The notes: generated by a model from the letters alone, not told the origin. 64,000 nt of DNA from Raillietiella orientalis (GCA_036172245.1 JAYWIR010000004.1:186001-250000), one strand, 5' to 3'; positions 1 to 64,000 are shown, counted from the stretch's first letter. A program made the numbers and translations.

Positions 1-2799
1 AGGGGCCATCGCTTCTCGGATCTTCCCTGTCGACAGGAAGGGGAGGGGAGAGACCCGGTGGACTCCTGCTGCCGCGGCTGGGGAGTGAAAGGAAGGATAG
101 ATGGACAGGGAAAGCGCTTTCGTCTCCCGATCGGAGGGCTTGTCGATCCCCATCCGGCTGAAATGTTCTGAAAGCCCAATGAGGGAGCACAGCGGAGCGG
201 ACGGAGCGCCCGAACCAGAGCTGCCGTCTCTCTCAAGGCCGCCGTCCGTGGGAGAGACGGCAGCTCTGGTTCGTCTCCACCTACTCAGCGGAGGTGGAAA
301 TGGCGCCGTGCTCTTTGACCCCGTTTCTCGACGGTCGCCACCGGCCTTGTGCCAGTCTTCCGGCTTGGTCCGTTCGGCGAATCACCCTCTCGAGGAGGGA
401 GCTCGCGGGATGGGAGAATGCCGACATGTCCAATGTCGGGCCGCCGTGAGCGCACGCCGAAGGACAGCCGCCGGGCGGTCGTCACCCCTCTAGAGGAGCC
501 CCTCGACGAAGACGCAGCTTCTGTGGTCACTCGATCTTCACCTGCCCTCCAGAAGCGGCTTCACCCGCCCGCGGGGGCGTCGCCGAGCTGCCTTCCCCTC
601 TTGACGCCGCGGGGTTCCTCCTCTGCTTCTCCGCTCCGCCGGACGGGCTCTGGGAGCGGCAGGGGCCATCTGCGGCCGCTCCTCCCGCTAGCGGAGTCCA
701 GGAGGAACCCCGCTCTCTCCCACAGCCTCTTGGATGCGGTCGGATTTCAGGAGCGTTCGGGACCCCCCCCCCCCATAGGTCCTCTCGCCCGCCCTTGATC
801 GCGCTCCCTATCGTAGGCGGGTCATCTGGCAGGAACGTCCTCTTTCGCAGACGCGGAGTCTTGCTGGAGGCGCGGCAGGGACGAGGAGGGGCTCAGAGCG
901 TTCGTCTTGGGCTGCCCGCTGACGCGTGGTTGACGTCCTTGGAGGTGGAGGAAGGGGCGGCGGATGGGAGTGGCTGCAGCGACGCGTTCTCCTTCCGAGG
1001 GCGGTTGCTGACTTCTCCCTCACGCGGGTTGGCTGGGAGCAGCGCGGCTCGGATGCTGAGGTCGCCGCCCTGGTAACCAGCTCGCCGCCGCTCCGGAGGG
1101 GGGCTGGGGGTAAGTCGCGAAGGAGAGGCCAACCAACTCGCAAGGGCGGGGCACATCGCCTTGAGGGAGAGTCGGCAGTGCGTAGAACGCCGGCACCGCC
1201 TCGGGCGGGAACCGGAAACTCGAGGACGTTGGGTTTCCCTCCTTCTTACCAGAGGGGAATGCGCGCGCGCGCGTCCTCTGCTGGGCCCGTGGGCGGGGAT
1301 GGCGGCGGCGAGCGTCGATGGCCGTCGTCCGCCGAGGTTCCCTGTTCCATCCCCTCTGGAGATACGGAATGAGTCCCGCGCGGCCTTCGAGGCTCCGGCT
1401 TGCACGAGCGCATAGTTGCCGCGGGGAAAACCCAGCGTCCAGACTCCAGAACGTTCTCTTGGCTGGGATCCGGCCGTCGATGCTGGTTCACTGAAACGGG
1501 TTTGGCGGGCGGTCCCGTCCGGGTCGTCAGGGGCGGAGCTCCTCGAAAGCGAAAGTTTGGCTCCCGGGATGACGCTTCCTCCCCTCTCGCCGGGAGAGCG
1601 TTCCTTCGGTCCTCGGTTGGGTGCTGCTGCGGCCGCTTGTCTCTCTTTGCCTTTCCCGTGATCGCTTTCGCCGCTCCCTACGATTCGGTCGTCTACGTGA
1701 CGATGGCGCGAATTCGCTGCTCCTGTGGGCGCGCGCCTTGGAGCCACCCGTCCGGTGACGACGCAGCTGCGGGAAGCGTTCTGTCCACGAATGCGCCACT
1801 GGCCCACGCGGTGTCACCAGGAGGGGAGTGGGCAGGTGCGAATCGAAGCCCATCGTTTCCTCGCCCCTTGCTCCATCTCCATCTAACGACAGGGCGCAGA
1901 ACGAGGGCGCAGCGTCTCTTTCCCCAACAAGGAGTCGCAGGGCCGCAGCCACACTCCTCTTCCCGATCGCTCCCGGGAGGTGCCAGTGCTAGAGTGCCTT
2001 CACTCGCTCCCGTTTTCCGCGCCTACCTCAGGCTTCCTTCCCCTCCCCTCCGACCTTCCAATCGCGGCCTCGCCTGTTTTGGCTTTCACTTTCTCTTCCC
2101 CTTCGATCGCTCTTCTCTTGGGGTGGAGGGACGGAGGCGATCGGAGCTTCGAGGCCACTTCCCCTTTTCCTCCTCCTGGTCTGGGGCCTCGTCGGGAACT
2201 TTCCGACTGGAGGGAAGGGAAGGGGTGGAAGAGGCGTTCCCAAGGTCCCTGTCTCCCTCCCTCCGCACGGAGAGGGAGAAGCGGGGACGAACAAGAGCGA
2301 AGGGGGAGGAGTAGTAGAGAAATTCCCCACCCTTCTTCTTTTTCCTGGTCTGTCCAGGGGATGGGTGGAGCGGAGTGGTGCCCTCTTCCTACTCCGCGCT
2401 TTCCGAGAAAGTTCGTGGTTCTCTCTACGGAAAATCCCCATTTTCGGCAGAACTTTCCCTGCTTTTCTCCTTCCCCGTGCTCCGGAGGCTCCTCCGATCT
2501 CCTACTTCTACCCCCTTCCCCTTCTCCTTCCTGACGAGCTCCTCTTCCGCCCGGACTCCCTCTGAGGACTGGGGAGGGAGGCGAGTCCAGCACATCGGCC
2601 GCAGCGTGGGTGGAACGCTCTTGGGTTGCGCTTGCGTCTCCATCCTGCCGACTGCCTCTCTTCGCTCGCGAGCTTCCAGCAGAGATGCGTGGTGGGAGGG
2701 GGAGAAGTCGGGAAGAGGGGGGGGGGCCACCTAGGTATATCTCACCCTTCTGAGACTGCAGCAGTCCGAGGTTGCGGTCCGCCTCCGTCTCCATCTCAG

Positions 2800-3260
2800 T
2801 GGACCACGCCAACCCGTCCGCTCCCCCGAAGACGCACCGGCCGGCGTCTGCTTTCTCATGCGCCGCACAGATGGTAGTGGCTGGCGGGAAGCCGGCGTTT
2901 CCTTGGGAATACGCGAGCTGCGTCCACGAAGCAGCCGACGTCGGTCGATGGTAGACGACCGGCGCGACCCCACTCGCCATCCTCGACCATCTGCGCCACT
3001 GAATATCCGCCGCTCCCCCCTCGGGCAACGACGAGTGTCTGCCGTCGAACATTCGGGAGATGCGCGCGCTCAACCCTTGCGAGTCCTCCGGACTTCCGGC
3101 CGGTGCGGGAACCGGAAGGCGAGATTGCTCAGGGGTGGCTCCTCCGCCGGCACCAGGGAGCCTTCTCCATTCTTCAGCGGCCGGTCCAGAGGCGGCGGCT
3201 GAACGGTGGGATCCCCCACGAGGACCCTAGCGTTCCGCGGAGGATTCGCAAGCTGGCATC
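2800..3260 (-). mobile_element. Possible relic of a non-LTR retrotransposon AP endonuclease
   Basis: Decayed motifs in the expected order: RVLVGDPT (~IxxGDFN), SARISRMF (~SRIDRIF), PVVYHRP (~SDHxP). Confidence 0.3.
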
Positions 3261-3917
3261 GTTCTCTCCTTTCCTTGCGACTGCTCCCGGTGCTGCTTCC
3301 CGAGGAGGGAGAGGGTGGGTGGGGGGAGGATCCACGGATTGTCTGCCGCAGATCGGCGATTGAGAGTTCTCGCGCTCCCCACCTCCGCTCCCGGGCTTTC
3401 CCTTCGCTCGTCCGCTGCGCTGCCCAGAGATGGCCGTGTGGAGCTCCCAGACCTCTCTGTCGATCGATCCAGGTCCCCAGCTCTCTCTCTCTCTCTCCCA
3501 CGGAGGACGCGCCTCTGAAAGACCGATGGCACCGAACTGGGCTCGGTGCGGCGGCTTCACCAGCCTCCGCACACCCGAGGTCGCGGCATCCTCTGGCCTT
3601 TTTCCTGAGGCACGCGCGAAGCTCCGAAGACGGTAAAATTTGCATCTTTGGGCTCGGTGCAGTTTCGAAAGCCCGTTGCCTAGACCCACATACTCCGGTA
3701 GGCGCCCTTTTTTTTCCCCCCGTTTCTCCCCCCTCCCGACTCGCTCCGTGTTTCCAGGTCCTGCGCCCTTGGAGCACTCGATTCTTATTTCCCAAATTCC
3801 CAGACGTCTGGGGAGCATTCCTGAGCTCCATCGGCGGGGGAACCGCAGATTCTGCATTTTCTCCGTGAAAGTCAGATCGCTGCTGCCCATCTCGCGGTCC
3901 ACCACCCCCGCGCGCGC

Positions 3918-3948
<31 letters not shown>

Positions 3949-5023
3949 CGAATCTCCTTCCGCCCTTTTCCGAAATTGGGAAACTTCCGTCGGACCGGCG
4001 GTTCCTCTTTTGTGTTTTGCAACTCCGCTTTCCCCGTTGAGAGGTTCCCGGTCAGAATGAGACTTCGCCATGCGGTTCGCGGCGCCTTCGGGGGCCTTCA
4101 GCGAATCCTTTCCCGCGCGCAGACGAGGGGTTTACCGGAATGGCCGCCTCTCTCGGCATCGCGCGCAGAGGGCAGGACCATTGCGCATGCAAAGTAGGGC
4201 AGCGTGACGCCGAGCTCCTTCGTTTCCCCATCCTTTCCCTCATTTCCCGGGAGGGTGTAGTGCCGCGAACGGGAGAACTTGAGCGCGCAGTCCACACGCC
4301 CGGAGGCTGCAGATTTCCCGTCACCGGCCGGTGCCTCTCCCCGGTAGCTCCGGCATCCGGGGAGACGACTCCTACACCGCGGGATGGCGCCCTCAGACGG
4401 GATGCCTTCACGCGCATAGCGAACAGGCAAGATTACAGCATAATGCGATAGAATGCAAAAAGCATATTTGAAGTCTCTGCTTATGTCATCGGTAATGTAA
4501 ACCCAATGTACCGTGACGTTTGAATGCTGCATGGTGCGATCTCATTGTGCCCACGCGACACGCGAGTCGGTCCCACTATGGCTGCGTCCGAGACGCGATG
4601 TGCTGGACGCGGCTGCGTTATGGCCGCCTTTCTAGATGGCGCGAACTCCCCTTTCGAATTCCAATAGTGGACGAACGGGAGAAGATGCCTCCCTACAGCT
4701 GGCTGCCAGCATGGTGGCTAGCAGGAGCAACTGCTCGTCAGTGTTATGCCGCGCCATCTCCCGAGAGATCGCGACGTTTTCTGTAGGGCAGTGGTGGTGG
4801 AATGCGTCGTCGTGGCTGGAGCAAGACGCAAGGGTTCCCTATCAAAGGAACTTACCAACTCCACTCCCTAAAAAGCTCTTGAAATATACCAAGCAAACCT
4901 CGTTGTTTAGTAAGTTAATTACTAATTCTTCAGACGGTTTGAAAGTGTTAATTTGAAACGATACCTATCGTTTGGAACAAGAGATAATTTGATACTAGTA
5001 AGCAAAAAGTTTATTGTCGCAGG

Positions 5024-5103
5024 ATGGAAATAAGGCCAAAAAATAACTTCTATGATTATGAGGCAAAATATACAGATGGGCTTGCAGAGCGTATATTTCC
5101 TGA
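5024..5103 (+). pseudogene. ddl: Fragment of bacterial D-alanine--D-alanine ligase, Wolbachia/Rickettsiales-like (putative endosymbiont-to-nucleus insertion)
   Basis: Translates [26 protein letters not shown], containing the Ddl FYDYEAKY omega-loop signature. It closely resembles the Wolbachia Ddl segment as I recall it ([25 protein letters not shown]) and lies in an AT-rich island within GC-rich flanks. Confidence 0.8.
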
Positions 5104-5199
5104 CAATCCAGTTCGGGAACTTTCGGAGCCCTCAGAACCGATCCGACTAGGAAGCATTGTGATCCTTGATGAGAGTTGTTGAGATCGTGCTCCTGGATT

Positions 5200-5950
5200 T
5201 GTTTTCTTTTCTTTTGAGGTGGTTTCTTTGCCTCTAAGTCTGGGCAAACCTGCTTCTGAGCTTCTGCAGCTGCGAGGAATCACCCGGGGCGAATCTTTTC
5301 TTGCTCAGCTGCAGGTCATTTTTTTTTCTTTCTTTTGGAACGGGGGAGGCCGTGAGTGTTCAGCAACACTGTCGCGCTGCTTCGAAACGACCACAGAACC
5401 TCCGAAACGTGGTTCCCGTCCGGTCTCAGTAGGGTTGCTCGGCAACGAGTGCCCTTGAACAAGGATGGCGAAGACTTCGACCCGGTGCGTAAGGTCCGGC
5501 AGTCGAGAGGGTCTCTCGCTGCAGAGGTTCTGCGGTGCTCACGTCAGCTGCAGGGGTGCGGGGGAGGGTGAACTAGTCAGCTTTGCGGTCACCTGGACGA
5601 CGGGGCCGTCGCTCCCCGGTGGGGAGGACAGTCCAGCGGGTTCCCGGGAGGAATCTCGACCGGCGCGTCCCTACCGGCGGAACTCTTCTGAGGTGCACGC
5701 AAGAGTTCCGCTGCCAGAGGACGACCGTGCAAGGTGATGGAAGGAGCTCCAAGATCTTGGCGGCGGTGATGATGGTGGAGGAAGAGAAGGAGGGCAACGG
5801 GAGACAGAGGACGCGAAGAAAAGCTCCTGGAAGGGTGTCCTTGACCATCGTGCGGCTCGAGAAGTCCTCGCTCCTCTTCTCCAAACACATGTCCTTGAGG
5901 AAGGGAGGGAAGAGAGCTTGGGAGGGTGGCTGGTGGTTCCTGGTGGTTGC
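5200..5950 (+). mobile_element. Decayed piggyBac (PGBD-like) transposase
   Basis: Collinear motif remnants across frames: LLQLRGI, FFWN..SATLSRCFE (~YW..MSRxRFE), DFDPVRKVRQ (~DxLYKVRP), ELVSF (~DExMVxF), PYRRNSSEVHA (~Y..NFEVYxG), EGNGRQRT..VSLTIVRLEK (~GxGRNVTxDNFFTSxxL). Confidence 0.5.
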
Positions 5951-7059
5951 CGGACCTGTAGAAGACGTCAGGCGGAGTGAAGTGGGAGGGAGAAAGAGGT
6001 ACGGACCGCCTATTTAGGAGGGCGTCCTTTTTTTTCCTTCCGGAGGGTCCGCTGAGCACCCGGTTCGCCTCCACTCCCTAGCGAGATACCAGAGGTCCGA
6101 TGCAGGGATGCTGAGCCGCTCTCCTCGAGAATTTTCCCGAAGGACAGGCGGAGAGCATCGCCTAGAGCGCGCGCGTCATTCTCCGCCTGTCCTTCGGGAG
6201 CGCGCGTCCTCCTCTCCCTTTCCTCCACGCCACGTTTGCGTCGGCGCTTCCTAGGCGGCAGTTTCCGTTGCCGCGGCGTTCGTCCGGCGGGCGGGAGCTG
6301 CCTCGCAACGGAAGCTGGCGCGTTTCTTCTTCTTCCGGAGACGCAGAAGCGGGGCAGGCGATTCCGCCGCTTCAGCCCGTGAAACGTCTCCGGGACTCCC
6401 CCTCCGGGTTCGGGTCCCACCGCGTGCCACCGCCGGACAGGAACCCTGAGGCTCCAAATCTCGAGCCTCCAGCACAGGCCGCTCCCCTTCCCTTCTCCCA
6501 CACTCCTCTCTGGACTCTTGGGCAGCATCTCACCGCCGTTGCGCGATCGCGAACGGTCGTTTCGGGTCGGCGCGCGCGCGCCTGCGGCCGTTTCGTCCCG
6601 TTGCCAGGCTCGCGGTTCGTCTGCGGACGCCTTCGGACGCGGAGGTCGCTCTGCGTCCCGGAGCGAGCGACTCTCCTCTTTTTGCCGGTGATTTATGGGT
6701 TTGCTGATTGCGCCGGCGGAGGCTTTCTGTTTCTAAAAATAAACTCATCGGGATGCTCTCTCTCCCTCACTCTCTCTCGTGTTGTCCGGCGACCGCCCGG
6801 TGGCCGGAGTCCCGGGTGAGCCGAGAGTGAAAGTGGGGCCCGGTTCTCCTCTTTCCACCCCGCTGAGCGCTGCCTCCCTTCGCTGCCGCCCGTCCTCGTG
6901 GCTGTCTTCTGAGAGGTAGCCCTTCCTCCCCACCCGTTGCTCGGATACACGAGCTCAGCTTTTTTCTACTTTTCCCCAGCCCAGTACTGACTCGCCCGGC
7001 TCATCCACTCCAGACTTGGATGGCAGGGCCTCCTTGGTGCCCAGCTACCACCCACGTCT

Positions 7060-7420
7060 ACTTGCCTAACCGCTTCCTAGCTGCCTGACTCATACTTAAC
7101 CTGACCTGACCTGCTATGCGTAATCACAACCTGCTCCTACCCCCACACACTCCTTACCTACCTAACCTAATTCTAACCTAACGTGACCTTCTGCATGTTT
7201 CCAGCCCATTCTCCCCTCCCCCCTACTTACCTAACCTATTCACTAATGTATCCGGCCTGACCTGACCTGAGCTACTGTGAGTGTCCATCTACCTACCCAC
7301 CTAACCGCCTGCCCCTTCTACCCAGAAAACCTACTGCTACCTTGACCTACCCCTGACCTACTTTATCTACTTCCCTAAGTCTACGCGCCTTAACCTACCT
7401 GCGAATGACTACCTGCTTTA
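7060..7420. repeat. Degenerate CCTAA/CCTGA/CCTAC pentamer array ((TTAGG)n-like)
   Basis: Repeated ACCTAACCTAA, ACCTGACCTGACC and ACCTACC units; G-poor on the + strand; no ORFs in the track. Confidence 0.6.
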
Positions 7421-10206
7421 CCCATGACCCCAGCGCCAAGAAGCCTCTGGTGGAGGCCTCGTTTGCTGCGTGCGCGGATCCGCTGCTCTCCTTCCTCCTC
7501 AGGACGTCCCAGCGAAGGCGGGCGGCGTTGCCACCGGCAACCCTCGAAGGTGCTTCTCCATGTGCTCTCTCCCAGCTGCTTCGCTAGGTCTCTTCAGAGG
7601 ACGTCCGCCGACCGTGCAGTCATGCAGTCCCGTCCCTTCCCGTCCTCCCCCATGCCCTACCCTTCCTTCCCCTCCCCCCAATCGCGCGTCCACGCCTCGA
7701 CCTTCCATCTCCTCGGGGATCAGGAATGTGGGGTGGGTGGTCTGCATGGTCCCCAGGTCCAGCTGGAGTCTTCCGGTCCCTCGATCATTCCCTCCCCCAC
7801 CCCTTATCCCCCCTCGCGGAGCACTACCGTGCAGCCTCGTTCGGGAGATTGCGCTTCGGATCCGCATGCTCCCGGGACCCCTCGCTGGTGGGGTGCTGCG
7901 CTCAGGGGTCGCCGATCGGCTTTCCCCCTTCCGGCCCAGGAAAGACCGCTAGCCTCTGCTCTCACGCGTGCGTCCCGGCGAGGGCCGCGCTCGAGAAGGG
8001 TCAGAAGGTCGGGTGCGTTCCACTTGGCATCCCCGTCGCATCAGCTCGTCCCATAGGGGATACCGCCAGCGGGGAAGGGGGGTGAACATGGAGCAGGCTC
8101 TCAGTTCCACCCTAGTTGGGTTTGTCTACCGATGCGATGGTGAGCTATCTGAGGAGCAGGGCCGATGCCCTGCTCCTCAGATGTCGGGACAGGAAATCCT
8201 CGAGGCTCGAGTGTCCTAGGTCCGCCCCTGAAGTCATCAAGGGAGGAGAAGGAGAAAGGCGTTCTCTTCTTCCTTCTCCTCGCTGCTTCACAGACCAGGG
8301 AGATGGGGTCCAAACGACGGAACTGGGGCGAGTCTTCCTCTTGGGAGTGCGGCCGGTCGGCATGGCGATGACCGGAAGAGAAGGAGGCGAGGACGGGCAC
8401 TCTGCTCCCTTGGGCCGAAGGGCGCTCCCGACGTCTGTGGCCTATTCTCGGAGGAGGTGCTGACTGCTTCGTTGATGTATGCTGCATCTTCAAGGAGAAG
8501 AGTCAGGATCTCCCGGGACGCCCCTGCGACCACCATCAGGTCGGATTTCTCCGTCTCCCTCTTTCCCCATCCGGTTCGATGGGACCGTTGCCATGCCTCT
8601 CCGGAGGCGGAGGCTGCGGTCTCGCCGTAGCCTGGCAACGGACGCTGCGATGGGGCGAAACCGTGGAGTGAGGTGTCGGACTGTGGTGACCGGGCACTGT
8701 GGTGGAGGCGCTTCGTCGCCTCTGTTGGCAGTTCCGTCGCTCTCTCCCCTCTTTCCGGAACCCCTGCTCCTCGATCGTCTTCCCCGTCTCTCAATCGTCC
8801 CCGCGTTCCTCTTTTGTTCCTCCTCCTCCTCCTCCCCCCCTTCCTTGGTATCTCTCGCCGCAACGAACCAACGGACTCTCTGGAGGCGGCGGAGGCGATG
8901 ATGACGACGACGGCGGCGGCGACGGCAACAACAACAACAACAAAAGGCGCTCCTGCGTTCGCGCCCGCCCGCGCGCGTCGCCGTCCCCCCTTCGCGTCCA
9001 GGGAACCTTCGGCACTTCTGGCTCGGCAGAACAAGGGCACTTTCTCCATCTGCCAGGCGGTTCAACGGCCTGCCGGACCGTTACGCGCCGAGGCGCGCGC
9101 GCGCGCGCGTCTTTTCCGCGGCGAAATTTCACCTTCGCTCTCTCTCTCCCTCTCTCTCTCTCACCCCCCCTCTTCTTTTTTTGGCGGGAAGAAAGGCAGA
9201 GGAGGAGGGGGAGGGGGAGGGTGCAGCGCCGCCGCCGCCGCCGCACAAGCGAGCGAGCGAGAGCGGCCGTTTGCCCGGACTCTGCCTATCCCTCCGGGGC
9301 GCCTGCGACGCCATCTTGGGATCCCTTTCCCTGCGGATGGGTCGTCCCCCCTTGTAAACGCGGCCGCCGGACGGACGCGCCTCGCTTCTCCGCCTACTCC
9401 TGGCGGCCGTTTCCTCTGCGGCCCCTGACCCCCTCTTCCCCTTCCTTCCTTCCGACTCCTCCGCCCTGGCCTCGGGGCAATTGCGGGGAAGAGGGGAGGG
9501 GGAGGGGGGAGGAGGAGTTGGAGGGAAGGGGAAGGTTGGCCACCCTCTCCTCCTTGCTCCGGTGCGGGTTCGGGCTTTTTCTCCGGAAGCGGCGCCGGCA
9601 GCCGCTTCTTTCCCGGGTCAGCGCACGGGAAGGAAGGGGCGGGCAGGCGGGCGAGAGGGATGGGGAGAGGGGGAGAAGCTCGCGCTTTCATCGTTCTTCC
9701 CGGATGCTCGCTTCCCAGGTGCGCGTCCCGCGCGATCACCCGGAACAGATCGCTCGTGAAGAAAAAAAGGGGGAGGGGGAGGGAAAGCGCAGGCGATGCG
9801 ACAACGAGGACCGAGGTCGCATGCGGCCTCTCGCGCGCTCAAGGGCCACGGGAGGATCCTGACTTCTCGCCCCCCGTTTCTTCCCTCTCTCCCCTAGCCC
9901 CCTCCCTTCGATTCCCTGGAAGTTTCTTCTGCCTCCTCCGCAGTCGGCCTGCCTGACGCTGCCGCACCACGGCAACGGACGAAGGAACCGGGAGGGAACG
10001 GGGACGGGGGAGGAGGAAGCGGGGAGCCAAGAAGGAGAACGTGTTCTTGTGAGGAGACCGGGACGACTGAAAGTGAGCCGGTGCTTTCCAGATCCGTCCA
10101 TAGAGGGTGCGGGCGCTCTCTCGGTCCACCGGCGCGGGCAGGAAGCGAAGCCGCGGACGAGTGAGCAGGAGGAAGAGGTGGAGGAGGAGGAGAGAGGAGG
10201 GAAAAG

Positions 10207-13200
10207 ATGCTGCTGCCTACACTGTCGCTCCCAGACGCCCTGTGCGCCACTCTCCTGCTCGCTGTCCTCCTCCTCTGGGCATCTATCCTGATCCTGCGGT
10301 CTCGCGGAGGCTTGCTTCCTCCAGGGCCGCCCTCTCTACCCGTAGTGGGCTACCTCCCGTTTCTCGACCCCAAGTTTCCTTACAAGACGCTGTCCGAGCT
10401 CGCGGACAAGTATGGCCCCGTGTACGGGGTCCGCCTGGGTGGGGTGTACGCCGTGGTTCTGGCCGATGCTGCGCTGGTGAGGAAGGCCTTCTTCCAGGAG
10501 TCCTTCAACGGGCGCAGCTCACTGCTGCTGACCCACCAGCTGCTGGGAGGCAGAGGTGCGTGCGCAGGAAACGGGACCTAGCAGAGAGAATCCACTCCTC
10601 CTCACAGGTCTCATCTGGTCACAGGGGAACACCTGGAGGCAGCAGAGGAAGATGGCCGTCGACTTCCTGGGTTCCCACACAAAGCCCAGGAGAAGCTTCT
10701 CCGACCGCCTGAAGGACGTGGTTGACGAGGAGGTCGCGGAGTTCCTCCAGGTATGGTCAGAGGATTCCTCTTCTCCACGTCACCCCTCTTGCGAAGGAGG
10801 GGTGCTTTCTGGGGGCTCCTATCTCCCGAGGGCTGTTTTTCCCAGGACCTGGATGCACGCGGGCAGCTCGGCCCCGTGGACGTAGGCGACAGGCTGAAGG
10901 TGCCGCTGTCCAACATCATCTGCCAGATCGTGTTCGGGAGGCGGTTCCCGGAGGACGACCCCTGGGGGAAGAGGCAGCTGTATCTGACGGAGCAGGGGGT
11001 CCGGTACGCGGCTGTCGCGGGAGTCCTCAACTTCTTGCCTTTCCTGAGGTGAGGGCAAGGGAACTGGGAGAGGTCCACGCGACCCGCCGAGAGGAGGCAT
11101 CGCGGGACTGCCCCACGGACCTCTTCCAGGTGGCTGCCCCGCTTCCGTCGCATCTACAACTTTATGAGGAGTGGCATCCGTGAGACTCACGAAGTGTACC
11201 GGAAGCTCATTGGCGAACACAAGGCGGAAGAAGGGATCCAAGACTTCATCGACCACTACCTGTCCCAGATGGGTAGCGGCGGCGGCGAGGGGTGGATGTC
11301 CGTTCCGGACCTCTGCGCTATCCTCGGGGACTTCTTTGGCGCAGGGACGGACACCGTGAAGACCACCCTGTCTTGGCTCTTCCTGTTCGTGGCCCGGAAT
11401 CCGGATGTCCAGGTAGCGCCCTCCCGAGCCTCCTGCGCACGCGGCTGGCGCAGTCCTCGCTTACGTTCTCGGGAGAGAGCGGCTCCTCCACCGTCCACCC
11501 ACATCCCCACTCCTCTCGCCCCGAAACGATTGATCACCAACCTTTGGAATGCGCTCTGAAGCGTGCCTCTTCCCTTCCAGAGACGACTCCAGGAAGAGAT
11601 CGACTCCCAGGTTCCGAGGACGCGCCATCCTGTGCCGGAGGATATGCCTCACCTTCCGTACACGGAGGCTACCATCATGGAAGGCCAGCGCCTTGGCAAC
11701 GTCGTGCCTCTGGGAGCTCCTCACGCGACCATGGAGGTGCAGCCTTATGCCCACATCGCGCGCGCACGTGCGCGCGCCTGCTGGTCTGCGCCCGCGGTGC
11801 TTGCGGGAAGACGGGCAGCGGAAGGAGCAGCTGGCAGGACTCGAAGCGCGAGTGGTACTCCCTGTTGGTCGCGTGGACACGAGGCTGCGAGGGACGGCCA
11901 GTCTCGGAGGGGGGGTTGGAAGAAAGCACCCCCCAAAGGGGCAGCGAGCGCGAGGTGGCGGAGATAGCTCGGCGGCGCAGCCTCCACGGGGTGGGGGTGG
12001 GGACGCGGCGGTGCCCTCACGCTGCGCTAGAGGGGTCTGCCGCCGATACTATGTCTACACGATGCCCGCGGGTGGAAATCCGATCCGATCCACTCGAGAG
12101 GAGTCCGGACGTGCCAGAGAAGTTCTGGACCTCCCGGCGCTCGCTTTCCCACGGTAAGCATCTCGGCCCGAAACGCTTCCGGCAGGACAGCGAGCTCCTT
12201 GGGGTCGCTTTCGCCACCACGCCACCCCGCGCGCGAAAGGATGCTGTTGGGTGCCCCCGCAGTTCCTGCCACTATCCTTGCTGATCCTGGAAACCCGAGA
12301 CGGCGCTGCTTCGGGATAGTAGATGGTCGCCGGCATTGGAATCGGCTTAGGGCCCACCCATTTGTTGCTAATGTTGACCCCACGCTCTCCATCGTGCATT
12401 GGGCTGCGTGTCGCAGGAGATGTACAGTGCTGGAGCAGACGTGCGTGTGTGTGTTGGGGTAGCCCCCCCCACAGGCGGATCCCGTACATGGAGCCGTAGG
12501 TGTCCGCGACCTCGGGCAGGGTCTTGCGGGGACGCTTGGGGTCGAGAAACAGGAAGCAGAGAGAGCGCCTCCGGATGATTGCGACCCTGTGTACGGGTGC
12601 TCCCGGTCCAGAAGAGGAGAGCCGCGAGCGGGATGATGGCGGTGGCGCGTCTGCTGCTGCAGGCGGCGTGTGGCGGGATGTCGAAACCGACGTAGGAAGA
12701 GTTATCATCTGGAAATGGCTCCACCCTGCGAGCTCGGGGAAGTGCAGGGGTTGTCGGAACGTGGCCGCCCGTTCCGCAAGACGACGGAGGCGCTTGCCTG
12801 AGACCGCGGGGAACCTCCGTAAGGGCGAAGCACTTTGTCTGCCGTCTCTCCTGGACGGTAGCGGACATCTTGCCAGCCTCTTGCCTGGACGGTGGAGAGA
12901 ATCCTCGCTGTTTCTGAGCGCGGGAAGCAGGGGGCGGGGGGGGGGGACGGATCAGTTTTTGCCCGGAGGGCGTCAGGGAGCTGCGTTGCCTGTCTGCGCC
13001 GGCGACCGGTTCTTTCGCGCCGGCTGTCGGCTTCGCGAGGCAGGCAGGCAGGTTCCACGCTCCGCAGTGAGGCGGCTACTCGGTGCGCTCCGGCCCCACA
13101 GCGACTTCTCACGGATGGGGGCAGGTTTGCCTCGGGGGGGGGGGGGGGGGGAAGGGGTCTGCATCGCAGGCACCGCCGCTTCCCTCGCGATCCTCCGCAA

Positions 13201-13752
13201 CCCACGGGAAGGGGAACGGGGGGATGCAGAGGTCCGGGCGACTGCTCCCGCGGGAATGTGCGGCGGCGATTGCTCCTTGGGCTTCGGATGATTGAAATTT
13301 TCTTCCATTTCCAGAAGACATCACTGGCGGGCTTCAGCATCCCGGCGAACGCCATGATCATCCCGCTGCTCTGGAAGATCCACATGGACCCATCGACTTG
13401 GCACGACCCGTGGCGGTTCGATCCGACGCGCTTCCTCAGCGAGAAGGGGGAGGTGCAAAAGCCCGACTACTTCCTGCCGTTCAGCACGGGTGAGTTGGGA
13501 GTGCCGCCGCTTCCCGGTCCGAGCGGCCGCGCGGGGAGGATCTGGGAGATCTGCTCTGCCGCAGGGAAGAGGAGGTGCATCGGGGAGAACGTGGCCAGGA
13601 GGAGCATCTTCGTCTTTCTGACGTCGGTGCTGCAGCGGTACATCGTCGCCCTGGAGGATGAGGGCGTCCTGGAACACTCCCCGGAGTATGGGTTCACGCT
13701 GAGCCCACCCGCATACAGGGTGGTGCTGAAGGAGCGAAGCCTTTCCGACTAA
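10207..13752 (+). CDS. phm: Cytochrome P450 CYP306A1 (phantom)-like, ecdysteroid 25-hydroxylase; 7 exons: 10207-10555, 10608-10750, 10846-11048, 11130-11412, 11581-11736, 13315-13489, 13565-13752 (498 aa)
   Basis: All introns are GT..AG and the joined frame is open. Motifs: TM anchor then PPGP hinge; C-helix WRQQR; I-helix GDFFGAGTDTV; K-helix EGQR; PERF-like FDPTRF; heme FSTGKRRCIG. The N-terminal FLDPKFPYKTLSELADKYGPVYG...GRSSLLLTHQLLGGRGLI resembles the phantom pattern (LDPK.P..TL..L...YGP.YG...GRAPLYLTHGIM.G.G), and adjacency to CYP18A1 matches known phm/Cyp18a1 microsynteny. P450 identity is near certain; orthology rests on motifs plus synteny. Confidence 0.85.
12462..12722 (-). pseudogene. 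Degenerate inverted duplicate of phantom exon 1 nested in phantom intron 5
   Basis: The minus strand reads MITLPTSVS.. / ..PHAAC..ATAIIPLAALLFW.. / ..FLDPKRPRKTLPEVADTYGSMYGIRLWGG in shifting frames, versus exon 1 MLLPTLSLPDALCATLLLAVLLLW..FLDPKFPYKTLSELADKYGPVYGVRLGG. The 78-nt core has 14 mismatches by hand count (~82%); frameshifted and truncated. Confidence 0.88.
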
Positions 13753-14098
13753 GGGCGTTTCCGGAGGACGGACTCGCTTCCTGCAGCGGCGTCCTTCCTT
13801 CCCGTCCTTGTCCCGCCGCCGCTCCGTTCGGCGGCGACACCTTGCTGCCAGCGGCATCCGTCCCGGCGCGGGCGCTGCCGAGGTGTCTTCCTGCTCCTCC
13901 TCCGTGCCCCGGAGGCGGGATGTCTGGTCGTTTGGTTGCCGCTGCTGCTCCCGGTCGGCCACAGCAGCCACGGTCCACCCGGAGGCTGCTGCCTCGCGGT
14001 CGCTGGGCGGCGGTCTTCTCTGGTGAAATGCTGTTCCTGCTGTGCAGTCCGGGACCCCCCCCCCCCAAAAAAAAAAAGAAAAAAAAAGAACAAGAAAA

Positions 14099-14104
14099 AA
14101 TAAA
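14099..14104 (+). terminator. Putative polyadenylation signal for phantom
   Basis: First AATAAA seen after the phantom stop, ~350 nt downstream, at the end of an A-rich tract. Confidence 0.4.
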
Positions 14105-14523
14105 GGTGGAAGAGAGGAACTCTGGGCTCACAGCAGGTATGGGTATATGGCGAAGGCGGGCTCTCGGTGAGGAGGGGGGCCTAGCGCGCGCGCGATTTAC
14201 TTTTCTGAGACTTCCCGAAGTGTTCTAGGGAGCCTGCTTAGCTCCTGCTGCAGCGGAACGAAGGGGGGAGTGGCACGTGGGCGCGCGCTCCTTGGTTTTT
14301 GGACGGACTCGCAAACTGCGCCTGCAGCTTCTCCTTCTTCTCTCCCTCCCCTCCTTCTCCCTTCCCGAAATGCCACAGCGGTCTGATGGGCGAAGCGTCC
14401 GGCGGTCCGCCGCCGCGCTACCGAACGACTGCGGGTTCGAACCCCGCTGAAGACACCCAATTCCCCGAACCCCCGCAGCTCCTTCCCCTGAAGCCAGCTG
14501 TTCACCACCTGTCGCTTTAGATG

Positions 14524-14529
14524 TTTATT
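14524..14529 (-). terminator. Putative polyadenylation signal for CYP18A1
   Basis: Minus-strand AATAAA (+ strand TTTATT) ~310 nt downstream of the CYP18A1 stop. Confidence 0.5.
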
Positions 14530-14840
14530 TACTAAATATGTCTTCTTTTTTTTTCCTTCGTCCTTTTTTTTTTTTTTTTTTTTTCTTCTGTTTGAATATG
14601 GCACACGCAGAGATATGAATAGAACGGTTGCACTCGTGGAGGAGCGGTGCTCTCGTTCCGGCGGAACGGTTGACGTCATCGGAGGAGAATTCTTTCCCTC
14701 GCAGATCGTCCGGGAGAGGGGGAGGCGTGGAGAGAGAAGGGACGGCGGGGGGGGAGGGGGAGGGAGAGGAGAGGAGAGGCGGGCGCGGTCCTCGCTCGAG
14801 TCTTCGCGGCCGGTTCGCTGCTCGTGGCGCCCCCGCCGAA

Positions 14841-16529
14841 TCAGAGCAAGATCTCCATGGAGCAGCCCGATGTTCCGTGGAGGTTCTCGATCTGGCTGAT
14901 TCTTTGCACGTCTCTAGGAATGCACTTGACCTACACGCACAGGGAGAGAGGCGTCAGAGGAGCGCAACGGTGCAGGGTCTCTCTGCTCCTCTTCCCCCTC
15001 CCCTCTTTCTCCTCCCGCGGGCGCCCCAACCGCCGCCCCGGCCGGGTTCCCCTCACCTGGAACGGCTGGGGCTTGATCGTCGCCCCGAACTGGGCGTCGG
15101 TGTTGGGGAGCGGGGCGTCCTCGGACGCAGAGACCCGGAACACGTGTAGCAGGGAGCTGAAGAACAGAAAGATCTCCATCCGCGCCAGCGTGTCGCCGAG
15201 GCACATCCTCCTTCCTGGGGAGGAGGAAAGAAACCGCTCGAGCTCGCTCGGAGCTTTGTTGGGTCCGCACCGACCTACTCCGAAGGGCATGAACCACTTG
15301 GGCTTCACTATCTTCCCGTCCTTGGACAGGAACCTCCTGGGCTCGAATTTCTCCGGCTGGTCCCATATGGAGTTGTCCATGTGGACCGCCCAGAGCAGGG
15401 GTACCACGTATGTGTCGGAAGGAAGCCGAAACTCCCCCAGGGAGACCGGCCTGAAAGGTGAGAAAGTTGTATAGGAGAGGTGCGGCATTATCGGGAGCAC
15501 TGACTTGGTCGTCGCGTGCATGGTCCCCAGTCCGACCACGGTGCACCTCCTCATGACCTCCAGGATGGTGGCCTCCGTGAAGGGCAGGTAGGGAAGGTCC
15601 TCAAGAGTGGGCAGGCGCGACCGGCCCACAACCGTGTCCAACTCCTTCTGCACTTCGCTCTGAACGTCAGGGTGCTTCAGGATGAACAGAATGGCCCAGA
15701 GCAGGGTGGTCTTCACGGTCTCCTGACCCGCGGTGAAGAGGTCTCCCATGATCTGGCAGAGTTGCTTTTCTGGAAGCGCGGAGGGACAGGGAAGAAGAGA
15801 ACGCAGCGAGTTTCCGGTAGGGAGGAAAGGGAGGGAGGGGAAGAAACCGAAAGTCATGAAACTCTTGCAGAGGGTGCTTCAGCTCACCAGGGTCCTTTCC
15901 CGAGAAGACTTCGTTCTCCGTCCCGTTTGACTTGGCCGTGTTGATCTCGTTGATGTAGGCGTCCATGAGGTCTCTGATGGAGTTGGGATCGAAGGATTTC
16001 TTGTGCATCAGAACGATCTCCTCGATGAAACCGGCCATCTCGGCTTTGTTCTGGAAAACGGCCGCTGGTCGTCGTCGTCGTCGCTCGGTTCCGGGAAGTC
16101 GGGGGTGGGGGAGGAAGGACCAAAGGAAGAGGAGGGGGAAGGGGAAGTCGCTCACCTTCATCAGCTGGTTGTACGCCTTGTTGACGAAGGGCAGGTACTT
16201 GAAGGCGGGCACGTAGTTGACGATGCTGGCCACAGAGAAGAGCCGGAAGCCTTCGTCGATCAGGTAGAGGAACCTGCGCAGTTGCTTGTTGTCCTCGCGG
16301 AACCTCACGGACATGATGAGAGCGGATATCACGTTGCTGATGCACGTGGAGATGGGGACGCTGAGGTCACAGGGCTTCGATGCCAGCTGCGCTACGCTGC
16401 CCAGGAAGCATTCGATTTCGCTCTGCAATGACCAACGGGGGAGAGAGGGTGGGTGACGGTGAGAACGACTTTCCGAAGGGTGTGGAGTTCTTGTGCGCGC
16501 GCCTTTCCGTCTTCCAGAGAGAGAGGGAA

Positions 16530-16561
<32 letters not shown>

Positions 16562-16575
16562 GGAGAGAGAGGGAA

Positions 16576-16607
<32 letters not shown>

Positions 16608-16609
16608 GG

Positions 16610-16641
<32 letters not shown>

Positions 16642-17666
16642 AGAGGGAGAGAGGGAGAGAGGGAGAGAGAGAGAGGGAGTATCAGAGAACAACAACAACG
16701 GAACAAGCAGACACCACACACACTCGAGAGAAAGCTCAACAGGAGCGGCTATAGCAACACTGCGGATGGAAAATGGGAAGGAAGGGAGCAAAGGGGGGGG
16801 GGGGAGGGAAGGTCTCGCGCGCGCCTGGAAACCGCGGCGAGCTAGCCAACCCCCTCCCCTCATTCTCCTTCCCATCCCGGAAAGGACGAAAAGGAAAAAG
16901 AAGAAGAAAAGGCAAGGAAGCGGCAGCATCACCTACCAGAATTTTCGATTCGATCTTCCCGGCGTACGAAACTCCCAGCTCGCGCAGCCTTAGATGCAAG
17001 AACTTCCTCTGGTCCTTCCAAAGCTTCCCTTCGGAATTGATGATCCCTGCAAAGGAAAAAAAAAGGCCCGTGCAGATTTCAGCCGGAATGATCCACTCCG
17101 CCGCCACCTTCGCCCCGCCTGATTTCGACCCCGGCCTTCCTCCTCCCCCCCGTCCTTCCTTGACCGCGGATGGCGACGAGAGTACCGCGGTCACAGCGGC
17201 CGATCCCGAGACTCCCGGGAAGCTTAAGACCCAGAGTCGACCAATCGAGGAAGAAGAAAACACGCACAGAGAGAAGAAAAAAAAATGCTAAAGACTCACC
17301 GTAACCATCCAGGATCTGTGTGAATCCGGAACTCGGTCGTCCAGAAAACTCTTCTCTCCTGAACGCCTCTCGGATAAGGTCGTGCCTTCCGAGTATCACC
17401 ACCGTCTTGTTGCCGAGGCGGATGCTGAAGAATCCTCCGTACTTCTTGGAGAGGTTCGTGAGCTTCAGATGAATGTCCTTCCTGAGGAACGGCAGGTAGC
17501 CGAGGATGGGCAGTCCATAGGGACCAGGGGGCAGCTTCTCGTTATTTTGGGAGTACATCAGGTACAGTCTAACCAGGAGCACCACCACTGCGAACACCAG
17601 CGCGAGCCTGACGTCGTTGACGGACAGCAGAGGTGCGATTTGCGAGGCGACAGCCGAGATCGCCAT
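14841..17666 (-). CDS. Cyp18a1: Cytochrome P450 CYP18A1-like, ecdysteroid 26-hydroxylase; 8 exons: 17666-17300, 17046-16937, 16422-16156, 16050-15888, 15769-15505, 15450-15275, 15214-15057, 14930-14841 (531 aa)
   Basis: GT..AG introns give an open frame from MAISAVASQ to MEILL*. Motifs: LPPGPYGLPILGYLPF; GYGIINSEGKLWKDQRKFLH; I-helix GDLFTAGQETVKTTLLW; K-helix EVMRR; FEPRRF; heme PFGVGRRMCLGDTLARMEIFLFF, very close to the insect Cyp18a1 signature as I recall it. Confidence 0.92.
16517..16678. repeat. (GA)n microsatellite in CYP18A1 intron 2
   Basis: About 160 bp of nearly pure GA/GGGA/GAAA purine repeat. Confidence 0.95.
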
Positions 17667-17889
17667 ATCACAGCCGAATAAAAAAAATAAAAAAAAATGG
17701 AAAAAAATCAAAAAAAAAAAAAAATGAAAAGGATGCCGATCTTTCACTCGATTTCTATTTGGCAGGAACGCTCGATCCGATCAAGATCGCTAGCAGGGAA
17801 GAGGGACAACTACCACCGTCGAGGGAGTCTGCCTCCGGAGCAGCATGTTACCAAGACACGTGACCGATCGTATTTGGATTAAAGGAGGA

Positions 17890-17924
17890 TTCTGATACCC
17901 ATCTTCTGTCCGAGGTCTTTTATA
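17890..17924 (-). promoter_or_regulatory. CYP18A1 core promoter: TATA box plus initiator, TSS near 17893
   Basis: Minus-strand TATAAAAG at 17924-17917 and Inr-like TCAGAA with its A at 17893, 31 nt downstream (canonical arthropod spacing); about 227 nt upstream of the ATG. Confidence 0.65.
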
Positions 17925-18701
17925 CGAGACTGATAATTATGTTTTTTTGCTTTAAGGGAGGTACCAAGTCAGGTTAACCTTCGCCGTTTCATCAATGACA
18001 GCGTGACGTCACCTGCAGGCCCGACCTATCGATTACTAGATCTTTGATCAATTACGCGAGAAAAACGCGGGGAGATGTGCGGCCGGTTGGCATCGCATTG
18101 TAAAGGTGGATCGACCAATAGAAGGCGTCCGGGAGCGCGCGCGTCGGCCCTGCCCTCCCGCGAAACATTTCCCTTTGGTCATGCGACCACCGTCGCCCGT
18201 GGAGGATGGTGCTGCCTGCCCGACCGCGGCCTGTTCGCCGCGTTCCTGTTAGAAGCGCTCGGCGCTCCTTCGGCGCCGGGCGGCCGCTGCGGGCTGTGCG
18301 CGTGCGCCGAGGGCGGGCGGCGGCCGCGGCAGCGGTACCGTCAGGAGCAGAGAGGGAGCGCGTCAGCAGCGGCGACAAGGAGGCATCGGCGGCGTCGGCG
18401 TCGGCAGCGTCCTTGAAGGCGCCGGTATCCTGTCAACAAAATATGTTACCTAATCAAGTTCTTCTGGCTCGGAGGAAGGGAATAAATCAAAGAGCGCGCC
18501 ACCGTCCTCCGGGGGCGTTCCACCTGCCGAATAAATCAAAGTTCCTCCAAGGTGCGCTTCTGCGCGCACGCGCGCGCTCCGAACGGGTCGCGGGATCGTC
18601 GGGTTTCCCCGAACGTCGGAAGGGGGAGGTGGTGGTCCCGAGGGGGTGCGAGGAGGCGGTCGGTCCCGTGGACGGAGCTGGCGGCCTGGTCGTCTGTCCA
18701 C

Positions 18702-18706
<5 letters not shown>

Positions 18707-18733
<27 letters not shown>

Positions 18734-18786
18734 GTTTCGCCCGCGAGCGGGGGGGCGACGGGGCAGCAGCAGCAGCAGCAGCAGCA
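18707..18786. repeat. (GCG)n and (CAG)n trinucleotide tracts
   Basis: Directly visible runs upstream of CYP18A1; similar (CCG)n/(CAG)n at ~20556-20612 and (CTG)n at ~21327-21363. Confidence 0.85.
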
Positions 18787-19043
18787 ACGAAGAAGGGGGG
18801 GGGGGGAGGGAAGGCGAGGGGGCGCGTATGCGGGCAGGCAGGGGAGACGGAACGAGCAACAGCACCAACCGCCTCTTGTCGCCTCCTCCGTCGTCGTCGC
18901 CGCAGTCTCTCCTCGAGCTGCGCGCGGGCGGTCGCTGTCGGTTCCTCCGCTCCTCCGCTGGCTCGCTCGCCCGCGCGCGCGTGCATGCAGGCTCGGGAAG
19001 TTTTTCGGTGCTCGCCGGACGACGCCTGCGAAAAAGACGACCG

Positions 19044-19056
19044 GGGTCGTTGACCT
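19044..19056. promoter_or_regulatory. Candidate ecdysone response element (IR1)
   Basis: GGGTCG-T-TGACCT: inverted nuclear-receptor half sites with a 1-nt spacer, ~1.15 kb upstream of the CYP18A1 TSS; Cyp18a1 is 20E-inducible in insects. Confidence 0.45.
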
Positions 19057-19249
19057 GAAGAGTCGGTAGCACAGAAAAGCTAAGAGCTGTGTTCGAATCA
19101 GTGCAATCGCTCTGGTGGTTCGTTCTTTCTTCTTCGTGGGTGCTTTTTTTTTTTTTTTTTTTCTTTTCTTTTTTTCCCGGTGGAGGGGGGGGGGGGAGGG
19201 GGAGGAGGAGGAAAGTCGCCGCTTTCCGGTGAAAACGTTGGATCGAGAA

Positions 19250-19304
<55 letters not shown>
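19250..19304. repeat. (GA)n microsatellite
   Basis: Near-pure GA run; a shorter one lies at ~19405-19438. Confidence 0.9.
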
Positions 19305-20543
19305 CAAGGCGCGCTCTCTGATCTTCCGTGTTGACGACGTGGGATGCTGCAGCCGGCTCCTCCAGTAACGCTGCCTCTGCTCCGAGAAACCGAGGGATGC
19401 AGAAAGAGAGCGAGAGAGAGAGAGAGAGAGAAAGAGAGGGGGACCCTCCTACATAATTATGCTGTGACCTTCATTTGGTGTTGGAAATAGGTTACATCTA
19501 GTAGAAATAGGTCGCCCTCTTCGTTTTTTGTTTTTTTTTTTCGTTTTATTCTTTTTCTTTTCCCGCGCGTTCTTTCCTAGCTGCAGGAGGAGGAAGAGGA
19601 GGAAGAGGGACAGAAGGACTTCTTTTGCTTCCTCTCCCTCCAGTTCTTCTTCTTCTGCTGCTGCTGCCGCCGCAACGGCAGCATCCGGCTGGCCGGACGT
19701 TCTGCCGGGACCGAACGCTCGAGCTGCGCGTTTTCGGAGGCAGCCGGCGCTACATCCTTGAGCTCTCCCCACTCCCGCCTCCTCGGCATTTTCGGGAGCG
19801 TCGCACGGCGCCTTCTGGACTTCGGCAGCTCGGCTATTCCTTCCGGTCGAGGGGCGACCGGGGTTGCAGCCTCGCATCCGGGGGAAGGCCAAATACCCGT
19901 CCCCCATGCCCAGACAAGGGCAACCGGGACAAAAGCGACGCTCCCTTCCCCTGGTCCTTCCTGGATGAAGAGGGGGGGGAAGGGAGGACGGGAAGCTTCC
20001 GAGTCTCTGCCCCCGAAGGAGCTGCGGCGGCATCGCTCGCCCGTCTCTCGTGTCGGGGCGCGTGTCGGGGCGGTGCGAGGGGAAAGGGGGGGGGGGGGAC
20101 GGGAAGGCCGCATCCTCCTCCCTCGATGCTCTTCTCGGGACGGGCGGACCGCCTCCGCCCTCTCCGGCGCTGCTGCTCACCTCCGTTGCGAGGATGGGCC
20201 GAGGAGCGCGCGCGCGCCCTCCCGCAGTCAGCTGCTCGGCGTGGGCCCGTTGCTCCACGCCCCCGCCAGCCGCCAGGAGACCTCCCGGGAGCCGGGGCAG
20301 TGGGTCGCCGGGCAGCCGACGGCCGCCTCCTCCTCCGCCGCCGCCGTCCACCTCGAGGCGCACCCCTACTGACGGCGGGGACTCTCCCCGCCGGGCTCGG
20401 GAGTGCCGGATCCGCGCGCGGTTTCCTCCTCCGCACTTGCGACTGAGCGCGCACGCCGGAAGGTGTCACGCTGCGCACGCGCCCAGGTCCGGTGCTTCAG
20501 TAACCCACAGCCGAGAGGCGAAGTTTTGTAACGAACGCGCCAG

Positions 20544-20556
20544 AGTTTATTGAACC
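20544..20556. promoter_or_regulatory. Second candidate ecdysone response element (IR1)
   Basis: AGTTTA-T-TGAACC (minus strand GGTTCAATAAACT), similar to the hsp27-type EcRE GGTTCAATGCACT. Confidence 0.35.
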
Positions 20557-21326
20557 AGCAGCAGTCGCCGCCGCCGCCGCCGCCGCCGCCGCAGCCGCAG
20601 CCGCAGCAGCAGCCACCTCTTCCAAACGCACGCGCGCGCGCGCGCCGCCCTTCACCCTTTTCTTCTTCACCTCCTTCGTTTTTTTTCTTCTTCCTCTCTC
20701 TCCGTCTCTCCCTCCCGCCATCTCTCTCTCTCTCTCTCGCTCCCCCCTCTCTCTCCTTCGTCTCTCTCTGTCCGCCAGGGGCGCGCTTTGCGGTGAGGCG
20801 GCCACGCCGCGCCGGCTCGGGACGGTTGCCATGAGGCGTTGCGCGACAACCGGGGCTCTCGCTGGCCTCGCGCTTCAACGTTCACCTCCCGGACCCCCTC
20901 CCCTTCCAGGCCTCATTCCCCACTCCTTCCTTCACCGACAGAGCGTGCCGGAACGTGCGGGAGCGACCTTCCGAGTGCCGGACTGGATCGAGAAGAAAAC
21001 GGGGGTGGGGGTGGTTGGGGGTCAGGGGAGAGGAGGGCGAGCGGGGAGATGGGGCGGCGCCGCCAGCAGCGACAGCGGCTGGGGCTTCGTGCGCTGGAGC
21101 CCGAGAGTTCCACGACCTCTTTGAACCCGTTGCAGATGAAAGTGAATCCGAGCCGCTCGTCCGGGCTAACGGGATCAAAAAAAGGAAAAAAAAATGTAGG
21201 TCCGTGCCGCGTGCGCCTCTCCCCCCACTTGCCTGCTTGCCATCGCGCGTGCGCCTGCGATACCACGCGCCGCCGCCATTTTCCCCCCTCTTTGTTCAAG
21301 CGCGCGTACGCTCGAGCCTTCCAGTG

Positions 21327-21363
<37 letters not shown>

Positions 21364-24300
21364 CGCCCGCCGGGGAACCTCGGCCGCCGCCTCCGACCCG
21401 GCAGAAATTAAGGTCGCCGGGTGAAAGTGCGGCTCACCGCCCGCCTGCCTGCCTGCCTGCGCACGCGCTCGCACGCGAGGGAAAAGCGTGCGCAGGCGCA
21501 AGCGTTTTTCCTTCCCTACTTCTCCCTCCCTCTCATCTCCCCCTCCTCTCGCGGGCACGGGGGCTCGTGACCGTCGCCCAGGTCGCCGGGAAGAGGAAGG
21601 GATAAGGAGGAGGGGAGCAGGAGAGCTGCCTGGGACAACCTGGGTCCTGCCCCGCTTCCTTCTCCTCTGACCCTCCCCTTTCCGGGAGCGCTGTCGCCCC
21701 GCCACAGTCCTCCTTCCCTCAGGTGCGTCCAGCCGGGCGGACAGTAGCGGTCCGGTGGGTCGCTGAAGCGCGCACGTTTCACTGCCGTCGTGTTCGTCCT
21801 TCTCCTCCTCCTTATCATCGTCATGCTACTCTTTTGTTTTTTCCCTCTGTCTCAGCGCGCGCGCTGGTGTCCCGCAGCCTCCGTCAGCTCAAGATCGACC
21901 CGTGGCGCCTCCATCCGCCCGTCCGCCTGCCGCCGTGACCCTAATTCCGCGGTTTCGACACCACTAGGAGACCTTCGAGAGTCACCCCGGCCCGAAGGAG
22001 ACGATGAGCTGCTGGTCGTCGACGTCGCCGACGCAAGCGCCATCTGGGGAAGGAGCAGACCGCATGCGCGCACACCCCTGCTGGAAGCTGCACTCGCGCA
22101 ACTCAGTCCCCTCCCCCAACATCTCGTCCATCCCTTCGTCCTGACCTCGCAGGACCCCTCTCTCGCAACAGCAACGCACGGGAGGGGAGCGGAGGAACCG
22201 ACACCCGAAGAGGAGGAGTCCCCACTCGCCTGCCCACTCCCTGGGAGACTTCCCGCGCGGACTTCGGTAGGATGCTCCAAGGTGTCCGGGGCCGAGGTCT
22301 GCTCAGATCTGCCCGCGATGAGCAGACAGGAGGAGAAGCGAGTTTCCATGACTCAGGAGGTCAGGAATCCCCGGACCAGCTCCTCGAAGGACCAGTGGCC
22401 GGCGAGCGGTTTCCACAACGACGACCTCCTCGCTTTCTCCCTTTCCCCCCGGTACTCCAGAGAGCGCAGTCGCGGCACCTTTTCCGAGCCAACCTCCGTC
22501 GCCTCCCATCCTGCCCTCGGGGAGGAACCTTCCTTCCATGTCATAGGAACTGCAGGCAGGTCGCCGCTGCCGCCGCCAAAGCAGAAGGAACGCGCGGGAA
22601 GTCGGGCGTTCCAGGAGCAATCAGCTGACGAGGGCGCGCACCGTGAGCCATCCGATGCCACCGCCGCGAGCGGCGGTCTGAGAAACGCCCGCCCGCAAGC
22701 GTGACTTTTTTTTTTCCCTTCGGCTGACCCAGTTCCTGGCGGCAGAGGCAGGCGAAGGGTGCTCGCAATGACGCGACGAGGCCGGTGCCGAACGGTGCGG
22801 GCGGGCGGTCCTCCCGCGAGCGAGCGTGCTCCCAGGCTGCCGGGAGGCCTCCAGGGCGTGTCGTTCGGGAGGCGCCAAAGTTAATGGAGGCTGTAATGCC
22901 CTCCAGCCACTGCGGGCGCCCACGCTTGGCGGTCTGAGCGGACCACAGGAAGAAGCAGAGGGAAAAGGGGGAGAGATGGGGAAAGGGTAGGCAGGCCAGA
23001 GGAGGTGGATGGAAGGAATAGAAAAGAATGGAGAGTGGGAAACCACGGAACCGTCTCCAAGCTGAGGGGAGTCAGGCGGCTGGAAATGATGTGCCTCGTG
23101 ACAGATGGCGATGACGATGACATTGATGATGGCTGGAAAGTTGATGGAGGTTGTGACGAAGACGGATCGAAGTGATAGTCGGGAGAACAGCTGCCGGGAG
23201 GAGAATTCTGCACATCGACGATCGCCGTGAGGTTCAAGGAGCCGACGTGGGTTTCCGGGGAAACGAGGGCAAGGAATCTCTGAAGCATGCAGAGCTCGGC
23301 TTCACCCAGAGATGAAGACAGTCTCGGATGAGACCCCGGAAAGAAGGAGGGCAAACATCTACGAGGGACCAACAGTTGGAAAATGGAAGTCGCTTTAGGA
23401 ACCGTGCCGAGGGTGCCGATTGCTGGAGGACGTGGCAAAAAAGCGAATCCTGAAGGCAGGTCTTTCCAGGTTACTTCGATCGCACATTTGAGGGCCGATT
23501 TCCAAAAGCCCTCGAATGTGGATCGCAGTCTTTTTCAACTGCATCCCAATATCTTTTCTCGCTTTCTCATGTTTAGTTTGTTGCACCCTGGAGTGGGAGC
23601 AGATGTCAAGAAAAGGTGCCCCCTTGCTAAAGGGGAAACCTTACAGCTAAGATCCCTGGGTTTTTTGATTTGTCGACGTCACATCCATGGAATCCAACTC
23701 TTGGATACGGTGGGGGGCATCGGATCGTCACCAAACCCGCCTAAATAATGCAGGCGACCACGCGCAACAGATTAGAAAAGAACGAGAATCTTCCGTCTAT
23801 TAAGCCAAACTTGGGTGCTCCCACAACAAGAGCACGCTCTGATTTTCTAGAGAGGCCCGGCAGCAGTGTGTGAGGCTGCTCCTTTGGGAAAGGGTGTAGG
23901 GCGCCACCGATTTTCGTTCTCAAGAACCCCTCACGCCTTCTTCAGGATTTCTTCCCTCCTGGAAGAGGGTTCCGAGACGCGTCCAGAATCGGCTGCTTTC
24001 GTCACCTGGGAGGCACCCCTAAGATCCAGGTGTGGTTGCCGACTGTACCCTATTTATGCAAATCTGCGTGCAGTCCAACGCATTCAGGTTCTTCCGCTGA
24101 TGCTAGCTGAGGTTTCCAGTGAAGACATCATTCTACAGCAAGCGTTGGTTCCAACAAGGCTCAGGACATCGGGCATTCCGATCCGCACCGCTTCCTCTTA
24201 TTCCTCTCGCCGGCGACCGATCCAGGGAAAAATTCCCCGCTGTGAAATGGAGAGTTTTGCCCCCCGGAGGACAAGGACAGATGGAAACTGCAGCAGCCAT

Positions 24301-27300
24301 TCACGGAGTCCAGTATAGAAAACGAGAAGATTGCAGCAGTGGGACCGCCGAGACCAGCAGATGCATGTCGCTGCTTCCGAAGTGCAGCTGATAGCAGGTG
24401 AAATTAAGAGAATGTATGGTGAAGCGAAATGCCAAAGGTAAGAGGGATCTCCTTCTCTCGTCTCCACTGTGGGCGGGGTTCACTTGGACCGCTGACCAGC
24501 GGACCAGTTATCTGGAGGGGGCACGCAGTTTGCCTCTGTGCCGCGTCTGCTCCCGGACGTCCGCCGTTTCGAGGGCTGGGCATCCGCCCCAAATAGGAGC
24601 CCAGATACCTCCCTCTTTCCTCTTCACTGTGGGCGAGCTTGACGAAAGGATCGTCATCTGAGGACCGGAGATCTTTAGGGAGAACACTGAAGCACCTTCA
24701 CCTTGTGCCCGCCCCAATTCCTCGTCCGGCGCTGGGAGGGAAGGACAGCAACGAAGTTATTTTCCAGCGAAAGGGGGTCTCTGCACCCCAGTCGTTCCCA
24801 TGTTCGGAGATTCCTCTGATCCAAGGAGGCTCCTGACCGAGATGAGGTTCCGTGTCTACGAAACTTTCCGGAAAGGCAAAGAATTTCTTTAGGGGAGTTG
24901 TGAAAGCTTTCCCGCCCCCGCCCCCTTTCTTGTCGCTCACGGAGAGGTGAATTTTGACCGCAGAACACGAACCCCGTGCAGCCTTTGTGGACGGGTTGCT
25001 TCATGGTCTTCGCTCCTCCAACAGAAGTGGTTGGTCTCGTTTCCTCGGGACGTGGTTAGGACGGAGTGGAGAAAAACTCAGCACAGCTAAGAAAACACCC
25101 ACCCACACGCGGCAGGCGCATACAGAAGTAGCTGTTAGAAGGGTACCATGGGGTTGCAGCGTTCATCCTAATCGAGGCACAACACTCCAATTCGCGACCA
25201 TAATTATTATGTATTAATTGCGTGATTAATTCTTGATGGAAAGCACACAGGCGCTGCGACCGGTTTAACAAGAAGGAAACAGGCGGTTGTTGCCGATTTC
25301 CACAGACCCAGATTTCGTGCCACTCCGGTGGAATCCACATTCCCTCTGCTGGCTTCCACCAGCGACTCCAAACAGGCAGCCGGCGCTCCGATCCCTTCCC
25401 GTCTTTCTGGTACCGTGATTTCCAACCGGCCTTTCTCAGCATGGCATGGGCCGCCCTCAATTCGAGGGAAACCCATTCTTGCGTTTGCCCCCCTTTACTC
25501 GTTTGCCGGGGAAGGGGGATCACCATATCACCAACTCCTTCCCTGTCGCTGGTGCCTCGATCCTGGCCTCCTTCGAAGACGACGAAGAGCAAAATGTTTG
25601 GCCTTCCAGCCAGCTTCGCCGCAGGAAAGAACGTGCTGAAAACATCCGAGACGCTGAGCCGTTGGATCCCGTCGAAGATTCTCTTTGCGCGCTCCAGGAC
25701 TGCTCTTCCTTCCGGATCGCCTCCTTTTGGGCGCGGCCTCGACGTACAGCCGCTGCTGGACTCGGCGCCGAAAGAGAGCCGAGAGGCTGGCGCCGGAGTG
25801 ACCTCATCCGGGGGTCGATTCCAGACCGGAAGCGCCGCCGTCGTCGGTTGTTTCCGCTACGGCGCGCGTGTCGCCCTCGTCTGCTTCTTCCGTTCCAGAC
25901 CAGCTTCTCGCTCAGAGCTCTGCCCGCATCACTGAATCGGATCCAAGTCCAGAACCGCCCCACCGGGGATTGGATGAAGCATGGGAGGGGGAGGAAGCGC
26001 CTTCCGGATGGATCCTTGCCTCCCTTCCCGTGCTCTGAAGTCGGTCGGTAGCGTTTCCCGGTCTCCAGGGGACCATCCTAAGGCTCCCACTAACCTCTCC
26101 TGAAAGAAGCAACCTTGAAGGCAGGAACGCTTGGTCGGCGGATGTCTCTCGGAGTCGCCGCCCTCCGCGCCCCCAGGAGGTCCCATTGTGCCTTTCGGGT
26201 TTCGGCTCACCGACTCCGCCCCGTATTCTTCGAGGCAGGGGAGCAGGAGGCGTTCCGCGGAATCCTCATGTTCCCGCCGCCGCCCGCGGAAGGATTCCTG
26301 ACGTGCACGCGCGTCTTTCCGGCCACTCAGGGGTCACCCGCCTTTCCTTTGTTTACAGCAGGACGCGATGCCCGTCCTCCGCAGCCTCCCTCCCGGCCAC
26401 GAAACAGTGTAAGACGCGATTAGAATGGAGAGGTCCTCTTGCAGCGCCTCGCCTACTCCGTCTGCTGTCCGCACCGCTTCTGAAGGGACTTTCTTCGTGG
26501 CCCGCTCCAGGAGGGTCGCTCTGCGAGGAGGCAGCGCATGGTTGGCGGAGGTCGATCAGACGGGAATTCGCCTCCTCCACGAAGGGTTTCTTCCCCGGAA
26601 AAGTCCGTCGAGCGGGACGATGCTGGAGGGGACACGCATTTTTCCGCTATGCTGAGCCTGCTCCTGGACGCCTGTCTTTTCGAGGGCGGAGCATCCGCGC
26701 CAAGTAGGGGCCGAGATATCTCCCTCTTTCCTTCCACTGCGGGAGAGGCTCGCGGGAACCGCTGACCACTTGACAGGCTGACGTCTCGCTCCGGCAGGGA
26801 TGCTCCAACGGGCAAAGAGGCTGTGGAGCCACTCGTGCAGGCGGCGCCGTCCGTCCGGAGCGCGGCAATCGGAGGGAGGGGCGATTCGCCGCTTGGCCGG
26901 ATCGGCACCGCGACGCCTCCGTACCGCTGAGAGGACGCTCCCGTGGAGGTAGCACGAGAGCGGGCCGCCTGCACGCCGGGTGACCGTTTCCTGGAGTCAC
27001 GTAGGGGGGGGGGGGGATACGACAGCTTCCTGAACGCTCTCTCGCCGGGGACCTCAAGCGGTCCCATCCAGATGGATGACAGGCGCGTGTCGGTCGACCG
27101 ATCCCGGGAGGTCGCTCCTGAGAGCTGCTTCTGGCTGCAGAAGGGAGGCGAGGAAGGAGGAAGGCGCGCAAGGCCCGTGGGGCGTCCCAGTCGAGAGAGG
27201 CACGCCGCGCGGCCTTTCGCCTATGCCCGCCCGCGGCCGCCACCACCGTTAGACTTCCTGTCCGAGACGGACAAACAAGCCAGTGAGTTCGTAAAAAAAA

Positions 27301-28559
27301 AAAATTGCGGACCTGCGCTGTGGAGGGGGCGCGGGAAGGAAGGCCTCCAGGCGAGCGGCCACGCCGCGGGGAGTTGGTCCCATGCAGGACGCAAGGGGTC
27401 CCCGGTCGCCTCTCGCTCCTGGCTAACTCAAGGCGGAGAGAGGCGTGTCCGGGCCATGTGTCAAAGGGAAGAGACGCAGCGGGCGTCAAAGGGCAGAGAC
27501 GCGTTGGCAGGGAGGCGGGGTCCTGACAGGGGAGGCAGGATGCAGTTGGCTCCCCCTTGCCACCGAGAGATGAGTGAAACGCGCGTTTGTCCGAGCGGCT
27601 CCTGAGGGGAGGGTGGTCGGGAAGGAGGAGCGGCAAGGGTGGATAGAGGAGGATATTTCCGTAGGTTGCTGTTGCAGAGTCTTTCCAGTTACATCAGAGT
27701 GGACCCTGGCAAAGAGAGCAGGGCAGGGTGTGACGACCCATCCCTCTCCTCCCAGGTTCCCGACTAAGGGAGGGAGAGGAGATTGGCACTGCATGGGTGC
27801 CCCACGGACACGCTCGTGAAGTGGTCCCACGGATCGCCGATCCCTTCGTCTCCCTCCTGAAGGGACTCCCTTCCTGCACATAGTTCCCCACCCACCTCGA
27901 GGGTACATCCGACAGCAGGGAAGAAAGAAAACCGGGGAGGTAACACCTACAGCCCTCTCTCCCATCCCCGGCTTACCAAAATGGGGGAGGGGAAAATCCT
28001 CTCAACTCCCAGGGGCAGTGGCCTCCCGGGAAGAAGAGCAGGATCCTCGAATACCGGGAGAGGGAAGCTCCTGAAACGCCAGAGTGCATCTCCGTGCCTT
28101 CCTGAGAAGAATCGCTCTGTCCCCTTCCCCACCCTTCCGGCTTGCCATCCGCCGAGCGAGAGAGGCGCGCTGCATCCCTTCCTCCAGGAGGGGCGACAAC
28201 TGCTCCAGGTACCTTCTTCTTGAGGTACTTAGCGAACCAAAAAAAAAAAAACCCGAAAAAAACAAAAAGCTGGAAGAAGGGACCGAAGGCGGGCCGAAGG
28301 AGGAGCGCACTTGCAGGGAGAAAGGGAGAGGTGATGGATCTGGAGAACCCCCGGGAGGGCGGTGGTCATCTTTGGAAGCGTCAGACGCAAATGGGAGCGT
28401 CTCTATCGTGCCCCAGGCAGCCGGCGAAGGCACACGCTCTGTCCTTCCTGCGGAACCCAGGAATTGTCCGGTTCCACCGCTGTTGTCCCCTGGGTCAAAA
28501 AGAGAAGAGGCTGTCGCAGGTCAAGGGGTGGCGCGTCAAGGTACCCAGGCCTAATCGCG

Positions 28560-29350
28560 GCAGCAGCAGCACAGGCAGTCGACGGCCGGCGCCGACCGAA
28601 GGAATGTCCATTCCGCGCTCCCTCTGGAGGTGTCCGCTGGGAAATGCTAGGGCTAGAAGGCTTGCCAGGGCAACGTTTTCATCCCAAGGAGGACCGGAAC
28701 CTTCCGGAAGTGAAGGACGTTGGAGAGCTCCATTCCCGCCGATGTGCACCTTCCTAGCCCTTGGAATAATCAAAGAGAGCTGGGAGAAAAGGAGCTCCTA
28801 TTCTTCCTCGAGGTTGGGGTGGGCTCCCCGCGTGATCTTCCCGCGGTCCCCTTCTTCCGTCCTTCCAATGCCGAAGACCTTCTCTGAGGGATCTTCTGTA
28901 TTTCTCCTCACGGAGGACGGCAGCGCCCTTTCCGGAGGGTGCACTGCCCCGAGCAGGTGTTCATTGGCCCACTTGTTGATGGCCATGAGGCGTCTCCAAG
29001 GACACTGTCCGGCGAAGGGAGGAGGGTGGGAGACGCTCCTGCGAGGCGCAAAGCAGGGAAGCTGAGAAGCTCAGCTTCCCTGCTCTGCACTCCTCTCTGA
29101 GTCCTGATGGGTATTGAGGGAGGAAAAGGGGGAGGAGTAGGACAGGTGCCATGTGAGGAGGGGGAAGGGTAATATCAGAAAACTACGCGCTAGCCATGGA
29201 AAGTCTCCTGGTTTCCTGGAGAAGCCAAGGATCTTGGCCTGAGACTCCTTCATTAGGGACCAGGTTGCCAGGGACTGCTCATATCGTGGGAAGATGCCTG
29301 GGGTCCTCGTCCCCAGCATCCGCCCCCTGCAGAATTTCCTGCCGCAGCCG
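28560..29350 (-). mobile_element. Decayed LINE reverse transcriptase
   Basis: Collinear remnants: KILGF..PWLARSFL (~WIxSFL), AEQGS*ASQL (~PQGSxLSP), LMAINKWANEHLL (~LxxIxxW), GSGPPWDENVALASLL (~GxxWG). Confidence 0.45.
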
Positions 29351-30949
29351 CCTCCGGGACATCCGTCTCGTCTGTGCTTTGGGGTTGCCGGGTAAGGGAT
29401 GTTCCGCTCGCAACAGCATCCCGTCAGGCGTCTGCTGCCACGGAGCAGCAGTGGACCACCACCTCCGAGCGCTTGCATGCCCACGTGAGCCCGCCACGCC
29501 AGGAGCTGCACGCCAAGACTCCCCCGTGCCTCCAGGCGCCCGCCGTGATCCACAGGACTTCGCCTTTTCCGCCTGCGCCACGGACAGACTTATCCTTCTT
29601 CGTCCTCCTGCTCCCCACCTCCCTCCCGCTCTGGCCTGCTCCCGGAGGAGAGCCGGCCCGCAATGCCCTCTCTTGATTTCTTCGTCGTCGTCTTTGTGGC
29701 CGGAAGGAAACGAGCGGGAACCCGACGGTCCAGCGACAGCCCCGCGGCGGTAGAGAGGGACGAGGGACGAGGACGCAGACCGCCTTCCCCCAGTAGTAGC
29801 AGCAGCAGACCTTCCGCCCCGAGCAAGGTCGTGCTTACTGCCCGAATTTTTTCGCTCTTCCCACCCTGAGGAGCCCCTTCCCGGAGGAGGAGTCCCCGCG
29901 GGTCCGGCCCCAGAGGCGACGCTCGCCCGGACAAGCGCGGGGAGGGGTCGCAAAAACCAACGTCGTTTTTCTGCCGGCGGGCGCCCGAAGAGCTTTGAAA
30001 TCCGCCCGGTGGGACCGTCGCAGAAACGCTCCCTTTCGTTTCCATGTGAACGACCGCCGCGGGCCGGCTGAGCGTTCGGGTCGGGCGGGCCGCGTGCGAG
30101 CGCGGGTGGCAAGGCGGCAGCCGCACAGGATCTCCCACGGGACGCCTTGGGAGAGACGACTGCTGGCGCGCTCGCGTAACGGGCTCTCCGCTCCCCCTCG
30201 CGCGAACGAAGGCGGTGATTGGCGATCCCCAAGAGGCGCGCGTCTCCGGGCGAGCCGCTTCCTTCGGCGCTCGGCGGAACTGGATTTCTCCTCGGCGAGA
30301 CGGCCTGCCGCATAGGCCCGCCCGCCCGCCCGTGTTTTCCTGTTTTGCCCGTCGTCGACAGACAGGCAAAAACGAGTCACGCCGAAGATCGGAGCGGCGC
30401 GACCGGATGCCCGAGCTGAAGTCCATCTCGAAAACAATGCACGGGGTGGGCGAGCCCGTCGCGGAAGAGGAAACCCACCCGCTCTCCAAAAATATATCAG
30501 AGGGGAAAAATACTCGCCAGGCGCGTGCTTGCCGGTCGCCGGGCCCGACGCGCACGCGTGGGTGACGCTAAGGAGAAAGCGCGAAAGACGAGTCTGCGCT
30601 GATCGGAAGCTGGGGCGGGAATCCCGAAACGGATGCTCGCCAAAAACGCGAACAGGGCCGCCCAGCGAGGATCGGACGCTCCAGACGTGGAAGGGTAGCG
30701 GGAAAGGAGGTGCTGGTTCTGAACACGAATGGCAGGCACAGCAATGAGGAACGTAAACTCTGACGCTCAAAGGAAGGCTCGGTCTCGAGGGCGGATGCTG
30801 ATGAACATCAGATGTTGAGATACGTGGATGGGAACGAGAAATGAGGATGCTGATGCAGACATGCAGGTGATGTTTCCAAACATCAGGATGAACTGGTGAA
30901 TGCTAAACTGCAAAGCGTCGTTTGTCTCGGCCTTTCATAGACAACGATT

Positions 30950-31310
30950 TTGACCTTCATGGTATATGGGAGTTGATCATGGAAGTTAGCTGCAACAGTG
31001 AACCACATTTTTTAGTGCTGCTGCCACAGAGTCCACTTCTGTTTGAAACCGGGTTACTTGGTCCTCCTTCTGCCCTTGTGGAGTTGCTACGCGTTCTCCA
31101 GTGATCGACTTTTTCCACTCTTGAGCTCTTCAGTTCGTTCTTTCCTATCGGATGTCACCAGCAGCACTTCGCCGGGCAGCAAAGAAGTTCCATGTCATGT
31201 GACGGTGGTGCTCCGGGAACGCAGTGCTTGGGCTTCCTTGCTGAAGCCCCTGGCGTGCCGAAGCCAGTGCGACAACTATGAATTTCAAATTCTGTTTACA
31301 TGGCGTCGGC
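30950..31310 (-). mobile_element. Possible THAP-domain relic (DNA transposon)
   Basis: KHCVPG .. NFF .. RAQEWKKSI .. GLCGS echo the THAP C..VPGC..FP..W..LC..HF order, with stops and frameshifts. Confidence 0.3.
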
Positions 31311-32399
31311 GCGCGCGGGTGTTTTCATGGAAGTTTCGGAATTGCGTTTCCCACAGAAACGGAAAGTCAATGGATGGACGAGAATGCGGTGGCACCTCTC
31401 CGCATCCCTCGGCAGTTGCGTTGATTTCCCAACATTCCTTGGAGGAATTTTTTCCACCAAGGAATTCTCCGCTTCGTCCTTTCGTAAAACCTGTGTTTAT
31501 TTTCGTCGCCGGTTTTCGTCGGCGCCGATGGACAAGCGGTCACCGGGCCTCACCGCGGGGGTGGTAATTTCGATGCACTAAGGGATGGAAGGCGGAAGGA
31601 AATTCGGCAGAGCTTCTCTCGGCAGCACGGCTTTTGCAAGCCGAAATTGCCAGTTGGCGACCCACGGACTTGAACGGAAGTGTGCGATTAGACTTTGTCG
31701 CTGAGCCCCGACAAGGTGGCCCCACATGCCTTTGGGCTCCAACCCACACATTCGGGCGCGAACCGCAGCCCGGATGGTGCAGCAATGCATTTGATTCGAG
31801 CAGCCGCACAAGGGGACGCCTCACAGGGAATCTGCTTGTTCCTCCGCACAGCGGCGTAGAAGGAGGGAGGAACTTCGCCAGTGGCAGGACACTGGCTAAG
31901 TTCAAAATGGACGATGCCACCACTGACATCTGTAACTTTGACCGAGCCGCCAGCACGGTGCCCATGAAAGAGTCCGACGCGCAAAAAGGCCCCCGGTCCG
32001 GACTCCCCTCTGGACCCGAAGCAAGAAGGGATAGACAAGGTGCTCGTAGGCGGAGTCTTGCACGTCTCTTCAGCGAAACCTGAACTTCCCTCTGGGAAGG
32101 CTCTCGCGCGTCTCTAGCTAGCTGCTCCTGCAGCTTTCTCGGAAGGACCTGCAGTCGAAGACCCACTCACTTCTCCGCCATCTTCCCCTTAAACGAAGGA
32201 GGCCCCAGTGGTGGCCTCCTTCGATCGTGCCCAACGTGAACCCCCGGTTGTGGTGCAAGCATTCTTGGCTTCGTTTGCACCACAGCCGCTCCTCAGCACC
32301 TGGCAAGTAGCGAAGAGTTGAAGACATCGGAAGGAAGGCGCGACATCGTTGAAGATCATCATCAGAACCTCCCAGAGCATCCACCAGCACCAAGGAACG

Positions 32400-33900
32400 C
32401 ATCGGGGTGTGCCCTGCGGACCACTGGCAAGCAATGCGCCTTAAATCGAAGAAGAGGACAAAGGAGGACAGAGAAAAGAATAGACAAGGAAGAATTAAAG
32501 GAGTGGAGGAGCAGAAGGAGGTGAGATGAGAGAGTTTTGGTGCAGGAGCTACCTTGGATCCAGATGCAACACTCGAAGAAGGGGCACTTTTTCTCGGAAG
32601 CCGTGAAAAAGAAGAAATACGCAAGAACTGGAGCGAGATAGTGCCTCCCCAGGAGTCGCTGTGCTTCCTGAGGTAAGGAGAGCCGTGGCGATCTGCTTCG
32701 AAAGGAGATGCAAGAAGGGAAGAGATTTATTTCAGGAGCCAAGGCTGGGAGAGCAAGCTGATAGTCCTGTGATGCTTCCCAAACTCCAGTTCTGAAGAAG
32801 GTCTGGAAAACCGAGACCAGCTATGTCCGGTGTGTTGGTTCAGTTGTAGCCGATAGACGAAGAGTCCTTGAGGGAGGAGGGAAGGGAACACCGAAAAACT
32901 TCGCCATCCCAGCTTCCCCATCGTGCTTTCCTTGCCTCTTCCGCTACGCGACTTCAGCCGCCACTGATCTGTAGGTCGCCTTCTTACTTGGACCCGTTCC
33001 TCCTCGTCTTCTTGGTGGCTCCTCAATAGCACGTGGAAAAATCAAGCAGCACTCCTGATCCCGGTTTCGGAAACCTCCGCCAGCGTGAAAGGTCAAATTC
33101 TAATGTTGCTGACCCTAAAAGGAGGCCGAACCATGTCGTCCCACAGACAAGGCATGTCGACTTCCAGGGACTGGTCCAACTTGCAGCAGAGACACCTGCG
33201 GCCGCGTGCTGCACTCTTCGCGGAGAGTCGGAGGGCCACTGAAGGAGAGAGAATAGGGCCTTCCTAGGAGAGCTCGGATCAGCCTCCCGAAAGTACCGAC
33301 TTCGATTTGCAGAAGGGGTTTTTCCACTCAACTTTCCAGGAGACTCCTCCAGAACCCCGGTCGCCGCCATCCCTCGACCCGTTTCGATTCTTCCGAGAGT
33401 CTCCCAAGGGGGATCCAGGAGACACGCCCCTTGCACCCCCACTCCTCATCAGCAGCATGATGGCGAAGTCTGCAATCCCATCTTCGGCTCATCTTGCCTC
33501 CCAGCCGGAGGGTCCCTTGCCGAAACCTCCATCTCTGTCCGAACTCTGGATTCAGCTTCCTCGAATTGAATCCCAGGTTTCCCGAAGAGTAAGCGTCGTT
33601 CCCATTAGGGGGTTCGGAGGACCCTGCGTTCCAGCAGGGAACCGTATGAAGCACCTAGGGGTGCGTGTGAGGAAGGGAGGATCCCTGAAGCTCCTAATCC
33701 GGAAGGAGACAGATCTTTCAAGAATAGGAGGAGGAGAACCAAAGTCTGCGCTCTCCAATCCTCGAGAAAGTTTTACGAGGGAACCTTCGATTCAGTAAAC
33801 GTGAGCGTCTTTCCAAGATGGACCGCTCCTCACTCCCCTCGCCCTCCCGCGGAAGGAAGCTCCAGAAAAGGCGAAGGCGGCAGGAGCGGACCCCAGAGGC
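32400..33900 (+). mobile_element. Decayed LINE ORF2 (L1/Tx1-like) reverse transcriptase
   Basis: WIQMQHSKKGHFF (~WIxEGEKNTKFF), DFDLQKGF (~LDFEKAF), PKGDPGDTPLAPPLL (~RQGDPLSPLLF), MKHLGVRV (~KYLGV). Confidence 0.4.
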
Positions 33901-35319
33901 ATTTCTGATCTGCTCCGTAGCCAGCTCCCGACTGCTTGCCGGACACCTGGCTGATCCCAGGGACGCCTCAACACTCCCTCGGGAACCTGCCCAGGTGTAT
34001 TGATCTAGAAAGCAACCGGGGCTCTGTGGTTCATCCTCAGTTTCGAGGAACCCCATAGCACAAGCCGTGGTCCTCATCCGCATAGAGAGCTCAGGTTTTT
34101 CCAGTAGGGCTTGGTGGGTCACAGGAGGACGCCATTTGGGTGCACAGAGAGGAGAAGGAACAGTGAGTTCAAAATGGAACCGCGCGAACAGGGGAAGGTG
34201 CTTTTGTCGGGCGCCTCTTCAGGGTTCTTGTCTTTCGGGGAAGAGAGGGGGGTGAGGTGCTGCGCGACCTGTGTGAACTCGAGCCAGCTCTGCGACGCTC
34301 TCTGGCACCTGACTGCCTCTAGGGAGGGCACCAAACCTCCCGTTTAGATTTCTTTTTCCCCGTGTCATGGACGGGGGCATCCCTCTCAGTTTCCTTTCTC
34401 TCTGTGCACTTCCCGGTGCTCGAGGAACGAGGAAGAGGAAAAAGGAAGGAAACAGTACGTCCTGGAGCTTTAGCTCGCTCCCTTCCTCTCGCCACCGAAG
34501 CGAAAGAGTTCCATGGGCAGAGAGATAGGTCGAGGTTTGAAGAGGCCACCTGGACGTTGTCTGAAGCTCCTGCACCTCACACTTCGCGATGTGGAGCCAC
34601 AGTTCGCCCAGTCTTCTTCACCGGATCGATGACCACCACGCTGCGCCCATGGTGAACGAGTCCATTCTTCCGAAAAGGACGCTTGGGAGGGCTATTCCCG
34701 GTTCCCTCTCCCTTCTGCCTGGAAACTCATTCTCTCTCCTAAGCCCTTCTGCCCCTGCTCGAAAAGGCGCATCGGAGCTCAGGGGCTACGCAGGGCGCAG
34801 GCCTCCGGGCGCGCCCCCGAGTATCCCTGGAGGCGTTCGAGAAGAGGAACGACCTCCGAGGGAATCGGAAGGGCGCCCCAGGGAAGGAGTGGACACAGGG
34901 AACCCGCAGGGCGGGTGGGGAGGCAGACCCGAAGACGATCGTGACCAATGGCCGTGGGCTCCCAGAATGCCGGCACCCCCCGGGGTCGGCCCTTCGACGG
35001 TAGTGGTGACGCTACCTGCCTTGACCCTCTCTTTTGAATGCACTGACTCCCTCGCGATGGCCTCAAATCCACTGTCCAATAAGACGTAGGCACCCAGGAA
35101 GTGCGTGGGGTCTGTGAGGATGTCTCAAGCCTCCTCACCACAGGGGTGGATTCGTTTCCCTTTTCAGAAAGGAGGGAGTTTCAAATTCCTCACCATTTTA
35201 ATCCCTCTCCTCCCCTCCTCCCCCGTTTTTTCGTCCTACTGTTTTAGCGTGAGCCCTCCAAAATTCCCGGAGAGGGGGAACAGAAGATGGAGCTAGCGAG
35301 AAATAAGGAAGTTAGGAGA

Positions 35320-36000
35320 AGGTCAGGAGTGGCTTCCCATTCCGAAACTGGGGAATGGGTCGAGCAAGGCGAAGGAGCGCGTTGGAGGCCGCCTCGCTAG
35401 TTCTCGGTTCGCAGTGGGCACCGTGGGCTTGCCGGCACACCCTTCTGGAACCCCCAGGGGAGCGCAGAAAATCCCCTGTAACGTCTGAATCTCTCTTAGG
35501 GGAGATCTGGGAAGCAGGAGGGGCGTGGACCAGATCCTGGGGTTTCCAGTAGGAGAGCCCTGGAGTGTTCGCCTTCGGACGCGAGATCATCCTCGATCTC
35601 GATCATTCCCGAATGTATCCTTCTTCCAGTCATTCCCGTGATAGTCACCGCTTCAGGAAGGCTTCTTTTTCTCCTGCAAGAGGGAAGGATCCTGGAAAGG
35701 AGAGGCGGCTCTTAGGCAAGGTACGAAGGGCAAGGAGGGCCGAGGAGAGGAGGCATGACTGGCACTCCTGGGCAACACGCTTCCCCCTTTGGTGAAATTC
35801 CCGTCTCCACTTGGCATTGCAGGGCCAGGTGGAGATGTCGAAGGCCTCGTGCGAGACTCAGGTGCCATGGAGAGATTCTTTTTTTCGAAGGAAGTTCCAA
35901 ATGTTCCAAAGAAGCCACGCGGACTGGATTTCTGGAAGTAAGGAATGATCCGAGGAGCACAGTTCTGGAAGTTCTTCCCATCGCGGGTGTGATTGCGGAA
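35320..36000 (-). mobile_element. Decayed CR1/L2/Jockey-type LINE reverse transcriptase
   Basis: SFLTSRNPVRV (~FLDFSKAFDRV), QCQVETGISPKGEACCPGVPVMPPLLGP (~QxVxxxGxxSxxxxVxSGVPQGSVLGP), PKRDSDV (~EKDLGV). Confidence 0.55.
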
Positions 36001-37239
36001 TGAGCCGAAGGGGAGAGGGGAGGGATGACATCGGTGTTCCTCGGTTGGGGAGAGTGCAGGTCCTCCGGTCTCTTCCTTCTTGGTCTCTCTCCTCTTCTCC
36101 TTTCGTTCTCCTCCCTCCCTCCTCCCTCTTCCCCTCCCTCTCATTTTCCACCTCTAGTTCGGCACGTCTCGCACCACGGATGCTGCTGCTCTCGACAAAC
36201 ATCCGCCACATCCTCCTGGTTCCCGCTCTTTGTTCCCTCCTCTCGTGGCGTCTGCCGCCCGAGCCTCTCCCACCACTGCTGCGTGGGGGGCCCCTTTGGA
36301 TCCCCTCCTCCGGTGACGCAGGGGCGTCACTGCCACTCAGGACATCCGCCCACGCTGGGGCTCCCTTCCCTTTGTGCGAGCCTCGAAAGGAAGACGCTAG
36401 GGCGGCCTGGGAGCGGGAGTGAATCAGATCCTTCCCCTGAATCGGATCCTGCGAAACGCCGTCTCGAAAACAACAACAGGAATAAAGAGGGGGTGGGGTG
36501 GGGTGGGGTGAAGACTACCTCAAGTCTATTGACCGGCAGCACGCCAAACTTTCACCTGGGAGCGCGAGGGCCGCAGGGGGAGACCGAGCGGACGTAAAAG
36601 GGGCTGCCGGGGTATCGATCTTCCGATCAATAGGTGGATGGCCGTCCGGAAGTCGAGCGTGCAAGAAGCGCCTCGAGGACGGTGTCTGCGGTCGCGGGGG
36701 GAGTCGGCGTGGGGCGTTCCACATTCGGGAGGGCGGCGCGGCGGAAAGGGGAAAAACAAGGGGAGGACGGCGGCGGTGGCCCATATCCGCCTGCGCGCGC
36801 GGCGCGGCTTCCCTTTCACGCATGATCCATGGCAACGTCGCTTGGCAGTGGTGGACGAGGAGGCTGCTCATGGAGGAAGGGATCAGCTGCGTGGGGCTTT
36901 CCCCCGGACTCTTATTGGATGGCTTCGGAACGCCCCCGGCTGCGTTCTAGGTCAAGGGGTGAGGGTGTGAAGGAGGCGGAAGATGGTCCCCGCCGCCACC
37001 GCCATGACCACGTGGGCTCTGCTACCGCGGTCGTCCGAAAAATGGCGTGTGTGAGGAAAACAGAATACTGGTTGCAGCTGCTGCGACTATAGGGAAGGCA
37101 AGAAGTAGCCAAAGGAGTCTAGGAGAGCGATCATTCATGTTCATCCCAGGAAGAACTCGGTCAGCAAGTGGGGGTGAAGGGAAGGAAGGAGAGAGGTCTT
37201 TTCGGTTACCGCGGACGGAAGAGCCTCTTCGCGTTGACT

Positions 37240-37950
37240 CCCCCTCCATCGCCCCGCCTCCACGTCTGCGCGAAGGCCCCATGGAGACCCCAAGCGAGAG
37301 AGGAAAAGGACGAGCAGGATCAGTTGGCTTTCCAGTCAGCGCACTCCCGGGCTACACCGTCACTCTATCCTCAGAGGCTGCTCCGCTCGAAGACCTTTCC
37401 TCCTTCTACGGACTCATCATGGACTTGTTGACTCAGAGGGGAGCAGAGAGACAGGAGGGAAGACCATTAGCTGACCGGAATCGGGTCAATCGAGGTTCAG
37501 AGAGGAGCACTGCAGGACTCCTCATAGCTGCCTCCTCGAGAGGGGACGGAGAATGCAGGGAGGAAAGGGAGCGAGCCGGAAGATCGACTGCTTTCTCTCC
37601 CGAGGGATTCCAGAACGACTCCGCATGCGAGAAGCAGAAAAGAGTTCCGCAACGTACCGCACTTCGCAGCAAGGCCTGCGGTCCAGCAGGGGCGGGGATC
37701 CCAAGGGAGCCAAGGTGTGAGCTGCGGGTGTGAGCTGCGGTCCTCCCAGATGTCTTGAAAGACAGAAAAGCGATGCTGCTGCCAGCAGATTCTCAAAGGC
37801 GCCCGGTTTGCAGGATCAGCTCTCTTTCCTGAGAAAACGCGCGCGTCTGGACAGGAAGTTCATGGATCCTTTTGAGGGTGCCTTGAGACGGTGTTCGTAT
37901 GCAGTCAGGACAAGACGCTGTCCTCGGATGGCACGGCTCCTTCCACCAAC
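37240..37950 (+). mobile_element. Decayed Ty3/Gypsy integrase
   Basis: EGPMETPSERG (~GPLPxSxxG), SFYGLIMDLLTQRG (~YGxPxxIxTDRG), NRGSERS (~NGxSERxN), RLDRKFMDPF..SYAV (~GPF/GPY module), in the correct order. Confidence 0.55.
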
Positions 37951-39149
37951 TTCTCTGGAGGACAGAGACTCTGTGCCTCGTAGGGATGAGCTGCAGGTTC
38001 CTGAAGAACTTCGCGTCACAGGAAAGACCACCGTTCTTCCAGGGCGCGTAGTAAACCATCGTACCTGTCAGGATCTTCAGATTCTGACAGGTAGCCTCCG
38101 TAGTTCCACGGATTCTCACCTCTTTCGAGAGGTGCAAGGATGCTTGCTTGCCAAGGGGTGGGCTCAGGTCAAAGGGGTGACGACGTGGATTCACGGATGG
38201 AAGATGAACTTCCTCTATTGAGAGTCGGGTAGAAGAGCTTTAGTTTTCGTGCGCCAAACGCGATCACTCTCTCTACCATCACCATCATCCTGGCTTTCTC
38301 CCCCTTCCCTCCGCCCTCCCTCAAGAAAGGCTTCTCGGGAAACAGGAAAGGGATGGGTCTAGGTACGCTAGTCCGAAAAGAACACACAATCAACCGACTT
38401 GACAACCCACTGCGTGCTGAAGTCGCCAAAAAGACGACGGAATGCCATGGCGCACTTTTCTGTCTCCAGAGATGATGGCACCGTCCCCGAGATACGATGG
38501 CGAGTCCATCATCGCAAGGTGGTTCTCCAGAAACCCACTACAGAGCACAAGAAGGAAGATCTCGCGGAAGTGGAAGAGCCGTTTTTTATTGTCAAGGATG
38601 CTAGCGACGGATCCGGAGGTTTGGAAGGAAGAAACTCCTTAAGGCGTCACAGTCTCCTTAAGGCTGTTCCAGAAGAAAGAAACTGGGAAGAAAGGAAGAG
38701 CGGCTTAACTGCCGCCCGAGCTCTCTGGAAATCCCAGTGATCAGAATCTAGTACCAGGGAAGCAGTCTCTTCAAAAGAAAGTGTCAGAGAGGGTCTCCCT
38801 GAGGTCGCGAGGATGAAATTCTCCGACATCTTTTCTCAGATCCGGAGCACAGATCTGATGCGAGGCGAGAAAGGAAGATGGATGGCTTTCCAACTAGTTC
38901 CGCAAGCCAGTCGACCGCCCCACAGGGACGTCTTCTCGGACTCAAACGAGCTGAGTGTTCCACAGAGGTTGACAAACACTCGGCAAAGAGCTACCAGCAC
39001 TCCAGACTTTTGCCGGAACCTCAGAACTTCCGGACATGCAAGGGAAAATCCCGAGGGACGCTTCTTTGAGAGGAAATTGCACGCCTGTACCCGAAGGAAA
39101 ATTCTCCGAATCTTCGAAATCTGCGCGCTTCCCTCATGCAACAGAATCT

Positions 39150-40280
39150 CCTTCTCATCCCCCGGGTCTTCCCAGTTTTCCAGGAGGCCTATATCGATTC
39201 TTCAGGAGGAGGCACCTCGAAACAAGTGGTGCTTTCCTCCTTCGCGTCTGAAAAGATTTGGTCCTCCTCGACTTCGTCCACCGAAGGCGCGAGCAAGAAG
39301 CTCAGTGGCCGGTTTTCCTGAGCATACCGTCCTGTCGGAGGAAACGGAAAGAGGCACGGTTGCGCGATCCCCTGGAAACAGCAGACATCAAATTGAGTCC
39401 CAAAGCCAAGGCCGCCTCGGAGCTCGGAAGATGCACCAGCAAGGCCTCATCTCGAGATGCTTCAAGAAACCATCAGCATGGGTAGGTGGTTTCTTGGCGG
39501 AAGGGAAGTCTCATTTAAGAGGTTTGGAGTGAAAACAAACTTTCCGCCGTTTTCTCGAACTCCCCAGCTTCCTTGGCTTTGAAGGAGGCCAGGTACACGA
39601 CGGAGGCTCAAGATTGGGGACGTTCCGCAGTAGGGCGAGAACTTTGCTTGACGCTTGATGGGATTCACCCTCTCGGTTCGGCCCCGCATCCTCGCCCTCG
39701 GGAACGGGAAGTTTCTCCACTGCTCCACCTCTTTTTGGCAGGATTTCGAATTTCAAGGAGTCGAAAGGCTATTGGTCTTCTGGTGTTTCAAAAGTGTCCT
39801 ACTCGGTGCTCCACCGATTGAAGACGGCAATGGGAGTGAGTCAGCCGGGAAGCGATGCCCTGCGGCGAGCTCGTCTCCTTCCGGATCTGGGTGCACCGAG
39901 CAAGGAAGGGGGGGATGGGAAGGGAGGAGCAGCCAGCCCGGACGATATGCCTGCCCCTTCGAGATCTCCGGACCGCTCGGGACAGAAAGCGGACCGGATG
40001 GAAAGACCTCTCTGTCTCCACGTCGACGAAGGATGTCCGTACGAGCGCTCGAGCCCTGCTAGTTGGCTCTCCAGCGTGCTGGGATGCCTCCGAGGAAGAG
40101 GTGATGGGACAGCTGGAGCTCCCGCGGCTATGCCTCTGCAGAAGGAGACGCTCCTACCAGCCAATGAGGCCGTGGTATCCGTCGGGCTCACGCGTTGGAA
40201 CATCCTTCACGACAGAGGAATCGCCCAGGACATTGACGTCCAAGAAACAACCGATGGGGATGTGAGAGGCGATTCCGTAA
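39150..40280 (+). mobile_element. Decayed PIF/Harbinger (HARBI1-like) transposase
   Basis: IKLSPKAK..ELGRCTSKASSR (~ISPExKLxxxLRxLATG), LTLDGIHPLGSAP (~GAIDGTHIxIxxP), PGSDALRRARL (~PGSxHD), VLGCLRGR (~FGxLKxR), NILHDRG (~LHN). Confidence 0.5.
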
Positions 40281-43200
40281 CCTTCCACGGGCAGAACAAG
40301 ATGGAAAGGACATGAGCATGGCGAAGACCTCAAAGACCTTGGCCCCTTTATTCAATGCAATCCCTCCGGCGCTCAACAAACAGAGTTGGTTCTTGGAATT
40401 TCCACCTGGTGCAGGACGCCGCTGTCGTTCCCGGGGCTGCAGCATCCCAGGGCGACGATTCTCGGGCCCTTCCTGGATGGGAAGGGAAAGCGTGTGGTCC
40501 AACAGTTTCTATCTTTCCGTTCGTCACCTTCTGGAATGCTGCCTTACCGGCTTCGAGCAAGCAGCACTTTTTTCTGGTCAGCACTGGTCCTACGGCACAA
40601 TGGCGTTCTTTAGGACGGAGACGAGTTAAAACCGCCCCTACACGTTGCGATCTGGGATTCTCCTTAGTTTGTGCCTCTCCTTCTTGATGCAGCCCATCCA
40701 GGCGCCATGCCTCCTGATACAGAAAAGGAACTGCCGCAGGCACAGATTGCAGGACTGCAGCGTTTCGCTTTATTCCCGGTCCCGGTGTCAAGACCGATCC
40801 TCATCTTTTTTTCAATTCCTATTCTGCGGGTGGTCAGTCAACCTGAGAAGGAAATGGCCACAAAGCCGGTACAATCTAATGAGGAACGTGGCCTTTCATC
40901 CCTACCAAAGGATCTGTCGATTGGGGATGGCTCCGGCTCTGTTTTACTGTGCGAGACAACCAGTCGTCTTCCCTGTGAACCCTTGAGGGAAGGGTTGATC
41001 CAGAGGGCAGAAAAGTGAGAATCGTTTCCTCGCAAGCGGATGGCACGGAAAGGCTCTGCATCAACAACAGTGCGGTTGCATCAAAGACTTCGGACACGAA
41101 AGCTGAGGTAGAATCGGAAGGAAGCGAATCTTCGGAAAGATTCCAAATCCGGGAAACCCATCTCCGTGCTGGTCTGTTCCGAAACTTGATCACGGGGAGC
41201 AGGGGTGCTTCTTGCGATTTGTCTTGGTGCGTGGCGCTCCCGTCTCAAGACAGTCATGCGCCCAGTGGCATTTCTTGGTGGGCTCTATGGCACATGAGAC
41301 CGGGTGTCGACGGTTCTCTTTCCGCAGCAGCAAGCTTGGCCAGGAAATGCTGGTTCCTCCGCGGCTTCCAGCCCGGTATCGGAGTATCGGGTATCGTGTC
41401 GAGCGACCTCTTACCCTGAGTGACCTCCATGTGCTGTTTGGCCCGCCTGTCTGCTCGCTACATGCGTTCACGGGAATCACGAAGTTTACTGGGTAATTAC
41501 TGCCTCCAGTCAGGTTCGGATCCGGCTGGAAGCAGTCGCCTCATTTAGTAGTCGGCTCCGTCCCTGATCACGTCCTCAGCTGCCGAATGTTCGAAGGCAG
41601 TAGCTGCGGTGCTCAAAGCAATCCCCACACATCACTGGTTTGAATCGCAGACGACTTTTTTTTTTTCCTTAAAAAAAAAACAAAACGTGGATGCTCCATT
41701 TTTTTTTCTTTTCTTTAGAAGTCCGGCAAAAAAGTTTCTAAGGATTTGTGACGTCTAGTAGAAGAATCCATGGGTACTGCACCATTCTATGCAATGCCTT
41801 ATTCCAGTAGCGCTGCAGCATCCAACACAGATAGAGGAACGACCTGCTCTTCGACGCCTGTCAACTGGAAGATTTGCTCGCCTCGAGTGGAGCGGCAACC
41901 CTTTCAGGATGGGAAATGGAATCGACCCCTTACCGATAATTGCCCTTTGCTCTCGCGAGCGCTTGGAAGTCATGGAGTCCTCGCCATTTTCCTTCCGAAT
42001 TGAAAGTGCTCTCTGCTGATTCCAATATGCCTACAGTTCTCATCATCATCGCGTCTTTGGACTCACGAGATCAGTATTGAGTGAATGAGCGTGCTAGGCT
42101 GTCTTGGACGATGAAGTGAGTCGTTGGAGACAGAGCTTGACGGAGCCTGGCAGCACTGCACCCCTTTCAAACCAAGAAAGAAACTCACCTTCTCGATGAG
42201 AGGCGGCACGCCCCGACGGACAGTGGCTAAGCCGAAACACGTGAAACGGGGAGATGACAGACGGGGAATCGTGCGCGGCTCGATTGGGATGAATCACCTT
42301 CATCTCAGTGCTGATGCAGAGATCTCAGGAGGAAGGAGAGAAGTGAGGAAAAAAGAGCATTTGTCAATTGGAAGTCTCTCCTTCCAAGCATCGAATCCAG
42401 AGGCAGGAAAGACTTCATCTCACAAGAAGGAAAGCACGAAAGGGATGCAACAGAACAGAATGAGGGCTCCGTACAAACTTGAACTCGCTGCAGGCGATCC
42501 GCTCTGAGATGGATCTGTGGGCTCTCATCATTGCATTTCCGATTGGTACGCTGCTCTCTGTTACGAAAGAGGGATCAGGACCCGTTTTTACCGTCTTTGA
42601 TTTTACAGTGCAAGGTGGAATTTACATCCTCAGGAACCAACATGCCCTGCAGCCAGCCAATAGCGAGTCTCGAAGTTTCGTAGAGACCCAGTGCTACACG
42701 AGAGGAATCGAATGGCGGTAGCTACCCTTCCGAATACCGGCTACAGCACAGAGGGAAGCACCACAAAAGGGAGAGAGAGTCGAGACAGCGAACTGGTGCT
42801 CTTCCCAACTAATCCCTGAGGATCACAGGCATCGCTCATCTGAAAAAAGGAATATGAGTCTTTATGGGTGAGAAAATCGATGAGAGTAATGCCTAGCCTG
42901 CACACTGAAAGGCGGGAGAGGGGCAACGGAGCATCGCCAGGCTTTCAAAGGACTATAAACCGGCAACTGATTCCTTGAAAGGTTCCTCAACGAGCTTCGA
43001 GAAGTGTGAGACCGTCTCCAACGCGTCACTGCGCACAGAGCGTACCTGCGGCATCCAAAGCCGTTCTCATGAGTGCATGGAACAAATTGAATCAGAAGCT
43101 CAGGGGCGCGCGTTGCGGATCTTTGAGAGCAGTGCTCACCACTTGAGTGGTCCATTCATCCCATCTGGAAGTATGGTGGTTCATTCTCGTTCGGCTGCAG

Positions 43201-43749
43201 CGAGGACCTATCGTTGCTTCTGTTTTAGTTGCTTCCCCCTCGGCTGACGACCCAAGAGATGCGTCCCCCCTGCGTCGCGTGTCGGGACGGACCAACATAC
43301 ACATCGTGAGGTATCTAAACGCTCTCGAGGAGGATCCCGAGATGCCTGGGGCTCCTCGGATCCCAGAACCCCAGGAAACCTGCCTCCTGCTTCCTCGGAC
43401 CGATGCCTGTGACCTCAGGGGCAAGTCAGGAAGAGCACCGGTTCACTGTCTCGACTCTCCTCTCGGGAATAGTCAAAGAACAGCTCCGATCGTTAGAACG
43501 TTGAACTGTCGGCTCTGCCTATTGCATGGAATGTAGCTCATCTCGAGAGTTGCATGCCATTTTCCTGGATATCTTTATCTGTTGCGGGATCCTTGCTCAC
43601 GTTCTTTCACCAGGAAGCTCCACATCTTTTGTCTGTTACAACGCATGATCTGAGAAGACGTACAGGAGGTCTTGATATGCTTTAAATAGATATCAGGAAG
43701 CAGAAACATTTTAAAAATAGAACAAGGAACTTGACAGAATTAGGATGGA

Positions 43750-44690
43750 CAACTCGGAAAGGTTGACAGCAGCCACCCTGGTTACGGTGTTCTTACGCAG
43801 CTGTAGCCAACCTAAAGAACAGGGAACTGCGTTCTTCTCGCATGTCCTTCTTCAGTTCCAAGCCACTAAAAAGTTCAGATTTCTGTGTCACCACAAGAAC
43901 CCACTGGGTGTTTTCGACGGGTGAAGGAAGAGTTGAAAAGTTGCTTCGGAAGAAGAGTTTCTTTGAGATCTCCGCGTAAGATTTCACGAGTGATGAGAGC
44001 AAAGAGGGTCGTCGGAAGACCCGAAACAGGACGGATTCTTGCAGCATGTTTTGTCGTCTGATGTGGATCGATGGAACTGGATAAAGTGCTCTGGCTCTGT
44101 CGCTGTCCAATGCAGAGATCCATCCTGCAGTTCACTTTCTCTCTCCATTTGCATCAGCCGATAGAGCTCAGAAAAGATGAAGAAAATTCGTGATACAGTG
44201 CTAAGGAAGAAAAGGGTGCTTCAATGTGCTCAGTATGCCAAAGAGATGAGTGAGCGTCGGACACTGGGATTCTTTTTTTCAGGAGAAAAAGGCCAACTTC
44301 AGCAGAAGGCTGGCTAGGCTTCCAGATTTGAAAGAGACTGTGGAACTCCTCTTTACCTGTCTTCCGTTCTCTTGACGAATGCCTCCCGTGAGCACCCTCG
44401 GGTTTCTTGCGACGGGAAACGGAGGCGTGTTTTTCTAAGCAGAGGAAAAGCGTCATGAGCGTAAGGAGCACGATGGTTTCGCCGCAGAGGTGAGGCAGCT
44501 CCGCGGTCGCCGTGCTTGGGGTTGCGGGTCTTTTCCTGGAGATGCTGGGAAGCATATGCCGCACGGCACTGATCGTTTCCGTTCACTCGGATTTTCCTCC
44601 CGAGATGCTTCCCTTGGATTTCGACCGCTTCGAGATCGACTGCCATGACCGTTGAGGACCCTTTCAAGGAATAAGTTGCCGGTCTAGAGT
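43750..44690 (-). mobile_element. Decayed hAT (Buster/Charlie-like) transposase C-terminus
   Basis: CRAAYASQHL (~LAYLxDIF), TEHIEA, ALDSDR; SSLVKSYAEISKKLFF..FST..VEN..VLVV..LELKKDMR matches the Buster dimerisation region (YPxLSKKA..PFSTTYxCExGFS..LxxExDMR). Confidence 0.5.
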
Positions 44691-44839
44691 CCTCTGAAGT
44701 CTGATGATGCCCGTCGGCCTTTCGCCCGCCTTCCGGTTTGCAGACTAGGCATTACTCTCACCTCTTGTCTCGTCCACGAAGATCCACATCCCTTTTTTCA
44801 GGAGATGAAGGTCAGGGGGTGCGCAAATCTCAGCAGGGT

Positions 44840-45080
44840 GCGCAAATCTCCTAGAGAAGCGCGAGGGAGTTGGTCGGAAGAAGAGAGACGCGCAGAACGA
44901 ATGCGCATCGCACCTGCGCTTGAGTAAAGGGCTCAGGACCCGCGCGGACGCCGTTGCCGTGCGGAACCAGCCGTTGCTGAGGCGGTTCAAAAGTTGATGC
45001 GATGCCCGGAAGCGGAAGTATCGAAGCCGGACTCAGAAGGACGGACGGAGGGTGCTAAATATAGCAAAATAAGTAAACAG
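44840..45080. repeat. Dispersed repeat, copy 1 (possibly a Helentron-associated/DINE-like non-autonomous element end)
   Basis: Core 44950-45080 matches 48059-48190 with 6 substitutions and 1 indel. The minus strand has TTTAGCAC..TCCGTCCGTCC..AACTTTTGAACCG, reminiscent of HINE/DINE-type elements; the family call is tentative. Confidence 0.8.
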
Positions 45081-45149
45081 CAGATGGAACGAGCGGATAA
45101 ATTCAACGGGGACGTAGGAGGCGGTTCGGGTTGTGTCCAAAGGCGCCCC

Positions 45150-45850
45150 TTGGACGTTCCTAAAGGTAAATGCTGAAGCGCGTGATGACAAGAGAAGAGG
45201 CAGAAGTGCCGTTTTCAGGAGGATTACGAAGCGAAGGAACGAGAAGAAACGCGGCATCGACCTCGTCTCGACGGCGAAGCCAATCGTGGAGGCCAGGGAT
45301 CACAGGGATCAACGACGGGAAAAATCGTTCTTTCGAAAGGTCGGCGTCGCCTTGGTGGAGGATGCGAGAGCATGAGCCCGCGAGAGGGCACCGAACGGGG
45401 TCAGGTTCCAGAAGCGCGATCCGATCTCTGGAGAAAGGGGCAGCCAGGTGCTCCCCTCGAAATTGGGCAACTTCGAAGGGTGGGTTCCGGATTTTCGAGT
45501 GGGACCTGGTGACCCTGATCATGGGGGACGGTGAGGTTCCTGCACAGCAGGAGGTTTCGAGGTTCCGAGTGGACCAAGGGAACGAGAAACACCCTGAACC
45601 ACAGGGGTGCGCACGTTCTTCGGATGGCCTACTAGCCCGTCAGGCCGAATCGGGAGGCGCTGGGGAACCCCCCGCCGCTGAGCCTTGGAGTAGCCGCAGA
45701 CCTATCAGAGGTGCCGAGCAGGCCAGCGACGGGATCTCGGTCTGGTTGCCTTGCCAGGCAGTTCGCTCCCGTTCACATCCAGACGACTGCTGGTTGGCGT
45801 CGTCTGCGGCACCCTTTGGTATTCACCTTCTTCGGGTGTGTGAAAGGTGA
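45150..45850 (+). mobile_element. Decayed LINE (RTE-like) reverse transcriptase, N-terminal part
   Basis: SAIRSLEKGAARCSP (~AIxxLKxGKAPGxD), GEVPAQQEVSRF (~GxVPxxWxxS), IRGAEQ (~IxxEQxGF). Confidence 0.45.
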
Positions 45851-47931
45851 GAACGTGCCCGCGTGCCTTCTGTCTCTTTGCTGCTCCCCTTCCTTGTGCG
45901 CGCTTCGAGCCATGCCGGGCTAGAACTTCTGTGTCGACACGACCGCCGCCCGCCTGTAACTGTCGGAAGATGGAGGCCTCCTGGTGCGAGGCTGCCGTCG
46001 TTTTCACGCGCCGACGCCTCGGCAGGGAATTCCTTGAGGTTTTTCCGCCCCCCTCCCCGCCCTCCTTCAGAGCAGAAGCCCGTGGTGTTTTCCTTTCTTC
46101 CTATCTGGCCGGACTCCCGGAAGCTTTTCCTCCATTCCCCGAAGAAACATTCCAGAATGCTCTGCGCGCACCGATGCTTCGTGCTCCTCTTCGCGACGAT
46201 CGCGGAAGCCCGCAGAAGCGACAGCAACAGCAGCAGACCGAGGGTCTCCCATTCTCTTCGTGCTTTGAATTCCGCAAGCGTCACATCGGCGCAGGCGTCG
46301 CATTTTGCGACCTCAGGCCATCGGAACGCGCGCGGCTGGCGGCGCAGCCCCCCATTGTTGTCCCCGGAGCCGCTCGCAGACGACAGCTCTATTGATAGAT
46401 CCAAGGTGAATGGGAGAGGAGCTCGTGGCGGCAGATGCCAGGATGCGTATCTCTCTGAGCGGCGGCACATGGACAGCCGGCCGTGACTCTGGACTGGGGA
46501 TGGCGCGGTACGCTTTGCCCTCGGGGAGGGAGAAAAATATCCCGGGAGCTCCTTCCTTCCAGAGCACCGGCGTTCCTCATGAACCGCTCGTCTGGAGCAT
46601 TCACCAGAAGGGAGCAAAGTGCAAGCGGGGTTGGCCCGGAGGCTTCCCCCCCCCCCCCTTTCTTCTTCGCGTGCGGACCGGTGCCGTTCCTGCGTGCGCG
46701 ATGAGCGCGCGCACTTCACCTTCCGCCCGCCGCGCTCGCGCTCCTCGATTTCCGTTGCGCGTCGGCGTCGGGCAGATGCGCAGGACCTCCTAAAGGTGTT
46801 CCTCGTTTCGCCTCCCCCTCACGCGGAGAGGAAGCTCTCTGGAGAGGACAACCTCCAGATCCTCGGGAAACACGACCAGACCCCTCGCGTTCGCGACCAG
46901 GGGAATCCCCTGCCTCGCCGCCGGGCGCGGTCGTGCAGGGAAGGATTTCTCCCCAGCGTTTTTTCGGGAATTCTCCGAGAGCAGGGGATGATGGCGGCAT
47001 CCTTCCGCAAGAGCGCTCCTTTGCGGGGGGATCCCGGAACGAAACAGACTTCCCCCCTCCCTTCCCTCCCAAACGGCACGGAAGCCGCCGCGCCTGTTTC
47101 GGGACGCACTATCTTGTGGGCTGCCTCCGCGGATCGCTTTATTGCTCTCAATCAAGCCCCCCGGTCAGTGGTTGTGGTGGTGAGCGATGCGATCGGAATC
47201 GGTAAATAAATTCTTCTTAGATATGTCCTTCAATCTCTTTCTCTCTTTTTTTTTTTTTTCTTCTTTTTTTTCTTTTTGCGAGAGAGACAAAAGGAAAGCG
47301 TGTAAATCACAAAAATAGAATTTCACCTTCTTCGGGAGTTTTATTTTAAGTGAGGGGAAGTGTCTTCAAGAGAAGCGAAACAGCCATGCAAGAGTCTTCT
47401 TCGAAGCAGGCAGGCAGGAGCAGTGGCGGCGGGGAAGACTGCCTCCTCCCGTTCCGGAAGGCGCGCGAGCGCATGCGCGAAGAGAGTCGGCTCCCGAAAA
47501 ACAATTGAATGGGGAAACGAAATAAAGGCAAATGAGGAGCCGGCATGTCCCCGTAGTGAGATGTTGGTGGTACCCTGTCTGAGATCCTGCGAACCACCGA
47601 TCGGCGGCGGCGGCGGCGGCGCCGGCTGGCTGCCACGAAGACAGATGCTGCTCATCCTCATGCTGGGATCTGGCGGACATTGCGATCGAGAAACGGCCTC
47701 GGGCTCTCTCGTTCACGCGTGGTCGGGAATGCGGACCTCGCCCCGTAGGCTGCTTCCTTCCACGGTGGAAGGTGAGGGGACGGGCGCCGCGGGTCCTATC
47801 CAATGCGGGAGAACCCCCCTTCCTCCCCCTCACTCTTCGCTGACTCTCTGCTGGGCTCAATGGCGGCAACGATTCCTGGAAGGTCGCTTCCCGTCGCTGG
47901 ATCCCTCTCTGCCGTGCCCGGCAAAGCAACG

Positions 47932-48190
47932 GCGCGAATCTCCCAAGGCAGTCTGTCGGAAGAAGAGAAGCACGCAGACAGACCAGGAAGTGGCGCCCTT
48001 CCGACGTCACCACGAATGCGCATCGAGCTTGAGAGGAGCATTCAGGATCAGCGCGGATGCCGTTGCCGTGGGGAACCAGCCGTTGCTGAGGCGGTTCAAA
48101 AGTTGATGAGATGCCCGGAAGCGGAAGTATCGGAGCCGGACGCAGAAGGACGGACGGAGCGTGCTAAATATAGCAAAAATAAGTAAGCAG
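47932..48190. repeat. Dispersed repeat, copy 2
   Basis: Direct repeat of 44840-45080, about 3.1 kb away. Confidence 0.8.
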
Positions 48191-48599
48191 TAAGTGCGAT
48201 AAGTGGACAAAGTGATAATAAATAGAAAGTGAGCAGGTGGACACCACGGCGGTCAAGTCCGCTCTAGTCACGCTCTGCCGGTCTTCCGCGAGGAAATTCC
48301 GAGACTCGGTACTGATCCATCAGCCACGGTTGCCGAGTCTGAGGACCTCCTTTTTGCCTCTTGAACGAGGTGGGAGGCTGGGGCGCGTGGAGGACCACCC
48401 GCAACAGACGAGTACTGGTGTCCGGGACTTCTGTGGACCGAATCTCTGTAAAACCTGTGCCGAGGAGATGAAACCGTCCTTTCCAAGGAGGCGCTGCAGA
48501 GCTCGGATGGGCGACGCTGGCAGCCTCCCAATGGCTCTGGCGTCTCAGAGGTGGCAGAGCTCCTAATAACGTGCTTTCGGGTTTTCCTTTTTTTTTCCT

Positions 48600-49450
48600 T
48601 TTTTTGGTTCGATAAGTCCTGAAGAACCGTTCCTCTTGGGGGGGAGGAATGCCGAAAGGAACCCCCCACTCTGATCGTCTCCGAAGGGAACCCCAGAGAA
48701 AACCTCTTCTTTATTCTCTCCGGAGGAACTTCCCGGTTTGTGGAAGCCACTCCTCATTCTTCCCCGGACGGACCTCCCGGAAAGGATCTGCTCCTCGTTT
48801 TCGCTTCCTCTCAAGAGAACTTCGAAGGGAGACTTCCAGATCTCCCTGATGGGCACACCCCGAAGGGAGCAGCGCACTTCATACTCTGAAGAGGTATCGA
48901 TCCGTCAGCTCTATGATATGCGATGGAGGGTCTCCTCTCCCCCCTCCGAAAAAGGGAACGACTCCATTTTCACAAACGGAGGGAAACCTAGAAAGGAATC
49001 GGCTCCTTGATTCCTGGAAGGACCCCGGAGGGTCGACTTCCAATCCTGGCCAATCAACAGGGGCATCCGGTTTCCGCATCCAGAGCCTGTAGGCCAGCCA
49101 ACGTCATCCGTCAACCAACATCTCGGGGAGGGAGGGGGGCCTTGCAACCCACTACGCATCCATTTCTCGGCGTCGATCCTCACGTGGGGATTCGAACCCG
49201 TAGGGATTCGAAGCGAGGGAGACCGTAGGCAGACGGCTGCCAACTAGATCTTTCGCTATCGGGAAAGGTGAGGGAAAACGGACAAGGAAAGGTGATCCAG
49301 ACAAAGGTAAATAGGGCAGGGAGACACACGTGCGGGCTGAAGACGGAGAGAGCGCGGAGCTCCCATCACCACCATTTCCAACCTAGAGAGGGGAGCGTAG
49401 AAGAACACCTGTGTTCTCTCGGCCTTCCACGAGCAGATCTCCCTTCGATC
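48600..49450 (+). mobile_element. Decayed RTE-like LINE, C-terminal part
   Basis: GGMPKGTPHSDRL (~GVRQGDPLSPxL), HFSASILTWGFEPVG (~LPxLTYGxETW), GKTDKER (~GxxxxDR), NRAGRHTCG..FQPREG (~WAGHxxR..WxPxxG). Confidence 0.45.
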
Positions 49451-49949
49451 CCGAGGCGCACCGGGATGACGTGTCAGCGAGCACGCTTTCGACGTCCCTC
49501 CAGGAGTGGTACAGCAAGGAGAAGAGGGACTCCGGCTCTGAAGGTGCCAGTTCCTTATTGTACTCTTGGGAGATGGTTGAATGGGGCATCATTTAAGCTG
49601 GACCACGTTTCTTCCTTTCCTCCGCCGCCAAGAGGCGTTGCAGTGAGGGGTCACTGAGCTGTACGCGGACGACCCGGAGGGAATCGGCGGGAGAACGAAC
49701 GAACAAACAAAAAGCAAACAAAGGTGCGATCGAGAGCAAAGACGAAGGCTGGCGCCGCCAACGCTGTGGAAAGCTCCGTTCTTGGGTCGCCAGTTGACCG
49801 GCAACGGGGTCAGCACGGAAGCCTTTGCTGGACAGCCAGAAAAGAGAGACCGTTTGGAAAACCCTCGCGGAATCCCCGACGCTCCTCCGGAGATGCCGGA
49901 GCGAAGAGAGCCCCTCCGGAGCTAGGGGCGTCCTCCGGAATGACAGGAA

Positions 49950-50600
49950 GCACCCGGTCAGGAGAAGATCACGGTGTCTGCTAGGAGGAGGCAGCGAACG
50001 AGGTGCTCTGCGCGCCTCGAGCGACCAAGCCACACAACTCCGAGGTCGGCGGGCGGGACATCGCTATCTGTGCAAAAGAGAAAGGCAGAAACTCGTTTCC
50101 AAGGAACTCTTCAGGGGCAGTGCATGGAAGCAGTTGGTTAGCAAAACCCTCCGACGCCCGTTACCCACCAATCCCTAAGTACAACATAATCGCTACATGT
50201 AGTGCTCAAGGATCTTCCGCAACTCTCAGGTATCGTTATGCCGCAGCAAGAATGATGGCTTCCATGCCTACGCCAACTGCAGATGGAACTCGACGAAGAG
50301 ACCTGCGCGGCCGACATCCTGAGGGCAGGCAGCCTCTATCCTGGTATCCCGATGTCCTCAGAAGGCCTTGAAAGAGGAGAATGCCTACCGGAGCAAACAG
50401 AGATGTTGCCCCCCGGTTGCATCCAGCCTCCGGTGCCAGCCAGCATTGCTGAGCCCCCTCCACCTTCACGAGAAAAATTCGCTGCTGATCGCCTCCCGCA
50501 GATTAAGGAGCGTCCGTCCAAGGGGGCGTGCCCTTTTTTCCGCACTTTCGAAGGGGAAGGGAGGTCAGGCAGCGCGGCGCACAGAGGCTCTTAATTAGGG
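49950..50600 (+). mobile_element. Possible Ty3/Gypsy reverse transcriptase relic
   Basis: AKEKG..RYPPIP..IIATC (~KKDG..YPLPxxxDI), QMELDEET (~QxxLDEES). Confidence 0.35.
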
Positions 50601-51649
50601 GTGCCGAGCCCGGGGCGCTTTCCTCAGAGCAGTTCGCCGCCGATGAAAGTCTCCCACCGGCCCGGCTGGCTCGTCCGGATCGATCCAAGCCCACCTGCCT
50701 GAACTCATCCTGCGGCCGCTTCCAGGGGCGCTAGCGGTGGAGCAGCAGAAGTCGCAGGATCCCGGCATCACTGATGCGTCGGACTACTTCCGCTCCCCGA
50801 ACTGCGCCGGCGCGGCACTTCCGCTGGTCGGCCCGGTCCGGTCCACCTCAGGGTTCCAGGTGCGGGTTTTTCGGGAGGGCCGAGGACTTTCCCGGGAATG
50901 CTCTGCTCCTGCGTCACCGTGGATTCAGACCTGACAGGAAAAATCCGTTCCGTGGTCGAGGGTCGGGCAGGTGCACGAGATCCCTTAGCCCGCCACGCCC
51001 TCCCCAGTAAGGAAGCTCCGGAGTGGCCATCCCTTCGTCTGCTTTGGCTGCGTGTCACCGCTTGTCTCTGAGGGGACGGAAGAGAGAGGCGCTGCTAGCA
51101 TGCCGAAGAAAGTGTTGCTTGTTTGCGCCATTGTTCCACTTGTTCCGATGACCCATCTCCCCTTCCTCTACTCCCTTCCTCCCGAGTTCCATTTGCGGAG
51201 AAGGCAAGGCGCTTCCCTAGCCCCTCCACCGGCGCTCTCCCTGGCGCTCTTCCTGGAGGTCGTTTCCTCCGAGAAACTTCGAAACTCTCTATTCCCCTCG
51301 CGCTCTCCCACTTGCGGGGCAGGGATAGGGCCTCCCTGGACGTTGCGAAGCCGTGCAAGAACGGTACTTGCCCAAGAGTTCCCGAGACAAGAGCATCCAG
51401 GTGGGAGACCCAGCCTCGGATCAGTTGCAAGAGGAAGTGAGGCGTCTCCGGCGTCCGCCTTGGAACGCCTGGAACTCGAAAAGCTGGTGGTGAGGAGGAC
51501 TCAATCGGAGATTCCCGCCTTCGAAAGAAAGATCCGATCCGTGCTGCCGTCGACTGGACCCCCGCGCTGTTCTCAAACCGCCTGTTAGGCGGCAGCAACC
51601 CGTCTCCACGTTCCATCTCCTCGAGATTCTCAGTTTCAGCTGGTGGAGC

Positions 51650-52500
51650 GCAATTAGAAAGCGCGGCCTCTGCTGACAGTGACGGATGCAGCTCGGAGCT
51701 TCCAGCAATACTTGCGCAATGGTACCACTGATTTATTGCTCAGAGAGTCCAACAGTTTTCGGCGTTTCCTTGTGCCTGTTGAGGATTGTGGGGAGTTGTT
51801 CAACGCGACTAGGATCGCGCCCATTTCCTGGCTCCACCTCCGGTTTGCAAAGCCTGCGCGCTTCCGGGTCCTCCGTCTGGATTCGCTCCGTGCCGAGTTT
51901 TCTGTCCACGTTGTTTGACCGATTTCAGGCTCTGGAGTTGCGGGAAGTCCTGAGGGCGAGCGCAGGATCGCCACCGTACCGCAGATGCGCTTATCTTCTG
52001 CTGAGGAATCTCTGGAGATCCAGTCGGCAAGCCATCCTCCCTTCTTGCTTCCGGGAGATGGTTCGACGGGCTCCTGGCTGGTTTTCCTGCGGTCCTACTG
52101 CTGCAAAGTACCCCATCTTCGATGCAAGACAGTCATTTACTAGTCAAGGGAGACTGTCCTCCTCCTCCTCTGCTTGTTCTCCCTAACTTGCGGAAGGCGA
52201 TAGACGGTACGATCTGCAAGTACCCCACGATCCAAGAAAAGAGATGTTCTCTGGGCAAGGAAGGACGAATTCTCAAGATGAACTTCGGTCTTCGGGTGTT
52301 CCGGGCCATCGAAATCGCGATCAGCAAGCGCAGGGGGCGACTAGAGGTGGCCATTTTCTTGAGAAGAGTACAGGATCCACGACTCTTCCATTTTACTCCC
52401 AGTTGCCTCCGTTTCGGGGCGAGTAGTTCTCTCCAGTTTCCATGTGAAGTTGATTCCCGCCCGATTGGCGTCTGCTTCCCAAATCCCCGTTTCCTGATCT
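51650..52500 (-). mobile_element. Possible Ty3/Gypsy integrase relic
   Basis: GRVVDP (~RVVIP), DWISR (~WISRFG), RWSQEMGAILVALNNSPQSSTG (~WxxxLxxxLxAYxNxPxSSTG). Confidence 0.4.
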
Positions 52501-55500
52501 CTGGCCTCCGTGAAAGCTACAAAATATGGTCCTTTTCACACTTTTCCGCGTCCTGCGCCACTAAGGCTTCCCCTTTTACCCTTCTTCGGATGCCTAAAAG
52601 TCAACACTTCGAGGAAGAAACGAGCCTCACGCTACAGGTGTTGTCTTGTTCGAAACGCTCGACTTGTTTGCTCTATAGATTATTTAATTTTGGTCCTTCA
52701 TCTAATGAGACGTGACTGCTTTCCATGGCCGGGCAAGGAGTGTTCCTAATGAACAGCACTAATTGCGACAGCAAGACGAAGACGAGGCCGAATAGCTTAG
52801 GTGCACCCGTTAATCATCTCGTACGAATGCTTTCAGAATCGCCATGGTAACAAACGATTCACACATACGCCTTGTTTTCGATAACATAAGGATAAATGCA
52901 CACACATACGCACGCACACACACACGGGTTTTCTCTGATACGAGCTATCAGCTCTAAAAATCTTTCGGATGCTTTCCGAAACCGCGAAGGCAACGATGCG
53001 CAGGAATTTTCGATAAGGAAGGGTTTTGACGATGGTGATCAGAGAACCGAGAAAAGACTTATTGTGCTCTTGGAGAGCGAGAACGAATTCCATAGGCAGC
53101 AGACATGAAGAAAAAGGCGTGGTCATCAACGTGCTTGCTCCGGGAGGCGAGGAGCTACCAGAAACTGGGAGGCGCTAAAGCTCGGCACCTTTTTCGTGAA
53201 GAACAACCTCTTTGGAGGAATCGAGGAGCTGCGGGAGAGAGTGCTTGGAGCATCCACACACTGCGTTCGGAGCAGAAAATGAACTCGACCTCTCTTTCCT
53301 CGTCTGCAAATGAAGGAATTCCTCGTTGCCTAGGCAACAGCTCTCCTGCAGGCTGCCGAACCAAACGTAGAAGCGAATGGATACAGAAGGAGAGTCACCA
53401 CGTGGGCCGTGTTTAACCGAGCAGATAGCCTTTGTCCGAGCTAGCGACTTGGATACCTATTGCCTCTTTTCTCCTCGACCGTGTTGGGATGGACAAACAC
53501 TGACGAAACATCCTATAAAAGAGCAAATCTAATGAGAGGCGCATCCTTGCTCTATTCGGGAACAGGCTGATGTTTACATCGTCAGGATAGCAACGGTTTC
53601 AAATCGAATCCTCCAACTCTCCAGGATGGGTCTGTGCTTGGTGGCTCGGAGAGTGTCCTAGCTGGTGCATCCCGCAGATGATACAGCCTCCTCGGATGTC
53701 GGACGACACCACCATCGACATCGCCACGAGACAGTCCGCGCAAGTTGCTGGAATTTCCAGCTCTTGTAGTACTCCATAGGGTCCCTGTGATCCATCGGAA
53801 TCCCAGCGATCCGGAGGGGATCCAGCGAACTGCGTTGGGTTCCTTCTTAGAGCCAGTGGATAAAGTCGAGGTTCCCGCACTTTCCTTCTTTCCGTTTCCG
53901 TGTCCTCCACGCGACCCTCGGATTCACCCGAACTGTCATGGGTTATTCTGTTCAGATCCCCTTCTGATCTGAGGGAGAAGCTGTAGGGGAAAGTCGCCTG
54001 CCTCCCATTGCCCCGGAAATATGGCGCCGGCAACGCACGCCTCGGATGCTGGACGACATCAACATCGGCCTCCTTTTCTCTGAGGAAAATTTCCTAGTCT
54101 CGAAGCGAAACTAGGAATTTTCTTAGTTTCGCTTCTAGGAGGACCCTCTCGTGCGTTGCAATCATCGGAGTCCGAGGACCAACTTTCAAGTTAACCACGA
54201 GGTCAGTGTCTCTCCTCCGGGATTTGAGGACCTGCGCGCCGGAGCATCCAGGAATTGCCTCGCTCTTTTTTTTTTTTTTTTACTTTCTTTTTTTTTTGAT
54301 TTCGATGTTGCTGCCGCTCATGAATTCCTTAGAACTCATTAATGCAGTCTGGATCTTTCGAGAAAGAGAGAGAGCTCGGCGAGATCACGGGAGGAGGAGA
54401 TGCCTTTCTTCTGTGCTTCTCGTCCTTCTCCGCTGTTTTGGATGAAGAGAGCCGGAGATTATGCTCTCTCGATTCCTATAGTTTCCGTGTGTAGCTGAGA
54501 TGAAGGACAAGAAGCGCCCTAGAGCAGATCGAACAACCTCCAGCGGTGACCACTGCAGCTGTCGCTGCCACCATGCCGCATCCCTGCTGGGACATTCGCC
54601 ACAGATTCTTCAGGGAGAACACAGGCCCGCGACTTTCTTAAACACCAGTTTCGGCTCGCATCACAAGAAACTCCCCCCTTGAATCTGAGAACTCATTTCC
54701 TCGTGGTCGCTCCTGCTTCGCTAGCGCTTTCATCTGCAGGACGCTGGTCATTCTTGCAGAACGACAGGCCATTCCTCGATGACCTCCTAAATCCACTCAC
54801 AGTGCAGGAGCAGGACCCAGGATGATCTCTGAGGACGTGGATTCCGCGCTTCATCTTTCTCTGATGCCCAGAAGGTGTAGGGACGTTGAGGTAGATCGGG
54901 CGCACCTCGAGCTACCGCTCTCTGAAGGGTCGCAAGTACGTGCCGAGGCTCCGAAGGGAGCACAGGACTCTGTGAGCGAAAGAGCAGGAACGCTGGGGAG
55001 GGAGTTCCGGTAGGCGCCGCCACTCCGTTCTCCCGAACCCGCAAGCAGTTCCTTGCTCCTCGCCTGGGTCGCCAGCATCGAAGCGAGAAGCCCCCAGAGC
55101 TCACGCGCCGGCCACGCACCAACTTTCCACCCCTCTCTGCTGCGTATCCGACCACCACCGTTCCGCGGTTCCCAAGGAGGCACCCAACCCGTACCATCCT
55201 CCTCACCCCCAGCTCGCTCTTGGGCGGCCGCTGCCGTGCCCCCTTGCTGCGCCATCTCCATTCGCAGATCCATTTCCGTACTTCTCCATCCGCTGCCACG
55301 GCCGCGCGAGTGTCTTGTCCGAGCGCTTTGCAGTTTCCGAATCCCATCCGGGGCACGATTCCCCCTAGGGTGTGACTATGACACACTTAGAACGACCACC
55401 GTGCTTCCCTGTGGCTTATCCGACGGGTTCTTTGCATCCCGCTGGCAAAAATATGGGACATGAAGCGTGAATGTTTTGGTTGCCCGAAGTGGCTTCGAGA

Positions 55501-57619
55501 GTGCGGTAGGCGAGGCTGCCCGGCAGCACGACGGCGGACTCCGCAGCCGTACAAGAAGGAATGTAGCCTTCGGAAACTCTCCCAGCTACCAACAGCATTA
55601 CGAGATGGCCAGAGCCAACAGCTGTCGAGGGGGAGATCTCCTATCGCCGCGTACCCCCGCCACCGTACCGCAAGTAACCTGGATTGGTCCCTTAGGTGAT
55701 CGCGAACCCCTACCTACAGGCTTCTGGATGTCTCCAGAAGCACCCGCTGGTCTCCCTTCCCTGCTTCCCTCCCCTCATTTGTCTTTGCAGAGCCTTGCCG
55801 AAAGAGGCACCTAGAAACAGAAAGAGAGACCTCCCCACATGCACGCTCGAGGTCACAGGTCGAGAACCCAAGTCGCGGAACCACTAGGGGGGCATCGAAA
55901 AAAGAAGGCATTCCGGCATCAAGAGAGAAAGTCCTGTGCTCGACAGATGGCGCTCGGCTCCCAAATTGAACTGCGAGGCGTCTTCGCTCCTCTCCTTTCT
56001 GCAGATTCCCGCAACCCGGAAGGGGTCTCTGCTTCCTTGCTTTCCTGGAGGCCCTCAGACACCGCTGACACACCTGGAACCCTCCTCACCTCCATTCCTC
56101 CTCTGCTCAGACAGTCGGCGCCTTTTCCCGAGGGGAGAAGATGGGCAAGCAAAGGAGGGGGGGGGGGCTCCGGCTCTCGAGCCTGAGGCTTGGAGCCCCT
56201 GACCTTTCCAAGGAGAGCTCCAGGCGCCGAGCGGGTAGGGCCCTTCTAAGAGAGTCCTCGGAGCCGGTGCGGCTGTCCATCCTTCCCCCCCTTCGCAGAA
56301 TCCTCTCTTTCGGAGACGGCGCTTCTCCTCCGTGGGCGCCGCGCCCTGCTCGTGTGGGCGTCCTCGCTTTTATGGCTCCGGGACCATTCCGCCTCCTGCC
56401 TCCCGCTCTTCCGCATACCTCTGCGTGGAACCCAAGCCGATAGCGCGCGTGCCAGCGGGCGAGGCGGCCGGTGGTCGCTCCGCGCCTTCCTCGACGCGTA
56501 GCGGAAGAGAAGCCCAGTCGGATTGGCTCCACCGGGAGGGGGGGGTAAAGTGATCAGGGGGAGAAAGCGCCAGAGAAGTGCCGCTCCGCATTCCTTCTTG
56601 TTTGGCTTCTCGTCTCGCGTCTGCAGCTGACCGGGATGCTGGTCGCTCCGGATGGAGGAGCTGCACGGCAAGGGGTCTAGGAGATGGGCGGGCGGCAAAG
56701 CGGCAACCTCTCCTGTTGTTCCCCCTTGGGAAGGATCCTAAATGACGCATCCAGGAGTAGGCTGGGGGTCTGGGTTCCCAGTCGGCTGGAGAAGTCGACA
56801 TCTTGGGTGCTCCGGCGACGGCGCCGACAGCGCTTCTCTAGGTGGAGGAAAGACAGGCGCACTTCCGAGTTGCCAAGAGGGCGAGAGACCACTCCACGCG
56901 TTCCAGAGGAAGGGCACGTCCATGCTTCTGGCCCTTCCACACCTCCTTTACTCTCCCTGGAAAGCTCGGAGTAGCCCCGAGAGAGAAGGAGGGCCCGGGA
57001 AGAGCACGGGCTGCCTTCTTTCATCGAGCCTCATTCAAAAGCGGGTGGGCAACGGATCCCTCCCTTTCCTCACAAATGGCCGGCCCCCTCTGCCCTGGGA
57101 CCACAAAGTCGGCAATGCATGTCGAGGAAGAGCTCAACCAGCGCTCGGACGCCCGAAGGAGTCCTGGGAGAGGGAAGAGGAATCATCCGGTAGTCCTGGG
57201 TCTTCCACCAAAGAACCAAGTCGCGCGAGGGAAGGCCGATCGGGCGACAATGCCAAGGGCCTTCAGCCCAGCTGACGTGCAGTGTGGTCACAACGGGATG
57301 ACACACTCGCGTGGCGTAGCCATAGTTGCCTATAGTTACCTGGTCTCGGAACATGGTTGCATCCGTGATCGTTGCATGGCTACATGTACAGCTTCAGAGT
57401 TGCACTTACACCGGACGATGGAGTGCACTTACAATGTGGTCGCGCATGGCAATTGTGCACAACGTGGTCGTGAAATGGCCATACCTTACATAACTGTAAT
57501 TAACTACAATGCATTACAATATAATGTGGCTATACTTTTAATGTAGTCCTAGCGAGGTTGCACGCATCACGATTATGTATTCATGCATAGCGTCTTCCTA
57601 CGTAATGCAGTTGCTGTTT

Positions 57620-58400
57620 ACAGAGATTTGCCGGATGATGGAGCCGTCTCCGGTTGAACCAAGCTTCCAGACTTGAATGAGGAAAGAAGGACTCGGAGAA
57701 GACGAATGCGGTGGCCGAGTGCTCCGTACACGTTTGAAACGGAACACCCAATGATCGGAAGGAGTCCTTGATGAGAACTGCTAAAGGAAGGGATCAAGTG
57801 GTTCGGAGGCAAGAATGTTCAATCGCCCTGCCATCCTGAAGAGATGAGTAGGCAGCGCGAGGATAACCCCCTCACTTGTCGGCGTATCAGCCAAGCTATC
57901 TGGAGGGTGGTACCAATCTCTTGAACCTCAGGGAGAACAATGTCTCGGACTCGTCAAGGGTGCTATTGGGGGAAGTGCGATGCCCTGCCGACTGAACTCG
58001 TTCGAAGCCATTCGATACCGCAATTCCAAGGAGGAGAGAGTTCATTGTTGTTCGTTGCCATGGTTGATGATGCAAAGTTTTAGAGGTTCGGAGGAAATTT
58101 TCAAGATAGGCATCATTAATTGAAGCTGATGTTCAGCCTTGAAGGCATGAGTATCGATTAATGATTTCAGGTTGAGAAACCCAAGTCATATCTCAGTCTC
58201 ACTACAGACGGATGCAGGGGCGGAGAGGTGGCTGTGAAAAATGTAAAGCAGGTATTTCGAAGGTGCGAGTGCATCATTGCGCAAGACGCGATGCCCTCTG
58301 GCCGGTCATCTGGAAGCAGGAAAGCAAAATGCTCTGATTAGTGGACAGCTCGCGATCTGAAGATGCCAATTGACAAGAAAGAAAGCAAACACGTGGCATC
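57620..58400 (-). mobile_element. Decayed LINE reverse transcriptase
   Basis: YDLGFST*NH*SIL (~LDxxKAFDxVxH), SRQGIALPP (~PQGSxLxP), and YADK at ~57886-57875 about 35 codons later (~YADD), then a WQ..F.P thumb remnant. Confidence 0.55.
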
Positions 58401-58619
58401 CGCTTCGGACCACAAGCAAGCTCTTAGCCACGAATGGAGATCATGGTCCTAGCCAATGTTCTTTCAAGGGAGAATTATAATGTGAGGTTGGGGAAATAAT
58501 AAGTCCTAGCTATAACATGAAGGAAGAGAAAACATGCATGATAAAATCATGAAAGTCATGCATGTTTATCATGTATGATAAAATCTTGCATAATAAACAT
58601 GCATGATAAAGTTAGCATC

Positions 58620-59420
58620 TGTTGCTCCACTTGTGAGGCAGACGATTCAGATACACATGGAAGATAGCAAGCATGGACCAAGGATCTTTAAGAAACTGCA
58701 AGCTGCTCGCAAGCGGGCGAAAAATCTCCGATCAAAGATGCCGAGTATACGAGCAGCAGAATGCACAGTTGCATATCTTGATGGAAAGTCGTCGGCTGAT
58801 CCTTGCAGATGGATGCACAGTTGATATGCCTTCAAGATGAACCCAATTCACATTGCAATGCAACTCAGCCAGTTTAACATGCAGTTGCAGCATTCCCGGA
58901 ACAGTCAGCTCCAGGACTGTAACGTAAATTCGTTCGTCCCCATTTCAAAGCGCGAAATTGCTATCGTGGTGGTCCAGTCAGCAGTTGCGGCTGTTGAGCT
59001 GCAAAATTTTTCTTAACGCCAAAGAAATGGTGCATCGGAGTCGCAAACTGTAGTCATGAGGAAGTACTTTAGTCTGAGGAGAGACACACGCAATAAAACT
59101 CCTGCAAATGAGAGGAATCATCCCTCTATGTTTTTTCCCCAAAATCGAATGCACGAGCATCTGTGCACTTTGCCTCGGAATGCAACACAGAAGGAAATGG
59201 CTACCAAGAAAATCGCAGCGCCTCAACGCGGCATGTAGAGGTATTCCTTCCATAAATCCAACGAAATTCTGTACACAGCAAGTGATGATCTCTTTGGTAC
59301 ATCACAAATCCGTTCACGGCTCTGATTCCTGGAGAAAATTCCTTCTCCGTTTGTTTTTGGAACAACGTGATCCCTGCTGCTTAGAAGTGATCTCTTGCGA
59401 AAGTACAGAATAGATCCGAA
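58620..59420 (-). mobile_element. Decayed hAT (Buster-like) transposase core
   Basis: KTNGEGIF (~TTGExIF), KEIITCC..FMEG (~NIxACxTDGAxxMxG), CCIPRQ (~HCxIHRQ), LDHHDSNFAL*NG (~LLHTEVRWLSxG), YQLCIHLQG (~NxLNLxLQG), collinear. Confidence 0.5.
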
Positions 59421-59499
59421 TGGGGCGTCCATCCCATCCCAAACACGCAGGCAACCTCCCCGTTATTTCTGCCTTTCCATTCTGCCGTTCTATCGTTTT

Positions 59500-60250
59500 T
59501 CTCACACCAGATCGAAGTAACCGAAGCTGATGAGCAGTCTTGCTCGAGAAATCGCTTCAAGAGCAGGCGCCCTCTAGCTTAGAGTCCTTATAGAGACTGA
59601 TCGGCAAGCAAAAGATCAAGGCTGGAAGTCACTTCCGGGAACTGCTGCTGTCTTCCTTCCATTTTGCCCTCCATAGCAATGCCGTCTCGTCAACAACCGA
59701 TGCAGCCATCCAGTCACGAGGGCTTTTCAAGCTTCTTGAAAGATAATAAGGCGGGAGTGATGGCTTGAGGTCACATAAGGATTGGGAAATATAAAGTTAA
59801 TGAAGACTTGGGAATTTTTCTTTTAATAGATGGCAGCGTGAAGGTGAAAGGGAGGGTGTGCCGAGGATTGTGATTCTTATGAAGAGGGCAGTGACTCCTA
59901 ATTTGATGGGGACTGATTGCAAGACAGAGTAGGCAAATAGGAAACATCATTCCAGTTGAGTATGGATGAGAAAGGAGAAAGGGGCACGAATGGGTTTGAG
60001 GGTTAAAAGCTATCTTTTGAAATTGATGCGTCAGACAAGGAGGAGGATGTGGCAGGAATAAGGTCAAGCCAAAGATTCAAAGCGCCCATCCGAACCCACG
60101 GAGGGCATTGAGAGCATGAAGACGTCCTGACCATCCTTTAAAGATGGGAACCACAAAGGAGCAAAACTCATGGGAACAGTTGAACGGTTCACAGTGAGGG
60201 GTTACAGCTCCTTACGACCGATCCACGGCATGCCGAAGATACTCATCAAA
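59500..60250 (-). mobile_element. Decayed LINE reverse transcriptase C-terminus
   Basis: QKIAFNPQT (~WxIxFNPxKT), IKRKIPKSSLTLYF (~LxxxLxxLY), KKLEK. Confidence 0.4.
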
Positions 60251-60799
60251 AGTGCATTTTCGGAAAACGATCCTCCTCAGAAGCCTTCAAAGAAATCACT
60301 GACTGAGTAGAGATAGCCGAATAATCTTGATGGTCTGCTGGATTTGCGTTTCCCGTTATTGCATGACTGAAAACATCTTCACTTTTCAAGCTCTGCACAG
60401 CCATTTTCTGCTCCGCCATTTTACGGCTTGACGTTCCACTAATGGCAATGTCTGGCAACTTCACCATTCGATGTGCTGTGCAATGGGGACCGCTGGAGAC
60501 CCGGCCAATCGAAATCGAAAATTCGAACATGAGGAAGTGCAAGCTTTACCTTTAAATTTGGAAAACGGGACCCTCCTTTAGAAGGAAAGTGGCGAATGCT
60601 TTCGATCGAGTCTTCCTCCCTATTCTTCTCCCCCCCCCCCTCCTTCCAGTCTCTCTCTTTCCCTATATTTCATCGCTCTTGGAGGCTTGGGATCTTCTCA
60701 GAAACCCCAAGCGGCGTCGATGATGGACATTCCGTGCATCCGCCATTGCTCCGGATAACCGCACGGGCGGTGCCGCGTCGCAGTAGCCGTGTCGGACTA

Positions 60800-60915
60800 G
60801 CCGATGGCTGCTTTTATTTTGACAACAACCCCGAGCAGCTCGCCACTGGCAAGTTGTGCAAACTCGATTTGCAGCTCGCATGTAAACACAACACATACAA
60901 TTTTCGTATCAATAA
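60800..60915 (+). mobile_element. Possible BED zinc-finger relic (hAT N-terminus)
   Basis: CFYFDNNPEQLATGKLCKLDL..HNTYNFR resembles WxYF..AxCxLC..TSNL. Confidence 0.3.
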
Positions 60916-63900
60916 TGGCGGACGTATGGAGACATCGGGACTGTTGATGTGGGAGCATAATTGATCGCCCTCGATATCTATTTCCCGTTGCCCGGTGATC
61001 GGGATTCAATTTGAATCGGAGGTGCCAGCTTCCGGGAAGGTGTTTTTCTCAGGGGCGTCCGTTTCCGCAACGACTGGATTGCTGAGGTTGCTATTTATCA
61101 TTCTTCCGGCGTCTGGCTTTCGATTAACCGCCATCCAACTCACGGGCCGCCAGAGAGAGTGCCGTCGGACCGAGTGGGTGCAGGCAGCTGTTCCCATCAG
61201 TCAGCGCGCACGTGGTCCGTGCCCAGCTTGCAGGTGCGCCGGAGATTCTTTCCGTTCCTCCCAAGCATTTTCTCTTCGAAACCTCAGTCGCCTCAAATCG
61301 GACGCCTCAGCCGCTTTGAACGAACCCGTCTCAAGGATCTTCCTGGATCGCATCCTTGATCCGCCTCCGAGACTCCCACGCATGCGTCGCAGGATCCTAC
61401 CAGTACGCTCCCGGTATTTCCACCATCTTTCCAGACTCCGTTCTCTCTCTCACGTTCGCTACGACGGCAGCCCGGAAACGGCTCGCCACCGCAGGTCCGG
61501 ACATCCAGAGCGAGAGCTCAGCAGGAATCTCGGGAAGAGAGGGCCCCGGAAGTGTGGCTGTCGAGGGACCGAGCACAGGGAAGGCGATGAGGGAATGTTT
61601 CAAGCGGGAACTCGAGCTGCGAGCTCTTGAATGCGCTCCCCCCCACTCCCCCGGCGGCGACAGCGAAAGAAGGAGAAACGCGGAATGCACAAGTCGTCGC
61701 GGGTCAAGTCCAGGGACGGACCCATCTGGCGTCCTCCTGCTCCGAACGCTGCGCAGAGAGCGTTCAGGGGGACCTGGCGGTGCATCGGCAAGGAAGAATG
61801 CGTTTCCTCTCTGATGCGCAGTTCGGAGCGAAGCCTCCGCCCGCTCCTCCTTCCTCCTCGCCTCAGCGTCTTTCTCGAGGACCAAAAAAAGGCACCGGTC
61901 GCTGTGAACTACGCTCGCAAAAACTCGGGGAGATCTCGAAAATTAAGGATCGCTCTGGTCAAGGATTCGCGTTTTGCGTTCGTTGCGTGCGCGCGGGCGT
62001 ACTGCGTGGTTTCGAAGGCAAAAGATAAAATAAAATAAAATGCGATTAAATAAAATGAATAAAAAATTGTAAGAGTGAGCGGTCGCTTCGTCACTCTGGC
62101 TGCGAGCACTCTGGCTGCGGGAGATGACTCTCGGGGAAAACTGATACGCTACTATTAGGCAACTAAGGATGGAGGATCCCTCCAGAAAGGGAATCGCGCC
62201 TGAGCTCGACCCTAAGGCAGGCGGAGGCGAGGAGATGGAGGGAAGGGAAAGACCATCGAGTTATCCTCTTATTTTCAGGAAGGCGGATCTGATAGCGCAG
62301 CACTCCGAGAAGCCCGGCGCTCCACCACAAGATTCCGCGGAGATGCAAGGGTGGCGGACTCACCCTGACCCGCGGGATGCTGACGGAACAGACCCGGCAC
62401 AAGTAGAAAGACACCTCCTCCTTCTCCTCGGTGCAACTCTCTTCCGCTTCTCCCCAGGCACGATCTGATGGGCTGTTTATCTCTCTGGAGGAGCCGTTGA
62501 AGAGGCTGCTCCCTCCCTTTGGATGATCACGAGATTCCTTGGGATTGTCCCAGATAGACAATAGATAAAAAACTTCTTCTACAAGGCGCACGAAGGAACA
62601 GAAGCGAAAGCATACCTGAAATATCGAAACAAGAAGCAGGCACAGGTCTGGAGCTTGTCGCTCAAAAGCGCACGGGAACGAAACACAGCAGAGTCCCAAT
62701 GGCTGATGTAGAGTTACGCTCTTTGTGGCTTTAGTGAGGAGTCCAGCGTGGAGGGGAGGGTCGTCTCTTGGACAGAAGCTCCACGCAGGGAGTCCCTTGC
62801 CTCATGCTGCCCCATGAAAACGGATAAAGTGCTGCTCAGGAAACAGAGGCTCCCTACACGTAGCGCGACACCATTCCTGCGTGCGCATTCCCGAAAGCAA
62901 AAGGGAGCGGACACGAATTGTTTGCCTTTGCGGCTGAGCGAGAGGCAGCGCCGCCTCCCTGATCCCTCTGAGGGCTCATCCAGTGCGGACTTTGACCGAG
63001 GCCTCTACGGGCGTGTGAGGGTCGGTTTCCCGCCGCAGTCTCCTGCTGATGACCAAGACAACTGAGGGAACAAATAGTGAGTCCCCTAGGAAAGCGTCAC
63101 CAACGTGCCCTCGTAGACGGAGGGAGCCCGATGAACCTGTGTGCGTGAGCGTCGGGGTGAGAGCACGAGGCGAAGAATGCAGGCCATTCCCCCCTTGCTG
63201 CCCTCTCTCAAAGCGGACACAGCTCCACACGGGGGGCAGGGATATGTAGGTGCGCTGTCAGGATAGGCCCTTCTATGCGTGCGGCGGACTTTGGAGGACG
63301 ATCTGATTCCAGTCGAATTCCGGAGGCGAAAGTAGGAGAACGCGCAGAGAGGAAGAGAGAATGTGACAGAGAGGGTGACCCTGCAGCTGTTCTTCCTCCT
63401 AGTCGGGCAACAAAATAGGGATGAGGGTGAGATTCTTTTCTCCCCTCTCACTCCTTCCCTCGCGCTGCCGCTTTGATGGCCTCTGCCACTGCCGTCCTTC
63501 CGGTATCCACATCGGTTGAGTCGCCAGGCGCTGAGTCGACAGAAAGGACGCGCGCTCACCCATCGAGCCAGGAGGGTCTCCGTGGTTCCAGAAGAGGAAA
63601 TATGAGCCCTGGATCTCTTTCTGCCCTCCCGTCAAAGGTTCTCAGACTACTCATTGCAGCATCCGTACCTTCTCATCCTCGTCCTCGTTCTTCTCCAAAT
63701 GCTTCGGTTTTCCTTGCCTCCTCCCCTCCTGGACCCCTCAATCTGCTGGAGTCCACACACTCAAATGCAACAACATAAGCGAAAGGCCGTTGTCATCCGC
63801 ATCACAAGATGACTCGCTCACAGCATCGAGCTCACGCAGCATCTAATTGTCCTCCATCTTCATGCATTCCTGATCCCGCGAGTCCCAGGACTAATGCGCC

Positions 63901-64000
63901 CCGCTTACCGCCACCATCACTACCGCTCATTAACCCCTTCTCCGCTGACTCCGGACCGATCTGTCAGCAGCACGATGTCGAGCCCTATGGAGCCGCCCCC

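Follow-up and report, generated by a model that had tools for sequence, protein, structure and literature searches.

Complementary stretches that lie kilobases apart in one pre-mRNA have been described in several regulatory settings. The Dscam1 docking and selector pairs, Ate1 and the conserved complementary regions belong to the long-range pre-mRNA structures that regulate splicing, and in the accounts given by these sources some of them are proposed to have been born by duplication (PMC8052449, PMC7797038, PMC12962786, PMC6071210). An editing-site complementary sequence (ECS) is likewise an intronic stretch complementary to an exon of the same pre-mRNA, and ADAR acts on such imperfect exon-intron duplexes, as in the example set out in PMC7939439. 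A-to-I sites are listed by one aphid study in several genes of the ecdysteroid pathway, including CYP306A1 (PMC11968105). In the Drosophila hpRNA endo-siRNA loci, which are born by inverted duplication of the genes that they target, as characterised in PMC10317233, an inverted duplicate can form double-stranded RNA (dsRNA) homologous to a parent gene. A humbler class of comparison is formed by the relics of small segmental duplications, or pseudo-exons, which are partial, frameshifted, unconstrained and close to their source.

Here we report on an inverted copy of part of the first exon of a P450 gene, probably phantom (CYP306A1), within that gene's own fifth intron. According to the cat flea P450 review (PMC9387431), CYP306A1 and CYP18A1 arose by an ancient duplication and have kept close synteny; the two genes are described there as single-copy and linked, with opposite effects on ecdysteroid titre. 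In the open-access literature searched, no account was found of phantom carrying an inverted copy of one of its exons. An initial annotation of the locus had read the copy as a possible self-pairing switch on a moulting-hormone gene, or alternatively as the fossil of an inverted duplication. We conclude that the copy probably goes back to a small local duplication in inverted orientation and is now a neutral, decaying and non-coding relic, a reading to which we give a probability of roughly 70%, and in which the lack of function is inferred. Coordinates (Table 1) refer to the window, that is, to the whole 64-kb stretch of DNA that was analysed.

Table 1. Positions of the host gene and of the parts of the inverted copy in the window.
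Feature	Position	Strand	Remarks
P450 host gene	10207-13752	+	7 exons, CYP306A1 (phantom)-like, microsomal, 498 aa
Host exons 1-4	10207-10555, 10608-10750, 10846-11048, 11130-11412	+	spliced model
Host exons 5-7	11581-11736, 13315-13489, 13565-13752	+	spliced model
Intron 5	11737-13314	+	1578 nt, sole long intron of the gene
Exon-1 arm of the inverted repeat	10350-10444	+	codons for YLPFLDPKFPYKTLSELADKYGPVYGVRLGG
Core of the inverted pseudo-copy	12465-12559	-	95 nt ungapped, in intron 5
Spacer between the blocks	12560-12607	-	48 nt (71 nt at the exon counterpart), does not align
Possible second collinear block	12608-12641	-	matches membrane-anchor codons 10245-10278, in another frame
ATG and GAGCC..TTTCCAGAT motif	12698-12722	-	homology to 10075-10093 unsupported

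The spliced model of the host gene has an open coding sequence of 1497 nt, with GT..AG at all six introns and with the heme-binding F..G.R.C.G loop present as PFSTGKRRCIGE. Pfam PF00067 (p450) matched each of the four exon translations tried (E 6.6e-11 to 1.2e-17), and the translation of exon 5 matches the p450 family as well. Across the exon 5/6 junction no residue is missing in comparison with a named CYP306a1, eight residues leading from PH. to GF.IP in both. The introns measure, in order, 52, 95, 81, 168, 1578 and 75 nt, so the model upholds what had been said of the length of intron 5 (1578 bp, against 52-168 bp for the others).

The identity of this gene is probably phantom, a view that we base on protein matches, on patterns in the N-terminal block and on linkage and synteny with CYP18A1. 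A protein search with exon 1 gave a single match among 3398 candidates, Plodia CYP306a1, with 59% identity over 69% of the query; in the homologue search with exon 4, none of the 98 candidates passed. Among 20 proteins compared with the spliced model by blastp, Anopheles cruzii CYP306a1 scored highest (38.6%, 338 bits), ahead of CYP18a1 (296 bits) and Plodia CYP306a1 (287 bits). Two patterns of the N-terminal block, the ungapped FLDP..P stretch and YG.(I/V)YG...YAVV, occur in both CYP306a1 rows of the alignment and in none of the four CYP18-type rows. A tree of 13 rows is no proof of the assignment: it places the gene between the CYP306a1 and CYP18a1 clades and in neither. The same tree groups the neighbouring minus-strand gene (15054-17666) with three named CYP18a1 sequences (support 97/98), and this CYP18A1-like neighbour stands tail to tail with the phantom-like gene, 1.3 kb away. 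Exon 1 matched generic P450 clusters alone in the protein atlas, with no subfamily, and in a metagenome scan with exon 1 two of 591 pattern matches encoded relatives, both on short contigs and at 31-33% identity.

The arms of the inverted repeat are 80% complementary over 95 nt and lie 2020 nt apart, forming the longest of the 54 inverted pairs in 9500-14500. Blastn aligns 90 nt of the copy to exon 1 at 81.1% identity, with an E value of 4.7e-19 when the whole window is searched, 1.25e-18 when the intron serves as query and 5e-17 in an all-against-all comparison of the window. The minus-strand translation of the copy is FLDPKRPRKTLPEVADTYGSMYGIRL, its counterpart in the exon being FLDPKFPYKTLSELADKYGPVYGVRL; within the 95-nt block the minus strand reads CFLFLDPKRPRKTLPEVADTYGSMYGIRLWG where exon 1 has YLPFLDPKFPYKTLSELADKYGPVYGVRLGG. 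A stretch of the copy that resembles the membrane anchor, AIIPLAALLFW, sits in a different frame from the core, and the copy is therefore frameshifted. We thus confirmed that intron 5 holds an antisense, frameshifted copy of exon-1 sequence that includes the FLDPK..YG..RL block, as the initial annotation had it. No other exon fragments of the P450 gene were found by blastn inside intron 5, and the rest of the intron resembled nothing in the gene or in the 64-kb window except for two internal palindromes of its own. A match in direct orientation between 10403-10428 and 12572-12597 (73% over 26 nt) was judged to be chance, like the other short families with two copies.

How far the copy extends beyond this core is less clear-cut. 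The block aligned to the membrane-anchor codons agrees with them at 28 of the 35 columns and scores 31, a value reached by none of 500 shuffles but by 17 of 504 genomic control segments. In view of those controls the block is not secure. Its membership of the copy is borderline yet plausible on alignment grounds, and the collinear position adds some weight; the earlier statement that the copy includes the anchor codons therefore stands as to a collinear 34-nt block that shuffles do not reproduce, and is weakened by genomic segments that equal its score. Between the two blocks, the global alignment score of the spacer to exon 1 was matched by 444 of 1000 shuffles, and the PPGP hinge codons are absent from it. 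Further upstream the resemblance disappears. The GAGCC..TTTCCAGAT motif that had been regarded as shared with the region before the real start comes down to the common 9-mer TTTCCAGAT, the alignment score being reached by 334 of 406 genomic controls. This word is of the 3' splice-site type of the P450 gene, in which TTTCCAG is the type found at introns 2-5. The ATG at 12704-12706 does not occupy a position homologous to the real start codon and, like the motif, is no more than chance would give. Judged by these alignments, the core of the observation first made on this locus is real, and its upstream limit was drawn too far out.

The copy shows no sign of having been held to a protein function. 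It differs from exon 1 at 19 of 95 positions (12 transitions and 7 transversions; K2P 0.24), spread 9/5/5 over the three codon positions, and the changes by codon comprise 12 nonsynonymous and 3 synonymous ones. Among the residues replaced are the L of SELAD and the first G of RLGG, both of which are identical in the two CYP306a1 rows. Neither of two minus-strand translations of the copy matched Pfam, and among 11 open reading frames of at least 110 aa that overlap the intron, the read-through of exon 5 was alone in matching. The frameshift, the codon changes and the missing Pfam match together imply that the copy is not coding, in agreement with the original claim that it is free of protein constraint.

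Small local duplications seem to be a background process in this DNA. The 64-kb window contains six non-self repeat pairs at E < 1e-8, all with partners within 3.2 kb and 80-89% identical, among which the phantom pair ranks fourth in strength; of the five further pairs of this kind, which are the grounds for speaking of a background process, two are direct and two inverted, and the fifth is a palindrome. As far as the sequence allows a comparison, the phantom copy appears to fit this class in size, distance and age. Pfam matched none of 41 open reading frames around the other local repeats. Rfam gave no match in the whole window at gathering thresholds, nor in 11600-13400 at E values up to 1, and a search for tRNA genes found none.

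We therefore favour a simple history for the copy. Part of phantom exon 1, certainly about 95 nt and possibly some 200 nt if internal loss is allowed for, would have been copied backwards into intron 5 by a replication template switch or a similar event at the DNA level, from which point the copy would have drifted without constraint while adding to the unusual length of the intron. Such a fossil of an inverted duplication, the alternative that had been offered from the start, fits the 12 to 3 codon changes, their 9/5/5 spread, the frameshift and the lack of a Pfam match, and the 80% identity makes the copy old and not an artefact of assembly. The unevenness of the identity speaks against this history in its simplest form: 80% is retained over 95 ungapped nt right beside a spacer that is not alignable. 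Uniform neutral decay is thus insufficient, and additional indels or a composite origin are needed. A processed pseudogene was considered and rejected. Processed pseudogenes span exon-exon junctions, are biased towards the 3' end of their source and carry a poly(A) remnant; this copy is made up solely of sequence internal to exon 1, in the gene's 5' portion, and is succeeded on its own strand by a run of G and a (CA) repeat, not poly(A).

Since the primary transcript contains both arms, a duplex could in principle form in the pre-mRNA, and an energy comparison against shuffled sequences bore out the prediction that exon 1 and intron 5 could pair stably. When the arms alone were cofolded, they gave -166.4 kcal/mol with 86 pairs (53 G-C, 26 A-U and 7 G-U). 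The net gain over self-folding was -89.9 kcal/mol, compared with -12.5 +/- 4.6 and a minimum of -29.0 kcal/mol in 200 dinucleotide shuffles of the intron arm (z ~ -17). We relied on this arm-only cofold, since a full-length prediction (349 x 261 nt) inflated all energies (-289, against -208 for shuffles). The 86-pair duplex, which spans 10355-10452 with 12456-12554, persisted when the unspliced 10100-12800 transcript (2701 nt) was folded to minimum energy, and also when a 2904-nt transcript with introns 1-4 removed was so folded. A stable duplex would be expected of any inverted repeat of this size, and under the relic hypothesis an imperfect exon 1/intron 5 duplex of about 86 bp, possible in the pre-mRNA, would be a by-product with no regulatory role.

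No splice site is masked by the duplex, since the exon-1 donor is 103 nt away from it and both ends of intron 5 are over 700 nt away. Exact complementarity between the arms runs for 16 nt at most, so that there is no perfect 21-mer against phantom mRNA. Selection for pairing was likewise not apparent in a weak test of it: of the 12 transitions, 7 are compatible with G:U pairing in the sense RNA (binomial p 0.39), which means that there is no bias towards changes that preserve pairs. The idea of a self-pairing switch thus keeps its predicted duplex and is otherwise poorly served by a fold that touches no splice site, has a longest exact run of 16 nt and shows no enrichment of pairing changes. 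The one route that the structure would obviously allow is editing by ADAR. Separately, we observed that 12708-12718 on the plus strand is an exact 11-nt complement of the acceptor of intron 5 itself (13305-13315); an 11-nt complement somewhere in the pre-mRNA was found for 2 of 12 splice-site windows of the P450 gene.

One argument against a mere fossil is this strong predicted duplex, which, if the transcript folds in this way, would be dsRNA in the nucleus and so have the form of an ADAR substrate. It may be that the intron arm works like an editing-site complementary sequence that pairs with nascent exon 1, although we think this unlikely. The same low odds apply to the uses to which such an element could be put, namely A-to-I editing of codons 49-79, or a slowed release or splicing of the pre-mRNA that would tune phantom output. 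This hypothesis draws on a duplex that survives folding of the whole transcript with z ~ -17, on the precedents in the ADAR example and in aphid CYP306A1 cited above, and on a 95-nt core that is still ungapped where its flank is not. Yet such a fold arises from every inverted repeat, the 7 of 12 pair-preserving substitutions amount to no enrichment, no splice site is overlapped, and the intron arm lies five introns and 2020 nt downstream, whereas the example in PMC7939439 uses the 5' end of the adjoining intron. A variant, which we rate as a shade less likely still, is that the relic has been co-opted as a very distant, duplication-born complement on the nascent phantom transcript; ADAR would then recode or mark the FLDPK..YG..RL segment, or nuclear dsRNA would delay release and so act as a post-transcriptional brake on ecdysteroid production, encoded within the gene. 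An origin outside the gene, in a CYP306-like paralogue that is lost or unlinked or in a mobile element carrying a captured fragment, is improbable to about the same degree as a working dsRNA element. It would accommodate a short copy with an unalignable spacer in an intron whose remainder has no detectable origin, but the nearest DNA match in the 64 kb is the gene's own exon 1 (81%), while exon 1 of the CYP18A1-like neighbour gives just an 18-nt word match. Moreover, no terminal inverted repeats surround the copy among the inverted pairs listed, intron 5 contains no transposase or other Pfam domain, and the other repeats of the window also have their partners within 3.2 kb, which fits local copying.

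That a duplicated promoter or 5'-UTR drives an antisense RNA through exons 5-1 of phantom is very improbable. The copy is indeed the gene's 5' end turned backwards, and a stop-free frame of 298 codons (12055-12951, minus strand) crosses it. Upstream of the anchor codons, though, homology is within chance (334 of 406 controls), and hence no promoter copy is detectable; the frame itself has no Pfam match, and more than 20 stop-free frames of at least 298 codons were counted by eye among 286 frames of at least 110 aa in this GC-rich DNA. Chance resemblance or faulty assembly can scarcely account for the copy at all. Although GC-rich, low-complexity DNA does lift background scores, as the genomic controls attest, an E value of 5e-19 stands against chance, and identity of 80%, not ~100%, against a chimeric join. 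An independent sequencing run yielded a 237-nt contig identical to 11549-11785, a span that lies outside both arms and so does not reach the copy; the other match from that run was 39 nt with 7 differences inside an unrelated 2082-nt contig.

Set beside the described systems, the phantom duplex comes closest in form to an ECS: an intronic stretch complementary to an exon of the same pre-mRNA in an imperfect predicted duplex. In the example given in PMC7939439, however, the complement sits in the proximal adjoining intron, compared with 2020 nt and five introns downstream in phantom, and the predicted phantom duplex is much longer (~86 bp) and plainly derived by duplication. If it did serve as a brake or an editing guide on phantom, the duplex would constitute a new layer of control over the moulting hormone, and it would be a clear example of duplication creating an editing complement. 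With the Dscam1 and Ate1 types it shares kilobase-spaced complementarity. In those systems the pairing, which is conserved between species, brackets or hides regulated exons or splice sites, whereas the phantom duplex overlies none of the splice sites and there is no evident alternative exon. The inverted duplicate of an hpRNA locus can form dsRNA homologous to its parent gene, as the phantom copy could. Yet an hpRNA is a locus of its own whose hairpin contains both arms, while in phantom one arm is a functional exon. The stems of hpRNAs are near-perfect and yield 21-nt siRNAs; such a long near-perfect stem is not found in the phantom arms, which are 80% identical with a longest exact run of 16 nt and enclose a 2-kb loop containing four exons.

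It is among the relics of small segmental duplications that the copy probably finds its place. Like these pseudo-exons it is partial, frameshifted, unconstrained and close to its source, with a divergence like that of the other repeats of the window. As a fossil it is of small importance: it documents frequent small local duplications, direct and inverted, in an arthropod genome rich in GC, and it accounts in part for the length of an intron that exceeds the others of this compact gene tenfold. Nothing essential separates it from other pseudo-exon relics except that it is inverted inside the transcription unit of its own source, and the phantom relic is a further instance of a known phenomenon.

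An 11-nt stretch of intron 5 of the phantom-like P450 gene, at 12708-12718 on the + strand, is an exact complement of the intron's own 3' splice site (CCATTTCCAGA), and the minimum-energy structure predicted for a partly spliced transcript, one lacking introns 1-4, has the two paired. None of 500 shuffles yielded an 11-mer complementary to this acceptor. Yet an 11-nt complement elsewhere in the pre-mRNA is also present for two of the 12 splice-site windows of the gene, so the match may be due to chance. For an effect on splicing, this acceptor complement would be the more direct candidate.

The inverted partial copy of exon 1 carried by the same intron terminates in eight C residues on the + strand (12466-12473), which face GGGTGGGG of the exon; the duplication breakpoint therefore lies within a homopolymer-like stretch. 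Five further short local repeats, with identities of 80-89%, occur in the window, and no Pfam domain was found on any of the 41 ORFs surrounding them.

Features of the phantom-like gene, its neighbour and the other local repeats (window coordinates)
Feature	Position	Details
Acceptor complement, intron 5	12705-12718 with 13305-13318	+ strand
Perfect G+C palindrome	11758-11777	20 nt, centre ACGT; 21 nt into intron 5
Imperfect palindrome	12128-12206	79 nt, 71% self-complementary; deeper in intron 5
Long G run	12930-12953	intron 5
Long G run	13136-13159	intron 5
C run	14048-14066	3' flank of phantom-like gene
CYP18A1-like P450 gene	15054-17666	minus strand
Direct repeat	48012-48190 / 44897-45080	185 nt, 87.6%
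Inverted repeat	44650-44801 / 42992-42840	
Direct repeat	26623-26747 / 24512-24637	
Inverted repeat	43398-43464 / 42837-42771	
Palindrome	211-273	63 nt

The phantom-like gene and its flanks have a G+C content of 60-72%, as against 47-48% at 17450-18050, around the 5' end of the CYP18A1-like gene and the sequence upstream of it. Within that gene, presumably in an intron, lies a ~164-nt (GA)n microsatellite (16516-16679). The two genes are arranged tail to tail, with 1.3 kb between the phantom-like stop codon and its neighbour. In our tree the neighbour forms one group with three named CYP18a1 proteins (support 97/98), and it shares 55% identity with damselfly CYP18a1. The two genes are probably the conserved CYP306A1-CYP18A1 pair known from the literature, whose close synteny is stated in PMC9387431.
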